A stretch of DNA of 61,604 bases, the filler included, from Globobulimina sp. (lineage: Eukaryota): the NCBI GenBank assembly GCA_003354225.1. It is 22 parts of 22 records of this genome, joined end to end, with 100 filler letters (N's around TTAATTAATTAA, not from the genome) between each part and the next. Parts side by side here need not be neighbours in the genome. Positions count along the whole stretch, not along the records: positions 56,099 to 58,801 come from PIVH01005279.1; 21 more parts are not named here. One strand, written 5' to 3'. The stretch's first letter is position 1; the number at the start of each line of letters is the position of its first letter. The notes beneath the pieces were generated by a model. The model had not been told where the DNA came from, did no database searches, and worked only from the letters and a program-made list of their open reading frames with translations. Both the position numbers and the translations under genes were made by a program. Positions 1-61,604 of the stretch are shown piece after piece.

Positions 1-193
1 CGACCTCCTTTCGGTTCGTTCTAAATAGGCTCTGCCGTCGAGCCAAGGAGGGGTGGTTTTAATTGCCCTCGCTCTCGCTGTCAAGTTTAACGTGTGGCCT
101 ATGATATAGCGTTACAAACAATACCGCCTGTTTTCTCCTCCGTTTTGTATATTTCTTTTTCCACTATTATACTGCACTGTATACTGTTTTATT

Positions 194-2706
194 ATGAATG
201 TTTCACCGTCTATATCACCATTAATACCACCCATTGCTGCGACAAGAAGGAGCTCTAGTCAGATCGAAAATCCCGGAAAAATTGTGATCAAAAATATCAA
301 TAATACCACCATTTCCACTATTAATACTGATATCACTAATACTATTAATAACGACATACCAAATACCATACCAGAAGATGGAATGATACATCACGAAACG
401 AATATCCATAAATGCTTCTGTTTTGAAAACCGAAAATGCCAAAAATGCAAAAAATGTGAAATATGTAAAATTAAGAAGATGATGCCAACACGAATCCAAC
501 CAGAACGAAACGCCAAAACTAAGACAATCAAAGAAGGAAAATTGAAAGAAAATCCAGGATTGTATGAGGCCGAATTTGAGTATAAAGATAAGAATAAAAC
601 AAAACCAACCAATGTTACCGCAAAAGAACTAAGCAGTATCAAAAGAAAGCAAAAAATTGGAGAAAATCGAACTAATAACATCAAAATCCGAGCAAAAAAT
701 GTTAATTTTGATATTAAAACTGATGAATTATACACACCAAAACGACTAAGTATGAACTACTGCAACCCAAGCAGTAGCACGGTAGGCATAGAACCTGTAC
801 GTACAACAATACCAGACCAGATACAGGGACTTTATACCGAAGAAATGGATATTTTAAACCAAGCCGAAAATTTAATGAAAAAAACTGTGATACTGAAAGA
901 AAAATGGAATATAAACCGATCAAATGCTGAAATAACAAAGATAGTATGTACTGAATCCGATGAACCATCGGTAACAGTACGTACTGAGTTAGAATTAAAT
1001 TCCGAGCATGAACAAAGTCAGATTTCAAATATAAATACCGAAATACCAATATTACCGAGTTTAGTACATACAACCAAGGAACTTCCAGTAACAGTAAGTA
1101 CTGAGGCAAACCTAAATTCCGAGTATGTACTAAGTCAGAATTCAAATCTAAAAACCGAAATACCAATAATACCGAGTAGAGTACACTCTGAATCCGAAGA
1201 ACTTTCGGTATCAGTATGTATTGAGTTAGAACTAAATCCCGAGTATGTACAAAACCAAAATCCAAGTCCAAAAATATCGAATATACCGACTACTGTATGT
1301 ACAGAAAACTCCAAGAATATACCGAATATCAAATCACCATCCAATATTACCCAAAAATTAACTAAACTTATGTGTATAAATGCTATGACTGCTGTAAATG
1401 CTATTTATTGGGATATACATGTAGAATTTAAAACTGAAATTACAATAATACCCTCTATTACAAGTATACCATTAGTATATAACGAGTATATTCATGAAAT
1501 ATTCATTGAGGCAAACCTAAATTCCGAGTATGTACTAAGTCAGAATTCAAATCTAAAAACCGAAATACCAATAATACCGAGTAGAATACACTCTGAATCC
1601 GAAGAACTTTCGGTATCAGTATGTATAGAGTTAGAACTAAATCCCGAGTATGTACTAAACCAAAATCCAAGTCCAAAAATATCGAATATACCGACTACTG
1701 TATGTACAGAAAATTCCAAGAATATACCGAGTAGACCGAGACTAAAGAGAACACCAAACAAAATATGCAATGAAAACCAAGAAAAATGTACATATATGAA
1801 TACAATCAATAATACTGAGTATATATCAAGTATACCTATTACAGGTCATGTTGAGACAAATACCGAAAATACTGTGAATATACCCAATATACCGAAAATA
1901 ATTATTACAGAATTCACCGAAGTTGGAATACATATCGAAACCCAAACAGAAATTAGAAAATTTAATACAATCGAAACCCAAACGAACTTGTTTGACACTT
2001 TCGATATAGATACGTTAAATTCAAACATAATTCAATTGGCATTATTACAATATAATGATGCCTTGATTACTGTAAATGACATTTATTGTGGAGAAAGTTT
2101 GGAAAAATTGGAATATTCAAAGAGAGAGGAAAAGTTACGAATATTGGGAAACGACACAGGAATCGAAAAAGAACCGAAAGGAGGTCGAAAAGTACGAGTA
2201 AGTCCATTTTTTATGACTAAACGTGATAATAATACTGATACCATAAATGCTGATACCATAAATGCAGTATGTACGTCACCGATAACTGTCGGACCTGTAT
2301 GTAATAACGATGCTGCCGGTCCTGTATGTACTAATGATAATAATACTGATACTTATAATCATACCATAAATGCAGTATGTACGTCACCGATAACTGTCGG
2401 ACCTGTATGTACAAATGATGCGGCCGGTCCTGTATGTACTAATGATAATAATACTGTATATACTAATGATGATGATACGGATATTTATAATCATACCGAA
2501 AATGCAATATGTATGCCACCAATAAATGCCGGTCCTGTATGTACTAACGATACTATTACTGCAGTAAAAATAGAGAGAGATATAACAGAAAAACCGGAAA
2601 ATTATGTATTATATGTGTTTGAATGCCCAATGTTATGCAGTAGACCGCTAGTGCATAATGAATATACGCATAAAACCTATATAAATCAATATAATGTCAA
2701 CAACCT
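194..2706 (+). CDS. Large intronless repeat-containing hypothetical protein, 3' truncated (possibly transposon-derived)
   Basis: About 837 open codons. Has a Cys cluster (HKCFCFENRKCQKCKKCEICK), 39-40 aa repeats and 36 aa GPVCTND repeats. No recognisable catalytic motif. Confidence 0.55.
941..1731 (+). repeat. Intragenic ~120-bp diverged tandem repeats plus a near-identical ~225-bp duplication
   Basis: About 1102-1325 and 1507-1730 both encode EANLNSEYVLSQNSNLKTEIPIIPSR...VCTENSKNIP. Older ~40-codon units start near 941, 1061 and 1178. Confidence 0.9.
2225..2553 (+). repeat. Intragenic 108-bp-period repeat
   Basis: accataaatgcagtatgtacgtcaccgataactgtcggacctgtatgta occurs at ~2255 and ~2363, with a third degenerate unit following (TINAVCTSPITVGPVCxNDAAGPVCTND). 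Confidence 0.9.
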
Positions 2707-2806
2707 NNNNNNNNNNNNNNNNNNNNNNNNNNNNNNNNNNNNNNNNNNNNTTAATTAATTAANNNNNNNNNNNNNNNNNNNNNNNNNNNNNNNNNNNNNN
2801 NNNNNN
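2707..2806. other. Artificial contig spacer (first of 21)
   Basis: 44 N + TTAATTAATTAA (stops in all six frames) + 44 N. It recurs at 5513, 8319, 11125, 13931, 16737, 19543, 22349, 25154, 27959, 30764, 33569, 36374, 39178, 41982, 44786, 47590, 50393, 53196, 55999 and 58802. Contigs shrink monotonically from 2706 to 2703 bp. Confidence 0.99.
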
Positions 2807-3135
2807 TACGCAAAATCAGCAAACTATCGAGTAGTTTGGAAGGAATGGCTTTTTTGACGTTTTAAAGAAATTGGACTTTTAACGGTTTTGAAGCTTTTTG
2901 AGAAATCAAGATATTTACAAAAAAAAAGGGTAGATGGTATCGAAAATGGTAATACTATATAAGGCAAATATCCATAGTTAATTGACAAATCCCGCAAAAC
3001 CTAGGATTTCCGATGATAAATTTCTAAACCATATAGGAAACATAATACCATATGCAAGGGAATACCATAATACAGACAATAAAATACCAAAATTTAATTA
3101 TTTCCCTTAAAAACTTTTTAGTTCAGCCTAGCAAC

Positions 3136-4446
3136 ATGCTGTCTCATGAATCAAGTGAAAATATCACATCATGTCATAAATATAACAAATCCTCATCAAT
3201 ATTAATGCCACGACCATCGTCTATTCCAACAACAGGAGACACACAAACAACTTTATCTATTATCTCTAAGCGTAGATCAAGAAAGAGGGCTTTATCATCT
3301 CGAGGCTATAAAAAAACCAAAATAATCTCACCAACACTGCAAGGCTACGTATTCATTGCAGAGAAAACAAATTCGCATCCACAGTCACTGCTTGTTGATG
3401 GCTACATTGCTGAAATGCTATGCGATACAATAAACCCCATCATTATAAATAACATTTGCTTTAATTAGCTGACCGCGCCTGAGGTCGTAATAAAAACAGC
3501 AAATAAAACATTGCATGGAATGAATGAAGACATTGTTAAAGAATCCAAATTAATGGCCATGTTTATGCAAAATAAGCCGCCTTTATCATTGATAAAATAT
3601 TATGACTTCTTTGAAGATGAAAACAATTATTTTTTGGTTATGGAACGAGGCGGTCAGGGTTTATTTGAATTTGTTGTTGAATGCCATCAATATATAAACG
3701 ATGGAATATTATCCTTAAAAGAATGGAAGAAGGCGGTTCGTTTTATATTTGTGAAGATGTTAAAAGTGATTAATTGGATGCATAATGTGGTACGTTGTTG
3801 TAATTTGGATGTATCGTTGGAGAATATCGTAATGACAAAAGATACATTTTTCGATCGGAAAACTGGTAAAATCAATAATTTAGATATACGACTCATTGAT
3901 TTTGGATTAACGGAGAGATTTAACAAAGAAAATGCGGATTTTATTTGTAATAAATTTGTAGGTAAATTAGGATATAAATCACCGGAGATCTTCAAATTAG
4001 AAAGGTTTTGTGCCAATAAATCAGATATTTATTCATTAGGAATATGTCTGTTTATGATGAGTATCGGAGCACCGCCATATAATAAACCATGTAAAAGCGA
4101 TGCTGCGTTTCAAGTTTTAATGGATAAGAAAATGGTTTTGTTGTTGAAGGGTTGGAACAGATTGCAATATATTGGAAAGAGTCAATATGGTATGTGCCGA
4201 TTTACTTATTTTGCTCATTTTGTTTATTTATTTATTGATGTTTATACAGATTTATTAATGAAGATGTTGTGTTTTGATGAGAATAAAAGAATTTCAATGG
4301 AGGATATAATGAAACATCGATGGATCAGATCATATTTTATGAAAACGAAATTAAATGATATGGTAAAAAAACCGTCAATTGTAGAATCTGAAACTTTTGA
4401 GATTATAAATGATGATAATTGTGCTAACATGCCTGATAATCAGTAA
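3136..4446 (+). CDS. Ser/Thr protein kinase (CAMK-like), spliced
   Basis: Motifs TLQGYV, VVIK, NLDVSLEN, IDFG, GKLGYKSPE, DIYSLG. Probable introns at ~3394-3468 (weak donor; the acceptor TAG is the apparent stop) and 4190-4249 (GTATGT...ACAG, 60 bp, in frame). Confidence 0.9.
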
Positions 4447-4752
4447 ATATAAGATTTATTTGGATAGCTAATTAGATTGAAAATAACATATTTTATTTTT
4501 GTTTGTTTTGTCTTTACATATATGTTGTTTCTATTTTTAGCTGTAGTGTTTGTGAGCGCTTATTTTTTTCAATCGCGTGTGAATTGTTTTGTTTATTCGA
4601 CTTGTAATAGTTGCCAATTAAGAGCTAGATGAAGCCAAGAATGCAATTCAAACTTATCTTTGTAATATATTTGATTGCAATAATAAAAACAAATTTGAAC
4701 TCATGCAAGTAAGGTCTTATTGTCATGCAAATTGAAGTGTGTCAGTATGTGT

Positions 4753-5512
4753 TTAATCTTCATCCGATTCGGATCCACTCTCATACTCATCCTCACTCAT
4801 ACTCGACGACCCATCCTCGACATCCTGTTCGATCAACGGATCAAATCCTGTGGTTAAATCATGCATAGCCATTAATTTTGGAATATCCTTTTTCGGCTTT
4901 CTCAACACTTTCACCTTCTCAATCAAACAGATCTTTAATGGGAAGGTCAACTGACACGATTTACGAATGTCAGTACCAATGGAAGACGTACTTAATTTCG
5001 CGACCACTCCTTGTAAATCTGCAGAGGACACATGATTACGGATAATATCTCTCATCCGAGCTCGAATAATCCGCATCTATTAATATCAAAAACGTGTACA
5101 AAATATATGCGAGAATGCGTATTGGATATAATAATTAGTCAGCATACCTGCGATGTTTTGGCATAACAATTCTTTTTAATTTGCGTTGATTGCCGCTTTG
5201 TAAATGCCAATGCTTTGATTCTCAACACATAGCCATCCGTAGTCTTGGCATCGCAAAAAGTTTCAATCATACTATGCCATTTCCGTATCAATGAACATCT
5301 CTTATCGCGGGTTATTTGCATGCCATGCCATTGCGTTAATATTTTGTCACCAAAAGTCTCCTCGGTGATGAATTTAAATTTTTTCCAATTTAAGTCATCG
5401 TGCGCATTTTTCTTCTCTTCGTTTTGTAAATCACCTAAATTGATGACAAAGGAACGATTTTCCAATGATTTACGTGATTTAGCTTTATTTGCGGGCGTAT
5501 AGCCAACACGCC
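4753..5512 (-). CDS. RPS3A: 40S ribosomal protein S3a (eS1), 5' truncated
   Basis: Motifs LGDLQ, KFKFI, HGMQITRDK, KTTDGYVLR, CYAKTSQ, KVKVLRKPK. Intron 5077-5147 (GTATGC...ATAG) joins the two ORFs in frame. Confidence 0.95.
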
Positions 5513-5612
5513 NNNNNNNNNNNNNNNNNNNNNNNNNNNNNNNNNNNNNNNNNNNNTTAATTAATTAANNNNNNNNNNNNNNNNNNNNNNNNNNNNNNNN
5601 NNNNNNNNNNNN

Positions 5613-6202
5613 ATTTAAATAGCTTTAATTCGGGGGTATCAATAACTTGCAATGAAAATGATCATTGTACCAGATTATGCGATGCATCGGGAGCTTGTAA
5701 CGATGTGTCATTATATTGTTATGGAACATGTTTTGTTGAATGTAATCAAGGTACAGGATGTCCAAAACGATGGACTGCAAATCCGACAACAAATCCGACA
5801 ACAGATCCAACTGCAAAACCAACTGCAAAACCAACTGCAAATCCAACGTTAAATCTTACAACAAAGCAAACAGGTAATTATAATGTACATATATTATTGA
5901 TACACATATTAAATGTTATTGTTTTTAACAAAGTGAATACAAAAACGATCACAATCATAGCGGTTGCAGTGTGTGCATTTCTTGGCACAACAATTTGTGT
6001 ATTTCTTTACATGAATAAAAGGCGAAATGCAAAACCGTTAAATGATGTGGAATTCGAAGCGGTGGAAGGAGAGGAATGTGTGGAAGTGACTCAACAAAAT
6101 GAAGAAAATGTAAATTTGAATGAACAAGGGATTGGAATGGAGAGTGGCACTTTAACAGAATTACCAACGTCCGCATCAATACAAATGATAACATCTCAAT
6201 AA
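5613..6202 (+). CDS. Type I membrane protein with Cys-rich ectodomain and PT-repeat stalk, 5' truncated
   Basis: Frame open from the contig start (ITCNENDHCTRLCDASGAC...). PTTNPTTDPTAKPT stalk, TM IIAVAVCAFLGTTICVFLY followed by KRR. Probable intron at ~5873-5932. Confidence 0.7.
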
Positions 6203-6386
6203 TACATAATCATATTACCCTTAATACATAATGATATATCAAATGATAACTTAATTATAATGATATTACCCTTTTTTATTTATCCAAAAGCCGTAAAACT
6301 TAAATCCATGAAAAGTACTAAAAAATGAATATTTATGCGAGATTTGCATGTAAAATTGTTGAATAAGATTCTTGTAAGCTTTGATC

Positions 6387-8318
6387 ATGGCAAACAACTT
6401 AATCCAAGGCTATTGCCGTGAAAATACACGAAGATATATCGCAGTTGATATTATGCGATTATTTATTCTATATTATAAAATTGGTGAACAGTTTGGCACA
6501 GAATATGTTGCCGAGTGTTTAAAAATTAGTGGCCATTGTAATAATATTTGTAACTGTGTTGGTAAAACCTTTGGAAGTGCTTTTGGTACAAATATTATCA
6601 AATATATCCCTGGAACTCAGTCAACTCACCATTGGAAATTTTTGATTTTAATGTAATTGTTATCATAGTTTCTTGACTCATCTATAGATCTTTAAATGTA
6701 TAGCAGATCACACATAAAATGTGAAAACGATACACATTAAAATCAATTAAACAATTCAGTGATGATTTTAATGATGAAGAGGTCACTAAATTTAATAGAC
6801 TAAGTTGTGAGAATTGGGATGTAATGATTGGAATTATTAAAGATAATGATGATAATTTAATGAATATAAAAAATTCAATGTTTACAACCACACCAAATGA
6901 GGGTTATGCATTTATTGCAAATATCGGCTGTTCCACCTCATCCAAGCAAATATTTAATATTTATGGCGACGCATTGAGTACAAAAGGACAACATATCATT
7001 GATATGTTTTTGGATTTTAATACAGAAACAGCAGATTTGTTATATTTTATAAATGGGAGAGCTTTCCCTCCAATGAAGAGACTCATGTATTCCAATTGTG
7101 GTGATATAAAATATAGAATGGCGATATCATTGTCATCGCAACATTATACAATAAAAATATTACAATATAACAATTCATCTGAATTTAAAAAAGGTAAACA
7201 AATAATATCACATATTGGATATGCAGAATGTGTCTCGAATATTGCTACAAAACTGAGACATTTACAAATTGCAATGAGTAATGTTTCAACGCATTCATAC
7301 ATTCATCGACTTTATATTAAAACATTAATGCTGGGGAAAAAACACATTAATTTGGCATATATTCATGCAATGAAATGTAATTTCCGTATTAATGCAGACG
7401 ATGACGATATAGTATTTATTCGTAGTTTATTTGCTATTGCATTTAGAATGTATGCTGAGCGAAATTATAGGAAAGCAATAAATATTTACACGATGCTTGA
7501 TACTGAATTGGTGATTAAATATAACTGGATATGGAAAGTAGCCATAAGTTTTCATAAATTGCATTCATATGAAAATGCTCTTAAATTTTATAAATTGTTT
7601 TTAAACTCAGCTGATAAAAAAGATAAGAAACATATTGCGGATTGTTTGGCAAACATGGCATTGTTATATGACTATAAAAATTCTACGCAGACCACATCGC
7701 AGAATATTGACCAAGCGATTGTTGCAACAACAAAAGCATTGGAATATAATCCAAAGGATTCAGTGGCTTTAAATAATTTGGGATATTTTTATTTGGTGAA
7801 AAGAGAATATGAACAAAGTTACAAATATTTAACAAAATCTATTCAAATTGACCCAAATACGTCATTAGTTAATGGTAATATGGCCAATTTACTGTACGGA
7901 ATGAATAAAATTGACGAATCTATTCCATATTTTGTTAAATATTTATCGATTGAGGCGGATTTAGTGCATCCGGAAGTTGGTCCGCGTTGTCTTCATAATT
8001 ATGCCAATGCTTTATATATAAAACAAAGATTTAGACAAAGTATTAGAACTTGCAAAAAAATAATGAATAGAAAAGATTTTAAAGAAAAGTTCGAAATTGC
8101 AATAATATATATATGCTGGTAAGCGATAATTATAATAAATTATATGATTATAGCAATGCACTGAGATATGCGCGCAAAGCACAATCAACAAAACCAAATA
8201 TGGCGATTTATAGGCATCGAGTTAAAAAATTACAATATAAATTGTATGGTCACGGTTATCATCACAAAAAAAAGAGAAAACAAAAAAAGCAGAGCAAAAA
8301 AACAAAAAAAAATAGCAT
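6387..8318 (+). CDS. Box-motif + SPRY-like + TPR protein with a frameshift near the 3' end
   Basis: N-terminal LIQGYCR...DIMRLFILYY, SPRY-like strands (HHWKFLI, MIGII, IDMFLDF, YRMAISL) and several TPRs (ALNNLGYFYLVKREYEQSYKYLTKSIQIDP). Probable intron 6653-6759. Frame change in the (AT)n run at ~8105-8114. Confidence 0.75.
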
Positions 8319-8419
8319 NNNNNNNNNNNNNNNNNNNNNNNNNNNNNNNNNNNNNNNNNNNNTTAATTAATTAANNNNNNNNNNNNNNNNNNNNNNNNNN
8401 NNNNNNNNNNNNNNNNNNA

Positions 8420-11124
8420 TTATTACGGCCTGGGCCGGCATGGAAAAGTTGTTTAATTAATTGCAATTTCATTAAATTGTTAAATATATTCCACAATATA
8501 TTATATTTACAATGTAATCAAAATAAGCAGTTTAGTTCCACCATACGCATCATTCGAGAATCTGTCATCAATTTATACTCATTGACTGGACACATATTCG
8601 ATACGCCATACAATAACAACGAAGCGCCATTGCACGAAGAAGAAAATAAGCGAGAGTCCAAAGTGAGATTCAAAATAGATACAAACAGCCGATTAAAAGG
8701 AATGGATTTAGTCTTAAACAGGATACCCTTTGTAAAGAATTGTTTACTTTGTTTGAATAAATATATGCTACAATTAATGAACCATAATAATATTAATAAC
8801 GTCGATAATATGGATAGCGAGTTAATAATTGATATTTGTAGAATGTTTAAAACGTTATGCAATAATTTCCGCTATGAATTGTTGATTGAAATCAATGAAT
8901 TCGGCGTACACAATCACAATAAATATAACTTCTTCAGTGGTATAGCTGATTTTGGTGAGCTATTAATCGCAAACTTATGTGATTCAAATGTTTGGAGTAA
9001 TGAAGGAATTGATATCTTATTACAAGCCATTGTGACTATAATCCATTGCTATGAAATACGGAAACATAATTTAAAGAAACAATCGTTTTCCATACTATCC
9101 ATATTCACGAAGATGACGCAATTTATTTTCATAAAATTTGTGGAGAAGATGTTGTCCAACGCAGTGCTCGAAATACAGAGAGAAGAGAAAGAAATAGAAC
9201 GAGAGGCGCAATTTACTGACGACGACTATTTAAATGAGCGGTTATTAAGCATTGCTATGATTGGTAGGATTAACAGTGATAACATTTTACCATATTTATC
9301 TGGTAAAATCATGCAAATCATCTCCGAAATAAAGAAGTTCAAAATAAATATGAACAATAATAATAATGTAATACCCAATAAACAGCGCATAAATCTGTCC
9401 ATAATGCATGAGAAATTATTTTGGTTGTTTCAATTTTTAGGCTATACTTTGTGTGATGATCCATCCAAGGAACAGACAAAAATACCAAATATATTAATGA
9501 GTCGCGAGAAGGAGAAAGAGACTGAGAATAATATCTTAGTTAAATCTATTTATCCCTTATTCGAGTGGATCTCGTTTGAGAATCAATGCATTTTAAGTGG
9601 GGAACATCAGTTATTATTATCACCATTTTTGGCCAAAACCGTGATATCAATGTTATTGAGGTGGTCGTCGTCATATTTAATGCCCAATGTCGCCTATTAT
9701 GAGCATATTAGTTTAGGATTGTTGAAGTCATTCGGCAGTGAAGGTATGGACGGGATTAAAACCTTAGATATGATTATCTATAAATGTTACATCAATATAT
9801 TTAAATGGCGAGAGGAGCCACAACAAGTCGTATATTACACATGTTTGATGTTAGAATCGTTCACCAAACACAGTTCGATTATGAATGCAATTTGTAAATC
9901 ACAATCATTTAACACTTATATTTTAAATAAATATTATGATAATAGCTTAGATTTAGCCTCATTACGGCCGCATAATTTGATATCGATATTTATAAAAATA
10001 ATATTACATTCGGTGATTGCCGGACAAGAAGAGGTAAAAAATAAATCAATATCCTTTAACAAGATCTGTATGCCAGTTTATAATGAATTTATTCGTAATT
10101 GCGAGCCATTTAAGAGTGCGCAAACACATTTTGTGACCAGTGAACAGTTGAATAGTTTAGAAATATCAATATATAAATTACATGGCATAAGTCAAACATT
10201 TTCACATTTTACCTTTGATTTTATGTTTAAAAAAGAAATATTACACATTTTAATCAGAATTATCTGTAAATTTAGCAGTAATTGTATTGACCATCAAATT
10301 GTGTTAGTTATATTCAAAATATTTGCCGATATCGCCGAGAATTCATTGTTTGATTTAGATAATAAACAAAGTAAAGAATTCTTAAAATTATGTGTTAAAT
10401 TGATTGAACAGTTTGAATATCATAATTTGGAAAGAATTAAACAAATAAATCATGAGTTTGTTGCTGCAAATACAAAGGAGAAATATGAAGAGATGCAAAT
10501 TAATGAAATTATGGTCATACTAAAATTATTGGAATATATGTCGACAAAGGATTTGATTGACATATCGCAAATTGATGCAACCGAACCGTTATTGTGTGGA
10601 CAATGTATATTCAAATCCTTTTATTATTTAACACCGCATATAACCACAAGCTTACTGCAGTATGATTTTGTATGCAATCGATTTTACGAAGTATTATCTA
10701 TTTGCATTCGTGGCTTTACCTCGACATTTGCCAATAAACTGAATAATGAACAGAGAAATACAATTTTAGGCAATAAGATATTGCAATCTCTGTCATGCGC
10801 AAAGTATGAAATTATGGAATATGGCTTGGAAATTATTGAATGTTTTGCCGAATATCATTTGGATAATTTATCCTCTTCTCCGTTTTTAATATATTTGCAA
10901 CAATCCGTGCATAAATTGTTTATGTTATTAATTGATATACAAACACCGAAATTATTATATCCAAAGTTATGTGAAACCCTGTTACCGGTTTTAATATCTA
11001 TTGGCAAAGACAAAACATTTCAATATTTATCACAATTTATAAATAATATTTGTAAAAATGGACAGCAACAACAACAAAAATTAGCCAATAAGTTTACAAT
11101 TTTGATTGAAAAAATTAATCAGTT
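8420..11124 (+). CDS. XPO4: Exportin-4-like karyopherin-beta, truncated at both ends
   Basis: Helical HEAT-type protein with XPO4-like segments: LRPGPAWK, SIAMIGR, HEKLFWLFQFLGYTLCDD..E..KIP, LSPFLA, LLRWSSSYLM, STKDLIDIS. Confidence 0.75.
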
Positions 11125-11224
11125 NNNNNNNNNNNNNNNNNNNNNNNNNNNNNNNNNNNNNNNNNNNNTTAATTAATTAANNNNNNNNNNNNNNNNNNNN
11201 NNNNNNNNNNNNNNNNNNNNNNNN

Positions 11225-13265
11225 CCAATTGTGAGCATACAACTCCTCCACATTGGGATTATCCACAGTATTATCTCCGATATACCCTCGATCCATAAAA
11301 ATATTCACTCCACGCACCCCCACAGAACGAGACTGCTTTCTTTTTAAATGAACATTAGTTTGCGATTTGCCGTCGCCATGAATAGCCAGTATAGGTTGAT
11401 AGACATAGTTTGCTCGAAAGTCTCTATATCGCCGCGGCGGCAAAACCACAGGAAATTCATAACCGACCTCCAGCTCGCTCATATTTGATACTTTGACGCC
11501 AGCTTCTTTCCGTAGTATAATGTTTCTAAAGTTTGTGTAATTTGCATCGGTTCGCAACAAATTCAACGCATTTTCGGAACATTTTTGCCGAGATTCAGCC
11601 TTCGATCGGCCTTCACCGACAGCGATGGTACGATTGTTGATTACAAATTTATTCTGAAACACGCCATTTTTGTAATACTGGTTGTCGTACCAACCAAAAT
11701 TTGTTTGTTTGCTAACTTGCATCACTTCCATCAAAAAGGAAGCTGCAGTTTTGTTACAAAGTTTTTTTTCTTTTTTGGATTGGTTGATGACAAAATCGAC
11801 GCCGTAATAAAAATTACTGTCTTTACCTGTCAGCGAGCCGTTATTCAGTCCATCATCACTGTAAAAACCATAATCTTTGGCACCAATTTTCGCGCCAATT
11901 TTGTAATCGAAGTTGGTTAATATCGGGAGCAAGAAATAATTTTTTGGATTGTTTTCGCGTTTGGGCCAAGTTTTTAATTTCTCAGTATATTGCCGGGAAG
12001 CACAGTGCTCAAAATCTAGATATTGTTGTTGGGTTTGACTGTGGCCAAAAGTGGGTAATACCGGTGGCAGTGCAGGCGGACCCTTCGCTTTGTAGCCGTT
12101 GTTATATTTCAATTTTATTCCAAATGATTGCTGCTGTGATGGTGGCGGTGGCGGACTGCTCAGATATTGAAGATCTGTGAATTTTGGATCTGCGGAAAGG
12201 TAATCCATTGAGGAGCGGTTTTCGGAAACGGTATTATTGTCAGGTTTGGCGCCGAAAGAAAAATCAAACACTGGCAATAATTGCCATTGCATTTTCTGTT
12301 GTTGTGGATTATGTATATTTGGACTTTTCATTTCAAAGTTGAAATTTGGTTTTGGTTTTGGTTTTGGTTTTGGAGGGGAAGAGGACTGGTTATTAGTGAC
12401 TGGATTGTAGCTTTGAGGGAAATACGTATTATCACTCTCTGATGACGGAGCCTGTTGATTTGGTGGGAGTGTGATGGGTGTGATGGGTGGTACTGGTTCG
12501 TAGTGTAGTTCTTCGGATACTATTTGCTCACTAGATTTTGAATTGGAATTGGATGTGACTGAGGTGCTTGGACTTGGAGTTGGAGTGAAGGGACGAGGCA
12601 GTGGCTGTCATTTTGATTTAAAGCGTGTCTAGAAGTTTTTCAGTGAGGTCAGTGAAAATGTACTTAACTTTGTCGGATTTACGCAGAATAGTTTTGTTTT
12701 TAATGTTATTTTGTTGTTTACATTTTTTGCTGTCTCTGGTTTCTCTTTCTTTTCTTATTTGTTTTGTGTCTTTCTTAAAACGGTTTGTTTTATGTGACAA
12801 TGTATATGGAAAATAATCGTCATTTCCACTGTCTTCATCCGCATCATTGTCTGAATAGGCGTAGTGAGCTCGAGATTGGTCATTGTGTTTGCAATTTGCA
12901 ATTGTATCATATGTATTATTTTCAGCATTAGAAATATATGTATTGTTATTGTTTTTTATCGACTGGCATTCGTACGACACATATTTAAATTTATTTATCA
13001 TGGCATGTCTAATTGTTGTCAATTGCTGTTGATTATCACTTTGGATCCGCAGTACAGATCGATTCCATGATTTAACGTTCATTAATTCCATGTTTATTCC
13101 ATCGGGCAGCCCTTCAAAACATGCCAAAAGAGCATAATCCATTGGAGGCATGCATCTAAATGCTATGGGAACGTTTTGTTGATACACAGAACAAATTAAT
13201 GCATCTGATGTTTGATTGGATCCAATGGGAAAGGTATGTATTGTATCCACAGAGTGCATGTTCAT
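11225..13265 (-). CDS. dsRNA-binding-motif protein with Pro-rich linker and putative RNase H-like domain, 3' truncated
   Basis: DSRM at ~11555-11755 (AASFLMEVMQ...F...VINNRTIAVGEGRSKAESRQKCSENALNLL). The frame stays open upstream to ~12605. A phase-0 intron 12605-12668 (GTTAAG...ACAG) joins ORF 12618-13265. Confidence 0.65.
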
Positions 13266-13462
13266 AATTAAATCAAGTTACATTGAGTTAGAGACTAAAG
13301 GCGTTTTTTTAAAACTTATATTTAGACCCCCACGTACCTTATTAGTTATATAAGTTGAAGAAAGCTTAAGCAATTTGGACAAAAAAGTATCGATGGTCAA
13401 TGTTTTGATTTACGTGTAACGTGTTGATGGTCAATGTTATGATTACATTACACAATTTATTG

Positions 13463-13930
13463 CTATCCTTGATTGCTATCATCAAAGAATAATACATAAA
13501 GACACATAGCGCCAATAACAATCACCTTAACAATCGGTTTCTCATTAATCCAAATAGTTAAAAATCCAGCTTGTGGGACATATATAATTGCTTTGCCCAT
13601 CAAATCCTCCTTACTTAACCACATCTGTCCTTGTGCATAAATGCCATATGCATCATCCACTTGGTTGTTATCCCCCTTTGTCAATAAACGGAATTTGCCA
13701 TTGGCACTGTTTATATTTATAATAACACATCAATGCAATTACAATTACAATTACGCAACGGCATAATGTGTGCGCAAGGATACAATATTAATAATACTAA
13801 ACTCAGTGTGTGTTTGTATTACTCTATGAATGATTGGAATGTCTCTTTCTCGAATATTGAAAAAAAAGATATCACCAACTTCAAAAGTTTTAGGCATCCA
13901 TAAGGCTAAAATATCGCCTCTCCACATTGT
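13463..13930 (-). CDS. SEC11: Signal peptidase complex catalytic subunit SEC11, 5' truncated
   Basis: Motifs RGDIL, VGDI, IPIIHRVI, LTKGDNNQVDD and a C-terminal TM. Intron 13707-13802. Confidence 0.95.
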
Positions 13931-14030
13931 NNNNNNNNNNNNNNNNNNNNNNNNNNNNNNNNNNNNNNNNNNNNTTAATTAATTAANNNNNNNNNNNNNN
14001 NNNNNNNNNNNNNNNNNNNNNNNNNNNNNN

Positions 14031-15948
14031 TGCATGCTCCACTTTATTAATACAGAAATGTACGATATTTACATCCAATCCAATATGCGAAATATTGCCA
14101 CAAGTCACTATCACAAACATAGTAAACTCCGATAGCATAAATGCTAAAAATAACATTAAAATCAATATTATCGCTTATAATGAATGCAATTTATTAATCT
14201 CGCGGTTTGGTGCTGTTAATGGCGATATTTCGTCATTAAATGTGTACAATTATTGCAATGGTATGATAAATGAAGTAAATATAAATAATATGAATAGTAA
14301 CAATGTATACAACTCAGTGAATAATTATATTACATATTATCGGAATACGTACAATAATGAAATAACGTGTTTTTTATATGATCATGGAAACGAATTTAGT
14401 TTAAATTGTTTGTCCGTCAGTTTGCAAACGGTTCGTGTGCCAACAATATCGCCTACAAATCCGCCACAAGTCAGTATAAATAATATCAGTCACTCACAGA
14501 ATGGGTTGGGGCCTTTTAGCGATGCGTCATTTATCACCATTGTGGTGGTGGGTGGCATTGTGATCGTTTCCTGCTTAGTTTGTGGCGTTGTGTGTTTTAC
14601 CAAATACCAAAAAGAGAAACTTCGACAGGAATGGTATAAACAACGCGAACTCAAGAAAAATAAACGCAAAAAACGACAGCAAAAACATATAATTCCACCC
14701 AGTTAATTGTTATATATATATATTGTGTTTGTGTTATTTTATTTGTGTCTGTTACTTCTTAGATGGCAGCGAACTGAGTCTATGCAGCAATACGATGAAT
14801 ACGATGAATACGAATACATTTATGACCTCACGTAATATCAATGGCAATTATACAGAGAGTGAGTATGAAGAAAGTACACTAAAATTAAGCAACTTTAACG
14901 CGAAATTGCCCCATAAAAAACGGCATGCTTCACAGTCAAATTCAACGTCATGGATACGGGCAAAGTCATATCCACGATTACCACCTAAACATAAGGCGGA
15001 TAGACAAGCATCGCAAGTCGAGGCATCATGTAAATATAAAGAAAGGAAAACCAGTATTAGTCATCGCAGCTTATACCCAGAAGAAGGAGGAGGAATAGGA
15101 ATTGATGAAACCAACACTGATGTTACACATTATAACACTACGTATTCTATGGGCGATATTACACGTTAAGTTTCTATGGAAAATATATATTTATGCCACC
15201 AATTGTTGTGCAATACGCTCACAATGTGTACACAGCTTTGGATTTAGGTAAACCGATTGAAATTGTGATCGCAGAAAAAGACCGAAAAGTTAGATTTTCA
15301 GCCGATGCACAATATCAGCACTCCAAATATCAATTGGTTCCAATCAAAAAGAACGACAGAAAGCAATTATCAGCAGACACCACAACCACAACGAGTTCAC
15401 TGTATCTCATGCCATCGTCCACTGATTCATCGTACGATGGCGAGACAAGTCCGTCGTCACAAACTATTGAGTACCATGACGGTGTGCATCCCAGTTGTTT
15501 GACCAGGCCTTCATTACACTTTTCCACTCCATTAAAAAGCTCAAATTCAATGGGAAATTTGGCTGCAAATGGCATGGATGATAATATCGCCTCGGAATTG
15601 TCGGTATTGTCACGGTGTTCATTTGAAAACGATGAAAATGAAGAAAATGAGGAACAAAAATTAATAGAAACACATGTTTCTGAAATGCCAACTCCAGGCG
15701 GCGGTGATGGAGGTGGTAGCGGCTCAATATATACATATAAAGAATTAAGGATTTATCCTAAAATTACACGGAGAATGAGTGCTTGCGGCAGTGTTAATTA
15801 TAAAAAGTATCAATATCAGAATGTAAATGTAAATGGAATAGACAGCGAGGACGATGATGGCGTAAATGTAGATAGTTTGAATGAGAATGCTTTTAAGCGT
15901 AAAAAAATATTATTGCCAAAATATGAGGAATCTTCCTTTCAATTATAA
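14031..15948 (+). CDS. Single-pass membrane protein with long disordered cytoplasmic tail, 5' truncated
   Basis: TM FITIVVVGGIVIVSCLVCGVVCF followed by a basic stretch. Phase-compatible introns 14702-14762 and 15165-15235 join three ORFs. Confidence 0.7.
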
Positions 15949-16354
15949 GTGATTTGTTTTTTTATAATCTTTATAGCGTTTTTTTGCGCGAATGGCAGCA
16001 ATCCGCAGCATATTATATATAATGATTTGTTTGTGACTTATATTTTTTTAGCTTTTTTTTTTGTTATTTTTTTTTGTGTGTCAATCATATTTATAACGAT
16101 ATAATATTTTTTCTCATTGTAATTTTTTTGTTTTTTTGTTTTTTTTTTGGCTTTTTTTCACATTTTGGGTATAGATATCTACAATAAAAAAAATGAAATT
16201 GTATGTAAATTTTTCTTTTTTCCTTTTGGTTGCATGTTTTAAAGATCGTCATTAATATATTACTTTAGATTTATTTTTTTCCAATTGACTTTTTAGGTTC
16301 ACACTTCTAAACACTTCTTTTGTGATTGACTAAGTTTTTTAAAGTTTTTTGCAG

Positions 16355-16415
16355 TGAAAATAGAAATCGTTTATCATACAAAAAAAAACAGTAAATGAAA
16401 ATAGAAATCGTTTAT
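16355..16415 (+). repeat. 20-bp direct repeat
   Basis: tgaaaatagaaatcgtttat at 16355-16374 and 16396-16415, in intergenic DNA. Confidence 0.8.
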
Positions 16416-16523
16416 TTATTACATAATTCACATTACACAGTTTAATTTATAAAAAAAGTATTGATTTATGAGATGTCGGGAAAGTATTAATCAGATACAT
16501 ATGACATATGTGTACATTTACAT

Positions 16524-16736
16524 TCATTGCTGAGCATTATTAGCATGAACTTTATAATAATGCTGAGGATCAATCTCTTCCTTAATTTTATTCCATTCAG
16601 CACCGCAATTTGTAGCACCATACCAATATCCACCAAATACCTCACCATCACCATTTATCATACTATAATCACCCGATGACCCCCCACTTTTTGTATATTT
16701 AATATGTGGAGGTACTAAAAATAATAAATGCACTCT
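16524..16736 (-). CDS. 3' end of hypothetical protein
   Basis: Open to the contig end with protein-like composition (FGGYWYGATNCGAEW). No family recognised. Confidence 0.4.
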   Translation of the reverse strand, partial: RVHLLFLVPPHIKYTKSGGSSGDYSMINGDGEVFGGYWYGATNCGAEWNKIKEEIDPQHYYKVHANNAQQ

Positions 16737-16887
16737 NNNNNNNNNNNNNNNNNNNNNNNNNNNNNNNNNNNNNNNNNNNNTTAATTAATTAANNNNNNNN
16801 NNNNNNNNNNNNNNNNNNNNNNNNNNNNNNNNNNNNCTGAGAGAATTGTCAAAAACAGCTTATTAAAAATAAAGTTTATCTAAAGGC

Positions 16888-19542
16888 ATGATGGCAGACC
16901 AAATCACAACTTTACATCCACCAAATATCAACACTTTACAAAATGAACAAAAAGATGTGATTGAAAAACCTCGTAAATCGAATCGCATATACTTTACATT
17001 TTATTTCTTCCTATGGATGTTTATTGGTTCATTATGGATATTGCCTCCTTTATTATTTCATAAGATATCAATCCAATGCAATTTAACATTGCTAGAAACA
17101 TCAATATTATTTTCTATTTACTATATATCCAACGGAATATCATCATTGCTTTCTACATTTATACTAAATTCAAATTATTTTGTAAAAACACATATTTTGA
17201 CTGCCATACTAATCCTAACCTGTATGATATCATTGCAACTTATTCCATCCACAAATACGTATTTCAATCAAACCATACTATGGATAGTTGTAAGCATTGT
17301 AGATGGATATATAAACAACGCAGCTCCGGTATACATATATCGAATATATCACATTGAAGCATCCGTAATGTTAACTTTATGCACATTGATTGCCAACTTT
17401 GTCATGATAATAATATCAATGTCAATCGTAAATACGCAATCTTACCGAGGTACAATTAATTTTATCACATTCTTTGGTTGCATTACTTTTTTAGGTTTAA
17501 TTGCATTGCGAACACCGACACAAAAAGAACTCATTAAAACAGTAAAACAAGCAAGAAATGAAATGATTGGAAAGAAACTAGAAACCATAGCTGACCACAA
17601 AGATTATACATCGTCGAGAGCACTTGTCATAAATGAGAGCACTGACATCGATGCCAAAGATTCTGCAGATTTGGACAAATGGCACAGTATGAAAAATAGT
17701 GTATTATTCAATAATCGCTCTTCAATGTCGGCCACCTTATCCACATATTTCCATCAGTATGCGCCAGAAATATCATTTAACCCATCTGTGATAAATACGA
17801 TACGGAGTGCCAATCGAGATTCACATATCCAATATCCCATCAATGCTATGATTCAAAGTCAAACCAGTCCCCGCAAATTAAAAATAAAAACCAGAGTGTC
17901 GTCAAAGAATAACCGCCAACTAAACACACCCACTCTCACTACAACAAAACAACTGCTCCGAAGGTCCACCACTGACAATATCAAACCACAGTCACCAAAT
18001 ACAGCGGCAGTACACACCAAAATTATCGCATTTTCTACAAATCCACCGATTTTAGCACATTCTGCAAAGGAGTCGACCTGTATTACATTAGAGTTAATAT
18101 GGAAGGAATTGGAGGATGGGGAAAAACAACGAAAACAACAAGAACCAGCAGCAAAAAAACAAAGCAGTACATTTGTACCAGAAACACCGTTGCCGGCTTC
18201 AGATATGACACCCATTGATATATATGATGCAGCTGACAACATACCGATACAACAAATATTTGATGCAGCCGACAAACACAATGACATATTACAACAAATT
18301 GAAGAGACCCAAATGGATCCGGACCAAATGGAGGATAAAATAGATAAACGCATTGCACCTCAATTAAGAATATATGCCCAATCGAGCAGTAATGCACATA
18401 AAGAGCAGCAGGAATTGACTGAAAAGGAAAAAGAATCAATTATATATAAAATGAAAAAACAGATATCTGCACAGAGCAGTATTATCGTATCACAATTTTC
18501 TGGTGGCAATATCACGGATTATACGTCAGGCGGCACAGAGAATGCATCCGCTACAAATACGCCGGCTATCACACCAACTACGCGCACTTTGCGCAAAAAA
18601 AGTACGCGCAGAGTATTATTCGCAGAAAATATACGGCTGGAAACTGATGATATTATGAGTGATAACTTTGATGTTGGACATAGCAATAAGACATCAACAA
18701 ATTTCCCGTCCACTTTTACTCCAAAAACAGATGATGGTGGATATTGGTTTGATATTGAAAAACGATTAGAATCATTCAGTTTGATGAGTAAAAGAGCAGA
18801 TACCGCATTAGCTTCGTATGTGTATAATGAGCAGAATGAAACGGTGCACTCTTTGCAGAATGTATCGGGTGTCTATAATAATGAACATCGCGCGTCTGAT
18901 ACATTTAGTAATGACAATGAATACGATGTTACATTAAATAGAATGTCGACGCGGACATTAAATAGAATGTCGATGAAATCAATTAATGAAACAAGAGAGC
19001 AAACTTCGTCAAATAATAACGATAATGTGCAATATATTGCACATATAAATGATCGACAACAGCAAAAACAACAAAATAAGTCCAAAAATAATAAAATAGG
19101 AAAGGAAAATGTTGAAAATGTTTATTTAAAAAAATCCAAACAAATATTATTTATTTATATTGTATTAATAACAATGATATATAGTGCATCGAGAATATGT
19201 TATTTAAGTTTTATTACCATTTACATTTTAGATTTTGTTGGCGGCAAAGAATTTGTTGCAATATGGCTAATTACAATATATTGTTTTGGTCATTTTATAT
19301 CACGGATAATTATCATTTTTTTGTTAAAAAAGTATTCATCCAAAAATATTTTATTAGTTTGTCAATTTTTTATGTTATTAAATTGTATTATTTTATTAAT
19401 GGTGGATTGGTTGCATATTGGCAAACCGATTGAAAATAAGCAATCCAAGAAATTTACAAAAGTTATGTTGTGTTTAATATTATTTATTGCCGGATTGACA
19501 TCATCGCCAATATATATTGTTTCATTTGCATTTTTAAATAAA
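16888..19542 (+). CDS. MFS-type transporter with very long central loop, 3' truncated
   Basis: Six hydrophobic helices in the first ~205 aa, a ~550 aa hydrophilic loop, then at least four more helices with MFS-like spacing (FGHFISRII). Confidence 0.75.
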
Positions 19543-19642
19543 NNNNNNNNNNNNNNNNNNNNNNNNNNNNNNNNNNNNNNNNNNNNTTAATTAATTAANN
19601 NNNNNNNNNNNNNNNNNNNNNNNNNNNNNNNNNNNNNNNNNN

Positions 19643-20330
19643 ATGATATTTTCGATAAATCTACACTCTGACTCGGAGAGATTTGATTTTTATTATATTG
19701 TTGTGTACTGAGTGATGTTTTCGCTGTTCGGAATTTATTTGCATCAAATCCATGTTGCTTCAAATTCTCTGCATATAACTCCAAATTATCCACCACTTCA
19801 TCTGCTAATTCTGTTTCACGTTCTTCATTTTCTGGTTGTTTGTCGATAACAATTTCTTCATTTTGAGTTTGAATGAGACCAAAAGGATGATATACATCTT
19901 CCAATTCAATATTTTTGTTAGTTTCAGTATTGTGGTGTGCATCATTTGTATTTATTGTATGAGTTGCAAATTCTACAAATGACTCATTATTCGGAAATTG
20001 AACATCTTCGGAAATTTCATTTGATTTTGTTTCTATATTATGCGTATTTTTATTATTATTGTGAGTGCCTGCATCCATTTGTTGCAATCGCATAACCTCA
20101 TTAGCGATGGATCGATTATTTGCAAATGACGTTGGTAATTCATCTTCTTCCGATGACTCATATTGTCCTTGATTGATATCATGATGTTGTTGTAATTGAT
20201 GTGGATTTACTCGTTCTGTATTTGGTTGAATTACAATATTGCTATTTTGACATATTGTTACATTTGGAAGGGAAACTTTAGTTGGTGATTTGGAGTGCGC
20301 TACAGAGAGAGAAGAGGAACAACAGCCCAT
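19643..20330 (-). CDS. Dually acylated (MGCC) hydrophilic protein, 3' truncated
   Basis: MGCCSSS N-terminus fits myristoylation plus palmitoylation. The remainder is acidic and low-complexity. Confidence 0.65.
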
Positions 20331-20641
20331 ACTAAATATAGTGTTCTTGCTTTTTTGGTAACAAAAAGTTTTTTGTCTTGGTTAGTGAGAATATATTAAA
20401 ACAATGCAAAATGATATTGCAAATAAAGTCCTAGGTCCTAGGTCCAATTTATATTGCGCAATATAAGAACAATTACCCCTTACAAATTTACAATGTACAG
20501 ATCAAGAAATGTTAAAAACAAAAGGAAAAATTATTCATGATAACTAACAAATAATCATTAATTTTAATCGCACAACCATTAATTCGAACTTCGAGCTTTA
20601 CTCTTTCCACAAACCTTTACCCCTTTAACATAACTGAAACA

Positions 20642-22320
20642 ATGTCAGCGCTATCAACAGTTAGCATTTTACTGAATATTCTAATACTGGAATGTATGAA
20701 TGGTCGTGTTTTAAATGAAATTGGTCGTTTATACATCCCACATACAGGTACCGGTCCAAATACATCACACATGCACCGCAACACATTATATCGATAACAG
20801 ACATCCCAGGCGCAGAAAACGCAGCAATTGACACTGATAATGATCGAATATTTGTAGCAGACGGTCACGACAAATCCGTAAATTCGCTGGATTTCACTTT
20901 AGACGCAAACTTAACATTTGCAGAGATCGAACCATCCAAAAACATCTATTTAGAGCCAGCATTTGAGGAATTAGGAAAAAGCAAAATAAATATTAGCGAC
21001 GTAACCTGCGTAGCAATGTCGCCCAAAGGCTATGTTTTAGCCACCATAGTTCCAGTAAACCACTCACTAAATAACGGATGGTTAGCATTCATAGATCCGG
21101 CAAACCAAACTGTTTTTGATTTGTACGAAATGGATAATTGCTATTTACCCGATCATGTTACAACTACCAATGATGGCGACATCATCTTGGTAGCATGCGA
21201 AGGCGAACCAAATCAAAATGAACAGCCACAACCCGCCATAAACCCACCAGGAAGTGTCGGATATTTAAATGTCAGCTCTCAAGATGCCTCACAATGGACA
21301 TATATCAATATTGGTTTTCAACAGTTTGATATCGCCGGCGATAAACATGCATTATTGCCCACTGATATATATTATCCATTACCTGACCCATTGCCTCATA
21401 ATGCATTTAGTTTATCAGCTGAACCAGAACATATTGTGGTTGATTCTGACGATGAATATGCGTATATAGCACTGCAGGAATCCAATGCATTGGCTATATT
21501 GGATATAAATAGTGCGGAAATAACAAATATTTTCACTTTAGGTGTTACAGATTTTGGTGCCAATGATAATGGGTTGGATGCCTCAGACCGGGATGATATG
21601 ATTAATATTGTTCCCTATGATAACTTATATGGTATGCGGCAACCAGACGATATTGCTTATTTTCAGTTTGTCAGTGGTCGCAAATTTATCTTTACTGCGA
21701 ACGAAGGGGATAGCAAAGGGTTTGATGCCTCGCGTGTTAACAAGTTAGTGTTAGATGAGGTATTTGGGGATGACAATTTTACCGCATATGTACAGGACGA
21801 TGCTGTTTTGGGCAGATTAAAAGTGTCGAATTTAATTGGCATGAATGAGAATAGCAGTTTTCATGAACTGTATACATTTTCTAGTCGTGATTTCACAGTG
21901 TATGAGGTGATGAGTGATGCAGCAGGCAAACCAATCAATATTTCACTGCATTTTTCATCTGGCAATGATTTCGAAGTGATAACATCGACATTGATACCGG
22001 GGGGGTTTAATAGCGATTATTCAGGGCAGTCTTTTGATGCTCGGTCGGATGCAAAAGGCCCAGAACCTGAAGGTATCACAGTGGGGCAATGTGAGAATGG
22101 GAGGAAATATGTATTTATTTGTTTAGAACGTGTTGGTGGTGTAATGGTATATGATTTTACAGATATTGATAATATTTCGTTTGTGGATTACGTGAATAAT
22201 CGTAACTTTTCGGTGCGATATGATGTAGAATGGGGGCGACCGCCCAGTGCTGCGGGGGATATTGGCCCGGAACAAATGAGTTGGATTGCTGGCGATATTT
22301 ATGGTGAACCGTTGTTGGTG
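20642..22320 (+). CDS. Secreted choice-of-anchor I / MSP130-like (alkaline-phosphatase-associated beta-propeller) protein
   Basis: Signal-like N-terminus and intron 20748-20800. Motifs GAENAAID, LPDHV, ACEGEP, AEPEHI, LQESNA, DASDRD, GMRQPD, TANEGD, RSDAKGPEPEG, LERVGG, GPE. Confidence 0.85.
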
Positions 22321-22448
22321 GTGGACGCGTTCGAGGGGCCGATGCCGCNNNNNNNNNNNNNNNNNNNNNNNNNNNNNNNNNNNNNNNNNNNNTTAATTAA
22401 TTAANNNNNNNNNNNNNNNNNNNNNNNNNNNNNNNNNNNNNNNNNNNN

Positions 22449-24486
22449 TTTTCACCGCTTCCTTCCACTGCACCTTACTCCATTCCAAATCCTTTTTTCT
22501 TTCTAATTTCGCAAAAAAATCTTTCTTTTCTAAATTGAACGTTTCAGACTTACCCAAATCCTTTCTTTGCGCTTCTTTTTTGATTGTTTTCTTTTCATTT
22601 TGCCCCATTATCCATTTTCGTTTCCCTCTGGAAAATATTTCAGATTCATAAGTTAATAAATTGTGCGACCTTTTTAATTTTCTATTTAATATTCTCATTT
22701 CTCGCTCTTTATTTTCAGATTTTAGCAACGGAACGGTTTCCTGTTTAATATCATTTATTTTATTCAAACACCATAATACAAACTCGTTATTTAGCGTTCT
22801 CGACTTAATATTTGTATTATTCCCGCTGGTTTTTAATAATTTCTTGACCAATTTCTTGCGTTTATCACTGACAAACGTGCACGAATAGCCCCGATGGCCT
22901 GCTCTCGCAGTTCTGCCCACGCGATGGATATACGTCTTTATATTGGTTGGAAACTCCATATTTAAAACTAAATCAATATCACAAATATCCAGGCCACGCG
23001 AGGCAATATCTGTACATATCAATTTCATGCCACTTTTGCTCTTAGTTTGTTTAAATGACTGTAATGCTTTCAATCGGCCATATTGCGACAAATCACCATG
23101 TAATTCAATACATTTTATATCAAAAAACTCGCAAATAATTCGCAATAAATGCGTCTCTTTTTTGGTACGACAGAAAATAATACATTTCAAATGATAAAAA
23201 GTGCTCAATAACAATGCCAAAAGCATTGCTTTTCGATACTTTTCTTGTCCAACATGTAAACGGATAAACTCTTGCGTCAAAAACTTATTATTTAACGATA
23301 AAGATTCATCCATCGAAACACGTTGCACATTATGCTCATTTAACGATATTTTTGCTAACGACAACACACTGTCAGTCAACGTGGCGGAACATAGAATATT
23401 TTGCCGCTCTCGTTTGCCTGGCAAATATGCAAATATTTCATGTAATTCTGCCTGAAAGCCCATCGACAACAATTTATCCGCTTCATCCAATACTAATATC
23501 TCAATAAACGACAATATTTTATCATTATAGTTGTGTATTAAATCAATGATACGTCCCGGTGTAGCTATGATTATATCACAGCCATTGCCATTGCCACCAA
23601 TACCCATCAATTTATTATACTGTTCATCACAGGAAACGCCACCAATTATTACCTGACATTTGAGCTTGAATTTGCTGGTAAATACGCAAAATACGTCACA
23701 AATTTGAATGGCCAATTCACGCGTTGGCGTTACTATTAATATGCGGCCACAAATGGACTCATTGTCATTAGTGTCCTGTGTCTGAGGCGACAGAATTAAG
23801 CGCTGTATGATGGGTATTATAAAAGCACCCGATTTGCCACTGCCAGTCACGGCATTTATTAATAAATCATAGCCTTTCAAGGCCAATGGAATGGTCTCTC
23901 TTTGAACGGGCGTTGGATAGTTCCATCTTAAATCTTTTCTGACGATGGAGAGGATTATTCGCGATATGCCTAATAAACTAAAATCAGACGACGTATCGCC
24001 ACATTCTCCGACTTCAGAGGAGGATGGCTTTTTGTTTTTTTTGTTTTTTTTGTTTTTTTGTTCATGAATGTTCGTGTTTTTACTCTTTTTTTGCATGTTT
24101 TTAATGTTTGTTAACCATTTTTCATCCTCTTCGCGCAATTTTGGCCTTTTTTTGTACGTTTTTTCTAAACGCATCTTGTATTTAGCTTTAAATTTTCGTA
24201 TTTTGTCTTCGATGGTGGTTAAAAATGATAAATCTGCATTTTCGCGAGCTAACTCAAGTAATGTTTTATTATTTATCTTTGTTAAATTGTGATTATTCTT
24301 ATTATTTGATTCATCATCATTTGAATGTTTATTATTAATGTGATTGTTATCATCCTTATCCATACCATCAAATACAAACTCATTATTCATCTCCACATCG
24401 GATCCTTCGTCTTTATCATTAGGATGAGATTGTGTTAATAATCCTTTTGGTTGTTCCACTACAAACTCATCCAAATTAAAAGCCAT
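22449..24486 (-). CDS. DDX27: DEAD-box RNA helicase DDX27/DRS1-like, 3' truncated
   Basis: Q motif PTPVQ, AVTGSGKS, PTRELA, ATPGR, DEAD, SAT, LTQEFIR, LHGDLSQ..R, TDIASRGLD, HRVGRTARAG. LTQEFIR and the basic C-terminus point to DDX27. Confidence 0.85.
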
Positions 24487-24570
24487 GTTAATTTTTTAAA
24501 ATATTTTTCTTAAGGTGAAAAATGTAAAGTGAGTGACTTGTAAATCACGCGTTAATAATATCACATTAGA

Positions 24571-24717
24571 AAGAGCATCCGGTCTTCAGCGTCAGATTTT
24601 TATTGGGGTAAGGTATAAGCAAACCGTTTCTGGTGACTGATAAAGGTAAAAATAATAGAGGTTTGCCTTCGTTTCTCTGAAACAATAAAAATCTGACGCT
24701 GAAAACCGGATGCTCTT
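24571..24717. mobile_element. MITE-like element with 35-bp terminal inverted repeats
   Basis: 24571-24605 (aagagcatccggtcttcagcgtcagatttttattg) is the reverse complement of 24683-24717 with one mismatch. Inner gcaaacc/ggtttgc also pair. No clean TSD. Confidence 0.65.
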
Positions 24718-25253
24718 ATATATACCACAAAACAACAATAACATATTATTATTATTACATTATTTGAAAGGAGTTCGCACTTTTATGCCCATTGTGATAA
24801 TTACCATTTACTTCCTCATCATTTATTTCCTCATCATCAAACTCATTGGGTGAAAACACACATTTTGCAAATAGTTTCCATAGTACATAACTACAGTAAC
24901 GTCAAATGACTATAGCTATGACTATTGTCATGACAATAGCTAAAAAACTGATAATTTTCGTCTTCGCTTTCTTTATTCATCTCAGGCAATATCTAACAAA
25001 AAATATCGGGTTCAACGGATGTCGCTTTTGTTGAATCAATTCCTTTGTCCTATTTAGTATTTACAACCTCATTCGCGTGCTCTCCTTGCATATAATTCAC
25101 TTTTTTTAATTTATATTTTGCTTCGATTGCAATATATTCGTTGATTTTGTGCCNNNNNNNNNNNNNNNNNNNNNNNNNNNNNNNNNNNNNNNNNNNNTTA
25201 ATTAATTAANNNNNNNNNNNNNNNNNNNNNNNNNNNNNNNNNNNNNNNNNNNN

Positions 25254-25782
25254 TGTTTGTTCACTTAATAAATGGAAGCAAGAACATAATAAATATATAT
25301 TATCGTCGCGTGGATTTGCAGCAAACAGCGGTACGCATGAATGGAAGATCAAAATCTTAAAATGTTCGCAACATCGGCAAGAATTTGGTGTAATTAGCAA
25401 TTTTGATGAAAATATTTGCATGAATGAGTATGGAGTGTGTGATACACAGTTGTTTGGTGCGAGATGTGTCTACGGATACAATAAGTTGATGAAATTGAAT
25501 AAGAATGGCAAATGTAAGAGAATTGAACATAATTTTTACTATGCATCGTACAATAAGGACAACAGCGCGCGATGCAATAAAGACTTGTCAGCATTGAATA
25601 TTCATCAAAGGCCGTGGGCGGAAGGAGATGTTATTACAATTTGTTTAAATTTAACCAAAGCGAGTATTAAATTCTTTTTAAATGCGAAACAAGTCAGAAA
25701 AACAATATCTATCGAAAGGAATACGACTTATTATCCTATCATATTGTTTTCCGGTGACTGTAGATTTAAAGTTATTTCATAA
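25254..25782 (+). CDS. SPRY/B30.2-like domain protein, C-terminal part
   Basis: Open from the contig start. Motifs HEWKIKI, QEFGVI, GDVITICLNL, IKFFLN, YYPII. Confidence 0.75.
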
Positions 25783-26516
25783 TAAATTGTTTATTATATA
25801 TTGTGCATGGCTCGTATATTAAAAATAATGTACGTCCACTTTTTTACTTTTATTTTATTCAATTTTTGTATTTATGCTTTATGACACCTTTATTATGTAT
25901 TTTTTTTGTGATTTTCTTTTTTCATTTTTTGATTCAAATCATTATAATGAACGTATAATATTATTGCACTTAGCCCCTTTATGATACTGTAGACCACACA
26001 TAAAAGTGTCGTAAGGTATATTTGTTTGTGATATTAAAATTGCATATTTGATGCGTTTTAATGTATGTGTAAGATATATCATTATACCTATTGTTAATCG
26101 ATCAGACTTTATTTCTTATTTTTGTTTGTTTAATATTTTATACTAAATGAATATTATTTAATTTTGTTTGGTAATGGTTTTATTCAATATATATTCAGTA
26201 TTATTCACCCTCACCATCGTTAATTATCCACATTCTAATATATACGCATACAAATACAAATGTACAGTTATCAGATATCGTATTAAGAAGGATCTTTTTG
26301 AGATTTAGCATTTGTTTTCAGAGTGTATTCAGGTTTTCAAATTCAGAGCACGCGTTTTCATGCACGAAATTTAGAAACATGTGAAAATCTACAAACTAAA
26401 ACCTAAGTTCATTAATTTCAGCAACTTGTATATATAGATAACCCCCCGTCTAGTCGATATTTTGTAGTATATTTATATACGTTAAAAGAAGCTATTAATT
26501 GTATACAATATAAAGG

Positions 26517-27447
26517 TTACAAATCACTTTTCATATTAATGTCAACAGCATACAATTGCTCATCATTGTATCCAGATTGGATTAACTTTGTCCACACATA
26601 ACTAAAATCTTGAAAAAATTCATGTTGATCATTTGCATATAACTCGACATATTTCCTGGTTTCATCGTGATTCACCAAAGTCCAATCTGAGGGCAACATC
26701 ATTGTCCTACCATCCACCGTATTAAATTGTGTATTTCCCGCTGCCGATACATCAATAATCCATTTCTTATCCAATAAATCTTTAAAATAAGAATTATCGA
26801 AAACGAATGGATTCTCAGTCCATGCTCCACCAAAACCACTTCGATCCACATGACACTCTCCCAATGTATGTGCACCACTTAACGCCACCACATATTTATC
26901 ATCGCTAAATCCTATGCGACCGAGTACACTCCGAACATGACCGACACCTTAAATATAGTGCAATATATTGATGATAATGTATACATTAAATACCTTGTTT
27001 TGCATCCGGTAATCTGCCTTCTTCCACGCCATCAGTGGCTGTGCTTGCGTCACTTCTGCCAAATTTGAAGGGTATATCCGGCCCATTTGCAGATTTTATA
27101 GCGATTGTACCGGATAATGCCCATAAATCAGCCACAGATATTGGATCTGGAGTATATTTCTGCGTCAATGGTAACAATAAATTTCTTGCAATTTCTAAAC
27201 CATTATTTGCATCATGCGTTGCTTCACCAACACCGTTTTCAAATCGCATAGATGCATGCGGTCCACCTGTATTTGTATTGCTGTCATAGGTTCCGGCATC
27301 ATGCCAAGCTAAACGCACTAATATGGGAGCACAATTCTTTTCTGCTATCAATGATTCAATGTCTGATGTTAATTGTACATATTGTTCAGGTGTTATTTTA
27401 CATTCACACCAAACAAATATCGCATTGATGACAAGGAAGAGCCACAT
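26517..27447 (-). CDS. APX: Class I heme peroxidase, ascorbate-peroxidase-like, with predicted signal peptide
   Basis: Motifs KNCAPILVRLAWHDAGTY, GRLPDA, VALSGAHTLG, DRSGF.GAWT, FDNSYF, MLPSD. Intron 26948-26993. Confidence 0.9.
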
Positions 27448-27548
27448 TAATTTGTAATCTGTTTCTACAACAAATAATGAAATTTTCCTAATGAAAAATC
27501 AGGTTTTCGTTTTCAAAGCATAGAAAGTTTTGGTCGGTTCCTATTGCA

Positions 27549-27958
27549 ATGTCCAAAAAACGCTCGCGAGAAAAGAATAATAAACTAAAGGTACCATTGG
27601 AAATTATACAAAGGAAACTTCCACCATTACCTATACAAAAACGTAAACTGCCAATATTACCTCTATCAAAATCACAAAATTTTCTAGGTGCAAGCAAATG
27701 TAATGAAAGTAAAATAAATATAAATACAAAAATTATTGTAACCCCACCATCTCCAAAAAAAGCAAAATCCGAGCACTCTCTCCGTAATTTATTTAGCAAT
27801 CTGCAAAGGAAAATCGGTGGATCAAAAACAAAACAATCGGACAAGTCCAAGTCGCTCAAGAATAACAACATAAATTCAACAGAAAAGAAAAAAATATCAA
27901 AATGGCGACCAAATTTGCAATGCATATGTGCGGACAGTGAATTATTAAAAGCATTAAT
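27549..27958 (+). CDS. Basic hypothetical protein, 3' truncated
   Basis: ATG-initiated open frame running to the contig end, divergent from the peroxidase. Confidence 0.5.
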
Positions 27959-28058
27959 NNNNNNNNNNNNNNNNNNNNNNNNNNNNNNNNNNNNNNNNNN
28001 NNTTAATTAATTAANNNNNNNNNNNNNNNNNNNNNNNNNNNNNNNNNNNNNNNNNNNN

Positions 28059-28724
28059 AATTGAGAGAGATAACAATGACACTGCCAACAGAGTTGTAAT
28101 TGAAGAGGCCAACCATTTATGATGTTGGACAAATATATTTGCATCCCACGTGCAAACAAATGCGATGCATAAAAGGTACGCCAACGATCTAGTAATTGTT
28201 TGTGGTATAACCAAATAATTTAACTGATGTTCTTTGCTCAAATATACATCGTATATGCTCTCAGATAAGACCCATACCGTGGTATAACACATTTTAATCC
28301 AGAACTCAAACGTCGCTAATATTTTTTTAATAGAATTACGATTTGACGCCAAATTCATAATTGTAAACCAAGGAATCCAAAAAAACACTGTACAGAATAA
28401 ACTAAAAATGCAATACAATTCACGATTTGTAAACTTTAGCGTTTGCGAAATGAAAAATAATACGATACAAACTATCCATGAGATTCTGTGAAATATATAG
28501 TACATAATTTTTTCTCTGACCATGTCAGTACAGAATGAATGCAGAAATGTGTTTTCCGATTGGAAAAGCATTGTGATTTCAATCGATTGATCTTCTTTCA
28601 TTTTGTGAATGTGTTGATCAATATGTTTATATTTTGTTGGCGTCGATAATATTTCATGTATTTCATTGATTTGAGTTTTATTTAAAATGTTGATTTCCTG
28701 TTTGGTGACAAAATGTGGCTCCAT
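28059..28724 (-). CDS. Multi-pass membrane protein, 3' truncated
   Basis: At least five hydrophobic segments and a TFEFWIK motif. Family not recognised. Confidence 0.6.
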
Positions 28725-28808
28725 GTGTTATCTGAGAACGAATTAAGGACGCAATGTGCAAGGATACACTTTCAAATCGTACAGGATCGTCAGAAGTCGT
28801 CAAATAAA

Positions 28809-30763
28809 TTACAACAACACTGGTGTATGCTTTGCCTGAATATGTGGGACACAGCTAATAACCACAGCATTTGAACCAGTTTGAAAATTATCAAAATCAC
28901 GTCGAAATTGTCTATTTTGTTTTTGATTTTTTTTCTCAATTCTCCTGATAACACGTGCTTTTTTATCATGCTTTTTTTTAGATGTTCCTAATGTACCGCC
29001 ATATTCATCCATTGGATGTTTCCAAATATCCAAAAATTCCTCATCCGTTATTTTATCCATTGCCCCAACATCTACATCGCCATCATCATCAACCTCATCC
29101 TCAAAACCATCATCAACCTCATCCTCAAAATCATCATCAACCTCAACATTTTCATCGATATCCGGCATCAAACCATTATTCTTTGCATCCAATTTCGACT
29201 GATCCAATACATTAATCTTCTTATTATCGGTATAAGTTTTCTTCGTACTCAATATTTTGCCATTATAAAATAAGTATTTGTTCCTTGAATTGAGATTTGG
29301 TGGGAAATGATTATAAACAATTTTGCCTTTCACATAAGCTTTCAGCAAAATGCGTGCTGCTTCGTTCCGGTTCGGTACTTTTGATTTATTGTACATTTTC
29401 TTTTGATGACAATAACTATCCAAAATGTCATAAACCGTTAAAAACTTCATTCTTTTTTTATTGGTCGGCAAGCGTAAATTATAGCATTCATTTAATTTTT
29501 CAACGGAGATTCTGTGAATCATTAAACGAGACGGCTTAATAAAGTCTGTTAAATGATCGATGGATATCACACCATTTAATATCATATCACTTTTGGAACT
29601 CATTAATGTCGGAAATACCAAACCGGGACAGTCACATAATGTGATCTCTTCATTTAATATTAATGTCTGAAAATGTTTGGTTTTGCCAGGCGTGGAAGCA
29701 ACGGAAACTTTTTTCTCTTTCATTAAAACATTAATAATGGACGATTTGCCCACATTTGGATAGCCAACAAAACCAACTTCAATTCGCGTATTCAAACATA
29801 ATTCTTTTTTAATTAACAGAAAAATATCAACTAATTCTTCTACTTTTAATACCTTGTTCTTATCATTAAAATGATTCATATCATTTATTGAATCGATGTT
29901 ATGTATAATTGTATCTCTCTGCTGCTCCGATATGTGATCTCTGTTCGATTTTGTCATCAAATCAAAGCGTATTTGCTCGCGCATTGCTGAAAAATATAAT
30001 ATTTCAATCTGTTGTGACTCAAAATATGCGCTCCAATATTGTCGTTGCAGTGGAGTTAAATAATCCGCTTTATTTATCATTAAAATACATCTTTTCCGCG
30101 CATCCACCTGTAATGTTTATCAATTTTGATGTTTGTGTTTATAAATTATTCAATACTGTTTCTGGAAAACATACCTGTTTGACATATTTGAAAAAATCGC
30201 GGGATATAAAAGCCAGCGGGTTCCGGGCATCGACAATTAAAATTAATAAATTTGCTCTTTCCACTACGTTCCATAGCTGTTTCCAAACATTTATATTCTT
30301 TTCAAATGGCGTCATTTCCATATTTGTTTGTTTTGCTGTATTTGAAAGACCGCGTCTCCAATTTACAAATGTGGTTTTTTGCATAATATCTAATTGTTGC
30401 GGTGTTGTGTTTTTATCCCATTTTGGTTTGCGAGGAATTGGCAAATTTTCATAATTAAATAGTTCCGCTTCATTTAATTGTTGATGAAATTTTATTTCTT
30501 TTGCTACCATGCTTTCTGATGGATCAATTTCAATCAATTTTAAATCTTCAGTCTCTCTGAGATGGTCTTCAATTTCTTTTTGAGCTTTGATAGTATCAAC
30601 AAATTCTTGTATGTTATTTACCTCTGTTATGGATTTTAATTTTTTTTGCTGAATTGGATTTGATGCAAATGATGACTCAATTACATAATCTTTGCGTTTT
30701 GTTTTACCCTTTGCTTTATTTTCACGATCAGGTTTGCCACCAAACTTGTTTTTAATTGCTTTT
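28809..30763 (-). CDS. LSG1: Large-subunit GTPase 1 (circularly permuted), 5' truncated
   Basis: Motifs TPFEKNINVWKQLW, IVDARNPL, NKADYL, GYPNVGKSS, STPGKTKHFQT, DCPGLVFP. Intron 30108-30174. Confidence 0.95.
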
Positions 30764-31111
30764 NNNNNNNNNNNNNNNNNNNNNNNNNNNNNNNNNNNNN
30801 NNNNNNNTTAATTAATTAANNNNNNNNNNNNNNNNNNNNNNNNNNNNNNNNNNNNNNNNNNNNATTAGTGTACCGGGACCTAATGACTTTTCAATGAATC
30901 GTTTAGTGATAATTTCATCAATTTCAGACTGGGATAATTGTGTTTGGGATTGAGACATTGTGTTTGTTGATGTGTAAGTGAAAAACTTTACACAATAATG
31001 GTTTTTGAGTACTGTAGTTAAAATATCACACAATATTCGTCTCAAACATACATAATAAGTAAACAAAAAAGAATCCAAAAACAAACTCACACTTCTTTCC
31101 ACCTATCAACA

Positions 31112-31980
31112 CTACGTCGTAGGAGTGGCAGTGGCACTCTGTATATGTAATTCAAGTTCAGCTTTGCCTGTAAATTTTCGTTTTGCACTTTCAGTGTTGC
31201 AACATCGATAACATCCAACATCACAATATTTACAAAATATGTAATACATATTTCCATTAAAATTAAATGTTAATAAAATTGCTAATAATTAAACAAATAC
31301 AGCAATTCATTGCAATGTATTAAACATTATCCAATTTTTATGAGTGAACAATCCATTGACTGCAACAAAATCAATTACAAATATAATACGTGATAACGTT
31401 AAGGGTAATGCTGAAAATGTACCTAATAATGATATTTTTCTAATCACCTCTAAAACTTTTATCTGTGTGTTATTTAATTCAATTTTACCAGTTAAATTTC
31501 TCTGGCTACCAGTTTGCCTTTTTACTTCTAAAAATAATTTACGAACAAAAAAATAGACCAACACTAATCTGGTGACAACCTCAAAGGCAATCCATGTCCA
31601 CAAACAATATAATAACCTTTGAATATGGATAATTGGATCACTTCCAGCTATTACTAAAACCCACGATGTTTGCTCTATAAAAAGGGGAGTAAATACCCCT
31701 AAAAACCCCATTAAAAGTATACCAAATTCCGTTTTTGATAATTTATAACTACTTATCTCGAATGCACAATACATTCTATATGTCCATAATGAAAAAAAAA
31801 ATATTGGATGCAACATTATCATTACACATATGATATAATTTGCTATATCGTGATCATTATGCAAATTACTGTTGGTATGAATATATGTTGTCATTGAACA
31901 TACAAAATGGATTAACCATGATGTAATGTGAAGGATTGTTGCATATATAATAAAACAAAGTACACGCCAAAACCTCGAAG
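31112..31980 (-). pseudogene. Disrupted multi-TM (7TM-like) gene
   Basis: Hydrophobic helices continue in frame through TGA (31307-31309) and TAA (31289-31291) into a Cys-rich tail (FNFNGNMYYIFCKYCDVGCYRCC). No start codon for the upstream part. Confidence 0.55.
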
Positions 31981-32564
31981 TAAACGCTTACATCCAATAT
32001 GTCGGCGGTGTGTTCGAATTCAGTGCAAGTATTCGTCGGCCATATAACCCAGAATTATACGGTGATCCAATTAGTTATAAAATAAGCTATCCATTAGCCG
32101 GTGGTTTTTGTTTTTTATGGGCGCAAGGCAGTGATTTGATATTTACCAATAGCACGGCGTCTGGACATATAAATCGTGGATTTAAATGTATCAATTTTGG
32201 TGGGACTACTGCTGAACCAACTATTGCACCAATAACATCACCAACAGATGGTCCTGTTACATCACCGACTGTTTCTGTGAATACACCGTCATCATCTCCG
32301 TCACATTCCGCACCAACTAATTCGCCGTCATCATCGCCTTCACATTCTGCACCAAGTAATTCACCGTCATATATTCCAACACAGAGTCCTTCAGCAACTG
32401 CAACACTTACTATCATGTCTACAAATGCTACAAATGCGCCTGTTACAGTTACACCAACACCATCACCAACACCAATGCCTACAGAATTTACTGTTTCTGG
32501 CTCAAATTATATTGAAATGGTATTGGTAATATGGATATCAGTTGTTTGTTTTATGGTTATTTGA
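31971..32564 (+). CDS. C-terminal part of DOMON-like + Ser/Thr/Pro stalk + GPI-signal-like surface protein
   Basis: SIRRPY...FLWAQG...GHINRG resembles the end of a DOMON domain. PTxSPS repeats and a hydrophobic C-terminus follow. The 5' part is missing. Confidence 0.6.
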   Translation, partial: NLEVNAYIQYVGGVFEFSASIRRPYNPELYGDPISYKISYPLAGGFCFLWAQGSDLIFTNSTASGHINRGFKCINFGGTTAEPTIAPITSPTDGPVTSPTVSVNTPSSSPSHSAPTNSPSSSPSHSAPSNSPSYIPTQSPSATATLTIMSTNATNAPVTVTPTPSPTPMPTEFTVSGSNYIEMVLVIWISVVCFMVI

Positions 32565-32947
32565 GGTTTTTAGGATTTAAAGATAATTTTGAAATACTGA
32601 CAATTTGTGCAATTTGGATTAATGTTGTTATTGTCTTTTTGTTTCATTGTTGTTTGTATTATATTTTGTAGTTTTTTAGGGGATTATCGATATCACACAA
32701 CTCTTGTGTGTATAACATAATTGAATAAAATGTATAGCACTTATCGACCAGGTGCATGGTGGTTATCCATAAAAAGCGTGAGAAATTCCAGTGTAGTGTT
32801 ATGACTTATGAGCTATATATAGATTTAGCCGTGAAAAGCTATAGCAAACAGTTTCTGTATAATAGTAATAGTATAATTGAAAAAAATGTATATGCACAGT
32901 CAAAAAATAATAAATCTCGTCTATCGCGAGTATAGATACAATTGCAA

Positions 32948-33568
32948 TCATGTGTGTTTCGCCCAAATTGCCGTTTCTTTTTCTAATCGTTTTTCGCGAC
33001 AATTTAACTTCCACGGTTCGTAGTAAAGTGCATTGATTATAGGAACAAATACTTTGTCAAAATAGACAAAATTTGGAAGAAGAATAATACAAGTTGGCAT
33101 TAATACACTCTCTTTGACATATTTCCAACCCATTTTATTCCATATTTTATCAATCGTATTGTTCATTGACTCATTTGCTTTCTCGGTGTCACCGTCATGT
33201 TTAAATTGAACTGCTTTTAAAATAGCGATCACTGTTTCTGAACGAAATCTGATGAGCGGTACTTTTAAATAATATTTCAATCCGAAATATTTATAAATAT
33301 TGTGAATATTCCACCCATTTAATTCAGGAAACGACAGTTTTAATAAATGGAAAGTAAATATAATAGGATGAACATATATTGATTCATTTTGCTTCCACGA
33401 CACATTGTTTTCACCAAAGAATGTATTGTAAAAATGTCTGTTGTGTTTATGTAATCTCTTGTAATAATTTTCATTAAATGCAACTTTATTGCTCCATAAT
33501 TTTGTTATCCATAAACATGTATATTCCGACATCTGTGGTATCGAAGTGAATATTGGTCTGGTTTTACC
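32948..33568 (-). CDS. Hypothetical protein
   Basis: Open frame of 194+ codons with globular composition. No family recognised. Confidence 0.45.
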   Translation of the reverse strand, partial: GKTRPIFTSIPQMSEYTCLWITKLWSNKVAFNENYYKRLHKHNRHFYNTFFGENNVSWKQNESIYVHPIIFTFHLLKLSFPELNGWNIHNIYKYFGLKYYLKVPLIRFRSETVIAILKAVQFKHDGDTEKANESMNNTIDKIWNKMGWKYVKESVLMPTCIILLPNFVYFDKVFVPIINALYYEPWKLNCREKRLEKETAIWAKHT

Positions 33569-33668
33569 NNNNNNNNNNNNNNNNNNNNNNNNNNNNNNNN
33601 NNNNNNNNNNNNTTAATTAATTAANNNNNNNNNNNNNNNNNNNNNNNNNNNNNNNNNNNNNNNNNNNN

Positions 33669-34978
33669 GCATATAAAATGATCACTATCACCACAAATAT
33701 ATCCTGATACTGATATATATCAATTATTCCTTTTGAAATTAATAACACATAAAATAACCAAATAATTGGAAATATTGATACAATCATTGATATGACCCAA
33801 TACAAAGTGAAACAAACATGTTCAAACTGTTGAAATCTACCGTTTTTAATCAATTGTACATGTTTAGTAACTAATAACTGATCAATATGTTGTTTTTTAT
33901 CCGCTTCATTCATACTCATAAATTGATGTTGCACTTCGTAACATTGAAGTGAATCCATTTCATGCAACACATTTTGATATCGATATCCGTTATTGATGAC
34001 AGCTAAATCTTTATTATTGCTATGATATAATGTATGATGTATTAAACAATATAATTTATCCGGTTTGTAGGCAGAATCTTGTCCATTGCCTTTATGATTT
34101 GAAAATTGATACAATTGACATTGATTTGAAAATTTTACGTACTCTCGGATTGGTACTGATTTTAACAAACATCCGTCAACAAATGCTGTTATTATTAACA
34201 TTATCAATGAAAGTGAATGAATGATATCATGCCCGGTATAATCAATTAACAGACTGATATACAAAGCAGCAAAAAGTAATAATAATTCTGTTAACATAAC
34301 TAAATCGCTTGGCTGTTGTTTAGAGGAAAAGCATATTACAAATAAAAGGAGATAACACATTGACATGCTCCAATATATAATCATTAATAATACTAGGTTT
34401 GCCTCACTATAATTATCGATGGGAATGGCAAATAACATGGCAGAATACATGAAGAAATTTGGTGTGATATATAACAATGGCCATAGTAATATAGTATATT
34501 GATCATGTGATAGTGTTGTGGACCATGACCAGGATATCATTAAACAAATTAATAAAAATTGGGAAAGACTTGAAATTAAAGGCATGACAATAAGAACTGT
34601 AAACAGATAAGAAAATAGAGTCCAACATGTATTATGAAATGAATTGCAATATTTATATATTTTAGTTTTATTTGGTTTTATTAATGCGGTGTTTGTGGAA
34701 AGATACGGTTTTAAATCAATCCACATAATAATAAAAGGTAAGAGAGGGTTCGTAACATCACCGCTGATTGTAATCCCATAAAATAAATAAGCGTAAACTA
34801 ATATGGATGGCTGAAGTGAAATGGATATATGAAAATATAATGTGAATGTTTCATCTCCAACATACAGAGTACGTAATATTAAAAATTCTACTGCTGTTGT
34901 AATCGAAACCAAAATACATAGCGTGGATAATAAAAGACCAATACCAGCCTTTTTCAACGTCAACTGACACATATCCAA
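33669..34978 (-). CDS. Polytopic membrane protein, truncated
   Basis: About 9-10 hydrophobic segments over ~435 codons. Confidence 0.6.
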
Positions 34979-35113
34979 GCAGTGGGCCTTGATACAAGGA
35001 GTTAGTGTGTCAGTTTATTTTCTGGCAAATTTTCTGCAACATTTAAGCAATATGTCGGATTTATAATTAATTTATTAATTATATAAAGTATACAAAAATT
35101 TAAGAGTTATAAC

Positions 35114-36205
35114 TTATAATTTTGAAGTTTTAAATTTTTTAAAATGTGACAAAATCCATTCAGCGCCTTTTGCATTGCCAATAAATGCTTCGTTAAAAAT
35201 ATTAACAAAATCCAGCCAAACATGCATCATAAATGGTTCAATGTCTAATTTGACATTCACACCACATTCAAATGCCTTCTTTGCAACAACCAACGAATCA
35301 TCCAATACAATCTCACCCGCTCCAACCATAATATACATCGGTGCCAAGCCATTAAATTTGCCATTAATTGGAGAATAAATTTCATTTCTTTTATCTGAAA
35401 TATTTTGTTTACCAACGGCCCAATCAGCACATTGATTCAATACAGGTAAAGCCATCATCAACTCAGTATCCTTATTTTCAAAATAAGATTTCGAATTATT
35501 TTCCAAATTTGCCCACGGGGAACACAACCAAACACAGGCAGGTTGAGGTAAATTTAATTGTTGTTTCGCGCCATATTTAATGGATTGCAACGCCAATAAA
35601 ATCATTCCACCGCCGCAAGAACTGCCAATCATTGATACTGTGCTACATGGAACATGCAAGTCGTTTAATACATATTGGTATAACATAATCATTTCATTAA
35701 CAGCGGATGGCAATGGATATTGTGGTGCTAATTTATAATTTAATGTATATACCACACAGCCTGTTAATTTGGACACTAATTCGGCAAAACCAAAATAAAA
35801 TCGATCGGATAAGATACAATAACAGCCGCCATGAGCCATAATAATTACACCATTATTGATTGATGATCCTGAATATGATATAACATGTCCATTTACTGTG
35901 TTATTATCAAACTTATTATTAATGTTAAACTCTGAGACAGTACATGAATTTGGATCATTTATGTTGGACACATTGAATTCATCAAACACTGCACGGAAAT
36001 CCTTGATATCCCTAAATTGTGTTTGCCAATTTACTTGGTTTGGAAGCATTTCCTTTGCAAATTCAATATATTCTTTGGATGGTTTTGTGAATGGCAAGTA
36101 ATTGATATAAGGGTAATTGTGTTTGTTGCCATATTTTTTTGGATCACAGACAGCTTCGATTTTATCTTTTGACAGCGGAAACCCCTCAGCCAACACAGTT
36201 GCCAT
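35114..36205 (-). CDS. Alpha/beta hydrolase, hormone-sensitive-lipase-like esterase
   Basis: AHGG oxyanion motif, YKLAPQYPLP, nucleophile elbow GSSCGG, CSPW, E.VLDDS, MMHVW. Confidence 0.9.
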   Translation of the reverse strand: MATVLAEGFPLSKDKIEAVCDPKKYGNKHNYPYINYLPFTKPSKEYIEFAKEMLPNQVNWQTQFRDIKDFRAVFDEFNVSNINDPNSCTVSEFNINNKFDNNTVNGHVISYSGSSINNGVIIMAHGGCYCILSDRFYFGFAELVSKLTGCVVYTLNYKLAPQYPLPSAVNEMIMLYQYVLNDLHVPCSTVSMIGSSCGGGMILLALQSIKYGAKQQLNLPQPACVWLCSPWANLENNSKSYFENKDTELMMALPVLNQCADWAVGKQNISDKRNEIYSPINGKFNGLAPMYIMVGAGEIVLDDSLVVAKKAFECGVNVKLDIEPFMMHVWLDFVNIFNEAFIGNAKGAEWILSHFKKFKTSKL

Positions 36206-36721
36206 TTCGAAAGATACTACCTTTTTGTGTGGATGTTTTTACACTGAACTGTTTAAACCATGTCAAAGTTTAAATCTCTTCCAACTGATAATTCCACCAC
36301 AGGGCCTCAGCAAGATTCTATCTTTTATCGCTCTCAAAGTACCATCACAGACCAATACAAAAATGCAAGAATCNNNNNNNNNNNNNNNNNNNNNNNNNNN
36401 NNNNNNNNNNNNNNNNNTTAATTAATTAANNNNNNNNNNNNNNNNNNNNNNNNNNNNNNNNNNNNNNNNNNNNCAACGGAGATAAGTTGTAAAACATTTC
36501 GTTCAGAAACGTTTCCCCCAAACTCAACAAAAAGTTAAATCAAATCCAATGAAATATATGAAACTGTCTGGTTATTAGAAGTCCCATGAATATATGTATA
36601 CTCACACTGCGTTACAAACAAACAAGATTACAGTACATTTTAAACGTCTTTTTTTGCTGAATAACTATTTTTTTTGGATTTTTTGCACATTGGAAAAAAT
36701 CTTTTCTATCCCACACACTGC

Positions 36722-36825
36722 ACTGCAGTCACAAGTCACAACTATTGAGCTTATTTATTGTGGTAAGCGTTAACTCCAAAAGTTGAAGTCCGAATGAAAA
36801 TTAGCTCAATAGTTGTGTCTGCAGT
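36722..36825. repeat. Inverted repeat / hairpin (MITE-like)
   Basis: cacaactattgagct (36737-36751) pairs perfectly with agctcaatagttgtg (36803-36817). Outer actgcag/ctgcagt also pair, with a 7-bp gtcacaa duplication in the left arm. Confidence 0.7.
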
Positions 36826-37086
36826 ATTTCATCTGAGAGTTGTCGGATTTTAATATGAAAACACTGTAACATCCTTGCACAAAATCGCAACTTTCAAAAT
36901 CACCTCATTCAAAAGAGTGATGATAACAATAAAAAGAAAATATTACCACCCGAAGGTTATACAAAATTGCATTAAATACAATTAATACATGAAAACAATG
37001 CACGCGAACAGACACAAAAAAACACACAAAAACACAATACAATTAAATTAAACAAAAAAACAAAGATTAAAGTACATGATCTATTT

Positions 37087-37476
37087 TTATCCATTGATAG
37101 TGTACATATAACACCAACAGACTGCAGTTAAATAAATTGTAGTCAAATATGCCGTGGATAGACCCCAAACATGGTCAGCAACATGGAAATAATGAAAAGA
37201 ATTCTTGGCCCGATTGAATGATATTCTTGGTGATGGATTTACAGCCAATGCACGAACATTATGAGTAAATAATTGTGCATGCATTTGTGCTGCATATGTA
37301 TTTGTATGATATGCTTGGTATGTGATTCTTAATGGTGTTAATCTTTGTAACGGATACGGCCGTGGAACGGCACTATTTAACACAACAAATATGTAGAAAA
37401 TGCATCATTTGTTTGCTCATAAAAAAAAAGAATAAAATTACCGATAAAGAGATTTAATAAGCTGCATATAGCTCAT
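37087..37476 (-). CDS. Small basic protein with C-terminal TM (possibly mitochondrial)
   Basis: ATG at 37476 and intron 37373-37441 (GTAATT...ATAG) give MSYMQLIKSLYRAVPRP..., which is Arg-rich and acid-poor, with a hydrophobic C-terminus. Confidence 0.55.
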
Positions 37477-37606
37477 CTTTTGTTGTAATTGTTTTTTGGA
37501 CTTTGGAGAGTGTTTGACAGCAGACGTCAGCAGTTTTCAAAAGGATGATTGTGAAGTGGAATACTTAAAATCCGAAAAAAAACTCAAAGCTTTGTGACGA
37601 TAAAAC

Positions 37607-38875
37607 ATGGACGAGAAACATGTGACTTATTCAGACGACAACGACGACCAAAACATAACTGGAGTAACTATAGCATTTGCAGAAGAAATCGAAGACGAAC
37701 GTTTTTATTTCCGTTCGTTCTTACCCTCAAAAGTCGGTGGTAAACCGGCCTGGCTAAATGCAAGAAACATTCCTAAATCCACCGCATTAAAATGCCAACA
37801 ATGCAAAAAACCATTGAAATTCCTATTGCAACTATACGCGCCAGTTTATAAATTCCGGCGTAGCCACCATCGAATAATTTACATTTTCATCTGCAGCCAA
37901 CATGAATGTTGCGGCAAACCAGGCACTATAAAAGTATTTCGCTCCCAGTTAGCAGCACAAAATACATTTTACGAAGATTTTGAAGGCAAAAACAATAATT
38001 CAAACTCCGATAATTATGATTCCGAAACAGAAACACAACTTGAAATCAAAAAAAAAGAAGATTTATTATTAACGCAACTCAGCAAATACACCCAACTCCG
38101 AATTGAACCATATCCAAATATTCCAAATTGTATCGTATGTGGCATTTATGGTTCATTTAAATGTGGCGCTTGTAAAAATCCATTAATTTATTATTGTTGC
38201 AAAGCGCATCAAAAATATCATTGGTTGAGGCAACATCGTAAATATTGCAAGGAACTGAAGACAATGGAGAATGAAAAGGAATTAACTGAGTGTTTGAAAG
38301 ATTATCCTTTCCCCACTTTTGAGATTGTGCCCGATATAGAACCATTGCCAATGAATGACAATGTTTCAGAGTTGATGAGAAATTATGAAAAAGGGGATAA
38401 AAATGGTACGGAATATGATGAAAATGACTTAAAATTATTGGAACAACAAATGGTGAAAGATTTTGATGATTTTTATTTGAAATTTCAGGAACGGATAGAA
38501 AGAGCTCCGAGACAGATTATACGTTATGCGGATGGTGTGGATGAGGAGGAGGAGGAAGATGGAAAGGAAAATGAAAATGAACATGGATGGTGTAGTCCAC
38601 TGTGGATGGGGAAAAAGGGTGTGATTGACTGTGTGAATGATGTGCCGAAGTGTAGGGAGTGTGGCGGAGATCGAACATTTGAGTTTCAAGTAATGCCACA
38701 ATTGTTACATATTTTGAAGCAAGGAGTGAAGGATTTGGATTGGGGTATTTTGGCAGTGTTTAGTTGTGTGAATTCATGCGGTGATGGCGAGGAGAAATAC
38801 TTTGAAGAGTTTATACATTATCAACCTTCTTATGGTGCTTTTGAAAATAGAGATGGCGATGGATTGATTGGATAA
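37607..38875 (+). CDS. PDCD2: Programmed cell death protein 2 (uS5 chaperone, zf-MYND)
   Basis: PSKVGGKPAWL, FLLQLYAP, MYND finger CIVCG...CGAC...YCCKAHQ..HW...H...C, and C-terminal CRECG..R.FEFQVMPQLL, DWG. Confidence 0.95.
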   Translation: MDEKHVTYSDDNDDQNITGVTIAFAEEIEDERFYFRSFLPSKVGGKPAWLNARNIPKSTALKCQQCKKPLKFLLQLYAPVYKFRRSHHRIIYIFICSQHECCGKPGTIKVFRSQLAAQNTFYEDFEGKNNNSNSDNYDSETETQLEIKKKEDLLLTQLSKYTQLRIEPYPNIPNCIVCGIYGSFKCGACKNPLIYYCCKAHQKYHWLRQHRKYCKELKTMENEKELTECLKDYPFPTFEIVPDIEPLPMNDNVSELMRNYEKGDKNGTEYDENDLKLLEQQMVKDFDDFYLKFQERIERAPRQIIRYADGVDEEEEEDGKENENEHGWCSPLWMGKKGVIDCVNDVPKCRECGGDRTFEFQVMPQLLHILKQGVKDLDWGILAVFSCVNSCGDGEEKYFEEFIHYQPSYGAFENRDGDGLIG

Positions 38876-39277
38876 TGGGGTGAATAAGTAAATAAATAAG
38901 TACTTTCTTGTATGGTTATGTTTGTTGTTACTTTGAGGGAATCGTCATTCCTCCTATTCTCCAAACAAAGTTTGTAATGATTCAAGGTTTCAAATTAAGT
39001 TTGTAGGTCCGACAAAATCCGATTATGTTTCTTTCATTACTGCTGATCTGTAGTGAAAATATTGGTCAAACCTATAAACATAAAAAACTCATAAAAACAT
39101 GAAACCTAAAACCTCTGCGATAAATGCAGTTCTTTCAATGATCTCACCAGTTAGGACCACTTTAATTTTATAATTACNNNNNNNNNNNNNNNNNNNNNNN
39201 NNNNNNNNNNNNNNNNNNNNNTTAATTAATTAANNNNNNNNNNNNNNNNNNNNNNNNNNNNNNNNNNNNNNNNNNNN

Positions 39278-41515
39278 GCATTATTTAAGTATTGAAAAAA
39301 TCCGGCCGCTCCTCTATGCCTTTTAGCAAATTCATTGTGTTGCATCGTACCACATATCCATTGTTACGCGAACACCATCCAACCAATGACATATTGTCAA
39401 CTGATGAGTTTATCGATGTTGTACGCATTGAAAACACTGAAAAAACAAAAGAGATTCGCTTATTACGCAGGAATAATTTAGGAGGCATCGAGCGGCCGCC
39501 TTCATTGTCTGAAAACATTGACGCACCGTATCCGGCTTTAAAAATCATATCATTTGATAACAAATGGATTGATACAAAGAATTTGTTAAATGATATTGTA
39601 AATTTATTCTCTTGCTATACCATCAAAGATATATTCATCCCGGGACACATTCGTATGGCTTTTGTGACTTTTAATTCGCATAAAAACGCGCAAAATGCAG
39701 TGAAAAAGTTAAATAATACTTGGTTTTGTGGAAGAAAAGTTAATGTCTCACTCACTTTGCAAAATATAAATGACAATGATGAAGAGGTACGTATATAATA
39801 TATATGTTTTCCTTTTCTTCCACCTTTCGCAAAATCGCACATGTAAACGACAGAAAGTGTCGTTGTCATCGTCGCGCATTGTGATCAAAGCAATAAATAA
39901 TGTGATATCAGAGCAGCGTATCAAAGAATGGTTAGACAGTTATACCTCCGGCCGCATTATAGATAATATATTGACGTGTTACAATGAATGCCGTTGTGGC
40001 TCAGATATCGCTTACATACACTTCAAATCTGTCAAGATCATCCATGAGATATTGGGCAAAGAAAAGAAAAATAATTATTTGGTTAGCTTTCGAGGGAAAC
40101 ATATTAAATTTCTGTTGGTTGACGATGGATATACAGACAGTTGTTCTTATTATGTGATGAAAAAAACAAACTCAAATCACGCAAATATCAAAAATAATAA
40201 CGATGAGCATAAACAATGCAAATCCAAATCCAGCTTAAGGGCCATGGCCAAACTTAAAATCAATAGTAAAGCACCGCTGTTGCATGCCTTGTCAGTGCCG
40301 GATATGAACAAAAAACAGAATGATTCCATGCAATTATTGGTGATGAGACTAAAGTCATTGATGGAGAACACAGTGCAAACACAAAAAGACTTGGAACATA
40401 AAATAAAAGTCATCGGCAAAATCAATGGAGACAATAACAATATCGATCAAGACACTGACATTGCTTTTGGTGATGAATCGTTTACCATTTCGGCGATGAA
40501 GGACTCGCTGTTTCATCTCCAAAATGACGTGAAACAAATATGTGTATACAAACAGGCATTGACCGCCTTTGAAACCTCGCAATCGCGCGCCATCCATAAG
40601 AATCAAAGGGAGTTGAAACCGATTTGTGAGAAAGAAATACGTTTAGCCAAATCGTTGCAAACTGTCGACGGCGACATTGAGTCTTTAGAAAAGCAATTAT
40701 TATTAAAAAAAAAGGAACAAAATGTTATAAAATCGGACTTGGACATTACACGAATTAAAGTCAAGACATTGCGTAAAAGTATGAGCGACATGAAACATAA
40801 AATGGCGCCGATTAAACAGTGTTTGAATGAGAACAAAAATGTGAATCATGTGACGGAGCAGCAAATTGCTGAAATTGAGTCAAATTTGAAAATTGAGGAC
40901 AAAAATATTACGCATTGGCTCAAATGGAAGGAATGGAATCTGGCACAAGCTACAAAATGGATTGGTCGCTTAGAAAATGGCAAGTTTAAGCAACATTTGT
41001 CTAAATTTAATGCGTTGAGTAAGATATCACGAGGGTCGATTTTGAACGCAATCACGGACCCAACGCTGCAAATCATTGGCTTTGATGATGAAAAAGATCG
41101 GAAAATCATACTTAATAATATAGCACTGTTGAAATCACGTACGGCGATGATGAGGAAATCACAAAAATCATTTAATCAAAGAAATGAGGCCAATTCAAAT
41201 GGGAAACGCAGAAAATCTGTGTCGTCGCCCAATGTTTTAGGGGGCAAACAAAGTAGTAATGAGAGAGGAAAACGCCATGACCGACATAGTTTGGATGATA
41301 TTCAAGATTTGCTGCGGTCCGCATCGATGCAGTCAGAGAATTCAAACAATTTATGTGTTATTTGTATGGACAAAGAAATTGCGCCATATGCGATAGTTCC
41401 ATGCGGCCATCAATCTTTGTGCTCAATTTGTAAAAATTTAATTAAACCGAATAAACATAAATGTCCGATGTGTAATGGCAAAGTGACTATGATTATAAAA
41501 CTATTTAGAGCGTAA
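39278..41515 (+). CDS. RRM + RRM-like + coiled-coil + SAM + C3HC4 RING protein, 5' truncated
   Basis: RNP1-like MAFVTF and IAYIHF. Phase-0 intron 39787-39853. SAM-like WNLAQATKWI...LQIIGF...DRKIIL. RING CVIC...PCGH..LCSIC...CPMC. Confidence 0.8.
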
Positions 41516-41806
41516 TGTATGATCTGACGCTTGTTATTTTTGTTAATTTTCTTTGTCTCTTTTTGTTCTTTGTTATTATACAATTTCTTTTTTTTTCCAT
41601 CATTTTCTCTGATTTCAAACATAAATAATGAATCTGTATTTATTTTTTTGTTATTTTTTGTTAAATTAATCATTGTATGATCATGCACCATCGAACCAAT
41701 TATGGCGTATCGATTTGTGCAACAGACTCCATCCTTGCATCGTTATCTGGCGAGCGGACCGGAGCGGTCCCCGGATTTACGAAGCACAAGAAATTAAATT
41801 GAATTA

Positions 41807-41980
41807 TCAATAAATGAACGGAATTAATTTATATGTTTTCTTTGCATACTCTATATATTTCTCACCATACTTGTTTTCACAAAACTCTCTTAATTCTGGA
41901 GCTGATATTAAAGAGAAATTCGAGCAAAACATCGTAGACACACAACCAACAAACCATATATTTTGTGATATTAATGCAAG
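41807..41980 (-). CDS. C-terminus of a sterol reductase/ICMT-superfamily membrane enzyme
   Basis: Own translation: ...ELREFCENKYGEKYIEYAKKTYKLIPFIY*, the characteristic KYG..Y..Y...IP.IY ending. Confidence 0.7.
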   Translation of the reverse strand, partial: LALISQNIWFVGCVSTMFCSNFSLISAPELREFCENKYGEKYIEYAKKTYKLIPFIY

Positions 41981-42081
41981 ANNNNNNNNNNNNNNNNNNN
42001 NNNNNNNNNNNNNNNNNNNNNNNNNTTAATTAATTAANNNNNNNNNNNNNNNNNNNNNNNNNNNNNNNNNNNNNNNNNNNN

Positions 42082-42590
42082 GTGTCGGACCGCAAGCGCA
42101 TGGAACAGCAGATTCGTCAGTCCCAAAAGCTTGAATCCATAGGCCAATTATCATCTGGTATTGCTCATGAGTTAAATACACCCATACAATATATAGGAGA
42201 TAACACGAATTTTTTAAAAGAATCATTCCAAGATATGTGTACATGCTTAGATTCATATTCTAAGGTTTTTGAGGTAGCGAAGAATTCTAATATGGATCCA
42301 TCAATTCTCGAAACCGTAATATTGGCCGCAGAAACAGCAGATCTTGAATACATACAAGAGGAAATCCCCGCAGCGATTGAGCAAACACTTGAAGGGGTGA
42401 ATCGAATACAAAGAATAGTTAAAGCAATGAAAGTGTTTGCCCATCCAGGAGAAAATATTCATGTTCAAGCCAATTTAAATGAATGTATTAAAAGCACAAT
42501 TACGATATCTAAAAATGAATGGAAATATGTTGCAGACCTTTCACTAGATCTTGATTCAAATCTTCCACTAATAAATTGTGATCCAGGAGA
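42082..42590 (+). pseudogene. Bacterial sensor histidine kinase (NtrB-like HisKA), interrupted
   Basis: QSQKLESIGQLSSGIAHELNTPIQY H-box and NEWKYVA...INCDPGE. Similarity ends just before the expected N-box, at the IS boundary. Confidence 0.85.
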
Positions 42591-42673
42591 GTCACCATAC
42601 CTCCGGCAAAGCCGGAGGCTTGTATTGAGAACCGCTCAAAGCGGTCATAAAACCATGAACCACCTAAAGGTGG

Positions 42674-43102
42674 TCAAAACAATTTCAACTGGTCGATCCT
42701 TCGATCGGCATCTTCTTGTTTCTTAATGTATTGTTTTACTGTTTCTTCATCTCGGCCAACTGTTGATGCAAAGTAACCCCTGGCCCAAAAATTTTGACCT
42801 GTAAAATTGTGCTGGCGACCTGCATACGTTCTGGCAATATGTATTGCACTTTTCCCTTTAATATAACCGACAACCTGAGATACCGCATATTTCGGAGGAA
42901 TTGATATCAACAGATGAACATGATCACCCATTAAATGTCCTTCTATTATATTCGATTCTTTTTGCAATGCCAATTCTCTCAAAACTTCACCCAAATATTT
43001 TCTTAGACTACCGTATATCAATTTCTTTCTGTACTTTGGAATCCAAATCAGATGGTACTTGCAATCCCATGTTGTATGGCTTAGCTTATTATAGTTGTTC
43101 AT
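42674..43102 (-). CDS. tnpA: IS200-type Y1 (HUH) transposase
   Basis: YHLIWIPKYR, HUH motif DHVHL, KGKS, FWARGY and the catalytic YIKKQ helix. GGAG Shine-Dalgarno just upstream. Confidence 0.96.
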   Translation of the reverse strand: MNNYNKLSHTTWDCKYHLIWIPKYRKKLIYGSLRKYLGEVLRELALQKESNIIEGHLMGDHVHLLISIPPKYAVSQVVGYIKGKSAIHIARTYAGRQHNFTGQNFWARGYFASTVGRDEETVKQYIKKQEDADRRIDQLKLF

Positions 43103-43103
43103 C

Positions 43104-43154
43104 GAAAGTCTCCTCTTCTGTGATCTTTGAGCGGTTCACATTTTTGGAGACTTT
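43104..43154 (-). promoter_or_regulatory. Stem-loop sequestering the tnpA ribosome-binding site
   Basis: On the minus strand aaagtctcc pairs with ggagacttt (which contains the GGAG SD), and tgtga pairs with tcaca. Confidence 0.7.
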
Positions 43155-43303
43155 CTTATATTCCCGGAATTGTCAAACTCTGGGAGTCTCCCCGGCAAAG
43201 CCGGGGGCTTACTCAATATAGTTATTTTTTGCTTCGACAACTTAATATAACCTTTATTCATGGGCTTCCTCAAGCTTTTTTACTATATGTTTACTTCTTT
43301 TTT

Positions 43304-43807
43304 ATGCAATTTCAGGGTACCATTCTTAACCACTCCGTGTTTGAAGATGTCCGATTTGAAGACTGCTCCTTTGACATTTGCTTTATGGAGTACAGCCGTT
43401 TTATCAACTGTCAATTTTCCCGGGCCCGCATGACCCACTCCATTTTGACCTGTTCGGAGATCCACAGCTGTCTTTTCAACGATTGCGATCTCATAAGTGT
43501 AAATTTTAACGGTATTAAGGCGGAGAACATCAACAGGGAGGGATCGGATCTCTACTACTCCCAGTTCATATCTTCCGAACTCAGAGATGTGATCATACAC
43601 AACTACAACCTGACGCGAGTGGATTTCTCCCTTATGAGACAAAAGAATCTCACCGTGGAGAGTTCCAATATACAGGAAGCCTATATCGAAGTAAGGGCGA
43701 ATAGGCTCAATTGCCTTCTTTCTTGTCTTCTACTGGATAATCCTTTAGAAGAATGGTCTCTATTTCATCCCAGACAATTGTACTATCCAGGTCCATCAGT
43801 GTCTTAA
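43304..43807 (+). pseudogene. Pentapeptide-repeat protein remnant (bacterial)
   Basis: Five-residue periodicity (FEDVR FEDCS FDICF MEYSR FINCQ FSRAR MTHSI LTCSE) is lost after ~43690. No clear RBS. Confidence 0.65.
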
Positions 43808-44885
43808 GGCTTCTGTTTTTCTTATTTCTTAATGAGTTTTCGAAATCTAAAAAGGTTAGATTATTTTGTTTGGATTTGAATCTCATTTGGTAGTTCCATC
43901 AGTGATTTACGATTACTTTCTTATCTCATAAATAGATACTATATTCTATAATTTCTGTATGTTAATTTGATTACCTGGTGTACTTTTATTGATTTGCTTC
44001 AATTTTGTGTTTTTGAAGTAATTTCTGTTCTGAGTAAATCAAAGGTCTTGTCTCATAAAATTCGGGGACGAACCGGATTTACATTTTCTGCTGTTTGAAG
44101 GATAATCGCGGAGGATCACTGAGTTCTGATTTTAATAGGGTTTGCTATATGCAGGGGCAAACCACACATTAAATCTTTCGTTAACACCTTGTTGAGTTTG
44201 GTTGCGTAGCAAATTGTGCGATATGTTTACAGGAAACTTTAGTTTTAGGATAATCTCGAATATACTTCTATTCAATCATAGCAAAATCATTTCCAGACGG
44301 TTTTTATGAAATTCCACTTGCCTTGATTTTTATCCTAAGGTATAAAATCAGTAGTGTATTAAATGACAGATGTGGAACGTGTTTGTGATTTAAAGGCTTG
44401 CCAAGACAAGCTGACTGACATGTATAAAATGTTGTTTATCGCCAAAAACAATATCTTTGGATGGGGATTATCTTAGGCGAATGACAAATAGTATCCAAAG
44501 AAATTTTATAATTATTTCAAATCGTCTTTAACTTTTCGGCATTTCAGGCAAGCTATTCGACGGATAAAATTCTGTTTGGCATGTGACTTGCAAATACCCT
44601 TAAGCATTAACGTTCATGGCAGCGGGAAACAACTTTTCGAGGTCATCAACCAATGTTTTGAAATTTTTTTTAAGGAGAAAATACAAATGCTATATCAATG
44701 TCTACCCTACCCAATCAAAAAAAATATTACCGCACTCGCTATGCATTTGGTCATCACTGCAGTATTTTTTCGTCAGTGATGCACANNNNNNNNNNNNNNN
44801 NNNNNNNNNNNNNNNNNNNNNNNNNNNNNTTAATTAATTAANNNNNNNNNNNNNNNNNNNNNNNNNNNNNNNNNNNNNNNNNNNN

Positions 44886-47589
44886 TTCTCGACAGACGGA
44901 CTTGGAATATATCCCATTCCATTTTTCACAATGGGTGATGAATGACTCATACGCCATTTGTACGCTGCCCTTCGTAGCATACTCTCTGTTTCATCGCCAA
45001 ACTCTTCGTAACACTCTGATATCAATAATCTCTCGTCTTTATAGTTCATTATATCAAATCTATGGCGCAGAAACACTCTGATAACCAACATAAAAAAATC
45101 TTGTTCTGTCTCGGGCTCACACGCATCGCCACCAGCCACGCCTTCGTACAAATAAATGGCATCGTGACAGCCTTCAAATAATAATTTATTGCCTGTCATG
45201 TGTACACAAATGGTTTTATAAATATGCAAAATATATACACAAACAACAAACCTAAAATCAAATTCGTCAAATCGTTCGATGGAGTAAACACTTTCTTTTT
45301 TTTATTATTCTTTCTGCGCAATACTTCCTCGCACCAATGCTTTGCTAAATAGCCCGTCTTTGACAAATATAATATTCGTTTTGTCAATAGTTTATACTGT
45401 GATACTGCGCTGCTGCTGCAAATAAAATCATCTGTGTCACTCCTGTTGTGTCGAGCCAATATTAATTGAAATGCTTGCGCTGCTTCGGTGATCAAATCAT
45501 ACATGAACTTTTGCAAATTCTTTGGTTCATTTTTGATCAAATTCGTTTTTCAATCGTTTTTGAACCGAATAATATACAAACCTTTTCCACAATCTTGGCA
45601 ATATTCATTGATTGGGAGTTTACAAATCGTTGGTTGCATTGTATAGCTTTCGAATAATAATATTATATCATTTCGTAACACTTCCCTTTCATTTTGTTTG
45701 GCACTCCATTCATCGACACTCAATTTGTGCGGTTTCTGTGATTTGCTAAGCGACGGACATCGTTTATTGAATTTGTTCATATCTAATCTGATTTTGAGCG
45801 TGTCATTTTCAATGAAAATAGCCGATGTCAATGGATATAAATCTGTTATATCGTCGGGGATGATTTGGAGTGGTGTTTGCGATGATTGTAACGCATTGGT
45901 AACACTGGCAATGCATTTTAGTGCTCTCTGTTTCATCTCTTCTTTCTCGATGGGATGCCTCCATGGCTCGTGGCGATGCGTTTCATTGGCTAATATGTGT
46001 CAAAAACAATCCAAAAACGTTTACATTAATTGTTTGGATAAATAGTGTATACAAACCCGTGGTTATCATTGTGTAGGGCGAGCCAATATCACATAAAATA
46101 GCAATTCCAACCACTATTGCTGCACTTTCAGTGCGTTTTAACTGATTCAAATATTTCGTTTTCGTTTGGTTCAAAAACTGACTTTGTAATTCCGCGACAC
46201 TTATACTCTTATACTCGACACTGTCCATAATATATTTATTATTGCACAAATAATTTCTGTACACAAAATCAACCGAGGGCAACATCCAATATAAGTTGCT
46301 GTACGAAATCGTCTGCTTTTGAATCCATTTTGTAATAGACAAGGCAGGCGTGGACAGTGCTGCTATTCCCATTTTATTCCTGGACTGCAATGATATGATC
46401 GACCCATGATTCAATGGATTTATGATATATTTCACATTGATTAATATGCATTGAGCAAAATAAACGTCCTCATACACTCGTCCCCACATTAAATTATCAT
46501 TGTGACAGCTATCCATGAATGCCATCCAAAAATCACCGCTGTCTTTATCCCAGTTTGTTTCGATAATAGTCACAGTTCCATTGTCAAAATATTGGTTGTC
46601 AAATGCAATGGATTTCATTCTTGAGACTTCCATTTGGATATCGTTCAAAGGCACATTCATTTGCGCGTCTCTCTTCTTCTGGAAAGTGGTTTGAGCCACT
46701 CAGAAACGCGTTTATGTGTGTCTGAATATATTGGGAATTGATTGTTGATTGAATAAAATATGTTCATTTGCACGTTACATACATGTTTAGGCAGCTAATG
46801 TGATGTTGATGAGTCTGTTACCATGTTCGTGTCATCCTAAAGGGTACCAATGTTTAGGGTGGTGTATACAAATAACGGATGCATTTTTTCCATTACGCGG
46901 TGGTACATGTGCGAATATGCGTTGGTACCCTTCAGGGTAACACGAACATGAAGGGATTGCGACTGTTGTGAGTCTTGTGACTGGCAGGTTTTTTGTTTTG
47001 TTTTAAAAATCTCTGAAGCTACTAGTGGGACACGTCTCGTCACCGACAGCTAAGTTAAATCGATCAATATTCTTTCTGCAAAGAGGAAGAACTCAGTGGC
47101 AAAGTCAACGAGTTTATGTTTTGCTCAATATTCACTGACTCCATATGTTTGAATGTCACTGACTCCATTCACTTTTGATTGATTCAGATCAAACACAACC
47201 AAAATATCGCCAAATTCCACTGAATTCCGTGAATTGTGATCCAATAACGCAATCTCTTTGTTTTTATTTCCACTTTGGATCAATCCAAGAACCATTGACT
47301 CTGCACTCAAATCATATGCATTTGCGATAAATTTGCTCACTTTCGCATATTTGGAGTCCTTTTCATCAAACAATGCTCGAATGGGCAAATCACTTGCATT
47401 TGGCCAATACACACATTCACTCTCACTTCCCTCAATTTTGACAAAATAAATGTTCAAAAAGCGAGCATTATTTGACAATTGCGACAAAGGCTCATTCAAT
47501 GTTTGCACCAAAAGATTTGCCTCAGAATACCAGAATTTGTTCATGGCTGTTTGATTCATATTCCATGGCCTCAAAACTCCATTCTCGTC
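44886..47589 (-). CDS. Multi-exon hypothetical gene(s); exon structure partly unresolved
   Basis: Five or six co-oriented ORFs. Phase-compatible GTTTGT...AG introns near 46057-45991 and 45251-45193. The junction near 46700-46840 is unresolved. Confidence 0.5.
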
Positions 47590-47689
47590 NNNNNNNNNNN
47601 NNNNNNNNNNNNNNNNNNNNNNNNNNNNNNNNNTTAATTAATTAANNNNNNNNNNNNNNNNNNNNNNNNNNNNNNNNNNNNNNNNNNNN

Positions 47690-48067
47690 GAAAAGTATAT
47701 TATAATATCATTAGCTGCGACGCAAATAATTGATACAACGTCAATTGGACAAATTGTTACTTTATTTGGTAATGCCAGAAAAGCACATATTGCATTCACA
47801 TGTTGCAGACCAGATATTATTAACGTATTTGAACGATTTCAAGTGAAAAAGAAAGAATTTCCAAGTAATATTAACATGTTTGTTTCTACGCATGACGCTG
47901 TCACATATTTTCAGGATTTAATGGATGCGGAGGATATGGTGAATAGGACATCACCAAACATGAGGAGATCTAGAGGAGGGATTTTTAAATGTATCAGTTT
48001 TGAGACTTTGAGTGGGTTACAAAGTGAGTCCGAGTCACAAAGTGATAGTGATACTAATGACAATTGA
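47690..48067 (+). CDS. STAS-domain C-terminus of an SLC26/SulP-type anion transporter
   Basis: Open from the contig start: YIIISLAATQIIDTTS...IAFTCCRPDI...MFVSTHDAV. Confidence 0.75.
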   Translation, partial: EKYIIISLAATQIIDTTSIGQIVTLFGNARKAHIAFTCCRPDIINVFERFQVKKKEFPSNINMFVSTHDAVTYFQDLMDAEDMVNRTSPNMRRSRGGIFKCISFETLSGLQSESESQSDSDTNDN

Positions 48068-48206
48068 CCGCAAACCATTGTTTGAACTGTTATTTAATTT
48101 AAAGTCAATCATACAAATTACAAGTCTTTTTTTTCGAATTCCTGCTCGCATGAATTTTACAGAAACTTCGACTTTAAACAATGCATATCAGCGATATCAC
48201 AATCAA

Positions 48207-48584
48207 TCAATGAGTGTGTGTCGAATTTAACAAGTTATTGAACGATTGGAACTGTTGACTCCATGATACATTGGAAGTGTTTTGAGTGGAATGAAGTCTC
48301 CATAAATTATGTGTAGATTCCATACATTGCAATTCGTTTTCATCGCATAAACATAACATTTCACCATCAACGATTTCTAAATTATCATAATTAACGTCGT
48401 TATATGCAGATGTACTGAACCATCCTTTATATTTCCGCCGGTTATTTACATATTTTATTCCCAATTTTGTTCCTTGTCTTTGCTTATGCCGTCCGTGCAT
48501 TTTGCATGCTACATACAAATGTCCTCGACGACGTACAAAAAAACACCATGGACAGCGTCTGTTGATGGATACATGAACCTTCAT
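48207..48584 (-). CDS. rpl36: Nuclear-encoded organellar ribosomal protein bL36 with C-terminal extension
   Basis: [38 protein letters not shown]: CxxC...C...H zinc ribbon and KQRQG. Confidence 0.9.
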
Positions 48585-48701
48585 TGAAAAAAAACTGTCA
48601 CTTTCAAAATGAGCACAATCCCTCCCAGTAAATTATAAAAATCGAATAAAAAAAATGGGTCAAAATATAGTCAAAATGTTAATTTGAAAACAATATAAAA
48701 T

Positions 48702-50225
48702 TCATATGTGATCAAGGTATGATTGTAAACGAGTTGCATTTTTTTGCGGTAATTTTAATAATTCCAAATAATTATACATTTTTATAACGATCCGCATCAA
48801 CGCAGTTTCAATCCCTTTATAAATATAATTAATAATTTCATTTTTTACTCCTTTGGCCTTTTCCTGATAAATATCTTTGTAAACATTGCTCGCAATGAAT
48901 ATATCCAAAATATCCAAGCACTCCAATAAAACACACAATATATTCTCTAAACTTTCCTGTACATTTCCCATTTCATCCTCGTGCAAACTGTGCACCACTA
49001 AATGCGATAAGATATCCGCGGAATATATTAATTTATCATAATTGCTAAAAATTACATTGATCTCCGGTCTTAACACAAAATATTTATAATAGAATTTATT
49101 AAAAAAGGAGTTATTATACTTCTCATTTAATAATTTATATTTTTCGCCGTAAATATATTCATAAATAGATATTATAAATGCATTAAATTCATACAACAGC
49201 GTATCGGCAATAATATTAAAATAAACTTGTTTGGAATAGATAATTTTCCTTTGCTTTGCATCAAATTGAACGGTATCTAATAATTCAATCAATGAGAAAT
49301 AAAAAAACAACTCTGTCACATTTGCATTTGAATTAACACTTGCAATGTTTGAGTGAGTTAAGGATAATAAACGAATGTCAATGTTATATCGATTATTTTT
49401 GATTAAATTATTAATCAACGGATAGGTTATATGCTCAGTCAACAATCTGTTGACAATATTATGTCCCATCAAGTACAAAAAATTAATATTAAACGTTATG
49501 GCAAATAACGTACAAAAAATGTTTACTTTTGGGCTAATTATCAACATTAAAAGGCAATAAATTGTGCTTTGGATGACATTCGAGATAAATATTTTTAATA
49601 AGAGTTGTTTGAAAAATAGCGTACGATTTAATTGCATGGATTTGAAATAGATTTTATTGCAATTTATTAATTCATACGGAAAATATCCGTAAACGTAGGA
49701 TAATAAAAAAATGGAATACTGGAAAATTGTGTTATCACTGTTGAAATTTGCGGATATTGAGGTCGGTGACGATAGAAATGGGATTTCTAACCATTGCAAA
49801 TAGAATGAGCTAAAACATAATGCGCAAAATGGATAACTCATTAACGGGAATACAACGGACCATACTTTACTTTGTAATTTATGAGAATTATTTTGGTTTT
49901 TTAGAATGTTAAAATTTAATGAGTTTGCATATAAATGAATGGTGAAAATGGAAACCATACAAATTACATTCCATAAACCAGAAAATGAAAAATAATCAAA
50001 TTTTTGTAATCCACATAAATAAATCGGTAAATTAATTAAATAAATTCCGAACATACCAGATGCGAAAAAAAATAGTGCAATTGATGTGAATCGAACGGTT
50101 AATACTTGATTGCACCATTTGTGATAAATAATGAGTACATTTGGATATTCGTCGCCAATTAGTTGCTCAAGATTTGGTTTTGCAGCAACATAAGAATTTT
50201 TGTTGCTGCCCGTGTTCCAAGACAT
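48702..50225 (-). CDS. NDC1: Transmembrane nucleoporin NDC1-like
   Basis: About six N-terminal TM helices. C-terminal LVVHSLHEDEMGNVQESLENIL and TALMRIV...YL..L.L match NDC1 signatures. Confidence 0.75.
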   Translation of the reverse strand: MSWNTGSNKNSYVAAKPNLEQLIGDEYPNVLIIYHKWCNQVLTVRFTSIALFFFASGMFGIYLINLPIYLCGLQKFDYFSFSGLWNVICMVSIFTIHLYANSLNFNILKNQNNSHKLQSKVWSVVFPLMSYPFCALCFSSFYLQWLEIPFLSSPTSISANFNSDNTIFQYSIFLLSYVYGYFPYELINCNKIYFKSMQLNRTLFFKQLLLKIFISNVIQSTIYCLLMLIISPKVNIFCTLFAITFNINFLYLMGHNIVNRLLTEHITYPLINNLIKNNRYNIDIRLLSLTHSNIASVNSNANVTELFFYFSLIELLDTVQFDAKQRKIIYSKQVYFNIIADTLLYEFNAFIISIYEYIYGEKYKLLNEKYNNSFFNKFYYKYFVLRPEINVIFSNYDKLIYSADILSHLVVHSLHEDEMGNVQESLENILCVLLECLDILDIFIASNVYKDIYQEKAKGVKNEIINYIYKGIETALMRIVIKMYNYLELLKLPQKNATRLQSYLDHI

Positions 50226-50517
50226 GTCACTAAGCACAACTTCACTTTAAAAACTTTAATGCAAAATCAAATACAAAATGGTTCATTATCTTTTAACAAT
50301 TTACAATTGGCACATTACATTACAGATCGATGAATTGAGTTCACAACGATGTCCCATAAATCATATGTTGTTACATCAGGCAATGTTATAAANNNNNNNN
50401 NNNNNNNNNNNNNNNNNNNNNNNNNNNNNNNNNNNNTTAATTAATTAANNNNNNNNNNNNNNNNNNNNNNNNNNNNNNNNNNNNNNNNNNNNGATCAAGT
50501 TCAATATTAGACAAAAA

Positions 50518-52667
50518 ATGAAATTTGAACATTTGATGAGATTGCTCAACGACAATAATAAAAATGGAAACGAAGAAAAAACAAATATAAAACAATCAGA
50601 ATATAAAGCATATAAACCACCAAAATATAATTTAAATTATGTAATTGAGCATAAAGTGATTGAAACAGAAGATGATACAAATTCTGTTGATTCAGAACAT
50701 AATGCCGCTATGGCTATGGTGGTGTTGGTGGTTGGCGACAAAGGTGTGGGTAAAACACGTTTAATTCAAAGATATATAACAAATCAATTCATCACTGATG
50801 AAACTGGTCAAACTGCAGCTGATGCGTTGCTACTTCGTATCCATAGAGAGATAGTAAGTGATCAATCAGTTGACATGAAAATTATTGATAACGCAGGTGA
50901 GTATATACCCATTTTTATCTACATAATGACCAATGCGTTATGTAATGAACAGACATAAAAGAGAGCTCAGCTGATGCCATCATTATTTGTTATGATAAAA
51001 ATGAACCGGAATCTTACGAATATTGTTTAAAATTAAGGAAGCAAATTAAGGATTATGTAACAAGCACACACGACACAGTGATAATATTAGTGGCATGCAA
51101 ATCCGACGAAGGTTATTCTGAGCCAAAATTTGAAGAGAAACAAACAATTGATATCATGGATGATTCTGAATGGAAAATATTTAATTTTTGGGCATTGGAA
51201 TGTAGTGCAAAAACCGGAGTTAATGTAGAAAATATATTCATCACTGCAGCTCAACTATTTGTACATAAAAAAGATAAAATAATCAAGAAGAAACCTGTAG
51301 AAATCGATGATGAGCAGTTGATTACGAAGGAATGTATCAGTTTGGCATTGCGTGAAGATGGTAATATTAAATGGACAAAAATTGACTCACAGCATAAAGG
51401 AATTGAGGTGGAATGGGCGTATACCGGAAAAGGGAAAAGAAAGGATTCGATCATCACTGTACGTTCCACTGTGAAAATCAATGTAACTCCGGATGAATTT
51501 TATGATTTCGTGGATGCACAGAACGATGGAATATTTCACGCAAAATTGGAGTGTGATACGTTATGTCTGGAATGCAGAGCAGTGACCAGATATGGCACAG
51601 ATCGTTGTTTGGTTTACAGCGCGTATAAAGCACCAAATATCGCTGATTATTTAATATCGGCAAGAGATTTTTGCTATGTTCAGGTCAGGAAAAAATATCA
51701 AAAATATAAATGTAAAAAGAAAACGAATTATATTGCTGCTGTTATTGGCTACAGTGTGGATGATGCAGTTGATGGATATATACCGCAGCAAAAAGGGCAG
51801 GTTCGAGCACATTTATATATGACAGGGTTGGTGGTGAAGAAAATTATGGATTACAAATATAAATCTAAAGCATATTACATATTAAAAATGGATCCTTGTG
51901 GACGGATACCACAGTTTGTGGTTAATTATACTGCCAAAGAAAAAGGTTATGATATCAAATGGGTTCGAGATCATTTACCAAATTTAATTGAAAAAAAACA
52001 GAAAATAAAGTTAATTAGAAACAATTTAAAACACAAACACGACTGTATTGTATCTGGATATATTCGTGAAATATGTGAAAAACAAAGGATATCGATTCCA
52101 GTATCAATTGTTCGAGAAATAATGATTTTTTATACAGGTTTTGATGCATTTAGTTCAAAAATACGTTTCATTGAAGATAAAAGAATTAAAACAAACTTTG
52201 CAGTTTCAGCATCGGGCTGTGTGGCAAAGCAAATCGTATCATGTGATTTATGTGATTGGTATGAATGGGAATTTAAAGTAAATAAATGGTCATCCGATGG
52301 TGTCATTAATTTTGGGTATATTGGCACACCACAAACTGATACTAATTGGGATACATTTTTGGAATATGAACATAATTGGAAATTTGCTCAGTTTTTTGTT
52401 ACTATCGGCGATAGTGATCGTTTTAAATTATATGGAACAAATCAAACAATTCCAGCAATTAAAAATAAGAAACGACCGTTTATATTGAAAATAAAGCCTG
52501 GCGATCGGTTTAAAACAAGAGTTGATTTTACATCAAAAAATATTAAATTATATTATAACGATGAAAAAATTAATTCTGTTTATAATAAAGTTATACCCAA
52601 TGCGGTTATTCCCGCTGTTTCATTAATCAATGCAGAAATATCTGTTGCCCATGTGGATTATAATTGA
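50518..52667 (+). CDS. Rab/Ras-like GTPase - START - box motif - SPRY-like fusion protein
   Basis: G1 GDKGVGKT, G3 DNAG, G4 CKSD, G5 ECSAK, joined by intron 50897-50952 (GTGAGT...ACAG). START motifs SARDFCYV, GQVRA, DPCGRIPQFVVN. SPRY-like YEWEFKV, GDRF...VDF, PAVSL. Confidence 0.8.
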
Positions 52668-52748
52668 TTTTTTAACCATCAATTGAACATTCTTGAAGAA
52701 AAAAGTTTTTTGTGTCTTGTTCAAACTGGTTCTCGCATTTATTAATCA

Positions 52749-53195
52749 ATGGAAGGGATCCTTGATGAGCTCGCAAAAATATATTTTGAAAGCCCTAAAA
52801 TAGAAAAAAAAAGACTTAAATCATTATTTCACAGAGCATTCCGCGGTGCCAAGAAGCAAATATCAATACAATCACAACATCCACACTTAGAATTCCAAGT
52901 ACATCTTCGAACACTTCTTTGTTTTGGTTATGTCGATTATATGAATAGGAAAAATCGATGGAAATTATATATCCCAACAGATATTAAATTGTTAATCACC
53001 ATTTATTTTCCAGATGTGTTCAAAGCACCAATCGGAAATTTAGGTTGTGGCATATACTTTAATTATAATAATGATGTAGTAAATAGAGCATATAATACAT
53101 TTAGCACTCAGTTACAGCTTATTGATGATGGCTCTGTTGATGTTACGAATGCAGTGGATATTGCAGCAAAATCTATTGGAACTTCTACAACTTTA
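52749..53195 (+). CDS. Hypothetical protein with box motif, 3' truncated
   Basis: Contains LLCFGYV...IPTDIKLLITIYF. Confidence 0.55.
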
Positions 53196-53295
53196 NNNNN
53201 NNNNNNNNNNNNNNNNNNNNNNNNNNNNNNNNNNNNNNNTTAATTAATTAANNNNNNNNNNNNNNNNNNNNNNNNNNNNNNNNNNNNNNNNNNNN

Positions 53296-53567
53296 GTAAA
53301 ATAAACTGTTATAAATACTAATAAGTTGGCATATGGGATGTATTTAATTGCTGTAATATTTAACAATATTAATTGCACGTTGTGTGATATTAATGCACCC
53401 CATATACACAAAAAACCAATCAATAATGAAGTGTTTAGTCTTCTCTTGGATATTTCTTCCATATTTCTTAAGTAATAAAAAGACAGAAACCATGATATCA
53501 TAAATGATATCACTATCAATGATACTCCAAACGTTACAAAATTTAAAATGTTTCGAGTGTTTGTCAT
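53296..53567 (-). CDS. Membrane protein N-terminus (7TM-like), 3' truncated
   Basis: Three hydrophobic helices in ~90 codons. Confidence 0.55.
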
Positions 53568-53779
53568 ATTTTATCTGTTGCTAGAAAGTAAAAAAACTGT
53601 TTGTCACAACTACACGAACCATGACGACAAGAACATAGTTATACCGTGTCTCTATATTGATTCGTATTCAGTTTACTAGTTTCGTGTTATAATTTCATTA
53701 TATTAAGCAACTTATTTTTATATATGTGCCTTATAAATAATTAATATCCAAAAACTAAAAAAAAGGATACAATCAATTA

Positions 53780-55998
53780 ATGATAATGAACAATAAAGAC
53801 AATAATTATAAGGACAATAATCACAATCCACATCGCAAAAAGAAAAAGACAACATCTCAAAAAAATCTATACCACAGACACAAAATACCAAAAAACACCT
53901 TTTCGAACTCAGAACCTCGAAACCAACATAACCAGCCAGCTAATAGAAGAGGCCCCAAACTGGCCCGAATCAGCACAGATCCTGGCTTCGGTGGACAACA
54001 TTCGACCATAGTCTCCATTCCCTCGCTCATGCAAACAAACACGCATCTAACCCCTGTCGAAGATGTAATAATCACTCCCAATCGCACTGGCAATACATCC
54101 CATGGCCAATTCCCAAACGTTTTCATACCCAAAAAACTTGCAAACGCCAAAGGTAAATCGGCACCGCAACATCTAAAACGTAAGCCATTGCCACCGGCGC
54201 CATCCTCAAATAACAAGTACAACAACAATATGCTAACCGGCATGACCTACGACTTCATACCGACCGCCTTCCCCCAGTCCAAATCTATGATGAAACTGGA
54301 AACCACCAAAGACAAAAACACCGGGACGACAACAACGACCACCACTACAATTACAACCTATTCTGTGTTCAATGTAGATTCAGATGCCAGCAAAAGAAAA
54401 CGTTTTCCGTCAACTGGGAAAATAAGATATTCAGCGCCAAATAAAAAACAACCATCGGCCAAGCAGCCCCAACAACAGCCCTTTATCCCTACGTTCTTCC
54501 CTTTGGGCACCACACAAAATGAATTAAAAAGCATGCAATTCGGTTATAAAAACACCAATAACACGAAAAACGATAATAACTTTACGTATATATCTTATAA
54601 CAACAATAATAATAAGAATGCCAACAAAAAAGTCAAAAACAAACCGGGCGGTGCTTATAATAATAATATCAATATATATGCGACAGGCAATGATATGAAG
54701 GACGACTATGATATACCATACGACGAATATGACGAAGAGGATGTGGTTGAAGAGAAACAACATCAAAGACAAAGATCGAAAACATATCAACACGAAAAAC
54801 GAAACAATTATGATGCACAACGCAGGAGAAGTGACAGCGAAATAGTTTCGCCAACCTCGCCAAACCACAATGTCTCATTTGCTGTGTATGACCAACCTCA
54901 GCAATCAAAAGCGTATCAAAACACAAAAACACGCTCCAAGACAGTGCATAATATGATGGCAAAACCAAATCGATTACAACATTCTAAGTCCATTGGCATG
55001 CCGCCACCATATATACCGAAGAAGGTTACCACTACAAAACTAACCAAAGGCTCTAGTTTTGACCCCAATAATAATGATGTTGCTGTTAATCCATTCCCTG
55101 CTCCTTTCATACCGCCACCACCGCCACCACCACAAACATGGAACAATAAACAGAAAAACAACAATGAGAATGTTAATAAACCAATGTTTGATTTAGCACA
55201 GATATTGTTACCAGGACAAGACAGTAAACAAACTTTAACAGAAACGTCGTATGATATGCAATATGATGACAGCGACGATGACTCAAAGCCTGAACCACTG
55301 CCACATTCGTACAATGAAACTACAATAATAAATGTACCAAAAGAAGTAGCTAAAAAAAAACGAGTGCGCCGCAATAGTGATACTATTGTATACACCCCGA
55401 CAAATGCCGCTGTTATTGGCGATAGCTCCTTCATACAACATATAAACACTGCACCTGTGCCACGAAACAGTATGCGGCATTACAGAACACGCAACAAAGA
55501 GCCAGGTCATTTTAAAAACCTTGAAGATGTTAGTAAAGTTAGCAATGACACACCGGACAGTGCCAATGCCAGTTCAGCTACACCTGATTCTTTGATCAAT
55601 CATTGTTTCTCGCAACATGAAGAACTAAGTACGTCCAGCGAGCATAACAGCAATTTAAATGCCGTGAGTTTTCGTGAGAAACATAACCTATCCTTAGTCG
55701 ATGAAATTGCTTCCAATAAAATCCATACAATATTACCTTTTGACCCTCAAACTAGAGTCCATGGCCGACGCAACAGTGCGCCTGAAACGCCCACACCGCG
55801 GAGCATGCTTACTTCGCCGAGTGCGCCCGATATGGAAAACTCGTTGTTTTACCAAGAAAACATGGAACAGAAACCAGCTCAGTTACACAGCAAATTCTTC
55901 CCGCCGGTTGCCAAGAATTCCAACGTTTTGCACAATAAAAACAAGCAATTGATTGACAAACTGTTAGGTTTCAGCACACATGCTTGGAATTTTGACAA
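53780..55998 (+). CDS. Long disordered protein, possibly the N-terminus of a class I cyclic-nucleotide phosphodiesterase, 3' truncated
   Basis: About 740 codons, N/Q/P-rich. Ends at LIDKLLGFSTHAWNFD, resembling the WxFD at the start of PDE catalytic domains. The product call is tentative. Confidence 0.55.
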
Positions 55999-56280
55999 NN
56001 NNNNNNNNNNNNNNNNNNNNNNNNNNNNNNNNNNNNNNNNNNTTAATTAATTAANNNNNNNNNNNNNNNNNNNNNNNNNNNNNNNNNNNNNNNNNNNNCC
56101 AAGGTCTTGCAGTGCTTTTCTATAAAACAGATTGCTCTCTGCACTCCTTGCAAGTTGCAACCAATTGCCCGCCTCCAAAATAAAAATGGAGAGCAACATT
56201 CACAAGTTAATTAATCGACTAATCCAACGTTAACCCTCTGAATCCAAAAACAAACCAACCTCTTAATTCAATTCAGAAAT

Positions 56281-58801
56281 ATGTCACGATTCCCAAGCAA
56301 TATGAGCCTCAACAACGCGACCAACGCAGCCCTAACCAGCCACAATTCCTATATACCAGTCTTACACCAACAGCAACACCAACAGCAACACCAAAAGCAA
56401 GACGAAAAACGAGAAGAACTCTTCCAAGGCGTAATCGAGTGCATTTCCTTCAAACCGCACAAGCAAAAACAACCCGGTTTGCGCGCAAATGTCTTCGTCT
56501 CCAAAGAATGCACCAAAGACCTCTCGGAATACATCGTCGAAGAGAACTGGGGCAAAGACAATGGAATGTTATACAAATACTTGGATTACATTTTTCGTTG
56601 CCAGATCTTCGACGAACAGGTGAAAAAAATCACGCTCGCCAACAAGTACGAGATCGTGGTGTTTCACACCGGTTTACAGCGCCGAATGGACCATAATTTC
56701 CTATACTTCGTACTCAAACAAAACGACCCCGAAAAGCGCAACGCCGAGCAACGTTGGCGAGTCCCGGCCGGCCACATTAACCAATCCTGCATCTCTCAGA
56801 GCGAGCTGATGAGCAAACCGTACTGCTTAAAACATGTGCACTTGCCGCAAAGGACCAAGTTCTATAACTCGCTGCAGGAGCTATTATACGACGAATCGTA
56901 CGAAATCGAGGTGAATTGGCCGGAGCGGCTGCGCACGAACAAAGAGCGCATTTATCAGGAATTGAAGCATAAGTACGACAGCAACAACAGCATCGAAAAG
57001 AACAAGTTAGTGGGCGAGTTGACGGATGCCTTCACCGCGGCGTTGGAGAAGGCCAAGAACCGCGCCAAAGCCAACCCGCGTTTGGCCGTGGCCCAAGGCT
57101 TTGTGGAGACCAAGCATTACAAGAAGAGGGTGGAGCTGCTGTTGCCGCTCAAGGTGCAGTACCCCAAAGACAGCGGAAAGTACCACACCTTCGCCTTGGC
57201 GCTGCGCAAAGTAGAGGGCGGCAAGAAGTACACCGGCATGTCGCTGCTCACTATGAGCATGGCCTACGCCAATGCGCGCTTAGTGGGCTATGTGGACAGC
57301 TCGTGGCTGACCAACGAGAACAGTTTAGTTTAGTTTTTTTGCATTGTGGGCGACGCGCAAAATCGCAATGCATATGCTTTCAGAAAAAGAGAAGAGGGAC
57401 AAAGACGGCGACAAAGAGCGCTTGTCGACGCATGGCACGTCTCCGCAGAACAGTGCGTCGAATGCGTCGTTGAAGAAGGAACGAGAAGCGATGAACGCGC
57501 TCGCTCCAAACCTGATGAATGTGTTCGGAGCGTCCAATGGCAGGATGACCTTCGGCGGCCCGCAACGAGTGAATCGATCGCGTGGCGGTAATGTGGCGAA
57601 CACATTGTATAACCACAACATCGCACAGTCGCTGCCGCCCATTCCCTCCAACGGGCCCATGCCGCATGTCGTGGGTGTACAGGACGTGAATTTGAGCGGC
57701 ATTGCTGGCGGCTACAATGCGTATTATTACCAACAACAACAACAACAACAGCAATATCCGCACAAACAGCAAGTGATCCAACCACCGTATATTGCCGATG
57801 CGCGCAGCGAACAATCTGATAATAATCCGCCATTATCCAATTTCGATACGCAGCCCACGCTCAATAACAATGGCAATGGCAATGGCAATGCGTTTAAATC
57901 TGGTCTTGCCGCAATTCCCTGTGCCAACAATTTAAAATATTCACGCTCTGCGCTGCCGGTCATGGCCCATAATCCTCCGAAATTGCATAATAAATTACCC
58001 GGTATGGCTTCTCAAACACCCTTGTTTTTCAGAAACACGCACTTTGAATGTTTAGACACAGAGCCTGAGGAAGATGAAGAAGACTCTATGTTCGACCAAC
58101 ATTTGGCGAGTTTGAACGAACCGCGCGGATTGACGCTGGACCATACCTCGGAGCAAGAAATCCAAACCTTAAAAGTGCGCAATTTAAAATATTTCCCGTC
58201 CGAACCGCCATTAAAAGACTCTGCCTCGAAACCTCGCAAAAAAAGGCCACCACCAAAACACATACAAGTGCCCATCCAACAATATTACGCCTCGCATAAA
58301 CTGGCCAACGTCCCCCAGCAAGTACAAAAATACGCGCAGCCCACCACGCAGCAATTTGGAGTGGTGCCCTATCAAAAGACGCATTACAGCAATGCCGAGG
58401 ATACGCGCAGCAATCACAGCGACAATGGGCAATCACCCAAATACCTGTTGCAAGCCTCGCAATTGCCCAATGACTGCGGCGTGAATACCTTGCGCCAGAT
58501 CTTCGGCGGGACAGTGCCGCTGCAATCCGTCCATTTGGTGGACGACGACAAGACCGCCGTGTTGCGCTTCGAGAGCCAGAACGACTTACAAGACGCGGTG
58601 CTGTTCGCCAAGCAGTTTGCGTCGTGGATGGAGTGTGCCACCATATCCAATTCGCCATATTTGAAGAACTTCGACCAGCAAAATGTATGGCAATACCAGG
58701 AGTCCAATAAATGGAAAGCGCATCACGAAGAAATGGGCGCTATGATCGACCAAATCCCGCCGCGCACCGACTTGCTCATCGAGCATGGTTCGAGGAAGTA
58801 T
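56281..58801 (+). CDS. DUF3825-like domain + Q/N-rich linker + RRM-like + WWE protein, 3' truncated
   Basis: DUF3825-type motifs LYKYLDYIF, FHTGL, AVAQ, ELLLPL, LLTMSMAYANARL...SWL. Phase-1 intron 57323-57383 (GTTTAG...TTCAG) fuses the two ORFs. RRM-like region at ~58442-58620 and WWE-like WQYQESNKW from ~58685. Confidence 0.75.
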
Positions 58802-58990
58802 NNNNNNNNNNNNNNNNNNNNNNNNNNNNNNNNNNNNNNNNNNNNTTAATTAATTAANNNNNNNNNNNNNNNNNNNNNNNNNNNNNNNNNNNNNNNNNNN
58901 NATGATAGTTTTCACAAATCAAGCACACAATAAAATTAATTCTTTTGATACGAGTTAATTGATGAAGGAACAGCAAATATTGATGTATTA

Positions 58991-61604
58991 TTTTTTTTTT
59001 TTGGAAACTAGAGCAAAATCTTGCGCTCTGAATTAAATTAAATACGTCGCATGACATTTATCAAACAATTGTAAAACATTTGTGTATCTCAAAAACATAA
59101 ACAAAAGTGTTTTTGATATATCACCACAAACAAACAAAAACTAAAAACATAAAAGGATATTAAATACACAAATCTGTTCACAAAATAACTCTAAAAACAT
59201 AACTCAAACATGGCATAAAAAAGAAAGGAATAAAACATATATTAAATAAAATTATTGTATTATAAAATGATTTTTTAATGATTTAATGATATTCTTCTTT
59301 ATAAAAATTGAAAATCTTGAATAAAAATTATTTTTCTCAATCATTATATCCTGTTTTAACCGACTTGCCTTATACTTTAATGCTGCATTGCATGTATGCT
59401 TTACCTTTGTACTCATTCCTCCAAAGCTATCAAATGCCAATGGTATGAATTTGTATCCATTTAATATATCTGCTTCAAATCTGTCCTTATATTTGCTGTA
59501 CTTACTATTCTCCCCAATCTTTCCTGCCATAAAGTGCGAAATCTTATCATTTTCTGTATTTAATTTGTTTTCATTACAAAATATATCCGTAATTATAACA
59601 TCTAACATCACTTTGCTAAATCTATCTTTTTCGTATTCAATTGTATTATGTATCCAAATGTCAGGTTTCTCCTTTTTTTTTCCATTTTTTCTCGACTTTG
59701 TTTCATATGTAACACTGCCACATTCTGCCTCGAATAATTCAAATAAATAATATGCTATTTTGTCGTGTCTGAAGTGATGTGCTTTTGTACCAAATCTACA
59801 CTTATTCATATGTTCAATGACTTGCTCATTTTTAATGTGTTCGTGGCACTGATTGCAAATAATTTGCTTGCTTTTGTCTATTAATGTCAATCCGTATAAA
59901 ATCCGAATTAATAAATTCCAATCATTGTTATTCAAAAACATTTCATTCAACCAATCAATTCCAATAATATTATTTAAAAATGCCATCGTTTTGTTCGAAC
60001 GTCTCGCGTTCATCAATATTTTTGTTTTAATACTTGCGTTATCATAAATTTTGTGGTAAATCTTGCTCTCAACGCCGTATGAAAGGGAGTTCATTTTAAA
60101 TTTGCTGTTTATATCATATAAATCATGGTTTTCATATTCATTTTCATTGTCAACGTTCATTTTATTTTCGTGGCAATCAATTCTTAAATTTGCAATTTTC
60201 AACATATTTTCAAATAAATCTAAATCACATTTACTGTCCTCTTCTTCGTGTGCATTAATGTTTAAATTATCTAAATTGTGGAATACGTCTTTAATTTCAA
60301 TGTTAAATTTCTTTGACGTGTTATAGTTATTCCATTTGATCGCGTTTTGTATGTTATTCCTAATTTTATTATCAGTTTTAAATAATAATTCGATTTTTAA
60401 CTCATTCCACAGCGGTTTGACAATTTTGTGGATACAGGAAATGTATGCTGGCGCGACTAAGTTGGTAACACTGCGAATACATAAACCTCCAAATCCTTTT
60501 CCAATTGAAAAAATCTGTTTAGTTTCGTCATCGATCGGTATATTTATTGCTGAATTAATTATCTTTTCGTGTATTTGATTGGCTTTAATTAGCCATTGAT
60601 TATCATCATCGATCTTAAATTCACCGTTTTCATCAACATCCGGAATATTATCATTGCATTGTAGGAAATAGTTGAGATTTTCAAATTTTTCACATGAATT
60701 TAATAATTTGTATTTATGCCACATACTTTCAATCGAATTAATTATATCAATTTTATTATTCATTTTATTTAATTTTTTAATCATCATATTATTATATTTG
60801 CCTTTACCTCGTTGTATGCCAAGCATTTCAAATTCGCAATTCTCTAAAATTTTAAATTTATAATTAATAAAATATTGATTGGTCGCTGTATTTAATTTGT
60901 CTCTGTTGTGTGTTAAGATAATTTCTGTTTTTTTATTGTTAAATTTATTACCATATTTAATACCAATTTTCTTTTTTAATAAATGATTAATTATACACTT
61001 TCTTATTGTATCTCCTTTGTTTGTGTCGTCAATATAATTTAACTCAATTAATAGCTCAATAATATAGTTTGCGTCGGCAGACATAGCACCGACTAAATCC
61101 ATTATATCTCTCTCATTGACAATAACAATGACATTCGTCACTGTGTTGCCTTGATGTAATCCATCGGACATTTCTTGCATTTCATTGTTGAAAATAACCT
61201 TCGTCGGCGCACTATAATTAACGTAGGCGATATTATATAGATTCGGTGCTAATTTATTTAAATTTTTGCGCGACGGTTTGCGTAATATTCGGTTAAAAAA
61301 ATTCTCCATGTCATCTTTCATCAAAATTTTAATATTATCCAAGTCCGAGTTGTTCCAAAATAGCATATCAATTATTTCATCATTAATATATTCGTCGTCT
61401 CCGAACGTATACTTTTCATTTTGTAATATTTGTCTTATTTGATTTTTTTTATTCTGCAGATTTCTATTCGATTCCGCATTATTTACTAAATTCGTTTTCT
61501 GCTCAAAATATTGTTCATTTTTACTCGTCGCAAAATCAATAAATTTATCCATTGAATGTACAATAATGCTCAGTGCATCTTTCTTGTTCATACCGTACTG
61601 ATTT
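58991..61604 (-). mobile_element. CRE-like (RLE-bearing) non-LTR retrotransposon, 3' portion
   Basis: Intronless RT-RLE ORF, about 250 bp of 3' UTR and a candidate A12 tail (T run at 58991-59002). The D..N.FN...R and PLAF...GG motifs fit the CRE clade. Confidence 0.8.
59252..61603 (-). CDS. Reverse transcriptase + CCHC knuckle + restriction-like endonuclease ORF, 5' truncated
   Basis: RT motifs QYG...IVH, DMENFFN.I.R, GLHQGN, YIDD, N.KKT, LG, GGL.I; then CNQC..H...C, RHD, KPDI, LDV, K..KY, FIPLAFDSFGG. Confidence 0.92.
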   Translation of the reverse strand, partial: NQYGMNKKDALSIIVHSMDKFIDFATSKNEQYFEQKTNLVNNAESNRNLQNKKNQIRQILQNEKYTFGDDEYINDEIIDMLFWNNSDLDNIKILMKDDMENFFNRILRKPSRKNLNKLAPNLYNIAYVNYSAPTKVIFNNEMQEMSDGLHQGNTVTNVIVIVNERDIMDLVGAMSADANYIIELLIELNYIDDTNKGDTIRKCIINHLLKKKIGIKYGNKFNNKKTEIILTHNRDKLNTATNQYFINYKFKILENCEFEMLGIQRGKGKYNNMMIKKLNKMNNKIDIINSIESMWHKYKLLNSCEKFENLNYFLQCNDNIPDVDENGEFKIDDDNQWLIKANQIHEKIINSAINIPIDDETKQIFSIGKGFGGLCIRSVTNLVAPAYISCIHKIVKPLWNELKIELLFKTDNKIRNNIQNAIKWNNYNTSKKFNIEIKDVFHNLDNLNINAHEEEDSKCDLDLFENMLKIANLRIDCHENKMNVDNENEYENHDLYDINSKFKMNSLSYGVESKIYHKIYDNASIKTKILMNARRSNKTMAFLNNIIGIDWLNEMFLNNNDWNLLIRILYGLTLIDKSKQIICNQCHEHIKNEQVIEHMNKCRFGTKAHHFRHDKIAYYLFELFEAECGSVTYETKSRKNGKKKEKPDIWIHNTIEYEKDRFSKVMLDVIITDIFCNENKLNTENDKISHFMAGKIGENSKYSKYKDRFEADILNGYKFIPLAFDSFGGMSTKVKHTCNAALKYKASRLKQDIMIEKNNFYSRFSIFIKKNIIKSLKNHFIIQ

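Follow-up and report, generated by a model that had tools for sequence, protein, structure and literature searches.

A spliced gene on an unplaced contig

The window analyzed here, a stretch of 61,604 nucleotides, is a chain of 22 unplaced contigs of about 2.7 kb, each 2703-2706 bp long. On one of them (Table 1) lies a genuine protist gene, expressed and interrupted by introns, in which DUF3825, a domain found mostly in bacteria, is combined with an RRM fold and a WWE. This arrangement is undescribed, and no mention of DUF3825 (PF12873, IPR024437) was found in the literature searched. At both of its ends the contig meets a linker of the form N44 + TTAATTAATTAA + N44, which marks a true contig end, and the neighboring contigs are unrelated sequences joined to it by these linkers.

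Table 1. Coordinates of the DUF3825 gene and its features in the window
Feature	Position	Strand	Remarks
DUF3825 gene contig	56099..58801	.	2703 bp, GC 0.497; independent and unplaced
Probable coding exon 1	56186..56205	+	Upstream in-frame ATG at 56186; adds 8 residues before ATG 56281
Probable intron 1	56206..56276	+	71 nt, GT..AG, GC 0.34; skipped in X5 and X6
Exon 2	56277..57322	+	ATG at 56281; short N-terminal low-complexity stretch, entire DUF3825 domain
DUF3825 (PF12873) domain	56524..57306	+	E 2e-32; AF2 model pLDDT 90.2, pTM 0.85
Intron 2	57323..57383	+	61 nt, GT..AG, phase 1 relative to ATG 56281
Exon 3	57384..58001	+	Linker of low complexity, probably disordered, with Q8 and N/G runs
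Intron 3	58002..58055	+	54 nt, GT..AG, multiple of three
Exon 4, open at contig end	58056..58801	+	End of linker, RRM fold, start of WWE
RRM-fold domain	58442..58651	+	Beta-alpha-beta-beta-alpha-beta; mapped from P0050 residues 221-290
WWE start, about 40 residues	58682..58801	+	Cut by contig end; mapped from P0050 residues 301-365

The first ORF of the contig (56281-57333) ends in a TAG codon at 57331-57333, which lies within intron 2. A sequence-only reading of the locus had proposed that this phase-1 intron removes the stop and connects two ORFs into one gene, and the available runs agree: a contig from run X5 (99+% identical) contains the exact joint 57322>57384 (side 56), and a DNA contig from run X1, which covers 56420-57598 with 0 differences, retains the intron. 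The joined product is a stop-free frame that aligns as a single collinear HSP with the ortholog P0042 (1303 aa; 883 columns, 51% identity) and likewise as one HSP with the ortholog P0001. The intron inventory of that reading stood for intron 2 and was incomplete otherwise, two more introns having been overlooked. Intron 3 is skipped in three of four runs (X5, X6 and X7, with sides of 181, 115 and 110), X1 DNA contigs run across it without a gap, and the 18 residues that it encodes are absent from the orthologs; its length being in frame, the ORF stays unbroken when it is retained. The joint 56205>56277 was found in two of four runs, where its sides measure just 21 and 24 letters, which makes intron 1 and the exon upstream of it only probable. 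None of the listed runs that contain this sequence is on record as RNA, and we infer that X5 is cDNA from its three precise GT..AG skips. The four-exon CDS comprises 810 stop-free codons, with an exon GC of 0.51 against 0.34-0.41 in the introns; the window encodes no fewer than 810 residues of the protein, and full-length orthologs reach about 1100-1400.

Domain composition of the protein

The ORF at 56281-57333 matches Pfam PF12873 with E 2e-32 and 113.1 bits (cut-off 27), over protein residues 82-342 and profile positions 2-238 of 238. A bacterial-type DUF3825 does occur, as had been proposed, in a spliced eukaryotic protein with an RRM fold and a WWE downstream. Conservation was assessed on 21 foraminiferal and 27 bacterial-type sequences (48 in all), at 22-26% identity. 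Sixteen columns are invariant, among them E47, Y59, Y276 and R292 (encoded here at 56542-56544, 56578-56580, 57229-57231 and 57277-57279, respectively), and 17 are nearly invariant, including N107, Q116, R150, D163, R182, N224, Y288, N290, D298 and S299; no His, Lys or Cys is conspicuous among the conserved positions of this alignment. Such conservation of polar residues fits a putative active or binding site, and the invariant residues supply a list of mutation targets.

The linker that follows comprises 338 low-complexity residues. It had been described as polyQ/N: low complexity is indeed present, with a single Q8 run and a single N/G run, for an overall content of 10.4% N and 9.2% Q. The equivalent part of the ortholog P0050 is modeled with a pLDDT of 28-41.

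For the RRM and WWE, which had been proposed as RRM-like and WWE-like domains, the latter cut by the contig end, most of the evidence comes from P0050, which is 68% identical to the window protein over this part. Pfam RRM_1 (PF00076) scores 19.1 bits on the window protein (E 0.0012), slightly under its cut-off of 20.7, and matches just one of 12 family members at E <= 1. The predicted structure of P0050 confirms the fold through this ortholog: its RRM region has a pLDDT of 84-95, the best 50 VIA rows are all RRMs (Z 10.2-11.6, many with an rmsd of 1.4-2.2 Å over 66-73 residues), and the best Foldseek rows are RRM-containing chains with a probability of 0.99-1.00. In RRMs, the aromatic residues of RNP1 and RNP2 form the consensus for stacking on RNA. 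By eye, beta-3 of the present domain lacks both RNP1 aromatics and beta-1 retains a Tyr; with the RNP1 aromatics missing, RNA binding by this RRM fold is not assured.

The WWE was likewise recognized through orthologs. Pfam WWE (PF02825) has no match in the window protein, which holds about 40 of the approximately 65 residues; in P0050 the profile matches over positions 1-67 of 67 with 23.0 bits (cut-off 21.1), in P0043 with E 0.0043, and at E <= 1 in 5 of the 12 family members. Putative RNA contigs extend past 58800, and the peptide that they encode there matches the WWE of the orthologs. The AF2 confidence of this part of P0050 is low (pLDDT 34-59). In other proteins, WWE domains are readers of ADP-ribose or poly-ADP-ribose.

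DUF3825 in Foraminifera and in bacteria

All 11 named relatives of the gene are foraminiferal (10 from Bolivina argentea, Nonionella stella and Elphidium margaritaceum, plus Ammonia), and foraminiferal relatives reach 77-81% identity. In the tree, the 21 foraminiferal sequences form a clade with multiple paralogs, and lie opposite the 27 bacterial-type sequences across one long branch with an SH-aLRT support of 100. So deep a split indicates that any transfer was not recent, and the horizontal acquisition previously suggested does not hold in a recent sense, given the introns, the multi-paralog foraminiferal clade and its fully supported separation from the sampled bacteria. The bacterial sample of the tree was drawn from one Bacteroidota query, so that neither the donor nor the timing of a transfer can be inferred from it.

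DUF3825 is widespread in bacteria: a single word-limited search gave 1714 relatives at E <= 0.001. Its association with OST-HTH, which the sequence-only reading cited, is true in bacteria: PF12872 (OST-HTH) and PF12873 occur in the same protein in 19 of the 120 bacterial relatives listed. RNA binding is the predicted function of OST-HTH (PMC2848206). It is a frequent partner of DUF3825 and not a defining feature, and the Pfam scan found it neither in the window's ORFs nor in the orthologs.

Bacterial and foraminiferal proteins share the entire Pfam domain and have the 16 invariant and the 17 nearly invariant columns in common; each lineage also pairs the domain with a module predicted to bind RNA. 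They differ in that the identity between them is just 22-26%, that bacterial domains score 205-212 bits against 113 for the one in the window, and that bacterial forms carry an insertion of about 50 residues that is absent from the foraminiferal ones. The architecture differs as well: in the bacterial OST-HTH proteins DUF3825 comes after OST-HTH, whereas the foraminiferal domain is N-terminal and followed by linker, RRM, WWE and C-terminal domain, in a gene that, unlike bacterial forms, has spliceosomal-type introns. Among six bacterial loci fetched, the two with full flanks (L003 and L005) have differing neighborhoods and show no conserved or antitoxin-like small neighboring gene. PADLOC defense models matched neither the DUF3825 domain of the window nor two bacterial DUF3825 proteins.

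Candidate functions and origin of the gene

We consider it moderately probable that this is a native, transcribed gene of foraminiferan type, issued from a foraminiferal expansion of DUF3825, that DUF3825 is an RNA-directed effector, and that the domain is anciently derived from bacteria. The complete protein would consist of DUF3825, a disordered linker of about 340 residues, the RRM fold, the WWE and a conserved C-terminal domain. DUF3825 would act on RNA or on an RNA-protein complex, which it would bind and possibly cleave, and the RRM fold and WWE would place or regulate this effector. The domain would probably have passed long ago from bacteria to the ancestor of Foraminifera, and would then have diversified and been fused to eukaryotic modules. 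The RNA-directed role is suggested by domain context, namely OST-HTH in bacteria and the RRM fold in Foraminifera. Readings in terms of catalysis, antiviral function, RNA granules, ubiquitin or prions are unsupported.

The AF2 model of DUF3825 is confident (pLDDT 90.2) and has 0 Foldseek matches in the PDB at E <= 0.001 (probability <= 0.30), as well as 0 among BFVD viral models at the same threshold; searched as a profile against PDB sequences, the DUF3825 alignment yielded 0 hits at E <= 10. With neither a sequence relative nor a significant structural match in the PDB, and a best Z of 5.1 for the RelE/ParE-like resemblance described below, the designation of the domain as an enzyme or nuclease is not borne out. 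The predicted fold has no convincing solved match. Its C-terminal half bears a weak resemblance to RelE/ParE toxins, whose fold RNases often adopt. In VIA, about 30 of the top 35 rows for this half, and 28-29 of the top 30 in a second look, are toxin-type entries (RelE/ParE/HigB/YoeB/BrnT/CdiA-CT/colicin), with an rmsd of 3-5 Å and a Z of 3.4-5.1, in the range below 8 where similarity may be a mere common arrangement. In the model, residues 164-293 form a long helix, a four-stranded antiparallel sheet and a C-terminal helix with conserved Y, N and R, and align over nearly the full length of many toxins of about 90 residues, including RelE/ParE and the CdiA-CT/colicin RNases. DUF3825 differs from RelE/ParE toxins in being three times larger, with an extra N-terminal alpha/beta half, and no antitoxin gene adjoins it in the two bacterial examples. 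When its halves were aligned by hhalign to seven PF05016 (ParE/RelE) proteins from five bacterial genomes, the probabilities were 0.4% and 0.15%. An internal duplication of the domain was also considered and rejected (N half against C half by hhalign, probability 0.2%).

In a possible, less likely alternative, DUF3825 would have no catalytic activity and would serve as a binding or scaffold module, its partner being RNA, a ligand derived from a nucleotide, or a protein; the whole protein would be an adaptor for ribonucleoprotein assembly, with a disordered linker, an RRM devoted to protein contacts and a WWE reader. No catalytic family is recognizable by Pfam, Foldseek, PDB profile or hhalign, invariant His, Lys and Cys are absent, and the two bacterial loci lack an antitoxin or immunity partner; the 338-residue low-complexity linker and the RRM devoid of RNP1 aromatics point the same way. 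Against this alternative, numerous polar positions (E, R, D, Y, N) are invariant or nearly so at 22-26% identity, which is more typical of an active site, and the consistent RelE/ParE-like rows point to a fold common in RNases.

A different question is whether the contig belongs to the organism of the other 21. It might come from a GC-richer, foraminifer-like eukaryote present in the sample as food, as a co-culture or through a mislabeled strain, a reading that we regard as unlikely. Its GC of 0.497 compares with 0.276-0.383 in the other 21 contigs, and the GC3 of the gene is 0.66 against 0.40 and 0.30 in two other long ORFs of the window; both values are so far above the rest that a common origin is unproven. 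In addition, the identical spliced form comes from X5, a run labeled with a different organism code, and X6, the sole guessed-RNA run that shares the organism label of the DNA runs, has a copy that is 90-95% similar and not identical. Against this, four DNA-type runs from one sample contain 85-95% of the contig's words, the introns are AT-richer than the exons, as in an AT-rich host, and the two comparison ORFs are possibly transposon-derived or of low complexity, which makes them poor references for codon usage. The extreme version, a recent bacterial transfer or contaminant, fails at its premise: the three spliceosomal-type introns and the foraminiferal relatives at 77-81% identity exclude that the contig is of bacterial origin.

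Two more elaborate readings depend on what lies downstream of the WWE, where a PARP or E3 domain had been anticipated. A conserved domain does follow: full-length orthologs have about 150-175 conserved residues after the WWE, beyond the contig end. Its likeness to PARP is a lead from language-model features, 18 of the best 30 ESM Atlas clusters being PARP catalytic-domain clusters (score 0.90-0.94), and PARP HMM support is absent. Pfam PARP (PF00644) matches none of seven orthologous C-terminal domains at E <= 10 and no full ortholog at E <= 1, nor do RING, HECT or DTC under the same thresholds; the proposed ubiquitin/E3 link is unsupported. A PDB profile search with the C-terminal domain alignment gave 0 matches at E <= 10, and one with the whole C-terminal alignment (A3) gave low-complexity polyQ matches only, plus a Deltex WWE at E 0.48. 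PARP catalytic domains are marked by an ART fold and an H-Y-E triad or a variant of it. The 13 invariant columns here are W, D, C, W, Y, G, A, D, F, V, C, N and A; with no His among them, the H of the triad is not evident. The AF2 model of the domain has a pLDDT of about 50-82, and the VIA rows for the 618-residue P0050 model are filled by RRMs, so that its WWE and C-terminal parts are barely covered. A PAM2-like motif in P0042 scores 11.6 bits, far below the threshold of 20.

DUF3825 might be an unrecognized RelE/BECR-like endoribonuclease family, aimed at RNA by OST-HTH in bacteria, captured once and multiplied by Foraminifera, and here fused to an RRM, a WWE reader of ADP-ribose and a degenerate PARP-like domain; the protein would then act in mRNA decay or against viruses much as ZAP/PARP proteins do, armed with a warhead of bacterial toxin type, a scenario that we consider quite doubtful. 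Least probable is the original proposal of an RNA-acting effector wired into ADP-ribose/ubiquitin signaling, serving antiviral defense or RNA granules and carrying an active PARP or E3 domain behind the WWE: the WWE is real, a conserved domain follows it, the ESM Atlas clusters point to PARP and the layout recalls PARP14-, PARP12- and ZAP-type proteins, but Pfam and PDB profile searches are negative, the C-terminal domain lacks an invariant His, its model is of limited confidence, and it lies outside the window.

The resemblance to PARP14, PARP12 and ZAP/PARP13, whose layout is an RNA-binding module, a WWE and a PARP or PARP-like domain, concerns the order of an RNA-binding fold, a WWE and a C-terminal domain that may be PARP-like by language-model features. 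The foraminiferal protein differs in having no PARP HMM or PDB sequence match and no macro or CCCH zinc-finger domain, and none of the three is known to carry an N-terminal DUF3825. MARF1/Limkain b1 (NYN/LK-nuclease, RRM and OST-HTH) offers another parallel, in that a candidate RNA-acting module of bacterial ancestry is combined with an RRM and other RNA modules in one eukaryotic polypeptide (PMC2848206). The two are unrelated in sequence and fold: DUF3825 is not a PIN/NYN domain, and the window's protein has no OST-HTH. MARF1 is moreover a demonstrated nuclease, whereas DUF3825 is only a candidate.

The value of the gene is that it offers a clearly delimited target through which a DUF may be given a function; alone, it opens no long-standing question. 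Foraminiferal genomes are poorly annotated, and the gene documents in them a lineage-specific multi-domain family of probable bacterial ancestry and verified splicing. A eukaryotic lineage that keeps DUF3825, multiplies it and fuses it to an RRM and a WWE provides an independent context that points towards RNA biology.

Splicing of the DUF3825 gene

In a Pfam profile scan, the ORF at 56281-57333 matches DUF3825 (PF12873) far above chance (E 2e-32; 113.1 bits against a cut-off of 27), residues 82-342 covering profile positions 2-238 of 238. The gene is thus certainly a member of the family, as a sequence-only reading had proposed. It lies entirely within a single contig, 56099-58801. Rather than one chromosome stretch, the window strings together 22 unplaced contigs, each 2703-2706 bp long and ordered by length; between them stand contig linkers (44 N, then TTAATTAATTAA, then 44 N) with stops in all six frames. 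Linkers flank 56099-58801, hence the contig end invoked in that reading is real, the window neighbours of the gene are not its genomic neighbours, and adjacency is meaningless.

Downstream of the first ORF, the frame 57329-58801 is open up to the contig end. Joining 57322 to 57384 yields a stop-free product that aligns in a single HSP with P0042, a relative of 1303 residues (883 columns, 51% identity, E 0), and over 532 columns (64%) with P0001, a Bolivina argentea transcript product. In the public sequencing run X5, a contig that matches the window at 99+% identity makes the same junction, with 56 letters on its shorter side. A contig of another run, X1, reads through 56420-57598 gap-free and with zero differences, and thus represents DNA retaining intron 2. 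None of the runs with contigs of the gene is recorded as RNA; we take X5 to be cDNA because it makes three precise GT..AG skips. The intron called from sequence is therefore exactly skipped in X5 and kept in X1.

This observation is confirmed and is refined by two more introns and a probable upstream start. Intron 3, skipped in X5 and in runs X6 and X7 (sides of 181, 115 and 110 letters) and covered by X1 DNA contigs, is a multiple of three and so does not interrupt the ORF; its 18 residues are absent from orthologues. Intron 1, skipped in X5 and X6, is graded probable because its sides are just 21 and 24 letters. With intron 1 removed, an ATG further upstream, at 56186, is in frame, and translation probably starts there. 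In the refined model GC is 0.51 in exons versus 0.34-0.41 in introns.

Coordinates of the gene model, downstream domains and other long ORFs
Feature	Position	Remarks
Exons	56186-56205, 56277-57322, 57384-58001, 58056-58801	810 codons, zero stops
Intron 1 (probable)	56206-56276	71 nt, GT..AG; missed by the sequence-only reading
Intron 2	57323-57383	GT..AG; carries the TAG closing the first ORF
Intron 3	58002-58055	54 nt, GT..AG; missed by the sequence-only reading
RRM fold	58442-58651	mapped from P0050 residues 221-290
WWE start	58682-58801	first ~40 residues; cut by contig end
Plus-strand ORF	53759-55997 (+)	contig 53296-55998; 746-residue open frame running into contig linker
Minus-strand ORF	59252-61603 (-)	contig 58902-61604; 783 residues, 5' end open

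A foraminiferal family and its bacterial relatives

All ten relatives whose source names were looked up belong to Foraminifera (Bolivina argentea, Nonionella stella, Elphidium margaritaceum); further matches are labelled Ammonia, and the remainder are metagenome or transcriptome proteins. Among 41 matches, 39 are eukaryotic-type, at 40-86% identity, and two are bacterial, at 24-28%. The foraminiferal family is multi-paralogous, and many paralogues, with a common N-terminal acidic motif, stop directly after DUF3825. A second subfamily (P0004, P0007, P0008, P0011, P0017, P0019-P0022, P0024, P0027) carries DUF3825 at the C-terminus, behind a low-complexity region and a short acidic motif at the N-terminus that its members have in common. 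Two Nonionella stella proteins (P0047 and P0060; 958 and 1004 aa) carry DUF3825 mid-protein, at residues 519-761, with other, unassigned N- and C-terminal regions in place of RRM-WWE.

A quick maximum-likelihood tree, built on 311 columns from 21 foraminiferal-type and 27 bacterial-type domains ("bacterial" being a label based on the small number of rows that bear names, namely Prevotella, Bacteroides, Marinilabiliales and Defluviitaleaceae), splits the two groups by one long branch (SH-aLRT 100) and places the window's domain beside P0001. What it shows is limited to the foraminiferal domains being one deep group; the bacterial sample was drawn with a single Segatella copri query, so that the tree says nothing on donor or date. 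A bacterial contaminant is ruled out by this deep group together with the three spliceosomal-type introns, and the same evidence excludes the horizontal acquisition suggested from sequence, if understood as a recent transfer.

One word-limited DUF3825 search returned 1714 relatives at E <= 0.001. Among the 120 bacterial relatives listed, 19 have the annotation PF12872+PF12873 and a length of ~400 residues, which bears out the association with OST-HTH named in the sequence-only reading. A literature text search found no paper naming DUF3825 (PF12873, IPR024437), and the term is absent from the passages of an OST-HTH paper (PMC2848206). In two Bacteroidales loci (L003, L005) the DUF3825 gene is solitary amid variable neighbours. 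These are mobile or variable elements: IS21 transposase/IstB, a WYL-WCX regulator, a PIF1-like helicase, and AAA-ATPase_like+PDDEXK_9 proteins. PADLOC matched no defence model. The two DUF3825 proteins are 520-524 aa long, with nothing recognised by Pfam in the first ~215 residues.

Domains following DUF3825, its fold and its possible role

The 338-residue linker behind DUF3825 is low-complexity (N 10.4%, P 9.8%, Q 9.2%; one Q8 run, one N/G run) and probably disordered, its equivalent in the relative P0050 being modelled at pLDDT 28-41. For the last 200 residues, an exhaustive HMMER search found just 11 proteins at E <= 0.001 in 1.84 billion representatives, and the C-terminal module is thus lineage-restricted. 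The best of the 11, P0050, at 68% identity, was modelled from a 12-row alignment. Overall quality is low (mean pLDDT 47.6); residues 221-290 stand at pLDDT 84-95 in a beta-alpha-beta-beta-alpha-beta order. The model's best Foldseek rows are RRM-containing chains (prob 0.99-1.00), and all 50 rows of the structure comparison tool VIA are RRMs at Z 10.2-11.6, many of them superposing 66-73 residues with an rmsd of 1.4-2.2 A. The RRM-like domain of the sequence-only reading thus stands by its fold and falls slightly short of the Pfam threshold (RRM_1, 19.1 bits, E 0.0012; cut-off 20.7). By eye, neither of the two RNP1 aromatics of the consensus is present in the beta-3 strand, which makes canonical RNA stacking doubtful.

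The WWE domain, truncated in the window, where the ~40-residue fragment has no Pfam match, is borne out in orthologues: P0050 scores 23.0 bits against a cut-off of 21.1 (profile 1-67 of 67), P0043 matches at E 0.0043, and E <= 1 is reached by 5 of the 12 members. Past 58800, contigs of X5, X6 and X7 carry on and, in our own reading of the translation, encode the residues that come next in the WWE of the orthologues.

The sequence-only reading held that a PARP or E3 domain may follow. A search for longer relatives gave eight proteins at E <= 0.001, five of which (P0042-P0046, 1015-1411 residues) have a conserved domain of ~150-175 residues after the WWE, also present in P0050 and P0056. Pfam finds in it no PARP, RING, HECT or other family (PARP in none of seven sequences at E <= 10), a PDB profile search gave no matches, and nothing points to an E3. 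In an ESM Atlas feature search, 18 of the 30 nearest clusters are PARP catalytic-domain families (score 0.90-0.94) and the other 12 are unnamed; this is a lead, and the domain, whose invariant columns include no His, is possibly PARP-like. Between WWE and this domain, P0042 alone has a weak PAM2-like (PABP-interacting) motif at residues 1070-1079 (11.6 bits where 20 is the cut-off; E 0.25).

Within DUF3825, 16 columns (L40, E47, W49, L56, Y59, G90, L91, W118, P148, L246, P248, Y276, R292, L293, W301, L302; numbered from 56404) are invariant over 48 sequences at 22-26% identity, and 17 more are nearly so, including N107, Q116, R150, D163, R182, N224, Y288, N290, D298 and S299, a pattern that fits a conserved active or binding site. 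The AlphaFold2 model (28-row alignment; pLDDT 90.2, pTM 0.85) has two alpha/beta halves. Foldseek gave no matches to solved structures at E <= 0.001, a sequence search of the PDB gave none, and the best VIA Z is 5.1; no solved structure appears convincingly like the predicted one. About 30 of the 35 best rows of a wide VIA search are RelE, ParE, HigB, YoeB, YafQ, BrnT, Cami1, CdiA-CT or colicin entries, as are 28-29 of the best 30 in a second look, with Z values that may mean just a common arrangement. Model residues 164-293 are matched by nearly the full length (~90 residues) of these entries, and the N-terminal half by two rows, MqsR and M. jannaschii RelE. Profile comparison of the halves with each other (0.2%) and with seven ParE/RelE proteins (0.4% and 0.15%) does not support kinship, and the RelE-like resemblance of the model is a lead.

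A module of RNA biology is coupled to DUF3825 in both groups, OST-HTH in bacteria and the RRM fold in Foraminifera. Mainly because of this domain context, we lean slightly towards an RNA-directed role; that the domain cleaves RNA seems rather unlikely. Of the earlier interpretation, the architecture and the RNA context survive; the enzyme, which has no convincing structural match, the recent transfer, the ubiquitin link (no E3 family in Pfam scans of the orthologues), the antiviral role and the prion-like linker do not. The layout recalls MARF1/Limkain-type proteins (nuclease, RRM and OST-HTH) and WWE-bearing PARP-family RNA-binding proteins, but the gene falls outside both families. It is best regarded as an undescribed eukaryotic architecture, specific to its lineage, whose base is an uncharacterised domain of bacterial type.

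Composition of the contig and the other long ORFs

GC is 0.497 in the gene's contig versus 0.276-0.383 in the other 21, and GC3 is 0.66 in the gene versus 0.40 and 0.30 in the window's two other long ORFs. Run X6, guessed to be RNA and bearing the same organism code as the DNA-type runs, has a 90-95% copy and not an identical one; this contig may stem from another organism than the AT-rich rest. The copy, found in X6 and X7 over 56392-58800, is GC-richer and differs mostly by A>G and T>C. Two intron positions are shared, small indels leave the frame intact, and a paralogue, an allele or a sister species could account for it.

Neither of the other long ORFs matches a Pfam family at E <= 1. The plus-strand ORF (GC 0.41, GC3 0.40) is rich in N, T, P and K runs. 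In the minus-strand ORF (GC 0.28), the C-terminal part shows by eye clustered Cys and His residues, with acidic and Lys residues after them, and is perhaps reminiscent of a transposon-type endonuclease.
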